Part shown: one piece after another, positions 1 through 9,005 of the stretch
Layout of the letters: the number at the start of each line of letters is the position of its first letter
How positions within the stretch are numbered: position 1 is the first letter of the stretch
Source of the DNA: a virus
Taxonomy: Duplodnaviria > Heunggongvirae > Uroviricota > Caudoviricetes
Reading direction: 5' to 3' (one strand)
Length of the DNA stretch: 9,005 bases
IMG/VR virus record: IMGVR_UViG_3300000301_000068
Made by a program: the position numbers and the translations under genes
The notes under the pieces: generated by a model
The model's database searches: none
Seen by the model: the letters and a program-made list of their open reading frames with translations, nothing else
What the model was told of the DNA's origin: nothing

Positions 1-2309
1 TTTTTAAACCACTGCCACGCGGCCTGTAACTTTTCGCCCAGCCAGTCAAACACCGGCTTCAGTGGCGTGAACAGTTCCCCCACCGGCGCAAATGCCGCTT
101 TCAGCCCTTCAACCACACCGCCAAAGAATGCGCTGACAGGCTCCCAGTATTTACGGATAAGCAACGCCCCGGCGACAATGGCGGCCACCACGGCCACAAC
201 CGGCCAGCTAATCGCCCCGATGGCCGTCATAACAGCACTGCCAACTGTCGTGAAGATTGCCCCCATTGCGCCTGCTGCCGCGATAATGGCATTGATGCCG
301 GTGATAACCGGCCAGGCTACAAGACCAATGGCACCGATGATGCCAGTAAGCGCCAGCGCGCCACCGACAATGAGGCCGATGGTTGACGCCAGTGATTTGT
401 TTTTCTGGATCCAGCCGTCGAGTTTTAACACATACTTTGTGGCCGTCTGAGTGAGCTTACGCAGTGCGCCTTCCTGCTGGTCAAACAGGTCAGTCCCCAC
501 CGCCTCATAAGCGGACTGAAACTCCTTAAAGTCNNNNNNNNNNNNNNNNNNNNNNNNNNNNNNNNNNNNNNNNNNNNNNNNNNNNNNNNNNNNNNNNNNN
601 NNNNNNNNNNNNNNNNNNNNNNNNNNNNNNNNNNNNNNNNNNNNNNNNNNNNNNNNNNNNNNNNNNGCTTTAAACGCAGCGGTCAGTTTGTCCAGCTTTC
701 CAGTTGAGGCGGCAGTCATCAGCACGGCGGCGGCTGAGCTGGCCTCCTCCCCGAAAATAGTTTTCATGTATTCAGCCTGCTGGGCAGTACCGAGCCGGTT
801 TTTCTCAAAACTGGCCTGCATTTCNNNNNNNNNNNNNNNNNNNNNNNNNNNNNNNNNNNNNNNNNNNNNNNNNNNNNNNNNNNNNNNNNNNNNNNNNNNN
901 NNNNNNNNNNNNAATGGTAAATATTGGTCGGGTATTCCCCTTACTGTCTGAGGTTTTCACGCCAAGCTCTTTGAGTGCATCCCATGCTTTTCCCGTTGGT
1001 GCCTGCAGGCGACTTAACACGGCACGGCTTCCCGTCCCCGCCATTGNNNNNNNNNNNNNNNNNNNNNNNNNNNNNNNNNNNNNNNNNNNNNNNNNNNNNN
1101 NNNNNNNNNNNNNNNNNNNNNNNNNNNNNNNNNNNNNNNNNNNNNNNNNNNNNNNNNNNNNNNNNNNNNNNNNNNNNNNNNNNNNNNNNNNNNNNNNNNN
1201 NNNNNNNNNNNNNNNNNNNNNNNNNNCATCGCTCATGCCGTCAAAATCGGCGGCGGTTTTGTTCATCGTCATGGAGAGAACATCCCCGATATGAGCGACC
1301 TTATCGTTTGAAAGCTGAAAGGCGGATTTCATCCCCATCAACAGGGCGGCGTTTTCTTCCATCGTGCGACGGTTCGCCAGCGCCATATTCAGCGTGACCG
1401 GCGTTGCCGCCTGAATGGCATCAACATCCCCGCCGGCTTTCGCAATGATAATCTGCGCACCGGCTGCATCATCCGCCGAGGCGGCGGTGTTGTCGCCGAG
1501 CTGGCGCGCCTGCTTGCGTAGCGCGGCCATTTCTGCGGAGTCTTTTGCCACACCGAGCACGGCCTGTAATTCTGAGTTTTTCTGCGCAAACTCATAACCG
1601 GGCATCAGTAGCTTAACACCGGCCATCGTTCCCGCCGCCGCAATCCCCACACCGGCAGCGCCCACTGAGGCCATATTTCCGGCCAGTTCCTTTCCGGCCT
1701 GATAACGCTGTTTGACTGCGTTAAGTTTTGCCTGTTGTGCACTGACACGCGCCAGTGCGTCGCGCTGACGGTTAAGTTGTGCGGTGGTTTCACTGATACG
1801 GTTTTTCAGCCCCTGCTCATCATGTGCAAGATTGCGGGTATTAATTCCCACAGCGGCCAGTTCCCGCTGCTGGCGTTTAACGGAATCCGTCAGGCGGTTA
1901 TATTTCGCCTGTAAGTCCTCCGCCGCACGCTTTGCGGATTCCAGCACTTTCGCCTGAGCACGGGTCGGACGTTCGGTGTTTTTAAACTGTGTGGCAAGGG
2001 CTTCGGCCTCCTGCCGTGCCTTTTCAAGTGCATGACCAGTCACAGCGAGCTGTGCACTGGTCTTGCGGAATCCCTCAATACGGGATGCGTGACCGTTCAG
2101 CTCGCGCAGTGATTTTTGTGTTTCCCGGATATCCCCCGACAGCGATCTGCTCGCTGTACGGATGGATTTAAACGGGCGGGATGCCTGGTCAACAGCCCTG
2201 AGCAATACCTGTNNNNNNNNNNCTTGCTCGCTGTGCGGATGGATTTAAACGGGCGGGATGCCTGGTCAACAGCCCTGAGCAATACCTGTAATTTTACATT
2301 GTTACTCAT
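1..2309 (-). CDS. T: Phage tail tape measure protein (P2 gpT-like); 3' end runs off the window start
   Basis: Minus-strand ATG at 2309-2307 (MSNNVKLQVLLRAVDQASRPFKSIRTAS...) with GGAAG 6 nt upstream. Long coiled-coil-like Q/R/A/E/L-rich sequence (track ORF 805..2205), then my own translation of 667-824 (EMQASFEKNRLGTAQQAEYMKTIFGEEASSAAAVLMTAASTGKLDKLTAAFK) and a Gly/Ala-rich hydrophobic segment encoded antisense to plus ORF 67..450. Sits directly after E+E' as in P2. Interrupted by N-runs 534-666, 825-912, 1047-1226 and by the 10-N join at 2213-2222 with duplicated flanks, so the frame looks broken in the track. Confidence 0.85.
2145..2290. repeat. Uncollapsed contig overlap: 2145-2212 repeats 2223-2290 across a 10-N gap (2213-2222); likely assembly artefact
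   Basis: About 65 nt (ctcgctgt[a/g]cggatggatttaaacgggcgggatgcctggtcaacagccctgagcaatacctgt) occur on both sides of the N10 run. The single internal difference is a synonymous third-position change (cgt/cgc, Arg) in the T reading frame. The few bases adjoining the gap differ, as expected for contig ends. Confidence 0.7.
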
Positions 2310-2729
2310 TCGTGCTTCCGCTTCGCCGGAGCGCCTTTTCACGCCATGTGATGAGTTCGGTCAGGCTCATGGGATACAGTTCTGATGGCGGCCAGTGAAA
2401 TATCACTGCCACATCCGCCATCAGGTCATCGACCGACAGATTTTTCGGGAACGTCACTGCACCGAGTTCGGCGACAAAAAACCGACCACCTTACCGGCCA
2501 GCGCCACAAGGTCAGGCAGTTCCAGCGCGGCGACCTCCTGCTCGGTCAGCATCGGTGCCGTCATGCGCGGCAGCACTTTAATCAGTGCATCGACTTCAGA
2601 GTTTGCGACCGCAGCCAGACTGACACCGCGCAGCGTCCCCGCACAGGGTTTCATCAGCGTGACCTGTTCGATAACCTGCTCACCACGCTTGACCGGATTG
2701 TCCAGGGTAATCACATTTTCTTTGTTCAT
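2302..2729 (-). CDS. E+E': E+E' tail assembly chaperone fusion made by programmed -1 ribosomal frameshift (P2 gpE+E'-like)
   Basis: The -1 frame from the slippery site at 2481-2475 stays open for about 58 codons (VAELGAVTFPKNLSVDDLMADVAVIFHWPPSELYPMSLTELITWREKALRRSGSTNE) and stops at TAA 2304-2302. That stop overlaps the T start as ATGAGTAA. I translated this by hand; the arrangement matches the known P2 E/E' and lambda G/GT pattern. Confidence 0.65.
2454..2729 (-). CDS. E: Phage tail protein E (tail assembly chaperone, zero-frame product)
   Basis: 91-aa ORF MNKENVITLDNPVKRGEQVIEQVTLMKPCAGTLRGVSLAAVANSEVDALIKVLPRMTAPMLTEQEVAALELPDLVALAGKVVGFLSPNSVQ, near-identical to my recollection of P2 gpE. 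Lies between the tube gene and the tape measure. Stop is TGA at 2456-2454. Confidence 0.8.
   Translation of the reverse strand: MNKENVITLDNPVKRGEQVIEQVTLMKPCAGTLRGVSLAAVANSEVDALIKVLPRMTAPMLTEQEVAALELPDLVALAGKVVGFLSPNSVQ
2475..2481 (-). other. Slippery heptamer T_TTT_TTG for the E to E' -1 frameshift
   Basis: Minus strand reads GGT TTT TTG in the E frame (plus strand caaaaaa at 2475-2481), giving an X_XXY_YYZ heptamer 8 codons before the E stop. The -1 frame is open from here to the T start. Confidence 0.6.
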
Positions 2730-2757
2730 GGTTTTCTCACTTCTGAATCAGGGTTAA

Positions 2758-2778
2758 CCGGTCAGCCAGGCTGACCGG
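2758..2778 (-). promoter_or_regulatory. Perfect GC-rich hairpin (9-bp stem, 3-nt loop) in the FII-E intergenic region; possible attenuator or mRNA processing/stability element
   Basis: ccggtcagc-cag-gctgaccgg is a perfect inverted repeat starting 7 nt after the FII stop (TGA at 2788-2786). No U-run follows on the minus strand, so it is not a canonical intrinsic terminator. Confidence 0.4.
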
Positions 2779-2785
2779 ATGAAAA

Positions 2786-3498
2786 TCACAGGCCGATATT
2801 GCGGCGGTGTTGCTCCAGCCGGTCGACGCCATTCACCTTCTCAATCATGTTAATGGTGTCGATTTCGACCAGTTCCTTACCGTCCATCGTCAGCCGGAAA
2901 TAGGTGCAGACCACGGAGATTTTCGACTCGGTGTCTTCTCCCTGTTTACCCTCGCCGGTGTCGATTTCTTTCTGACGGCCACGCATGACCACTTCGACGG
3001 CCACCGTTTCGCCGGTATCGTCACGCTGGTAAGAGCCTGCAAAACGAATCGGCACGGCATCCACACCGGTTGCGGCGTAAAGTTCCCAGATAACCGAATC
3101 CGGGAAGCCCCCGAGCNNNNNNNNNNATCTTCTCCCTGTTTCCCCTCGCCGGTGTCGATTTCTTTCTGACGTCCACGCATGACCACCTCGACGGCCACCG
3201 TTTCGCCGGTATCGTCACGCTGGTAAGAACCAGCAAAACGAATCGGCACGGCATCCACACCGGTTGCGGCGTAAAGCTCCCAGATAACCGAATCCGGGAA
3301 GCCCCCGAGCGACCACTCCATTGACAGCGCATCGTCATCAAGGCCGAGGTCTACCGGTGCGCTGCCGTTCATCCCCGCACCGCGATAATTTTCGAGCTTA
3401 CGGGTCAGTTTTGGCAGCGTGACGGACGTTGCAACGCCCTGATAGCTGTAGCCGTTCAGAAAGACATTCATGTATTTGAGTTTGCGCGGCATTGCCAT
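2786..3498 (-). CDS. FII: Tail tube protein (P2 gpFII-like); frame broken in this assembly by a 183-bp duplicated overlap and 10-N gap
   Basis: ATG at 3498-3496 with GGAG 8 nt upstream (MAMPRKLKYMNVFLNGYSYQGVATSVTLPKLTRKLENYRGAGMNGSAPVDLGLDDDALSMEWSLGGFPDSVIWELYAATGVDAVPIRFAGSYQRDDTGETVAVEVVMRGRQKEIDTGEGKQGED...). The C-terminal part ...TESKISVVCTYFRLTMDGKELVEIDTINMIEKVNGVDRLEQHRRNIGL ends at 2786. Removing 2934-3127 restores a single 172-codon ORF, the expected size for a P2-type tube protein. Confidence 0.8.
2934..3310. repeat. Uncollapsed overlap: 2934-3116 and 3128-3310 are about 97% identical (6 differences) across a 10-N gap (3117-3126)
   Basis: Direct comparison of the two 183-nt copies. 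All six differences are third-codon-position synonymous changes in the FII frame (ggt/ggg, ggc/gga, gaa/gag, gca/gct, ggc/ggt, gaa/gag). Both copies encode the identical peptide DAVPIRFAGSYQRDDTGETVAVEVVMRGRQKEIDTGEGKQGED. Confidence 0.75.
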
Positions 3499-3510
3499 CG
3501 GTCAGGCTCC

Positions 3511-4849
3511 TTAATTGCTGTTAACCGAGGTGACCAGATTTGCCAGGTATTTATCGGTAATACGCTGGCGCAGGGTCAGGTTTTCGAGAGGAGGCACCGG
3601 GGTATAGTCGTAGTCGATATACAGTTTTCCGGCCTTGAGGGTTTCCGCATCGTTGGATTCTTCGCTGAACCAGCAGGTCGCATCCACGATATAGCCGTTT
3701 GTTTTCAGCTCTCGGAATTTGGCATTGATGCCGTCAACGATGTCGCGAATCAGCGTTGCGGTGATGGGCTTGTCCACCGCCCACATGTGCGCCTCAGCCA
3801 TCGTGTCGGCCAGCACCTGCGCGGTGCGGGTGTAGTTTTCAAAGAGGAACAGCGGGTCATCAGAGCAGGTACGGTTACCCCAGAAGCGGAAACCGTCGCG
3901 GCGAATCAGCGTAGTGACGCCTGACTCGTTAAGCAGGTCAGCATCGGTGCCGGACTCCTGCAAATCCCAGAATACGGACGCGCTGATGCCGGTAACACCG
4001 TTCACCCCGACGTTGGACAGCGTTTTATGCCAGCCCTGCTCCTGGTCGATTTTAGCACGCAGCCCCAGCGCACGGGCGGTGGCATACGCGGTGGCGGTGG
4101 TACTGGTGACCGTATCCCATGCGAGGAAATCCGGCCAGATGACCATCAGCTCACGCTGGCTGAAATTCTGGCGGTAGGCTTTCACCTCGGAAATAGTTTT
4201 ACAGCCCCATGCGCTGATATACCCGAAAGCGCGCAGCTTCTGACAGACTGATGCCAGTGCAACAGCCACCTCTTTGGTATCCAGCCCCGGCACACCAAGA
4301 ATACGCGGTTTAACANNNNNNNNNNNNNNNNNNNNNNNNNNNNNNNNNNNNNNNNNNNNNNNNNNNNNNNNNNNNNNNNNNNNNNNNNNNNNNNNNNNNN
4401 NNNNNNNNNNNNNNNNNNNNNNNNNNNNNNNNNNNNNNNNNNNNGGTGGTTCCGATGATATTGGAAACAGTCTGCGCGAGTTTCGTTTCCTCGTCGTCGC
4501 CGGTGCCGTCTTCCACGCGCACAACAACGGTGACCGGTTTTGACTGGTCGGCGATGGCCTGCAGCGACGCCGCCAGCGTGCCTTTTTTACCGGCCTTTGC
4601 AATTGCGCTCTGCACATTNNNNNNNNNNNNNNNNNNNNNNNNNNNNNNNNNNNNNNNNNNNNNNNNNNNNNNNNNNNNNNNNNNNNNNNNNNNNNNNNNN
4701 NNNNNNNNNNNNNNNNNNNNNNNNNNNNNNNNNNNNNNNNNNNNNNNNNNNNNNNNNNNNNNNCCGACAATGGCGGTGGATACGGTGGAAATGACGCGGG
4801 TGCCGTCGTTAATCTCCAGCACCTGCACGCCATGATGATAGTCGCTCAT
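3511..4849 (-). CDS. FI: Contractile tail sheath protein (P2 gpFI-like); interrupted by N-runs 4316-4444 and 4619-4763
   Basis: ATG at 4849-4847 with GGAG 9 nt upstream. N-terminus [28 protein letters not shown], middle segment [58 protein letters not shown], and long C-terminal part [37 protein letters not shown]...[25 protein letters not shown] ending at TAA 3513-3511. The frame changes across the 4316-4444 N-run, which is why the track splits it into two ORFs. Confidence 0.85.
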
Positions 4850-4854
4850 CCGTT

Positions 4855-4945
4855 TAACTCCGTGGTTAATGGGTGAGTGGTATTTTCAGTTGTGCCGGAG
4901 ATGTCAGGCTATTTGTCCCGGTTGGCTAATCGACAGCACAACCAC
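4855..4945 (-). promoter_or_regulatory. Putative late promoter region for the FI-FII-E-T operon (P2 PF-like position)
   Basis: Positional inference only: about 90 nt between the intrinsic terminator and the FI RBS. It contains a -10-like tgaaaat about 35 nt upstream of the ATG and a TGT...ACA partial dyad (TGT-N16-ACA) further upstream. The exact Ogr-box consensus I recall (TGT-N12-ACA) is not present. Confidence 0.3.
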
Positions 4946-4949
4946 CGGT

Positions 4950-4976
4950 AAAGAAAAGGCGGGCAATCAGCCCGCC
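4950..4976 (-). terminator. Rho-independent terminator ending the tail-fibre operon downstream of G
   Basis: Minus strand reads GGCGGGC-tgatt-GCCCGCC followed by TTTTCTTT, starting 5 nt after the G stop codon. Confidence 0.65.
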
Positions 4977-4981
4977 TGTGT

Positions 4982-5560
4982 TTATTGCGGTAGTTCCGGC
5001 CATTCAATATCCGGGGCATTTTCCGGCTGAACGCGATTCAGTAGCACACGGTATTTTTTCCAGTGTGTCAGGCTTAACTTTTCTTCCTCGGTAGCCATAT
5101 CTAAATCGACAGCATCCTGCAGAGTGGCAATAATTTCACCTGCATATGCAATCTGCTCTTTCTTCTGAGACTCCGCCGCTCTGACAAGCGCATCACGTTC
5201 TGCATTCTCATCATTCACCCACGCATTTCCGTCCCATTTCTGATAATCCCCCTCCGGGGAAATAGCTGTCACGTCTGGAGGTAATACGCCAAGTTCAGAA
5301 ATATAAATGGCTGCTCCTGTTTTCGTTTCGTAGACGGTCTTTCCGCGATGGTCTTCCATCAGTTCCCATTTCATTTCATCTGCATTGAAAACGGCTGCAT
5401 AACCAGCAGGAATATCAGGTGGTGCAATATCTGTACTGTTTGCAGGCAGGCCAGTATACGGCGGAATATATGCATCACTTTCGCCAATAAACTCATTGGT
5501 TCCATTAAGTAAATTGAAAACGCGGATAGTTTGTGCTTCTGCACTCATTCTGAAAGCCAT
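4982..5560 (-). CDS. G: Tail fibre assembly protein (chaperone); lambda Tfa-like N-terminal half in the P2 gpG position
   Basis: 192-aa [57 protein letters not shown]...[38 protein letters not shown]. The C-terminal [11 protein letters not shown]...EWPE motif is characteristic of the Tfa family. Its ATG overlaps the H stop (TAATG). Confidence 0.8.
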
Positions 5561-8235
5561 TATGCAAGCCTCACAATATAGTTAAATGCGATGTTTTTGA
5601 CGGTGTTTTCGGTATTACCCGTAGCATTTACCGTGATGGTGTGCCCGTGCGCACCTAATGCTACAGTGTGTGCATGGGCACCAATACCTACAGTGTGGTT
5701 ATGCTGACCAATATCCACCGTATGGGCGTGCGCTCCGGCTGTGCTGGACACCTGATTGTTTCCTGAAGCCTGTACACGCTGTTTTCCACCGACAGAGTCG
5801 CCGCCATAAACACCACCGACAGTGTGCGTATGATTGCCCGTATTGTTCGTTGATTTTGTGCCATGGTTAAACGTACTGACTGTCTTCGTGCCGTAATCAA
5901 ATGAACTGGTCGTTTTCGTCCCTAAATCCGTATTTGACGCACTGGCGCTGTGAGTATGCGATTTAATCCCGTCCTGTTCCTGTGACAATACAGCACGTCC
6001 ACTGGCGGGNNNNNNNNNNNNNNNNNNNNNNNNNNNNNNNNNNNNNNNNNNNNNNNNNNNNNNNNNNNNNNNNNNNNNNNNNNNNNNNNNNNNNCCCTTG
6101 ATTGTCCAGCCGCGCATATCTGGAATAACACCAGAAGGATAGGCAATAGCCAGTTTAGGATATGCTGCCTTATCAAACGTCTGCCCCTGCATAATTGCAT
6201 AGCCTGCAGGTGGTGTATCTGATGGCCACGGCAGCGGAACACCTGGCGGAAACGCTTCAATATTTGCCGAGCCGTCAAATTTTACGCCGTTAATTGTCCT
6301 TGCCGTTTTCAGCTTTGTTGCTGTAGCCGCATTGCCGGACAGTTCACCAGAAAGGCCTGCACTGAATGTCTGTTTTGCCTCCCATGTCTGGGCTTCGTCG
6401 ATAATTGGTAGCCGACGAATATTGAAGCTACGCTCCCCAGGATTGCCATATAAGCGGACTGTAAAAAAACGATAGTTGGTTTTGTTTGAAGTGCTGCGCC
6501 ATACCTGCATTGAACGGGCGACACCTCCGCCTTCACTGGGGCCAACAGTGATATTTATCAGGTTAGTATCAATGACGCCCCATTCCATCCCATCGGGAAT
6601 ATTGGTCATATCTGAAAGCCTGACAGTTATCATGCTGCCCGGTATAAAGTCGTAGGTCTGCCAGTCCAGATTGGATAACCTGTCGGTAACACCGCCGACA
6701 CCTAATTTAGTGAGTAATGATTTTGAGTTGTATACTTCCGCCCATTCCCCCCAGTCAGTTTCACCGCTGGCGCGGGTTCGCTGAAATGTCCGGTTTTTAT
6801 AGGCATCCGTTGCTGAAACAGTCGTATATGTCTGGATATACGATTCAATATCGCAACGTTTTTTCACCTCGACTACCGAGCCAACAGCAAGATCTTTGTC
6901 GGTAAGTGGTGCATTTGTGGCCTGTTTCGTGACGCTATAAATACCAGGCTTTAAAAGGTCATCAAGATCCCCTGAATAAGTCCATCCCGTGGACTGATAC
7001 CCAACAGCAATCCAGTCCTCCCATTGTGGATTTTCTGCATCCCATGAGGCAGTCAGTCCGCGAATGTACATAGTCCCACTACGGGTGGTGTAACGTTGCA
7101 TCTTCCCATACAGACCGCCTTCAAAGACTTCCAGAATACCCTGCCCAAAACTCCCTTCCTCCGGGAAATGACGGTCAAATGAGGCTATTGATGTACTGCT
7201 ATTGCGCCATATTCCCAGGTGTTCCGCACCACCTAAAGAATTCAGGTCAATTGACGTGCTTAATGGGCGAGTCCCGCTTGTAATAACTCTCCATGCACTC
7301 CATACAGGACTGACAGGGTTCCATTCTGCATCAAGCATCCGAATGTAAATATTACCGGTTCGGGTGGTGTAGCGTTGTGTGCAGTGAAAGCGACCAGCAT
7401 TGAATACTTCCAGAACCCCATTGCCTTTATCTTCAGGGTAACCAGACTCTGGTTTTGCAGTGGATTGTGACGGACATGACCACGTTCCAAGATATTTTTC
7501 TTCTGGGCCATAGGAGTCAAGATTGTCAGTGGTTGGAATCATTCCATTGTGTTTCATAAACGTCAGGCTGGTAACGCCAATATTGTCCAGAAAAGCGCCC
7601 TTATCTGGAATATCGCCACCATTCTGGTCTTTCTGCAGACGTTTCTCAGCATTGTCATAGGCTGCTTTTACTGCCTTTGGCGTTGCCGCCAGCTTTTCAC
7701 TGGTGCTGTTTGTTGCACTGCTTAACTGAGTAAAACCTTTTTCTGTCAGCGTGGCGTCAGGATGGCGGCGGGACTGCTCATGCTCTGCGATTTTGTCATC
7801 GACGTAATCCTGCGTCGCCATCACTGTGCTGGCATCAATACTCAGCTCAACGGACGCCACATTGCTGAGAATAATAACCATGCGGCAGGTCTGCGCACGT
7901 CCGGAGCCTTCAGCCAGTTCTGGCTTATAGCTTTCTGCCATGTTGGATACCGCAATCAGTGTTCCGGCATCGTCATACAGACCAAGCTCACGCATCCAGA
8001 AGCCGCCCACTTCTGGCGGAACAACCAGTTCAGCCACGATATAGTTTTTATTCTTGTTATCCACGCTGACTTTATTCAGGGCGTGACGCCAGACCTCATG
8101 CACCAGTTTCGTCTGACCAGCATCCGGCACCGGCAATTTGCCATTACCGTCACCCACGGCCATTGCAGACAGAGTTACTTTTTTCCCGCCGGGGACAGTG
8201 GCGGCTGCCAGCTTCGCGGCTCCGGCAGTAGTGAT
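5560..8235 (-). CDS. H: Tail fibre protein (P2 gpH-like N-terminus, divergent distal receptor-binding region); 5' end hidden in N-run 8237-8402, internal N-run 6010-6094
   Basis: My translation upstream of the track ORF start gives [56 protein letters not shown]..., matching the conserved gpH N-terminus as I recall it, so the true start lies in the N-run. The ORF stays open to TAA 5562-5560 and ends ...[11 protein letters not shown]. It contains the PDMRG collar-like motif, an internal tandem domain repeat and a His-rich HxH C-terminal region. Confidence 0.85.
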
Positions 8236-8402
8236 ANNNNNNNNNNNNNNNNNNNNNNNNNNNNNNNNNNNNNNNNNNNNNNNNNNNNNNNNNNNNNNNN
8301 NNNNNNNNNNNNNNNNNNNNNNNNNNNNNNNNNNNNNNNNNNNNNNNNNNNNNNNNNNNNNNNNNNNNNNNNNNNNNNNNNNNNNNNNNNNNNNNNNNNN
8401 NN

Positions 8403-8879
8403 CAGATAGCCGGGAATGTCCTGGATAATGTTCAGACCGATAAGGTGGCGACTTGCGGGTTTGGCATCGGCAATCAGCCGTTCCATTTCCAGATACATCT
8501 CCTCCGTGATGCCGCTTTCCAGCACACCGATATCAAGGCGAAAGGTTCCGGGCGGGTCGTTTGTCTCCCACCATTCCTTTACGTTAATGAGATAGCCGAG
8601 CGGCTCCACCACACGCCGGATTGCGCCTATAGTGCCTTTATGACAGTGGATGAAATAGGCATCACGGATAACGGCGCGTTTTGTCGCTTCCGGCCACTTT
8701 TCATCCCAGCGGTCAACCGAAAATGACCACGCCAGCCACGGCAGCAGATTTGCCGGACAGGTGTCCGGGTTCCACAGCTCACGAATACTGACCGGCGTTT
8801 TTTCAATTTCCGCACAGGCTTTTGCGGCAGCGACTTCAAGCGGTGATGAGCCGGTCGGCAGCAGTCGCGAATCATTCAT
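8403..8879 (-). CDS. I: Baseplate assembly / tail protein I (P2 gpI-like); 3' end hidden in N-run 8237-8402
   Basis: ATG at 8879-8877 with GGAGG 7 nt upstream. MNDSRLLPTGSSPLEVAAAKACAEIEKTPVSIRELWNPDTCPANLLPWLAWSFSVDRWDEKWPEATKRAVIRDAYFIHCHKGTIGAIRRVVEPLGYLINVKEWWETNDPPGTFRLDIGVLESGITEEMYLEMERLIADAKPASRHLIGLNIIQDIPGYL is the visible 159 aa. It sits immediately upstream of H as in P2. The track's continuation through the N-run is not reliable. Confidence 0.8.
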
Positions 8880-9005
8880 CCGAGCCTCCGGTCACGACGC
8901 TGTATTCAGTACAGAAAGACGCCTGCGTACTGTTGAGCACGATGTCGGCCAGTGGTGCAGCCAGTTCGACACGCTGCACGCCTTCCACATGCAAAGCGGC
9001 ATAAA
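8872..9005 (-). CDS. J: C-terminal end of baseplate assembly protein J (inferred from synteny); 5' part outside window
   Basis: Open minus-strand frame reading YAALHVEGVQRVELAAPLADIVLNSTQASFCTEYSVVTGGSDE, ending at TGA 8874-8872 and overlapping the I start by 8 nt (ATGAATGA). Identity as gpJ rests on gene order alone. Confidence 0.5.
   Translation of the reverse strand, partial: YAALHVEGVQRVELAAPLADIVLNSTQASFCTEYSVVTGGSDE

Follow-up and report, generated by a model that had tools for sequence, protein, structure and literature searches.

The end of gene E in the 9,005-nt stretch of DNA analyzed here (the window, at its full length) is overlapped by a second open frame that runs on to the start of the tape-measure gene T, raising the question of whether the two frames yield one protein by recoding or are expressed in some other way. 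According to the initial annotation, ribosomes shift to the −1 frame at a T_TTT_TTG heptamer near the end of E, and the resulting fusion, E+E′, is easily missed by automated gene finding. We conclude that the locus almost certainly encodes the E/E+E′ pair of tail assembly chaperones in a P2-like (Peduovirus) prophage and is expressed through programmed −1 ribosomal frameshifting. This is no discovery, since the E/E+E′ frameshift is already known, textbook biology (Christie 2002; Xu 2004). For this prophage copy the frameshift is read from the sequence, and the experimental demonstration belongs to P2.

Identity and Genomic Context of the Locus

Over the E+E′ span, the window shares 97% DNA identity with phage P2 (415/428 nt, 13 nucleotide differences), and the predicted E+E′ product differs from that of P2 at two of 142 residues (C29S and S139N). 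The closest identity among complete E. coli genomes was 98.2%, and the same locus is present in 1594 of 5426 such genomes. An exact 38-mer across the Cys29 codon had no match in the genome_contigs set. The window could be aligned base for base with the E+E′ joins of both P2 (NC_001895) and L-413C; in the P2 reference record the identical join is annotated E+E′, “site of -1 translational frameshift,” and in the L-413C record the same join is annotated as “-1 frameshift.”

Pfam matches and alignment to P2-like genomes gave the gene order FI (sheath), FII (tube), E, E′, T, with P24A7b and P2 both collinear with the window (Table 1). FII ends with a TGA at 2788-2786, and the part of it represented here shares a contig with E. 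On the minus strand, E extends from an ATG at 2729 to a TGA at 2456-2454, and its product matched Pfam family PF10109 Phage_TAC_7 over residues 7-85 (E = 9e-12, 45.3 bits, cut-off 25) as well as PHROG 103, “tail protein” (E = 1e-42). Beyond the assembly gap, the body of T matched PF10145 PhageMin_Tail (E = 2e-14). The joins annotated in P2 and L-413C, the flanking FII and T genes and the conservation among relatives described below all bear out the proposal that E and E′ are a recoding pair lying between the tube and tape-measure genes. No solved structure was matched at E ≤ 1 when PDB sequences were searched with E+E′ by phmmer.

Table 1. Features of the E/E′ locus, in window coordinates.
Feature	Position	Strand	Basis
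Scaffold join inside T	2148..2289	.	10-N run (2213-2222) between 65-nt direct repeats
T start, tape-measure gene, first 29 codons	2223..2309	-	P2 T annotation; ATG 2309-2307
E′ segment, −1 frame	2302..2475	-	Translation; Pfam PF06528; PHROG 1756; third-position variation
E+E′ full coding span, predicted 142 aa	2302..2729	-	Computed mass 15,426 Da (15.4 kDa)
Gene E, zero-frame tail assembly chaperone, 91 aa	2454..2729	-	Translation; Pfam; PHROG; P2/L-413C annotation
Slippery heptamer T_TTT_TTG, X_XXY_YYZ register	2475..2481	-	Invariant in 69 distinct close sequences; P2 annotation
AGGTGGTC, candidate frameshift modulator	2484..2491	-	Complementary to 16S rRNA 3′ tail
FII 3′ part, tail tube gene	2786..3115	-	Pfam PF04985 Phage_tube, E = 3e-36; aligns to FII of P2-like phages

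The Slippery Heptamer and the −1 Frame

TTTTTTG occurs as a single copy in the window, against about 2.1 copies per window expected from shuffles, and the heptamer count alone is not beyond chance. The significance of the heptamer derives instead from its register, its position, the Pfam match of the −1 product (E = 2e-22) and its conservation in relatives. It is read in E as GGT TTT TTG (G83 F84 L85, codons 83-85), and its TTT codon lies 8 codons upstream of the E stop, the distance originally given for it; the heptamer occupies 2481..2475 in the X_XXY_YYZ register. The −1 frame is open only from 2490, being bounded upstream by a TAA at 2493-2491, and the −1 ORF overlaps E by 37 nt; a productive shift is therefore confined to a stretch of about 34 nt, in which the heptamer is the sole slippery motif.

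With G2475 read twice, the E′ frame continues for 57 sense codons to a TAA at 2304..2302, close to the roughly 58 further codons that had been predicted. The end of E′ and the start of T overlap by the 8 nt ATGAGTAA, within which both the TAA and the T ATG (2309..2307) fall, again as the initial annotation had it. E′ matched Pfam PF06528 Phage_P2_GpE (E = 2.4e-22, 78.6 bits, cut-off 23) and PHROG 1756 (E = 5e-28), the PF10109 and PF06528 matches both exceeding the gathering cut-offs. Among close relatives, 39 of the 44 variable sites in E are third codon positions, and 15 of the 21 in E′ are third positions of the −1 frame, a distribution that argues for purifying selection on the −1 frame. 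For P2 itself, papers citing Christie et al. 2002 (PMC3091744 and PMC3931495) describe the T6G site and give lengths of 91 aa for E and 142 aa for E+E′; PMC3931495 also reports that the −1 ORF overlaps E by 37 nt.

The sequence and comparative data show the slip site with its frames, both protein families and the syntenic gene order, together with near-identity to P2 and selection acting on the −1 frame. The sequence holds nothing that contradicts a P2-type frameshift.

Conservation Among Related Phages

With tblastn, the two-frame arrangement was recovered from 418 phage records, query coverage being 80% or more in 403 of them; in the 40 listed records covering most of the query, the match came in two pieces. 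Across 469 related loci, an in-register slippery heptamer was kept in 453 (TTTTTTG in 405, TTTTTTA in 24, GGGAAAG in 11, TTTTTTC in 10, TTTTTTT in 2, and AAATTTT in 1). In thirteen divergent phages, with 33-76% amino acid identity, an in-register heptamer always preceded the E stop by 6-24 codons and was followed by an extension of 51-71 aa with the motif ADIAxxFHWPP...WRE.A..RSG. The claim that the recoding pair is conserved holds for the great majority of related loci, and the arrangement is kept down to 33% identity. As in lambda G/GT-type pairs, the overlapping ORFs are in place, the second ORF is in the −1 frame without a convincing start or RBS of its own, and the slip site is conserved.

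Alternative Explanations for the −1 Frame

Two readings would dispense with recoding altogether. In one, E′ would be a separate small gene with its own start (GTG 2457 or ATG 2421): a 51-aa GTG ORF is present at 2302..2457 in the ORF list, several public records annotate that very ORF, and the best anti-SD match before ATG 2421 (−5.1 kcal/mol) is at least as strong as the one at the E start (−4.9 kcal/mol). The SD match of the GTG 2457 start is weak (−2.6 kcal/mol). In 7 of 15 clades, however, no ATG, GTG or TTG lies between the upstream stop of the −1 frame and the ADIA motif, so that independent initiation of E′ is impossible there, and the heptamers kept in the 453 loci include the non-homopolymeric GGGAAAG and AAATTTT. 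PMC3931495 likewise describes P2 E′ as lacking a ribosome-binding site and as made by extension of E. Given the start-less clades and the conserved heptamers, we reject independent initiation of E′ as extremely unlikely. In the other reading, a T-rich heptamer and an accidentally open frame would coincide in a G+C-rich gene, with no second product. The shuffled expectation given above would allow for the heptamer, and an open frame of 57 codons is not very rare in G+C-rich DNA, but the match of the −1 translation to a Pfam family (E = 2e-22), the concentration of variation at third positions of the −1 frame and the persistence of the arrangement in divergent phages, down to 33% identity, already refute coincidence, the probability of which we consider negligible.

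E+E′ could also arise through transcriptional slippage, if RNA polymerase inserted an extra U at the T6 run, giving an mRNA in which E+E′ is read in a single frame. The two routes differ in their products, transcriptional slippage predicting the junction ...G F F V A E... (Phe85) rather than ...G F L V A E... (Leu85); the junction peptide VVGFFVAELGAVTFPK would be expected either from transcriptional slippage or from a shift before Leu decoding. The site is indeed a homopolymer, and T7 or T8 runs occur at it in a few related contigs (L395, L177, and L473), which shows that the run length is unstable at some level, biological or sequencing-related. Sharma 2014 (PMC4066793) notes that U7 and A7 runs are shunned in every frame, slippage being a possible reason. 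Against this explanation, a T6 run is shorter than those known to give efficient RNA polymerase slippage, relatives with GGGAAAG (11 loci) and AAATTTT, both classic ribosomal shift sites, keep the two-frame arrangement where no homopolymer slippage is possible, and the heptamer always stands in the X_XXY_YYZ register of the E frame, which is relevant to tRNA re-pairing only. We therefore regard transcriptional slippage as very improbable and retain programmed ribosomal frameshifting as the reading of this locus.

Proposed Mechanism and Comparison With Known Systems

Under programmed −1 frameshifting, most ribosomes would read E (2729..2454) through to its TGA and produce the 91-aa chaperone, whereas a minority would slip at GGU UUU UUG (2481..2475). 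There, the P-site tRNA-Phe (on UUU) and the A-site tRNA-Leu (on UUG) would each slip back by a single base, re-pairing with U_UU and U_UU. Reading would then resume at GUC (2475..2473), with 57 codons leading to the UAA within AUGAGUAA, and the product would be a 142-aa E+E′ joined as ...K V V G F L / V A E L G.... Tandem −1 ribosomal slippage of this kind predicts the tryptic junction peptide VVGFLVAELGAVTFPK in a species of ∼15.4 kDa. The frameshift of P2 was demonstrated experimentally by Christie et al. 2002, as cited in PMC3091744, PMC3931495, and PMC5009743.

We infer the chaperone mechanism of P2 E/E+E′ by analogy with lambda G/GT. On this model, the tape-measure protein T would be coated by E together with the E portion of E+E′, and FII, the tube protein, would be brought in by the E′ domain. 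A fixed E:E+E′ ratio would set up correct tail assembly, and neither E nor E+E′ would stay in the virion. E′ is reportedly essential for lytic growth. The slip site of lambda is G_GGA_AAG, as against T_TTT_TTG here. In lambda, the tape measure is bound by the short form and the tube protein by the extension, and virions contain neither form (PMC5009743).

The known system closest to the window is the E/E+E′ pair of P2 (FETUD operon; Christie, Temple, Bartlett & Goodwin 2002, J Bacteriol 184:6522; NC_001895 P2p25/P2p26), which is the same locus. The heptamer, its register, the junction, the lengths of 91 and 142 aa, the 37-nt overlap, the ATGAGTAA overlap and the position between FII and T are all shared; the differences are the two substitutions and 13 nucleotides noted above and the setting, since the window represents a prophage copy and comes from a fragmented draft assembly. 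With lambda G/GT, the locus has in common two overlapping ORFs between the major tail/tube and tape-measure genes, a −1 shift shortly before the first ORF ends, and a fixed ratio of short to long chaperone (Levin, Hendrix & Casjens 1993; Xu, Hendrix & Duda 2004, 2013, 2014). It differs in that the P2 tail is contractile, with a sheath, and in that the P2 frameshift is reported, in PMC5009743, to be 2- to 3-fold more efficient than that of lambda G/GT. The literature (PMC3931495) reports no amino acid similarity between P2 E/E′ and lambda gpG/gpT, and such homology is not required for membership in the functional class.

E. coli dnaX (A_AAA_AAG; Larsen et al. 1994) offers a further parallel as a bacterial tandem-slippage heptamer, which at the present locus is possibly paired with an upstream anti-SD-complementary element. 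In dnaX, an upstream SD-like element is combined with a downstream hairpin, whereas no significant downstream hairpin was found here. An SD sequence positioned 3 nt from the dnaX site is reported to attenuate shifting (Larsen 1994). In dnaX the SD-like element stands 10 nt from the heptamer; the candidate element of the window lies much nearer to its own, and the frameshift product is longer than the zero-frame product, rather than shorter as in dnaX.

Candidate Stimulators of Frameshifting

Sharma et al. 2014 (PMC4066793) do not place U_UUU_UUG among the heptamers that shift efficiently to −1 in E. coli. Because this heptamer is not an efficient one in E. coli and no significant downstream structure accompanies it, the efficiency reported for P2 is not explained by the heptamer alone. 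We looked for stimulators of the dnaX/IS type, that is, an SD-like element 6-17 nt 5′ of the heptamer and a stem-loop or pseudoknot 5-9 nt 3′ of it. No stable stem-loop or pseudoknot was found in the window at the latter spacing: the 90 nt 3′ of the heptamer folded with z = −1.46, and 21 of 200 shuffles folded equally well. The corresponding 70-nt segments of 14 diverse relatives gave z values from −1.7 to +1.6, none of them significant and with no common fold, in agreement with PMC3091744. A 5-bp hairpin, CGCCG-AACU-CGGUG (2473-2460), was considered as a stimulator and rejected; it begins 1 nt past the heptamer, too close for a canonical role.

On the upstream side, AGGTGGTC stops 2 nt short of the heptamer, and its AGG core lies ∼7 nt upstream. 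The overlapping 10-mer AAGGTGGTCG (2492..2483) forms a duplex with GAUCACCUCCUUA of −12.8 kcal/mol, placing it in the top 0.08% of the strand's 10-mers, and comparable anti-SD-complementary upstream elements occur in 6 of 15 clades, with GGAGGTGGTC, GAGGTGACC, GGGGGT, and GGAGGTGATG as the forms in other clades. A synonymous-recoding control gave P = 0.09 for the window and ∼0.06 when Fisher-combined over the 15 clades, and the conserved K-V-V-G codons may account for the element. Since its positional enrichment is strong but the codon-level control only marginal, we report the SD-like element as a candidate only, and think it rather unlikely to be a real cis-acting frameshift modulator. If it were one, it would explain the reported efficiency on a weak U_UUU_UUG without downstream structure. 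No description of an SD-like upstream element was found in the literature consulted, in which Christie 2002 is represented by papers citing it.

Annotation Practice and Assembly of the Region

The P2 E/E+E′ pair is a standard example of conserved tail-chaperone recoding in long-tailed phages, and its frameshift has been experimentally established since 2002; the finding itself is accordingly of little research value. Its practical value lies in annotation, where a scan that recognizes the frameshift site is more accurate than the default pipeline. The warning that ORF callers miss E+E′ proved justified, in that RefSeq/PGAP and many GenBank records give a separate ORF or no annotation. Where E′ does appear in these records, RefSeq entries for the E. 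coli genomes with the locus included, it stands alone as a “GpE family phage tail protein”; the RefSeq phage records examined likewise present it as a stand-alone ORF, with no ribosomal-slippage join.

The window was assembled as a scaffold with gaps at 2213-2222 and 3117-3126, and its contig ends are duplicated; these near-identical ends may reflect two P2-like prophages. The two repeats at the join inside T (2148-2212 and 2225-2289) are 98% identical, and both map to one P2-like reference interval. E and E′ are carried on a separate 894-bp contig of the scaffold (2223-3116), on which only the first 29 codons of T are contiguous with E′.

Identity and Geometry of the E/E′ Locus

The minus-strand locus is the E/E+E′ system of phage P2 itself, carried as a prophage copy that is 97% identical in DNA, and not merely a similar system; the frameshift that fuses E, the zero-frame tail assembly chaperone, to its −1-frame extension E′ is already known for it. 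A 571-bp stretch matched 74 phage records at 95–99% identity, all of them P2-like (Peduovirus) and from Escherichia, Yersinia, and Salmonella. The P2 reference (NC_001895) annotates E and, as a join, E+E′, with the remark [quoted passage not shown]; a misc_feature in that record reads “site of −1 translational frameshift,” and L-413C carries the same E/E+E′ annotation. In a three-way alignment the window, P2, and L-413C were collinear without gaps, with identical slippery heptamer, junction, and ATGAGTAA. Window and P2 shared 415 of 428 nt, and their products differed at two residues, C29S and S139N. Pfam searches assigned E to the tail assembly chaperone family PF10109 (Phage_TAC_7) and the extension read in the −1 frame to PF06528 (Phage P2 GpE), both well above the gathering cut-offs and with PHROGs concurring. 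Gene order on the minus strand, 5′ to 3′, is tail fibre H, fibre assembly G, sheath FI, tube FII, E/E′, and tape measure T.

The initial annotation had proposed a slippery T_TTT_TTG eight codons before the E stop, a −1 frame open from there to a TAA, and an overlap of that stop with the start of T. The heptamer was found in register, its TTT codon 8 codons ahead of the E stop; the −1 frame meets no earlier stop, and its TAA is the end of ATGAGTAA, within which the ATG of T also lies (the T protein begins MSNNVKLQVLLRAVDQ...). All of the numbers proved correct in the sequence of the window, and the interpretation is supported in full. The fused protein comprises 142 aa (15,426 Da). Because a TAA at 2493–2491 shuts the −1 frame on the upstream side, a productive 0-to-minus-1 transition is possible only between 2490 and 2457. 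With 2.1 copies of TTTTTTG expected per window vs. one present, the heptamer by itself is statistically unremarkable, and the weight of the case is carried by other evidence.

Features of the E/E′ region, upstream elements in related clades, and gaps in the window
Feature	Position	Strand	Remarks
E	2729..2454	minus	ATG 2729, 91 codons, TGA 2456–2454
Heptamer TTTTTTG	2481..2475	minus	only copy in window; GG[T TTT TTG], E codons 83–85, X_XXY_YYZ register
E′	from G2475 to TAA 2304–2302	minus	57 sense codons VAELGAVTFPKNLSVDDLMADVAVIFHWPPSELYPMSLTELITWREKALRRSGSTNE; G2475 re-read as first base of GUC
T	ATG 2309–2307 onward	minus	PF10145
FII 3′ part	3115..2786	minus	same contig as E
Fibre-assembly gene G	5560..4982	minus	
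10-N runs	2213–2222 and 3117–3126		contig joins
Other N runs	534–666, 825–912, 1047–1226, 4316–4444, 4619–4763, 6010–6094, 8237–8402		
Clade element GGAGGTGGTC	2 nt upstream of heptamer		
Clade element GAGGTGACC	upstream of heptamer		
Clade element GAGGTTGTC	upstream of heptamer		
Clade element GGGGGT	about 12 nt upstream of heptamer		
Clade element GGAGGTGATG	14 nt upstream of heptamer		

At residue 29 of E (TGT, 2645–2643, minus strand) the window has Cys where P2 has Ser and L-413C has Asn. In a set of 69 distinct close sequences it was N in 44, S in 24, and C only in the window; the position is a variable one, or Cys29 is possibly a base error in a low-quality draft. About 1.4 kb (three hypothetical genes) lying between G and FI in Peduovirus P24A7b is missing from the window at about 4976–4981; in P2 this position is occupied by the non-essential Z/fun region, where cargo genes are known to accumulate.

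Assembly Quality

The window is a draft scaffold in which contig ends overlap, interrupted by nine N runs (946 N in total). Each of the two 10-N runs sits between the copies of a direct repeat, one of 65 nt with 98% identity (flanks 2148–2289) and one of 183 nt with 97% identity (flanks 2934–3310), and both repeat copies at each join map to one reference interval; the 2–3% mismatch between copies may stem from the presence of two P2-like prophages or from errors at contig ends. Against a P2-like reference, five of the longer N runs could be sized, and each exceeded the interval it replaces by ∼80 nt. ORFs across joins are artefactual (FII of 202 aa, FI of 440 aa, and an apparent stop of T at 805). 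No gap falls within the 894-bp piece 2223–3116, on which the 3′ end of FII, E, E′, and codons 1–29 of T all lie, and the frameshift finding is therefore unaffected by scaffold gaps.

Conservation Among Related Phages

A tblastn search with the fused protein returned 418 phage records, 403 of them with a query coverage of 80% or more; the 40 records listed that cover most of the query matched in two pieces, i.e., in two frames, at identities down to 33%. Thirteen divergent phages (PSP3, phages of Yersinia, Klebsiella, Enterobacter, Burkholderia, Ralstonia, Mannheimia, and Vibrio, and one deposited as a Microcystis phage) all have an in-register slippery heptamer 6–24 codons before the E stop, followed by a −1 extension of 51–71 aa with the conserved motif ADIAxxFHWPP...EL..WRE.A..RSG. 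Across IMG/VR and GenBank, an in-register heptamer was present in 453 of 469 loci (TTTTTTG in 405, TTTTTTA in 24, GGGAAAG in 11, TTTTTTC in 10, TTTTTTT in two, and AAATTTT in one), the 16 exceptions being contigs cut at their ends, copies with 1–2 nt indels, and a few run-length variants. The heptamer was invariant in the 69 close sequences. Variable sites in these fell at third positions in 39 of 44 cases for E in its own frame and, for the part of E′ outside the E and T overlaps, in 15 of 21 cases in the −1 frame, a bias showing that the −1 reading is under purifying selection.

In a few related IMG/VR contigs the T run of the heptamer differs in length, which puts E and E′ in one frame in two of them (L395, T7; L177, T8) and E′ in the +1 frame in another (L473, T8); in a distant metagenomic relative (L384), E and E′ are fused in one ORF with no slippery run. 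These four may be homopolymer sequencing errors or real variants. Upstream of the heptamer, a 2-nt deletion (L003) or a G run 1 nt shorter (L114 and L115) breaks the E frame in three further IMG/VR contigs, in either pseudogenised prophage copies or assembly errors.

Frameshift Mechanism and Function

Simultaneous −1 tandem slippage is the best-supported mechanism. On GGU UUU UUG, the P-site tRNA-Phe (UUU to U_UU) and A-site tRNA-Leu (UUG to U_UU) would slip together and decoding would resume at GUC, yielding ...KVVGFL/VAELG..., a junction in agreement with the annotated P2 join. The slip event itself is taken from the P2 literature (PMC3091744, PMC3931495): at TTTTTTG, P2 produces E of 91 aa and E+E′ of 142 aa (PMC3091744), and its −1 ORF overlaps E by 37 nt (PMC3931495), an overlap matched exactly in the window.

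That E′ is a separate gene with its own initiation, as PGAP annotates it, is contradicted by several observations. In seven of 15 clades (60% identity clustering) neither ATG nor GTG nor TTG occurs in the −1 frame from the upstream stop to the conserved motif, so E′ cannot, as a rule, be a gene with its own initiation; the retention of the in-register heptamer in nearly all loci also counts against independent initiation, as does PMC3931495. Transcriptional slippage on T6 could likewise generate E+E′, and may be a minor contributor, but is unlikely as its source given that clades with GGGAAAG or AAATTTT share the same architecture and that the X_XXY_YYZ constraint is meaningful only for tRNA re-pairing. 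A chance arrangement is excluded by the Pfam match of the −1 product, the recurrence in 13 divergent phages, and the third-position bias.

By analogy with lambda G/GT (PMC5009743), the short protein E and the shared N-terminal part of E+E′ would bind the tape measure, and the domain added by the frameshift would attach to the tube protein and start tube polymerisation. Lambda G/GT belongs to the same functional class of conserved tail-chaperone frameshifts but has no sequence similarity to the present pair; the sole likeness to dnaX is the bacterial tandem-slip heptamer.

No stimulatory RNA structure was found downstream of the heptamer in the window (z-score −1.46), and the same folding test on 14 relatives gave z-scores of −1.7 to +1.6 and no common fold, in accord with PMC3091744. 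A small hairpin, CGCCG-AACU-CGGUG (2460–2473, minus strand), begins 1 nt after the heptamer and has 3–4 bp variants in PSP3, Yersinia phage YenM, and Klebsiella phage Kp4882-2. It was rejected as a canonical stimulator, being too near the slip site and in a region of non-significant folding energy.

Anti-Shine-Dalgarno-Complementary Element

TAAGGTGGTCGG adjoins the heptamer on its 5′ side, the minus-strand segment 2483–2493 reading TAAGGTGGTCG. For the 10-mer AAGGTGGTCG (2492..2483), the duplex with the 3′ tail of 16S rRNA, GAUCACCUCCUUA, has an energy of −12.8 kcal/mol, which ranks it within the top 0.08% among 10-mers of the minus strand of the window. We grouped 376 distinct related sequences into 15 clades and sought such elements up to 24 nt upstream of the heptamer. 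In six clades the element exceeded in strength 95% of blocks of the same size from the rest of the clade's own E/E′/T coding sequence (five at p ≤ 0.001; binomial 3e-7), at positions that differed between clades. A synonymous-recoding control gave P = 0.09 for the window and 0.006–0.23 for the positive clades, and a Fisher combination of the 15 clade P values about 0.06. Since this control is only marginal, the signal may simply stem from the conserved (K/E)-V-V-G-F-L peptide. A second point against the element is its spacing in P2, which only just reaches the lower limit of the distances at which stimulation occurs. According to Sharma et al. (2014; PMC4066793), SD-like stimulators act 6–17 nt upstream, and the list of efficient E. 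coli heptamers in that paper does not include U_UUU_UUG. On sequence grounds the element is a candidate frameshift modulator only, a side observation possibly worth a bench test.

Annotation of E′ in Public Records

Annotation of this recoding event is inconsistent across public records. P2, L-413C, PSP3, and Mana carry the joined E+E′ CDS; RefSeq/PGAP and many GenBank records give E′ as a stand-alone ORF of 40–51 aa (“GpE family phage tail protein”) or have no annotation for it, bearing out the expectation that ORF callers easily miss the pair. The stand-alone form was also that of the RefSeq phage records examined. Of 5426 complete E. coli genomes, 1594 carry the locus, and in these RefSeq treats E′ as a gene of its own under the name “GpE family phage tail protein.” RefSeq labels the tube protein FII “head closure.”

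Follow-up and report, generated by a model that had tools for sequence, protein, structure and literature searches.

Two apparent repeats in the draft tail cluster of a P2-like prophage are overlapping contig ends, probably derived from two related templates

Results

The window, by which we mean the whole 9,005-nt stretch of DNA analysed here, carries a P2-like (Peduovirus) tail cluster in the order T-E/E'-FII-FI-G-H-I-J, which extends over positions 1-9005 on the minus strand and is present as a draft of ten contigs (134-2142 nt) with nine runs of N between them. In order along the window, these runs measure 133, 88, 180, 10, 10, 129, 145, 85 and 166 bases. The two 10-base runs lie at 2213-2222, at the join within the tape measure gene T, and at 3117-3126, at the join within the tail tube gene FII; the seven larger runs, at 534-666, 825-912, 1047-1226, 4316-4444, 4619-4763, 6010-6094 and 8237-8402, are absent from the finding made in a preliminary description of this DNA. 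Sequence comparison gave nucleotide identities of 94-98% to P2, P24A7b, L-413C and many Escherichia coli (E. coli) prophages, and the features annotated beneath the matches were the tail tube FII, the tail sheath FI, the tape measure T and others. The gene names FII and T that had been given from the letters alone were right, as P2 FII/FI and T are matched at 95-98% identity and the FII product belongs to PF04985.

Between the two joins, the tail assembly chaperone genes E and E+E' (2302-2729, minus strand) are intact. E lies at 2454-2729 and E' extends to 2302 on the same strand; the slippery site G TTT TTT G (2475-2481, minus strand), the canonical site of the programmed -1 frameshift of P2 E/E', is intact as well, and the shifted E frame leads to a 142-aa E+E' product that ends beside the T start, the start codon of T being at 2307-2309. 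Elsewhere in the window, the spacer between the tail fibre assembly gene G and the sheath gene FI (4834-4981) is approximately 150 nt long and gene-free. The corresponding position, which we take to be the variable Z/fun hot spot of P2-like phages, is occupied by a 1977-nt hypothetical gene in E. coli FDAARGOS_1337 (L001), by three small ORFs in P24A7b (L002), and by other cargo in the reference loci L043-L052.

A repeat search recovered just two direct repeats of at least 25 nt in the whole window, both adjoining the 10-base N runs on both sides, and no inverted repeats in the window. The intervals returned by this search were 2934-3116 versus 3128-3310 (183 nt, 97%) and 2148-2212 versus 2225-2289 (65 nt, 98%). 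A separate scan for overlapping ends identified exactly one good register per 10-base run and placed the limits of the overlaps slightly wider, with 184 nt and 7 differences at the FII join (2933-3116 versus 3127-3310) and 67 nt and 3 differences at the T join (2146-2212 versus 2223-2289). The earlier observation that repeats flank these two gaps was thus reproduced by two independent scans, and its measurements need adjustment: the FII repeat, reported as 183 nt with 6 differences, is real and has an extra G/A pair at 2933/3127, and the T repeat, reported as about 65 nt with 1 difference, was correctly described in its core and not in its full extent.

At the FII join, the left copy (2933-3116, minus strand) forms the plus-strand 3' end of the contig at 2223-3116 and encodes residues L64-D124, and the right copy (3127-3310, minus strand), which forms the start of the contig at 3127-4315, encodes the same 61 residues. 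The FII copies differ by substitutions, with no indels between them. At the T join, the left copy (2146-2212, minus strand) is the end of the contig at 1227-2212, spans codons 8-29 of the tape measure gene along with a single base of codon 7, and has the reading ...RTASR; the right copy (2223-2289, minus strand) is the start of the contig at 2223-3116 and reads ...RTASK.

For comparison with related phages, the window was split at its N runs and each piece was mapped on up to 52 related loci. The contigs at the T join map 67 nt into each other (41 references), and those at the FII join map 184 nt into each other (13 references with alignments reaching the contig's first base); in P24B2, for example, the FII pieces occupy 17662-18078 and 17452-17844 and share 183 nt. 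Among the loci on which the pieces were mapped, 52 at most, no scorable reference contradicts the 67- and 184-nt overlaps or has a duplication. The flanking contigs therefore lie -67 and -184 nt apart in the references, indicating that each segment is single-copy in relatives (up to 42 P2-like sequences), and the 10 Ns written at each join are placeholders between contigs that truly overlap.

As assembled, FII (2786-3498, minus strand; start at 3498, stop codon at 2786-2788) is broken by a repeat with a period of 194 nt. Divided by 3, the periods of the FII and T repeats (194 and 77 nt) each leave a remainder of 2, and both genes consequently appear frameshifted. Deletion of either FII copy along with the Ns yields the same 519-nt ORF and the same 172-aa product, which matches PF04985 (Phage_tube) with E = 1.1e-60 and 204.7 bits, exceeding the gathering score (cutoff 22.4), over the full length of the profile (positions 1-165 of 165). 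The neighbours of FII are FI and E, the arrangement also seen in P2, and the de-duplicated product has one residue different from the FII of the E. coli chromosome CP185789.1. Two statements of the preliminary description are upheld by these results: the frameshifts in FII and T are artefactual, given that either collapse of FII restores an intact 172-aa ORF, and there is no real tandem duplication, given the single-copy state in the references and the restored frame. What appear as repeats are contig ends that overlap where the scaffold was joined, and as such an assembly artefact.

The seven variable sites of the FII overlap, at 2933, 2948, 2978, 2993, 3035, 3038 and 3083 in left-copy coordinates, carry the haplotype G,A,G,T,G,T,T in the left copy and A,C,T,C,A,A,C in the right copy. 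All seven differences are third-position and synonymous (GAC/GAT, GGT/GGG, GGC/GGA, GAA/GAG, GGC/GGT, GCA/GCT and GAA/GAG), including the G/A pair at 2933/3127, which is GAC versus GAT and for which both alleles are natural. With 24% of the possible single-base substitutions in this segment being synonymous, the chance that random changes would all be silent is 0.24^7 = 4.6e-5. Six of the seven sites are among the 25 positions out of 184 that are polymorphic in 22 references (P = 2e-5), a set composed of whole-window BLAST hits and exact gpG/gpE look-ups that was chosen with the FII alleles disregarded. In the 52 references, all 14 FII alleles were seen in natural P2-like sequences; many of the allele-bearing references were retrieved with window-derived patterns, such that the existence of the alleles is sound and their frequencies are biased.

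Six IMG/VR contigs (L005, L008, L011-L014) match the left FII copy exactly along its 184 nt, and the first 72 nt of the right copy have exact counterparts in 17 IMG/VR contigs. We found the whole right haplotype (A,C,T,C,A,A,C) neither in the 52 references nor in 5426 E. coli genomes; 3 of the 184 positions separate the right copy from its nearest references, and among complete E. coli genomes the highest identity is 98.4%. With 15 haplotypes at the seven FII sites among 52 references, an unsampled recombinant haplotype in the right copy would be unremarkable. The nearest relatives also differ by copy, being the L012 group for the left copy and L009, L004 and L006 for the right copy.

In the T overlap, the difference at 2158/2235 is synonymous (CGT/CGC), and the other two bases, TC at 2146-2147 versus CT at 2223-2224, result in AGA (Arg) in the left copy and AAG (Lys) in the right copy, at the right contig's first bases. 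The combination CTG at 2223, 2224 and 2235 is the commonest natural T haplotype (21 of 30 references), and both Lys (AAG, AAA) and Arg (AGG) were seen at this codon in the references. AGA was absent at this codon from the 30 references, and a 57-mer containing it had no exact match in IMG/VR or the JGI metagenomes. The earlier assertion that every difference is synonymous thus applies to the FII overlap (7/7) and to the 65-nt core of the T overlap, and breaks down over the full T overlap because of the Arg/Lys codon. Two alleles account better than error does for a conservative natural Lys/Arg polymorphism. Rare natural recombination, or else a chimera at a contig end, could underlie either the unmatched right FII haplotype or the private AGA in T.

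As a check on whether the contigs might themselves be bubble-collapsed chimeras of two haplotypes, a copying-model scan of the window contigs revealed ordinary mosaic blocks with few private alleles, and the nearest-neighbour distances of these contigs fall within the range of natural references, at its upper end. The best identity of the contigs at 2223-3116 and 3127-4315 was 98.2-98.4% across 5426 complete E. coli genomes and the fetched IMG/VR and NCBI loci; two natural IMG/VR control segments had best matches of 99.1-99.4% in E. coli genomes, where the window contigs reach 98.2-98.3%, a weak hint of such chimerism and not evidence. Sparse sampling of the phage lineage or of its host could explain the lower best identity of the window contigs, as could slight mixing of haplotypes within them. 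Exact-pattern scans of genome contigs, IMG/VR and the JGI metagenomes and exact-protein look-ups of gpG and gpE did not recover the source contig, the only hit among the genome contigs being E. albertii NBRC 107761, which is not the source. Among the loci recovered, none has N runs and none matches a window contig over its length.

The seven larger N runs exceed the corresponding distances in the references (up to 42) by 78, 82, 81, 70, 78, 81 and 79 nt, the true gaps being 55, 6, 99, 59, 67, 4 and 87 nt. When the same offset of 70-82 nt is applied to the T and FII joins, it predicts approximately 12 N and approximately -105 N, respectively, and the two 10-base runs fit a scaffolder with a floor of 10 N for small or negative gap estimates. 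The near-constant excess of about 79 nt may come from the way the scaffolder keeps account of insert size or k-mers. The overestimated gaps inflate the lengths of T, FI, H and I and shift the reading frame at three runs. The possibility that the long N runs are in-place masks was rejected, as they are 70-82 nt too long and, in three of the seven, by a number not divisible by 3. The Velvet manual is said to prescribe that gaps under 10 bp be written as 10 N. Runs of at least 10 N are a usual marker of scaffold gaps, at which QUAST splits scaffolds (PMC10091225), and the CISA paper uses the 10-N convention similarly; our search of the literature on this convention returned only the QUAST split rule and this similar use in CISA.

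Of 5426 complete E. coli genomes, 1594 contain the FII-E-T segment, at 1842 places in total and no more than 3 in any one genome; from these figures we derive that roughly 8-16% of FII-positive complete genomes have at least 2 places. In CP185789.1 (L041/L042), two P2-like tail clusters share 97.5% identity over 11 kb, and their FII pair has 23 differences, 15 of them at third codon positions; in CP125351.1 (L036/L037), the two clusters share 99.6% identity over 11 kb. Each of these chromosomes contains two full P2-like prophages with an identical gpG protein within the chromosome, and the members of each pair occupy different integration sites, with different host genes beside ogr.

Discussion

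The window would be best understood as a short-read draft scaffold of a P2-like prophage tail cluster, split into 10 contigs, in which the neighbouring contigs at two joins cover the same piece of the genome, 184 nt of FII and 67 nt of the 5' end of T. The scaffolder would have left these ends unmerged because they were not identical and would have written its minimum of 10 N instead, and the unmerged ends together with the 10 N would make both genes look as if they contained a tandem repeat and a frameshift. At each overlap, the two versions would represent two natural alleles of one segment, consistent with a read set that contained at least two closely related P2-like sequences, of which each contig end followed a different one. 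Two versions of a single-copy segment that differ by natural silent alleles imply that the reads most likely held two P2-like templates, and we consider a scaffolding artefact from two such templates at both joins to be very probable on the sequence evidence. The silent natural alleles and the different nearest relatives of the two copies indirectly support the earlier proposal that contigs from two closely related P2-like elements had been joined.

The nature of the second template can be placed less firmly. Two co-resident P2-like prophages in one genome are, judged from the letters and the comparisons above, about evenly balanced against everything else that might have supplied it. A mixed sample, such as a contaminated culture, pooled isolates or a multi-strain metagenome, in place of two prophages on one chromosome, is a possible though lesser source. 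P2-like sequences with these alleles are present in metagenome-derived IMG/VR contigs as well as in isolates, and assemblies of mixed strains are typically heavily fragmented, as is this one with its 10 contigs in 9 kb; nothing in the window speaks against a mixture, but polylysogeny is common enough to explain the data alone. A more specific scenario, in which the host was a double lysogen with two P2-like prophages approximately 96% identical in their tail genes, and in which the right FII haplotype and the AGA codon arose by continuing exchange (gene conversion) between the two resident prophages and not as assembly chimeras, appears rather unlikely. In such a double lysogen, the breaks between contigs and their overlaps would show where one prophage copy departs from the other. 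A tailocin copy, which had also been put forward, was set aside: the window has tail genes only, yet all of its close relatives are complete P2-like prophages, and nothing in the data favours it.

Sequencing or assembly errors on a single template, at contig ends of low coverage, would offer another account of the differences, which do lie close to contig ends (184 nt and 67 nt away at most); the AGA of the left T copy and the full right FII haplotype, found in no other sequence, would also be in keeping with error. However, errors would have had to fall on silent third positions in all seven cases in FII (P about 5e-5) and, in six of the seven, on positions that vary among independently chosen references (P about 2e-5), to generate only FII alleles that exist in natural phages, and to do so without a single indel difference between the copies. 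In addition, from the behaviour of de Bruijn and overlap assemblers, identical ends from a single template would be expected to have been merged. The silent, natural-allele pattern without indels effectively excludes random end-of-contig error, in line with the earlier argument that such errors would not be so selectively silent, and we regard this explanation as highly improbable. Least credible of all, to the point of being nearly negligible, are genuine in-gene tandem duplications in a decaying prophage with Ns at unresolved junctions: the sequence as written does have two head-to-tail repeats, and lesions do build up in defective prophages, but both copy-copy junctions are 10-base N runs at which the copies begin and end exactly, with no junction sequence, the 194- and 77-nt periods would put essential tail genes out of frame, yet the differences between the copies are all of the purifying-selection type and each copy keeps an open frame, all scored references lack the duplication, two independent events exactly at the sole two minimum-size gaps are implausible, and a 184-nt duplicate diverged by 3.8% at silent sites only is unexpected for a recent duplication.

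The feature is an ordinary one; it is not a biological feature and brings no new biology, and its use is as an annotation caveat and a matter of data quality. FII and T in this record should not be annotated as pseudogenes or as carriers of a duplication, and gene lengths and frames across the tail cluster are distorted by every one of the nine N runs. From the overlaps there is also a hint of more than one P2-like element in the sample, which is relevant to the counting and typing of prophages.

Several known systems provide a frame for these observations. Scaffold gaps of a minimum size of 10 N are found here in the same form, both 10-base joins having negative true distances; the seven larger gaps differ in carrying the near-constant excess of 70-82 nt. 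CP185789.1 and CP125351.1 represent the kind of template pair that would yield the 3.8% silent divergence seen in the FII overlap; they are closed genomes in which both copies are resolved, whereas for the window a second copy is deduced and not observed. A further comparison is with the late tail operon of P2/Peduovirus (FI, FII, E, E+E', T, U, D; tail fibre genes H, G). The window differs from this operon in that it is a draft broken up by 9 N runs and contains two spurious repeats, and it is without a cargo gene between G and FI, where L001 and L002 carry cargo. It shares with the operon the same gene order and strand, the same 172-aa FII (PF04985) and the same canonical E/E' slippery site.

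Follow-up and report, generated by a model that had tools for sequence, protein, structure and literature searches.

The window (here, the whole stretch of 9005 nt that was analysed, IMG/VR record IMGVR_UViG_3300000301_000068) covers tail genes only, arranged in the order I-H-G-FI-FII-E-T, which is also the order in phages P2, L-413C and P24A7b. Here we focus on H and G, which very likely encode the tail fibre and its assembly chaperone in a P2-like (Peduovirus) E. coli prophage, H being a serial mosaic of three modules. H occupies the position of the P2 gpH family: it sits in the V-W-J-I-H-G late operon, with FI, FII, E and T following. The flanking genes (I/J, and FI through T) share 94–100% nucleotide identity with P2-like genes, and their order is that of P2, L-413C, P24A7b and E. 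coli prophages. The features of the H/G region are as follows (coordinates are those of the window).

4957–4977, minus strand: terminator-like hairpin with a T run behind it, immediately past the G stop codon (terminator scan)
4982–5560, minus strand: gene G, lambda Tfa-type tail-fibre assembly chaperone (PF02413, E = 3.3e-40)
5560–8236, minus strand: tail-fibre gene H, visible part (ORF map; Pfam PF12571, PF03406 and PF07484)
5563–6300, minus strand: H module 3, lambda Stf/T4 gp37-type receptor-binding tip with collar, needle and distal head (Pfam and PDB matches)
5611–5910, minus strand: hypervariable patch of the tip, i.e. the head between the second and third HxH motifs and the adjoining needle strands (sliding identity, protein alignment)
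6010–6094: N run inside H, standing for 4 real bases (codons ...G-K...) and not for 85 nt
6301–6309, minus strand: shaft/tip crossover, in the codons of a conserved linker motif (informative sites)
6310–7638, minus strand: H module 2, L-413C-type shaft of ∼440 residues (alignment to L-413C H)
7552–7595, minus strand: N-terminus/shaft crossover zone of 44 nt (four-way DNA alignment)
7639–8236, minus strand: H module 1, P2 gpH-type N-terminal baseplate-attachment domain with the Phage_fiber_2 motif (Pfam, BLASTP)

The coordinates of H and G, their strand and the C-terminal ending of H had been given in an original prediction made from the sequence alone, and are confirmed by the ORF map and by alignment. 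H ends with a stop codon at 5562–5560, which the start of G overlaps by 1 nt (TAATG). At the other end, alignment to the H genes of P24A7b, L-413C and P2 places the start codon and the first eight codons under an N run (8237–8402), and the full-length protein has ∼872 residues. The ATG at 8163, the choice of the ORF finder, was rejected as the start of H: it encodes an internal methionine, the true start being masked by the same N run. As for the N run within H (6010–6094), P24A7b, STYP1 and lambda all read GWTIKGKPASG at this site, and an E. coli draft contig from NCBI (AAWXDL010000064.1) is 100% identical on either side of the run with 4 nt in between; an apparent 27-residue insertion was therefore rejected. 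No NCBIfam family is assigned to H or G.

The visible first 199 codons of H (8235–7639) correspond to residues 9–207 of the full protein. This module is assigned to PF12571 (E = 3.5e-53, profile positions 9–150) and PF03406 (E = 2.7e-21), and shares 83% amino acid identity with residues 23–207 of canonical P2 H, so that the P2-type start of about 220 codons that had been predicted holds, with its boundary (at about 7600) off by only ∼40 nt. Beyond residue 207, BLASTP gave no match between H and P2 H, and the P2-type distal part (homologous to P2 H residues 208–669, ending in QKYINGTWYNVAQV) is absent from H of the window. Lambda orf-401, the N-terminal attachment part of Stf, matches H only in the Phage_fiber_2 motif (40 residues, 65% identity). 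The protein had been predicted to have two parts, a P2 N-terminus and a lambda-like remainder; both ends are as described, but the ∼440 residues between them form an L-413C-type shaft without similarity to lambda.

This shaft, with about 95% amino acid and 95.7% nucleotide identity to L-413C H, is the counterpart of L-413C gpH residues 208 to ∼650. It is built of four units of roughly 90–110 residues and holds 279-nt direct repeats: units 1 and 2 form an evident tandem duplication (z = 27), and units 3 and 4 align weakly (z = 3.9). These scores come from Smith–Waterman alignments against shuffled sequences; BLASTP self-comparison had printed no repeats. There are 1893 homologues of the shaft at E ≤ 1e-5, many of them labelled 'pyocin knob domain-containing' by NCBI. 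Among the proteins compared, the distal fibre subunit of the T-even-like phage JK23 shares 50% amino acid identity with the shaft; the alternative shaft found in P2SIDE7 and M15 is 57–75% identical at the nucleotide level. An AlphaFold2 monomer model of the shaft is of low confidence (mean pLDDT 65.8), and the Foldseek matches of this model, to phage receptor-binding proteins and to an R-type pyocin fibre (6CL5, E = 1.2e-4), have TM-scores of only 0.19–0.29.

The tip matches the tip structure of T4 gp37 (PDB 2XGF, E = 8.7e-64, in two stretches), contains a Collar domain (PF07484, E = 7.4e-10) and shares 54% amino acid identity with lambda orf-314. The tip has six HxH motifs, the same number as in P24A7b and STYP1, compared with eight in lambda and none in P2 or L-413C. 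The conserved 17-residue C-terminal end is the same as in T4 and lambda. A collar stretch of 230 nt (6324–6095) has a close counterpart (95.7% identity) in the stf of a lambdoid prophage with the gene order J-lom-stf-tfa, but beyond these 230 nt the tip and tfa of that prophage are only 72–84% identical to those of the window. The head region is short and divergent from T4 and lambda alike. In the hypervariable patch (5910–5611) nucleotide identity with P24A7b is 52–83%, compared with 93–100% on either side, whereas E. coli M15 and FDAARGOS_1337 are 93–100% identical to the window in the patch.

G shares 64% amino acid identity with lambda Tfa over its whole length and 78% in residues 1–60; the lambda Tfa-like N-terminus that had been predicted is thus present, and the likeness extends over the whole of G. 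Identity with P2 gpG is 27% overall, 5% in residues 1–60 and 44% in residues 121–192. G also matches the phrog_105 family ('tail fiber assembly', E = 4.4e-90) and, in its C-terminal two-thirds only, the Tfa of Mu (5YVQ_B); a protein identical to G has precomputed matches to Caudo_TAP_N and Caudo_TAP. In Tfa proteins it is the variable N-terminal domain that binds the fibre, and trimerisation is a function of the conserved C-terminal domain (PMC9608196). Tip and G are linked: each of the five gp37-type tips examined (those of the window, P24A7b, STYP1, lambda and the ATCC 25922 prophage) is accompanied by a G or tfa gene matching G of the window, M15 and FDAARGOS_1337 likewise carry a matching G, and three P2-type tips carry a P2-type G.

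Both joins within H can be placed closely. In the zone between N-terminus and shaft (7595–7552) all three lineages are identical, and the zone joins a stretch of P2SIDE7/P24A7b type (7675–7596) to the L-413C-type shaft: identity with L-413C is 81–84% at 7710–7561 and 100% afterwards, whereas identity with P2SIDE7 is 96–97% and then 59%. At the join between shaft and tip, all 25 decisive informative sites in 6368–6309 agree with L-413C H, and all 30 in 6301–6234 agree with the lambdoid Stf gene of E. coli ATCC 25922 (two more informative sites, 6325 and 6304, match neither). This shaft/tip junction is shared by 28 out of 5426 complete E. coli genomes. The H/G junction is identical to the lambda stf/tfa junction at 30 of 31 bases, including the same 1-nt overlap, and P2's own H/G junction is unrelated to it. 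Similarity to the P2 backbone restarts at 4978, 3 nt past the G stop codon (canonical P2 matches 4978–4764 at 95.8%). For tip and G taken together, the nucleotide identities are 98.9% with E. coli M15 (which has another shaft), 87.7% with P24A7b, 84% with STYP1 and 73% with lambda. The prophage of E. coli FDAARGOS_1337 matches end to end (98.0% in H and 96.3% in G), and the draft contig mentioned above is continuous and 100% identical from 8019 to 4445 (shaft, tip, G and the start of FI).

These modules, which occur in different phage families, were very likely joined by homologous recombination in short motifs that are common to many fibre genes. One join used the ATPKAVK/Phage_fiber_2 motif and the stretch following it (7595–7552) and the other the linker (6309–6301), and tip and G moved jointly, as a block of ∼1.25 kb whose right edge lies 3 nt past the end of G. 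In the assembled particle, the P2-family N-terminal domain would plug a trimeric fibre into the baseplate, and the shaft would be a series of repeated beta-rich domains of the L-413C type. The six HxH motifs are predicted to coordinate metal ions, through their histidines, along a trimeric needle, with the distal head contacting the host receptor. The variable N-terminal domain of the Tfa-type G would be matched to the tip that G must fold, and only the conserved C-terminal part, expected to trimerise, resembles P2 gpG. It is from homologues that trimerisation, metal binding and chaperone action are expected here.

It could be argued that the mosaic is an assembly artefact, in which the shaft and the tip with G, coming from different prophages, were misjoined across the gap at 6010–6094. 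The assembly is indeed fragmented: seven long N runs overstate the sequence that they replace by 70–82 nt each, and two 10-N gaps have duplicated sequence on their flanks; moreover, many Stf-like genes share the conserved collar stretch in which the gap in H lies, and E. coli genomes commonly have two or more such genes. But both module junctions are inside one unbroken stretch (8236–6095), identity with M15 has already reached 95–100% before the gap, the draft contig crosses the gap with 100% identity, and the complete FDAARGOS_1337 genome and phage P24A7b share the order of modules. We consider an artefact extremely improbable, and a scaffolding chimera is refuted by the continuous identical contig. 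Vertical inheritance alone is not quite as improbable but still very unlikely: H and G would be the native fibre and chaperone of a P24A7b-type sublineage of P2-like phages, their mosaic look being ancient or convergent, with no lambdoid exchange that is relevant on recent timescales. In its favour, end-to-end matches to H and G exist in P24A7b, the FDAARGOS_1337 prophage and the draft contig, and a step in GC content is common to all P2-like H/G pairs, P2 included. The nearest relative, however, shifts by segment: P24A7b is at 98–100%, drops in the hypervariable patch and is again at 93–100%, and M15 rises from 56–70% in the shaft to 95–100% in tip and G. The informative sites split sharply at the shaft/tip crossover, and the 230-nt collar stretch closely resembles a lambdoid stf, with no lambdoid similarity in the backbone. 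The original prediction had counted a match of H and G to a single P2-family pair as evidence against a mosaic; the three end-to-end matches just named are of this kind, but they do not refute mosaicism, and they show the mosaic to be an allele that is established and in circulation, not one new in the window. Since P24A7b and other prophages have the same arrangement, the main joins did not arise recently in this genome. Programmed switching of host range, by an invertible segment of the Gin/Cin type or by a diversity-generating retroelement instead of recombination between phages, has a negligible probability. In the fibre loci of Mu and P1, invertible segments carry alternative tips and Tfa genes, and the fibres of both phages share the Phage_fiber_2 region with H of the window (5YVQ, 8JU3). 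However, 4764–8236 contains no inverted repeats of at least 18 nt, there is no second tip/Tfa pair and no invertase (G and FI are only 132 nt apart), and the window has no reverse-transcriptase ORF.

Base composition has to be weighed as well, because low GC content of the shaft and G might be taken to mark recently acquired DNA of a lower-GC donor and to be the main evidence of exchange. We recomputed it without Ns (the raw table is distorted, as N runs depress GC): the N-terminus has a GC content of 53.6% and a GC3 of 0.55, the shaft 47.8% and 0.45, the tip 50.4% and 0.45, and G 45.9% and 0.38. Shaft, tip and G together have 48.0% GC, compared with 56.3% in the flanking tail genes (chi-square p = 7e-12), which is in line with a lower-GC donor. 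The original prediction had estimated about 55% against 40–45% and read the step as the signature of an exchanged cassette; the direction is right, but the contrast is 4–8 points and not 10–15, and the reading as a signature fails. GC falls likewise in canonical P2 (55.9% to 48.2% to 43.8%), and the step is also present in L-413C, STYP1 and P24A7b, and in milder form in lambda. Because canonical P2 has the same drop, the step is not diagnostic of the cassette in the window; being common to these phages, it has long characterised distal fibre and chaperone genes in general and lends the exchange no independent support. In addition, the lowest-GC part of H is the shaft and not the lambda-like tip. 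Uniform composition across H, which had been named as evidence against the prediction, is not found, but between the tip and the N-terminus the difference is not significant (p = 0.26). The lower-GC donor is therefore an unlikely explanation. It is homology, and not composition, that proves the exchange.

Lambda Stf and T4 gp37 bind OmpC (PMC12617516; PMC7291167), and P2 fibres bind LPS (PMC9594776). The receptor of the fibre in the window probably differs from the LPS-core receptor of P2. The precedents of lambda Stf and T4 gp37 make a porin, for example OmpC, a possibility, but the divergence of the head is too great for any particular receptor to be named. A lambda-like module gained by exchange, together with a likely change of receptor, had been predicted; the former is borne out by the matches to 2XGF, orf-314 and lambda Tfa, by the lambda-type H/G junction and by the clean crossover, and the latter is only probable. 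One could go further and imagine a device of dual specificity, in which the shaft repeats bind the LPS core and the gp37/Stf-type tip binds a porin, the linker being a plug-in site where co-resident P2-like and lambdoid E. coli prophages still swap tips; we regard this as unlikely. The evidence for continuing exchange of tips is limited to one 230-nt stretch (∼96%) and to the segment-wise shifts of the nearest relative.

The pattern is real but ordinary, and it is biologically nothing new, the exact allele being already in public databases; descriptions of P2 fibre genes being transferred horizontally go back to 1992 (PMC9594776). The window is a cleanly mapped natural case of the rebuilding of a P2-type fibre, and its practical value is modest: the base-level crossovers at 7595–7552 and 6309–6301 and the tip–chaperone block of ∼1.25 kb could help in designing P2 particles or tailocins with new targets. 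It also carries a caution, that a generic drop in GC along H and G, seen in P2 too, is no sign of a foreign cassette.

Among known systems, the closest is Peduovirus P24A7b (NC_049390), whose gp21 and gp22 have the same three-module H, the same lambda-type G and the same operon position (92% amino acid identity in H and 96% in G; 98.2% nucleotide identity from the N-terminus to the collar). It differs in the ∼300-nt distal patch of the tip, so that the receptor-contacting head is probably different, and in having three small ORFs between G and FI, where the window has none. Yersinia phage L-413C (NC_004745), whose gpH has been described as a receptor-binding protein and as a hybrid of four regions (PMC7460101), matches in the N-terminal domain and the entire shaft (95% amino acid identity over residues 9–675), apart from a short patch at 7710–7561. 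The likeness stops at 6309: L-413C has a P2-type tip ending in ...QKYINGTWYNVAQV, without HxH motifs, and a P2-type G.

Lambda Stf (orf-314) with Tfa, and the T4 gp37 tip, share with the window the collar–needle–head organisation, the HxH motifs and the C-terminal end; in lambda the downstream tfa also starts with a 1-nt overlap at a near-identical junction. The differences from lambda are the moderate identities of tip (54%) and Tfa (64%), the much shorter head of the window with six instead of eight HxH motifs, and the attachment: the fibre of the window is mounted on a myovirus baseplate through the P2 gpH domain, while lambda uses the N-terminal part of Stf. T4 uses gp38/gp57A and not Tfa (PMC9608196). 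Canonical P2 (NC_001895) resembles the window in the N-terminal 207 residues of H (83%), the operon context, the C-terminal third of G (44%) and the GC step, but no similarity can be detected past residue 207 of H, nor in the N-terminal domain of G; in P2, H and G are separated by a 3-nt spacer, and a 2.4-kb fun(Z) region follows G. Finally, in engineered chimeras the N-terminus of P2 gpH is kept for the baseplate and the C-terminal part of a T-even gp37 retargets the particle to OmpC (PMC9594776). Those are laboratory constructs with gp37 of phage S16, whereas the fibre of the window is natural and has an additional shaft and its own Tfa-type chaperone.

The tail-fibre gene H is built of three modules, resolved by BLASTP and multiple alignment with reference fibres. 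It lies among P2-like tail genes: all long ORFs of the window are on the minus strand (ORF map) in the P2 late order (partial I, H, G, FI sheath, FII tube, E and T tape measure), and the flanks share 94–100% nucleotide identity, with the same gene order, with P2-like phages and E. coli prophages. The features of the fibre region are:

8236–7639, minus strand, P2-type N-terminus of H
7638–6310, minus strand, L-413C-type shaft of H
6300–5563, minus strand, lambda Stf/T4 gp37-type tip of H
5560–4982, minus strand, G, assembly chaperone gene
4977–4957, terminator-like hairpin (terminator scan), at the point where P2 similarity returns

Visible residues 1–199 of H share 83% identity with canonical P2 gpH (BLASTP), which has no match to H past that residue by BLASTP or alignment. 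Pfam hits in H are PF12571 (the N-terminal tail-collar fibre domain of P2, E = 3.5e-53), a single Phage_fiber_2 repeat and, close to the C-terminus, PF07484 (Collar). Residues 200 to ~645 are 95% identical to gpH of Yersinia phage L-413C; neither P2 nor lambda has an equivalent of this part. The final ~230 residues share 54% identity with lambda orf-314 (the C-terminal part of the side tail fibre Stf) and 75% with STYP1, and are matched by Peduovirus phage P24A7b too. The original prediction, a P2-type N-terminus joined to a lambda-like remainder, was right about both ends of H (and about its C-terminal ending, as read from the ORF map), but overlooked the shaft.

The tip matches the receptor-binding tip of T4 gp37 in a solved-structure search (2XGF, E = 8.7e-64, collar and needle both covered). 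It has six HxH motifs, as do P24A7b and STYP1 (eight in lambda), and a motif count found none in the P2 or L-413C fibres; a 27-nt tandem DNA pair within 5639–5692 encodes two consecutive HxH needle units (HTVGIGAHA and HTVALGAHG). The shaft contains a tandem duplication of ~93 residues (z = 27 versus shuffles), marked in the DNA by direct repeats spaced 279 nt within 7061–7415. Its homologues, named 'pyocin knob domain-containing' by NCBI, are fused to several tip types (Collar, gp37_C and Gp34_trimer); its monomer model is of low confidence and aligns with phage receptor-binding proteins and the R1 pyocin fibre at TM-scores of ~0.2.

G carries a Caudo_TAP domain (Pfam, E = 3.3e-40). It was expected to have an N-terminus like that of Tfa, the lambda Stf assembly protein; this is confirmed by 78% identity in residues 1–60, and the likeness extends over the whole length (64%). 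Identity to P2 gpG is 5% in residues 1–60 and 44% in residues 121–192. Tfa proteins are modular: the N-terminal domain varies and attaches to the tip of the fibre, and trimerisation falls to a conserved helical domain at the C-terminus (PMC9608196). The identity profile of G fits this picture, which also accounts for the joint movement of tip and G.

The nearest relative switches from segment to segment along H and G (sliding identity profile, 75-nt windows, eight references). L-413C is 96–100% identical to 7711, 81–84% at 7710–7561 and 90–100% to 6290, with no match beyond; P24A7b and the FDAARGOS_1337 prophage are 92–100% identical along the whole profile, except P24A7b at 5910–5611 (52–83%); E. 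coli M15 has an alternative shaft (56–70%), yet is 95–100% identical from 6360 through G. The patch 7561–7710, which follows the Phage_fiber_2 motif directly, is a micro-mosaic within the N-terminus/shaft junction: here the window agrees at 96–100% with P24A7b, FDAARGOS_1337 and P2SIDE7, and a different version is carried by L-413C and M15 (81–84%).

There are 57 informative sites around the shaft/tip junction: all 25 decisive sites at 6368–6309 follow L-413C, all 30 at 6301–6234 follow the lambdoid prophage stf of E. coli ATCC 25922, and two (6325 and 6304) match neither. This clean split places the crossover at 6309–6301, inside the codons of a conserved linker at the shaft/tip border. The ATCC 25922 stf is flanked as in J-lom-stf-tfa, and over 6324–6095 it shares 95.7% identity with the window. 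Downstream of tfa in that prophage (L009, locus 6334–7407) are a small hypothetical ORF, an opposite-strand SAM-dependent methyltransferase and a truncated second tfa pseudogene, a region that may be left over from a previous replacement of tip and chaperone. A second crossover in H, from a P2SIDE7/P24A7b-type stretch to the L-413C-type shaft, falls at 7595–7552, a block of 44 nt whose sequence is identical across three lineages. The G start codon and the H stop codon share 1 nt, and the H/G junction (TGTGAGGCTTGCATAATGGCTTTCAGAATGA) is identical at 30 of 31 bases to the lambda stf/tfa junction, with the same TAATG overlap; the junction of P2 and L-413C is unrelated, with a 3-nt spacer. Canonical P2 similarity returns at 4978 (95.8%), 3 nt past the G stop codon, so that the shaft/tip crossover and this return delimit a tip-plus-chaperone block from ~6305 to 4981 (~1.25 kb of real sequence).

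The window contains nine runs of Ns, seven long and two of 10 Ns:

534–666, long N run
825–912, long N run
1047–1226, long N run
4316–4444, long N run
4619–4763, long N run
6010–6094, long N run
8237–8402, long N run
2213–2222, 10-N gap, start of gene T, 67 nt duplicated around it
3117–3126, 10-N gap, FII, 183 nt duplicated around it

All seven long runs exceed the homologous stretch of complete E. coli genomes by 70–82 nt. They are likewise overlong against an identical E. coli draft contig (85 Ns in place of 4 nt, 145 Ns in place of 67 nt), so their lengths and any reading frames crossing them are unreliable. The 10-N gaps look like unmerged overlapping contig ends, and add falsely duplicated ORF fragments to the ORF list. 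The overlong runs and duplicated gap flanks are what a scaffold assembled from short contigs would show, and an assembly chimera had to be weighed. It is excluded: both module junctions lie within one uninterrupted stretch (8236–6095), the draft contig (AAWXDL010000064.1 of GCA_015139165.1, 3673 nt) runs without a break at 100% identity from 8019 past G and into FI, and P24A7b and complete E. coli genomes have the same order. Among 5426 complete E. coli genomes, 28 have the same shaft/tip junction and 33 the same N-terminus/shaft junction, one side only of each junction is found in hundreds to thousands, and only 21 match at least 80% of the whole window. Tip and G alone are 99.4% identical in M15, there attached to another shaft.

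Several gene calls were rejected, as N runs make false ORF continuations. The 'I' ORF (8175–8879, minus strand) owes its full length to the run 8237–8402, under which gpI of relatives (176 aa) terminates. On the plus strand, a 215-aa ORF (7762–8409) lying opposite the 5' part of H reads through the same run, and the ATG listed as the H start, at 8163, encodes an internal methionine, relatives beginning 32 codons earlier, under that run. An apparent 27-residue insertion in H at 6010–6094 is not real, since the identical contig has 4 nt for these 85 Ns; H thus has ~872 residues.

N runs also distort the raw GC table, and GC was recomputed without Ns, with GC3 for the same four parts. GC is 53.6% in the P2-like N-terminus of H (8235–7639; GC3 0.55), 47.8% in the shaft (7638–6289; 0.45), 50.4% in the tip (6288–5563; 0.45) and 45.9% in G (0.38), and 55.6–56.5% in the flanking tail genes. 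The predicted drop exists (shaft, tip and G versus flanks, p = 7e-12), but is about half the size estimated, and for the tip, which is the truly lambda-like part, the difference from the H N-terminus is not significant (p = 0.26). Nor does the step mark this cassette: canonical P2 has it (55.9%, 48.2%, 43.8%), as do L-413C, STYP1 and P24A7b, and it is weaker in lambda (55.9% in J, 51.7% in the C-terminal part of stf, 48.9% in tfa). It is thus a generic trait of distal fibre and chaperone genes, and cannot separate the cassette from P2's own H and G.

By homology, H would form a trimeric fibre anchored to the baseplate by its N-terminal domain, its gp37/Stf-type tip would contact the host, and G would fold and trimerise that tip. 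The most variable tip patch (5910–5611) takes in the part that separates HxH motifs 2 and 3; from the 2XGF alignment and the domain boundaries of the T4 structure, we take it to be a candidate counterpart of the receptor-contacting head of T4 gp37. The receptor is quite likely to differ from that of P2, because the P2 tip is wholly absent from H. Lambda Stf and T4 gp37 bind OmpC (PMC12617516; PMC7291167), P2 fibres bind LPS (PMC9594776) and L-413C uses an LPS-core sugar (PMC7460101).

The spacing between G and FI is only 132 nt (4850–4981), and the variable cargo site there is empty. The site is also empty in M15 and STYP1; P2 has fun(Z) there, L-413C one unnamed ORF, P24A7b three small ORFs and FDAARGOS_1337 a 659-aa hypothetical protein. 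The shaft (6256–7638) shares 50% identity over 432 residues with the distal long-tail-fibre subunit (P0115) of the T-even-like Shigella phage JK23, in which the same type of linker as at the shaft/tip border precedes the homologous shaft, whereas in H it comes after.

The original prediction correctly recognised a known mosaicism, but missed the shaft, overstated the GC contrast and relied on a composition argument that does not tell this cassette from P2's own genes. Haggard-Ljungquist et al. (1992, as quoted in PMC9594776) dealt with horizontal exchange between P2 and unrelated phages in their fibre genes, such genes are known as hot spots of recombination (PMC8986868), and L-413C gpH has been characterised as a four-region hybrid (PMC7460101). 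The mosaic in the window is an instance of this known phenomenon, and its nearest annotated relative, P24A7b, shares both the three-module H and the lambda-type G.

Follow-up and report, generated by a model that had tools for sequence, protein, structure and literature searches.

We found that two similar segments in the tail fibre protein H of an Escherichia coli P2-like prophage are very probably the first two members (A and B) of a row of three tandem knob domains, which is followed by a knob-like domain, D, and which sequence comparisons and predicted models indicate to be part of a mobile cassette in the middle of H. The array lies across aa 209-587 and consists of three knobs, or of four if D, which we accept with moderate confidence, is counted. 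Judged from sequence matches, H as a whole is a mosaic, in which a P2-type N-terminus is followed by a T6-type knob cassette and then by a T4 gp37-type tip.

Gene context and layout of the tail fibre

The window (the whole 9,005-nt stretch of DNA that was analysed, IMG/VR record IMGVR_UViG_3300000301_000068) is the tail module of a P2-like (Peduovirus) prophage that reads on the minus strand. Its minus-strand gene series comprises tape-measure T, E/E', tube FII, sheath FI, G, H, I, and J, with product names and gene order assigned after L-413C and P2. The coordinates of G, H, and the features within H are collected in Table 1. Residue numbers of H are those of the visible ORF unless stated otherwise.

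Table 1. Coordinates of tail fibre gene H, its domains, and the adjoining chaperone gene in the window.
Feature	H residues	Window position	Strand	Basis
Tail fibre gene H, visible ORF 867 aa		5560..8163	-	ORF list; Pfam PF12571, PF03406, PF07484
N-terminal tail-collar fibre domain, baseplate attachment	1-119	7807..8163	-	PF12571, E 4.3e-46
Phage tail fibre repeat	138-178	7630..7752	-	PF03406, E 2.6e-21
Knob domain A	209-295	7279..7539	-	knob HMM E 1.5e-25; 42% identical to B; pLDDT ~80
Knob domain B	301-388	7000..7263	-	knob HMM E 5.7e-24; hhalign A-B 99.9%, E 4e-32
Sole DNA-level trace of A/B duplication		7061..7098	.	38 nt, 82% identical to 7340-7377, spacing 279 nt; blastn E 4e-7
Knob domain C	395-478	6730..6981	-	knob HMM E 5.5e-16; hhalign to A and B
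Domain D	494-587	6403..6684	-	knob-like by predicted fold only
Conserved junction motif [20 protein letters not shown]	610-632	6268..6336	-	distal border of knob cassette
Phage tail collar domain	641-688	6100..6243	-	PF07484, E 7.2e-10; T4 gp37 tip structure 2XGF residues 16-82
T4 gp37-type needle tip, repeated H-x-H motifs	720-867	5563..6006	-	2XGF match
Tail fibre assembly protein G (chaperone)		4982..5560	-	directly downstream of H; PF02413 Caudo_TAP, E 3.3e-40

The protein has the features of a P2-type gpH: it carries the N-terminal tail-collar fibre domain, its gene is located between the baseplate gene I and the Caudo_TAP chaperone gene G, and its N-terminal 207 aa are 84% identical to P2 gpH. 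The repeat at aa 138-178 matches the sequences of the Mu tail fibre S structures 8JU3 and 5YVQ. At the other end, a collar and needle of the T4 gp37 type are recognised from the sequence match of aa 622-867 to 2XGF (E 7.8e-64), H-x-H repeats included, and the tip region is 59% identical to T4 gp37 aa 785-1026. The needle tip is presumed to be the primary receptor-binding end of H. Pfam coverage of H is limited to PF12571 (aa 1-119), PF03406 (138-178), the collar (641-688), and a weak gp37 repeat.

Some features of the tip and of its surroundings are recorded here as separate observations. The C-terminal tip (5563-6006) has at least six H-x-H motifs (HTH, HTH, HAH, HNH, HAH, HGH). Although the tip is needle-like as in T4 gp37, the adjoining chaperone G is of the lambda-Tfa/Caudo_TAP type. 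G itself is 97% identical to G of E. coli FDAARGOS_1337. It is separated from the sheath gene FI by ~130 nt (4850-4981), a site that holds fun(Z) in P2, a 780-nt hypothetical ORF in L-413C, and a 1977-nt hypothetical ORF on the opposite strand in E. coli FDAARGOS_1337. In the window the site is empty; its cargo differs between P2, L-413C, FDAARGOS_1337, and the window prophage.

The window is a draft or scaffolded assembly with nine N runs. Two 10-N gaps (2213-2222 and 3117-3126) have near-identical direct repeats on both flanks (2148-2289 and 2950-3310; one pair of 65 nt that is 98% identical and one of 167 nt that is 97% identical), and look like scaffold joins of overlapping contig ends, which falsely interrupt the reading frames of T and FII. 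Judged against L-413C gpH and E. coli WP_204691545.1, the true start of H is ~96 nt upstream of the visible one, near position 8259 and inside the N run at 8237-8402, which hides the first 32 aa. That run hides the end of gene I as well as this start ([27 protein letters not shown]; region 8164-8402), and the ORF list is therefore 32 aa short for H and has gene I fused to upstream sequence. Outside the N run, H is ~99% identical to WP_204691545.1 (873 aa; FDAARGOS_1337). A second, 85-nt N run within H (6010-6094) is found between TIKG and PASGRAVLS, where WP_204691545.1, which comes from the nearest complete relative, and T4 gp37 have only 'K'. This run either has the wrong gap size or hides an in-frame insertion of ~26 aa between collar and needle.

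Copies of the repeat in H

The original prediction held that two consecutive segments of H have a motif pattern in common. Both quoted peptides were found exactly on the minus strand, at aa 249-294 (window 7282-7419) and aa 342-387 (window 7003-7140), and the A/B repeat is real. BLASTP aligns A with B at 42% identity over 85 aa (aa 209-291 against 301-384), and their Smith-Waterman score of 165 was reached by none of 1000 shuffles (25.4 ± 4.6; z = 30). The spacing of 282 nt (94 aa) given at the time is corrected to 279 nt (93 aa). The predicted span of 7000-7440 leaves out the N-terminal third of the first copy, since the complete domains occupy 7000-7263 and 7279-7539. The recognisable likeness of the two copies in DNA is genuine but limited to one 38-nt stretch, which codes for the best-conserved peptide, QRYTTR.G..YIR. 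Across the whole codon-aligned unit, A and B have 50% nucleotide identity, and third positions are 34% identical; the synonymous sites are therefore near saturation.

Beyond A and B, sub-profiles taken from an alignment of the H mid-region with 85 homologues revealed a further copy. C matches both A (hhalign 91%, E 1.1e-6) and B (90%, E 1.8e-6) over nearly the full length, and aa 395-478 therefore represent a third, divergent copy. Pairwise comparisons of C and D with A and B (BLASTP, Smith-Waterman) gave no significant match, and C was found only by profile-profile comparison. Motifs common to all three copies are DL(N/D)..L, G.(W/Y), G..EV, Q.YTT, and W..W. An HMM iterated over 403 knob copies from related proteins detects exactly three copies in H (aa 209-295, 301-388, and 395-478) and nothing further in H or in P2 gpH. 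The envelopes of 87, 88, and 84 aa have the size of a knob unit (~80-90 aa; 83 aa for pyocin Knob1 and 84 aa for Knob2).

Domain D resembles the knobs at the level of fold and not of sequence. The segment containing it (aa 481-600) matches neither the knob copies (hhalign probability ≤ 0.4%) nor the 403-copy HMM, and a database search with D alone retrieved only short E. coli fragments, with no added diversity. An AlphaFold2 (AF2) model of aa 470-640 has a mean pLDDT of 61, and residues in the core (aa 494-587) are mostly at 66-86. Its structural matches, the same ones as for the model of aa 196-600 described below, are 9EUF_5 (8.2), 5EFV (8.2), 6EU4 (6.9), 9B45 (6.6), and 6CU2 (5.7). We propose with moderate confidence that D is a fourth, knob-like domain by predicted fold.

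Identity of the repeat unit

The knob is a unit of ~85 aa known from crystal structures of R1 and R2 pyocin fibres (PMC6116203). Scans of H and of single copies against Pfam, NCBIfam, and PHROGs gave no named domain model over aa 200-600: NCBIfam had no match on H, and PHROGs returned generic 'tail fiber protein' families only. Many of the homologues, however, are already named 'pyocin knob domain-containing protein' by NCBI.

Similarity to solved knobs was detected when PDB sequences were searched with a profile made from 29 copies of A, B, and C. The profile matches the Pa193 gp47 tail fibre (9B45, E 8.9e-7) and, at significant but modest levels, the R1/R2 pyocin fibres (6CL5, E 4.5e-4; 6CT8, E 6.1e-4; 6CL6, E 6.9e-4). 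The pyocin alignment lies at chain residues 133-207. According to its PDB title, 6CL6 covers residues 323-691, so the match falls inside Knob2, which is residues 445-528 of the pyocin fibre (Buth et al. 2018, PMC6116203).

The predicted fold points to the same assignment. An AF2 monomer model of aa 196-600 (mean pLDDT 68, ~80 in knobs A-C) consists of separate, knob-like beta-sheet domains, in each of which 5-6 strands are predicted to form a small antiparallel sheet that has long loops, like 6CL5/6CL6. Foldseek with this model retrieved 6CL5 (E 1e-5), 5EFV, 9M7X, and 9EUF. The pyocin knobs have as their own structural matches 5EFV, 5M9F, 6EU4, and T4 gp34 5NXF (PMC6116203), and the same knob proteins are among the matches of our model, with T4 gp34 represented by 5NXH. 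TM and rmsd values of this multi-domain model are uninformative. The units also have the tandem placement of knobs within a fibre, between the PF12571/PF03406 N-terminus and the gp37-type tip.

On the strength of a profile built in this analysis and a predicted monomer model, we assign A, B, and C to the knob domains, the bead-like unit of phage and pyocin tail fibres. The original prediction had left open whether its domain was already described, and the R1/R2 pyocin knobs answer that question. Its tandem domain duplication in H stands as a duplication, but one with more copies than reported, of an ancient date, and of a known domain. The 'knob' in a catalogue of eCIS receptor-binding domains is of the adenovirus type, not the pyocin type, and was set aside as irrelevant here.

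Age and distribution of the knobs

Homologue sets of A, B, and C were compared, and a neighbour-joining tree was constructed. Mean identity across homologues is 62% for A with A, 66% for B with B, and 48% for C with C, but 41% for A with B and 23-24% for A or B with C. The tree resolves three positional clades with the topology ((A,B),C), and the A/B duplication is therefore older than the divergence of the H fibre family. These sequence comparisons indicate that the duplication is of ancient origin and came to H together with the cassette.

When 1.84 billion representatives were searched exhaustively with the three window copies as the only queries, 279 clusters were obtained at E ≤ 1e-3. The number of knobs per protein varies from one to six among the best 150 of the 279 (one copy, 28 proteins; two, 57; three, 41; four, 13; five, 7; six, 3). 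In the same set, at least two knob copies are present in 121 of 149 related representatives, with a median spacing of 94 aa. No change of copy number is apparent among the closer homologues aligned with H. One 1300-aa protein (P0094) has the whole A-B-C triple twice (aa 210-483 and 714-985), which by sequence appears to be a higher-order duplication of the knob cassette.

In a tblastn search of phage genomes, the full-length A-B-C cassette is present in 224 of 230 matching records. Four records, namely P24A7b and L-413C in both GenBank and RefSeq, match it at 95-99% identity. Other Peduovirus H genes match at ~50%, and so do genomes of 160-170 kb, most of them of T-even type (T6, RB14, RB33, and others), where the annotation of the cassette gene is distal long tail fibre subunit. 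P2 gpH and T4 gp37, gp34, and gp36 contain no sequence-detectable knob. Of 5,426 complete E. coli genomes, 20 carry the exact combination of parts found in H.

These sequence matches suggest that the A-B-C-D cassette is a mobile module common to H, L-413C gpH, and the distal fibres of T6-type gp37. The junction motif is distal to the cassette in H and L-413C gpH but proximal to it in T6 gp37 (aa 73-95), and the junction region is 52% identical between H5 626-675 and T6 gp37 57-106 (BLASTP). L-413C gpH and H part ways just after the motif. We conjecture that the junction motif may be a recombination joint for module exchange.

Proposed role of the knob array and alternative explanations

In pyocin knobs, each of the three chains of the homotrimer packs a small antiparallel beta-sheet on the three-fold axis, and variable loops face outside (PMC6116203). 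By analogy with these structures, we infer the trimer geometry, the folding role, and any ligand binding of the H knobs. Each knob would be one globular bead of the trimeric fibre, in which the beta-sheet faces the three-fold axis and the loops point outward. The array would lengthen the fibre, and the hydrophobic cores of the knobs may help the three chains to register and fold. In H the cassette is joined to a P2-type baseplate-attachment end on one side and to a T4-type tip on the other. The needle of this tip would make the primary receptor contact, while the exposed variable loops could make secondary contacts with LPS sugars. Across homologues, loops vary more than predicted strands do (p = 0.004), and the variation is greater in knobs A and C than in B and D. 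Both patterns fit the exposed-loop model.

Knobs A-C could also form a functional second receptor-binding site for LPS core or O-antigen sugars that helps to set host range, as proposed for pyocin Knob2, and duplication would then multiply sites and not merely length. The variation in knobs A and C and in the loops is in keeping with this possibility, as is the presence of the same cassette in phages of different hosts (Y. pestis L-413C, E. coli prophages, and T6-like phages). However, the cassette is 95% identical in the E. coli prophage H and in Y. pestis-specific L-413C while their tips are wholly different, which places specificity in the tip. Moreover, host-range determinants of the P2-like phage P88 map to aa 716-746, near the C-terminus (PMC5285337), and it can be argued from this location that the knobs are not the main determinant of specificity. 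We consider a second site of this kind unlikely, although by no means implausible.

Somewhat less probable again, in our view, is a more specific version in which the A-B-C(-D) cassette is an autonomous secondary adhesin that passes as one intact unit from one fibre scaffold to another, unrelated one (P2-type H, T6-type gp37) and is joined there to interchangeable tips. By analogy with what has been proposed for pyocin Knob2, its loops, mainly those of A and C, would bind a conserved sugar of the enterobacterial LPS core and orient the fibre for triggering. If so, the A/B duplication would have doubled such binding sites.

The assignment of A-C to discrete knob domains could be questioned if the motif were a generic short fibre repeat (beta-helix or beta-spiral) present all along the shaft, since short periodic repeats are frequent in tail fibres and H has PF03406 and PF03335 elsewhere. 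This is very improbable, because the period is ~93 aa, every unit is predicted to form a separate beta-sheet domain that matches solved knobs, and the HMM finds three copies only, the remainder of H, P2 gpH, and T4 gp37/gp34 having no copy. A recent duplication or a draft-assembly artefact, which the nine N runs and the near-identical repeats at the 10-N gaps might bring to mind, is practically ruled out and was rejected, given the low DNA and third-position identity of A and B, the lack of any N run between them, the same two copies in complete genomes (E. coli FDAARGOS_1337) and in phages L-413C, P24A7b, and T6, and the distinct orthologous clades that A and B form.

Comparison with known tail fibres

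Tandem knob architecture is already known and common, because knob tandems have been described in pyocins, phi11, and Alteromonas phages and homologues of H are already annotated as knob-containing; H is an ordinary mosaic P2-type prophage fibre. The additions made here are modest: the array has three or four copies and not two, Pfam and NCBIfam are without a model for the knob domain, and the cassette is, by sequence, common to P2-type H and T6-type gp37. The knob assignment accounts for ~400 unannotated aa in a common E. coli prophage tail fibre and is of little import beyond annotation. The documented three-part mosaic of H is useful for engineering chimeras of P2, pyocin, or L-413C fibres, for which the knob boundaries and the conserved junction motif [13 protein letters not shown] are sensible splice points. 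If the knobs bind LPS, they would provide a second handle on host range.

Among individual fibres, L-413C gpH (AAP04455.1; aa 33-675) is 95% identical to the N-terminal 642 aa of the H ORF, which include all four domains of the array. For L-413C gpH and the tail fibre of Peduovirus P24A7b, identity in DNA over this part is 96.6-98.6%, and the gene order J-I-H-G is the same. In contrast, L-413C gpH has a P2-like end and H a T4 gp37-like tip, and the C-terminal receptor-binding parts are wholly unlike. This switch after aa 642 agrees with the description of L-413C gpH as a mosaic, which PMC7460101 attributes to Garcia et al. 2008.

The gp37 proteins of T6, RB14, and RB33 share with H the whole A-B-C-D cassette in the same order, at 48.7% identity over 415 aa. 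In the numbering of the 873-aa relative, T6 gp37 aa 105-517 align with H aa 226-638, D included. The T6-type cassette differs in its position, since it belongs to the N-terminal region (aa 105-517) of a distal half-fibre, and the shaft that comes after it is long and of a different kind.

Knob duplication has also been described in Alteromonas phage fibres (PMC10579305). In the tail fibre of Alteromonas phage A5, the knobs are likewise duplicated in tandem, and their number varies between related fibres. The fibre and host are, however, unrelated to those considered here, the knobs have ~21% sequence similarity, and copy number differs between close relatives. The 'tower' of the Staphylococcus phage phi11 receptor-binding protein (gp45, 5EFV) contains tandem knobs (PMC6116203) and is among the top structural matches of the H models, although this fibre and its host are unrelated as well.

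The R1/R2 pyocin fibres with Knob1 and Knob2 (6CL5, 6CL6, 6CU2; PMC6116203) resemble H in having a tandem unit of ~85 aa in the middle of the fibre, a contractile tail, and a P2-like N-terminus. The H profile matches Knob2, and the predicted H fold agrees with the pyocin knobs, which Buth et al. 2018 (PMC6116203) read as the product of gene duplication. The pyocin knobs are solved structures, whereas those of H are recognised from sequence and a predicted model. Pyocins have two knobs, and H has three that are related in sequence and a fourth at the level of fold. Knob1 and Knob2 are 20% identical, compared with 42% for A and B. Distal to the knobs, the pyocin fibre has an iron-containing shaft and a lectin-like foot, whereas H has a T4 gp37-type collar and needle.

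Follow-up and report, generated by a model that had tools for sequence, protein, structure and literature searches.

What is the histidine-rich end of this tail fibre, and what may vary in it? In the window, the whole stretch of 9,005 nucleotides that was analysed, a tail-fibre gene ends in a series of His-x-His (HxH) motifs. Our analysis indicates that this region is very probably the needle of a receptor-binding tip of the T4 gp37/lambda Stf type, carried on a P2-like prophage tail fibre.

The tail-fibre gene and its neighbourhood

The features of the locus are collected in Table 1. The fibre translation has 867 aa, encoded by the minus strand at 5563-8163. Its residues 1-119 match PF12571 (E = 4.3e-46), the match covering profile positions 32-150 of 150, and the homologue from E. 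coli M15 has 32 extra N-terminal residues compared with the listed ORF. The true start of the fibre probably lies upstream of this ORF, in or beyond the run of N at 8237-8402. The fibre also contains a PF03406 repeat (E = 2.6e-21) and, directly N-terminal of the needle, a Collar domain (E = 7.2e-10), to which the short tail fibre 9cuy showed a weak match. When the shaft was compared with itself by BLAST at E < 1e-3 with default filters, no repeats were found; a relaxed search confirmed two of the three shaft repeats seen by eye. The junction between collar and needle is masked in the window by a run of 85 N that lies 45 nt before the codon of the first HxH. The length of this run is not faithful, since 4 nt (TTTG) occupy the same place in E. 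coli homologues.

The genes around the fibre (I, baseplate J, sheath, tube, E and tape measure) form a P2-like tail neighbourhood, and the order in the window is that of phage P2: J-I-H-G, terminator, FI-FII-E-T. Like gpH of P2 (Peduovirus), the window fibre combines the PF12571 N-terminal baseplate-attachment domain with the PF03406 repeat. It differs from P2 gpH at the receptor-binding end, which is a gp37/Stf-type cassette. Peduovirus records were found that carry the same tip.

The gene directly downstream of the fibre encodes the tail-fibre assembly chaperone G, the stop codon of the fibre and the ATG of G overlapping (TAATG). Identity of G is 64% with lambda Tfa (E = 2e-92) and 29% with T4 gp38 (E = 5e-19). 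The terminator-like hairpin that comes after G is the putative end of the fibre operon.

Table 1. Positions of the features of the fibre locus in the window; residue numbers (aa) are those of the 867-aa fibre translation.
Feature	Position	Strand	Remarks
Intrinsic-terminator-like hairpin and T-run	4957..4977	minus	8 bp stem, 7 G-C pairs; directly after chaperone gene
Tail-fibre assembly chaperone G, 192 aa	4982..5560	minus	P2 G/lambda Tfa/T4 gp38 family; PF02413, E = 3.3e-40
Tail-fibre gene	5560..8163	minus	ORF; P2 gpH-type N-terminus, mosaic shaft, T4 gp37/lambda Stf-type tip
C-terminal return segment (aa 842-867)	5563..5640	minus	nearly invariant in family
Exchanged cassette	5629..5865	minus	~240-nt patch; covers HxH 2, head and whole descending arm
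Descending arm (aa 812-841)	5641..5730	minus	four HxH rungs: HAH, HNH, HAH, HGH
H839-G-H841	5641-5649	minus	GAHGHTITV
H830-A-H832	5668-5676	minus	GAHAHTV
H821-N-H823	5695-5703	minus	GQHNHTV
H812-A-H814	5722-5730	minus	GAHAHTV
Head loop (aa 781-811, ~31 residues)	5731..5823	minus	aligns to T4 gp37 932-965, tip subdomain
Ascending arm (aa 736-780)	5824..5958	minus	HxH 1, three 10-aa x-D/N-x-G-T-K units, HxH 2
H778-T-H780	5824-5832	minus	GNHTHTV
H736-T-H738	5950-5958	minus	KSHTHSAS
Run of 85 N	6010..6094		within fibre gene, between TIKG and PASG
Collar domain, tip base (aa 641-688)	6100..6243	minus	PF07484; homologous to T4 gp37 D10/gp12 collar

Homology of the tip to the T4 gp37 needle

A His-rich HxH cluster had been noticed at 5630-5965 in an earlier note made from the sequence alone. 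The cluster is real: the fibre has six HxH motifs in all, spanning 5641-5958, and 13 of its 21 histidines fall within the last 149 residues. The same note had compared the cluster with the metal needle of T4 gp37, and this comparison now has the support of homology to the very protein named, of aligned histidines and of an adjoining chaperone gene, metal binding itself being predicted by homology. The homology covers the last ~245 residues of the fibre. The solved T4 gp37 tip (PDB 2XGF) matched fibre residues 622-691 and 720-867 with E = 7.8e-64, residues 622-691 aligning with chain residues 16-82 of the structure. By BLASTP the fibre tip was 60% identical to T4 gp37 867-1026. The six HxH motifs align with T4 H883/885, H929/931, H966/968, H980/982, H989/991 and H998/1000. 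Among 102 aligned homologues, H736/738, H778/780, H830/832 and H839/841 are invariant, and H821/823 are conserved in at least 90%.

T4 gp37 shares with the window fibre a homologous collar, needle and return in the same order (collar, ascending arm, head, descending arm), an identical C-terminal segment of 14 residues and a chaperone gene directly downstream. In T4 the D10 domain comprises residues 811-881 and 1010-1026, and residues 1010-1026, equivalent to the return segment of the window fibre, rejoin the collar domain (PMC6957217). The two tips also differ. T4 has seven HxH sites and the window fibre six. The one lacking is the iron site H915/H917, and its absence goes with matched changes in the two needle arms: a third 10-aa GTK unit stands in its place, and the descending arm is without the corresponding 5-residue extension. 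The ascending-arm units between HxH 1 and HxH 2 read TDLGTK, FDYGTK and FNHGTK; a PF03335 repeat match was obtained at residues 731-744. We asked whether H767, within FNHGTK, could be what is left of H915/H917 and rejected this, since homologues carry Tyr at this place (FDYGTK, FNYGTK) and the unit is therefore a GTK repeat and not a decayed HxH. The head-loop sequence also differs from that of T4, which presumably means another receptor. The chaperone belongs to the lambda Tfa subtype, and the remaining fibre resembles that of P2 and not that of T4.

The Stf (orf-314 part) and Tfa (orf-194) of lambda (Ur-lambda) have the same gene order as the window, with a tip that is 58% identical (E = 7e-63) and the chaperone identity given above. 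Stf has eight HxH motifs and arms of 56 and 41 residues, against six motifs and arms of 42 and 27 in the window fibre. Its head has 48 residues between the starts of the flanking HxH motifs, compared with 34 in the window, and its N-terminal attachment part is of the siphovirus type whereas that of the window fibre is of the P2 gpH type. T4 is thought to have taken its tip from the lambda lineage (PMC3157838).

By this homology we infer a trimeric, metal-binding tip. Three identical chains would leave the collar domain (by homology to 2XGF), extend outwards as the ascending arm, turn in the small head, return as the descending arm and finish in the collar. At each HxH, two histidines from each of three chains would face the fibre axis, and the six imidazoles would hold one metal octahedrally. 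The window fibre would thus hold six ions, compared with seven in T4 and eight predicted in lambda Stf, and these would register and stiffen the six-stranded needle. The Tfa-family protein G would be needed for the tip to trimerise. What the sequences show directly is the homology itself, where the histidines lie and how well they are kept, arms that vary together, the adjoining chaperone gene and a natural exchange of the cassette. An AlphaFold2 monomer model of the last 149 residues, built on a 102-sequence alignment, had a pLDDT of 71.9 (arms >80, head ~55). Foldseek found no match to this monomer in the PDB with E < 2.5, 2XGF included, a result to be expected of a single chain from what would be an intertwined trimer.

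The metal is most likely iron, the ion in T4 being Fe(II). In T4 gp37 there are seven coordinated irons, and H929/H931 are essential (PMC6957217). HxH motifs from three chains form an octahedral Fe(II) site, for which a role in folding register and stiffness has been proposed (PMC6116203). The same chemistry, octahedral Fe(II) on a three-fold axis, occurs in the R1/R2 pyocin fibre shaft and in the spike tips of P2 gpV and phi92 (PMC6116203); unlike the window fibre with its six motifs, these have a single HxH each, in unrelated folds, and no sequence homology was detected between the window fibre and these proteins. It is quite improbable that the sites of the window fibre bind another metal, such as zinc or nickel, or none, with the histidines forming a hydrogen-bonded ladder. 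Sequence alone cannot tell the metal, and in the crystal of T4 gp12 the HxH site is occupied by Zn, which may be an artefact of purification (PMC6116203). However, iron was found in T4 gp37 and in all the other natively purified HxH sites listed, namely P2 gpV, the phi92 spike and the R1/R2 pyocin fibre and spike (PMC6116203), and the needle of the window fibre is ~60% identical to gp37. Separately, iron as a ligand for the receptor (the "Ferrojan horse", PMC11705849) was considered and rejected, as by homology the ions would be buried on the fibre axis.

Variation of the head and conservation of the chaperone

The tip region had earlier been taken as a whole for the likely determinant of host range. 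Sequence comparison favours this in a narrower form: what varies is the head loop together with the distal needle, and the HxH rungs themselves are a conserved scaffold. The fibre of E. coli AR_0081 is 98-100% identical to the window fibre outside the patch 5629-5865. Within the patch, the mismatch map gave ~35-40% DNA divergence, with flanks at 2-5%, and the head loops are 42% identical. The head and distal needle are probably swapped between phages as a cassette, via recombination in the conserved flanks. Among homologues, the spacing from HxH to HxH across the head ranges from 33 to 70 residues, and the head sequence differs too. An exact search of genome contigs with 57 nt of the DNA encoding the head gave no match.

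The head loop, a hypervariable segment, would be the distal turn of the hairpin. In T4, where the tip has been studied by mutagenesis, residues of the gp37 tip bind LPS/OmpC (PMC6957217). By analogy, the head loops at the far end of the needle may contact the host receptor and set the host range. We consider it very improbable that specificity is set by chaperone G staying on the tip as an adhesin instead of by the head loop. G does belong to a tail-fibre assembly family, and in T2/T6-type phages an unrelated protein, also called gp38, caps gp37 as an adhesin (PMC3157838). The relatives of G, however, are lambda Tfa (64% identity) and the gp38 of T4 type, and the latter acts as a chaperone, unlike the adhesin of T2-type phages. 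G is also identical at 185 of 192 residues between the window and AR_0081 despite ~42% identity of the head loops, so G tracks the conserved C-terminus and not the variable part.

With the head loop as the candidate specificity segment, the gene can be annotated as a P2-type tail fibre with a gp37/Stf-type iron-needle tip, the specificity segment at 5731-5823 lying inside the patch 5629-5865. For phage engineering, the window and AR_0081 mark a swappable head, with shaft, needle base and chaperone unchanged. The P2:S16 chimera (PMC9594776) has a different type of tip (S16 gp37/gp38) and is irrelevant to that of the window.

A gp37/Stf and gp38/Tfa module common to >200 phages has been described as a T4/lambda-based enteric receptor-binding protein (RBP) family (Magaziner and Salmond 2022; PMC9659904). 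Three traits define the family: the last ~215 aa are homologous to gp37/Stf, the divergence has its centre at the T4 specificity region, and the next gene downstream is gp38/Tfa-like (PMC9659904). All three are found in the window fibre, which shows no difference in kind from the family; its own feature is that the copy belongs to a prophage and sits on a P2-like tail. The tip also has a DNA match in Citrobacter phage phiNP (ORF6). A literature search for the phrase "His box" (Tetart et al.) did not find it. The window tip is a typical representative of a family already described: the motif, structure, metal chemistry, chaperone and spread among enteric phages are all published, and no new question is opened by them.

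Repeats and needle length among homologues

The needles of 105 complete homologues fall into discrete classes with 5, 6, 7 or 8 HxH motifs, and the window fibre is of the 6-HxH class. As the two arms change in length they do so together: the ascending arm exceeds the descending arm by 14-15 residues in 99 of the 105 (r = 0.88). This co-variation is what an antiparallel hairpin needle would require. The head-proximal ascending HxH is absent in 4 of 109 complete homologues, and therefore not every site is indispensable.

The DNA under the motifs had been described in the earlier note as containing short direct repeats, which might slip and so change the repeat number. Such repeats are present, but they are weak and not beyond chance. 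Tandem Repeats Finder reported one array at 5639-5697, with a 27-nt period, 2.2 copies, 78% matches and a score of 67, and in the descending arm the HxH rungs have the corresponding period of 9 aa (27 nt). The four 27-nt units encoding G-x-H-x-H-x-x-x-x are only 48-63% identical pairwise and differ mostly in their choice of synonymous codons. Within 5630-5965, exact direct repeats reach at most 10 nt, and a repeat of at least 10 nt arose in 9% of codon shuffles. Because the DNA units have diverged and the DNA repeat is within chance, the HxH repeat is a repeat at the protein level. Near-identical tandem DNA units, as expected of a slippage-prone (contingency) locus, are not found at the HxH array.

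It is extremely unlikely, then, that the array slips or varies in phase as a tandem repeat, with a copy number that shifts often and so alters the fibre. The 27-nt array, two 10-nt exact repeats at a 27-nt offset and the range of 5 to 8 HxH across homologues would fit such a locus. Set against these are the divergence of the units and their synonymous codons, the ease with which codon shuffles reach the 10-nt repeat, and the pairing of copy-number changes between the arms in 99 of 105 homologues, where the product of slippage in one arm would be out of register. The natural variant that was seen is a patch replacement, with no unit gained or lost. As the repeat number shifts only in matched two-arm steps, cassette exchange under structural constraint, and not slippage of one array, would explain it, and the suggestion of slippage was not upheld.

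A last reading, in which the run of histidines arose by chance or low complexity and does nothing specific, is already refuted: nothing but the compositional bias of the region speaks for it, and against it stand shuffles of the whole protein (mean 0.5 HxH; at least 6 in 0 of 100,000), shuffles confined to the His-rich last 149 aa (mean 1.04; 6 reached in 17 of 100,000), the match to a solved structure at E = 7.8e-64 and the invariance of histidines across 102 homologues.

Given the gp37/Stf needle as the preferred reading, the HxH classes suggest a further idea, which we put forward tentatively and hold to be rather unlikely. The needle may be quantised in length, having 5, 6, 7 or 8 metal layers that are added by paired units, and its length may be a second parameter of host range. 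A layer would be added as a 10-aa x-D-Y-G-T-K unit in the ascending arm and a 9-aa G-x-H-x-H unit in the descending arm or, alternatively, as a 14-aa HxH unit in each arm. If this were true, needle length could be selected beside the head loop, for example for reach through O-antigen or capsule, and the six-layer form of the window would be a structurally uncharacterised class. At the sequence level, the data cover the classes and the arm co-variation. One head type was found on both 6-layer and 5-layer needles.

Identity of the fibre tip

The window holds a P2-like prophage tail module on the minus strand, in the order baseplate J, I, fibre H, chaperone G, terminator, sheath FI, tube FII, E and tape-measure T. 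The fibre stop codon is overlapped by the ATG of G (TAATG), and G is a Caudo_TAP/Tfa protein (Pfam PF02413, E = 3.3e-40). A strong terminator-like hairpin, AGGCGGGC-TGATT-GCCCGCCT and then TTTTCTTT, lies a few bases past the G stop codon and sets the sheath gene apart from the fibre operon.

Features of the tail-fibre region and sequence gaps in the window
Feature	Window (nt)	Fibre (aa)	Strand	Evidence or size
Fibre H	5560-8163		minus	
P2-type N-terminal domain PF12571 in fibre				Pfam, E = 4.3e-46
PF03406 in fibre				Pfam, E = 2.6e-21
Region like phage Mu tail fibre protein S	~7522-7761	135-214		PDB 5YVQ, 8JU3
Two tandem shaft domains	~6980-7520	214-395		~90 aa each
Third shaft domain		~395-490		similar by eye only
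Shaft DNA compared with AR_0081	6095-8163			
Collar domain PF07484 in fibre		641-688		Pfam, E = 7.2e-10
Short PF03335 repeat in fibre tip				Pfam
Six HxH motifs	5641-5958			
Head loop		781-811		31 aa
Patch divergent from AR_0081	~5629-5865			
Chaperone G	4982-5560		minus	
Terminator-like hairpin	4957-4977		minus	
Direct duplication, first	2148-2212 vs 2225-2289			65 nt, 98%
Direct duplication, second	2950-3106 vs 3144-3300			at least 157 nt, 97%
Nine N runs	534-666, 825-912, 1047-1226, 2213-2222, 3117-3126, 4316-4444, 4619-4763, 6010-6094, 8237-8402			

A search of solved structures matched the receptor-binding tip of T4 gp37 (PDB 2XGF, E = 7.8e-64) over fibre aa 622-691 (collar) and 720-867 (needle, head and return). 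By BLASTP the tip shared 60% identity with gp37 867-1026 and 58% with lambda Stf orf-314; for G the values were 64% with lambda Tfa and 29% with T4 gp38 (E = 5e-19). The region, which the earlier note had likened to T4 gp37, is therefore a homologue of gp37 itself, accompanied by its cognate chaperone. The tip protein is 100% identical to an annotated RefSeq E. coli fibre. The AlphaFold2 monomer had a pLDDT of 71.9 (above 80 in the arms, about 55 in the head) and no significant PDB neighbour.

The needle of T4 gp37 contains a row of seven iron atoms. The H929/H931 pair is essential, and contacts with LPS and OmpC are made by tip residues 933-959 (PMC6957217). Three HxH motifs together coordinate Fe(II) octahedrally, an arrangement proposed to serve folding register and stiffness (PMC6116203). 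We infer metal identity, trimerisation, chaperone requirement and receptor from homologues. A lambda origin has been described for the T4 g37 C-terminus and g38 (PMC3157838). The last ~215 aa and the downstream gp38/Tfa gene are common to more than 200 enteric phages, and divergence in this gp37/Stf-type family is centred on the specificity region (PMC9659904). Of 5426 complete E. coli genomes, 3515 matched part of the module and 74 matched it across 80% or more of its length (best, 98.7%). It was also present in 470 protein clusters and 310 phage records, among them lambda, Tequatrovirus and Peduovirus. The HxH cluster, correctly read in the earlier note, is a well-described module and already known.

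Histidine motifs and needle length

The fibre contains six HxH motifs (H736/738, H778/780, H812/814, H821/823, H830/832 and H839/841), exactly those previously named, and 13 of its 21 histidines fall within the last 149 residues. None of 100,000 whole-protein shuffles reached six HxH, and 17 of 100,000 did so when the His-rich C-terminus alone was shuffled. Short direct repeats, also claimed for the underlying DNA, are present but weak: the units have diverged, and the longest exact direct repeat, 10 nt, was matched by 9% of codon shuffles. TRF reported a single 27-nt array (2.2 copies, 78% matches). The four 27-nt units coding the descending rungs share 48-63% mutual identity, and their synonymous codons mostly differ.

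Rather than lacking conserved histidines, 102 aligned homologues, a set omitting four with a different, larger head and no head-proximal ascending HxH, kept H736/738, H778/780, H830/832 and H839/841 invariant and H821/823 at least 90% conserved. In these four tip homologues from outside the window (P0067, P0079, P0092 and P0102), the other rungs are kept. This suggests that the head-proximal ascending motif is dispensable in some lineages.

Chain anatomy was read from the alignment with T4, lambda and close relatives. The order is collar, HxH 1, three 10-aa units (TDLGTK, FDYGTK, FNHGTK), HxH 2, head, four HxH with a 9-aa period, and tail. The C-terminal tail after the last HxH is nearly invariant; its T4 equivalent rejoins the collar (D10 = 811-881 plus 1010-1026; PMC6957217). 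Unlike T4 gp37, the window fibre has no counterpart of site H915/H917.

Arm lengths, taken as the span from the first HxH to the last in each arm of 105 complete homologues, fell into discrete classes. Ascending/descending arms were 32/18 with 5 HxH (38 sequences), 42/27 with 6 HxH (23 sequences plus the window), 46/32 with 7 HxH (T4 type, 29 sequences) and 56/41 with 8 HxH (lambda type, 8 sequences). The two arms differed by 14-15 residues in 99 of the 105 (r = 0.88), matched variation of the kind that an antiparallel hairpin needle requires. From the T4 contacts G921-F970 and H929-G964 (PMC6957217), the register works out at i + j ≈ 1892, which sets every ascending GTK unit level with a descending HxH. 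Carried over to the window fibre, this register would predict six axial sites across ~42 residues and a needle roughly 13 Å shorter than that of T4. The quantised needle lengths with co-varying arms, and the place of the window fibre in the six-site class, are mildly new and the sole such point.

Mosaicism and host range

The shaft DNA is 98.3% identical to E. coli AR_0081 and ~30 other genomes, and the AR_0081 fibre protein is 98-100% identical throughout, save at aa ~768-846. The corresponding DNA patch, which takes in HxH 2, the head and the descending arm, is roughly 35-40% different, against 2-5% in its flanks. The E. coli M15 fibre has the same sequence at the N-terminus (aa 1-170) and in the tip (aa 590-867) but only 35-72% identity in the shaft (aa 170-600). 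The window fibre is a mosaic of three parts, with the N-terminus and tip as in M15 and a shaft 98-100% identical to that of AR_0081. The window head type also occurs on the 5-HxH needle of Salmonella protein P0023. These comparisons support the proposal that the region determines host range, and they place the variable element in the head and not in the HxH rungs. They likewise support its role as a recombination substrate, but not the repeat slippage proposed with it. G is identical at 185 of 192 positions between the window and AR_0081 although the heads differ, so the chaperone tracks the conserved C-terminus and not the variable part.

Upstream of the shaft, the region matching the solved Mu protein S (E = 1e-15 to 1e-17) is a further shared fibre module. 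The two tandem shaft domains share 44% mutual identity (E = 3e-20); none of the shaft domains was matched in Pfam, and they may be knob-like, as in R-pyocin fibres.

Sequence gaps and assembly

The N runs are not length-faithful. The fibre gene is broken by the 85-N run at 6010-6094, which lies 45 nt before the codon of the first HxH; E. coli homologues have only 4 nt in place of the run. The sheath gene lies in two frames and is ~148 nt longer than its 1191-nt E. coli M15 homologue. Both 10-N runs are bordered by near-identical direct duplications, which repeat segments of the tape-measure and tube genes, disrupting their frames; these look like unmerged contig ends in the scaffold, not biology.
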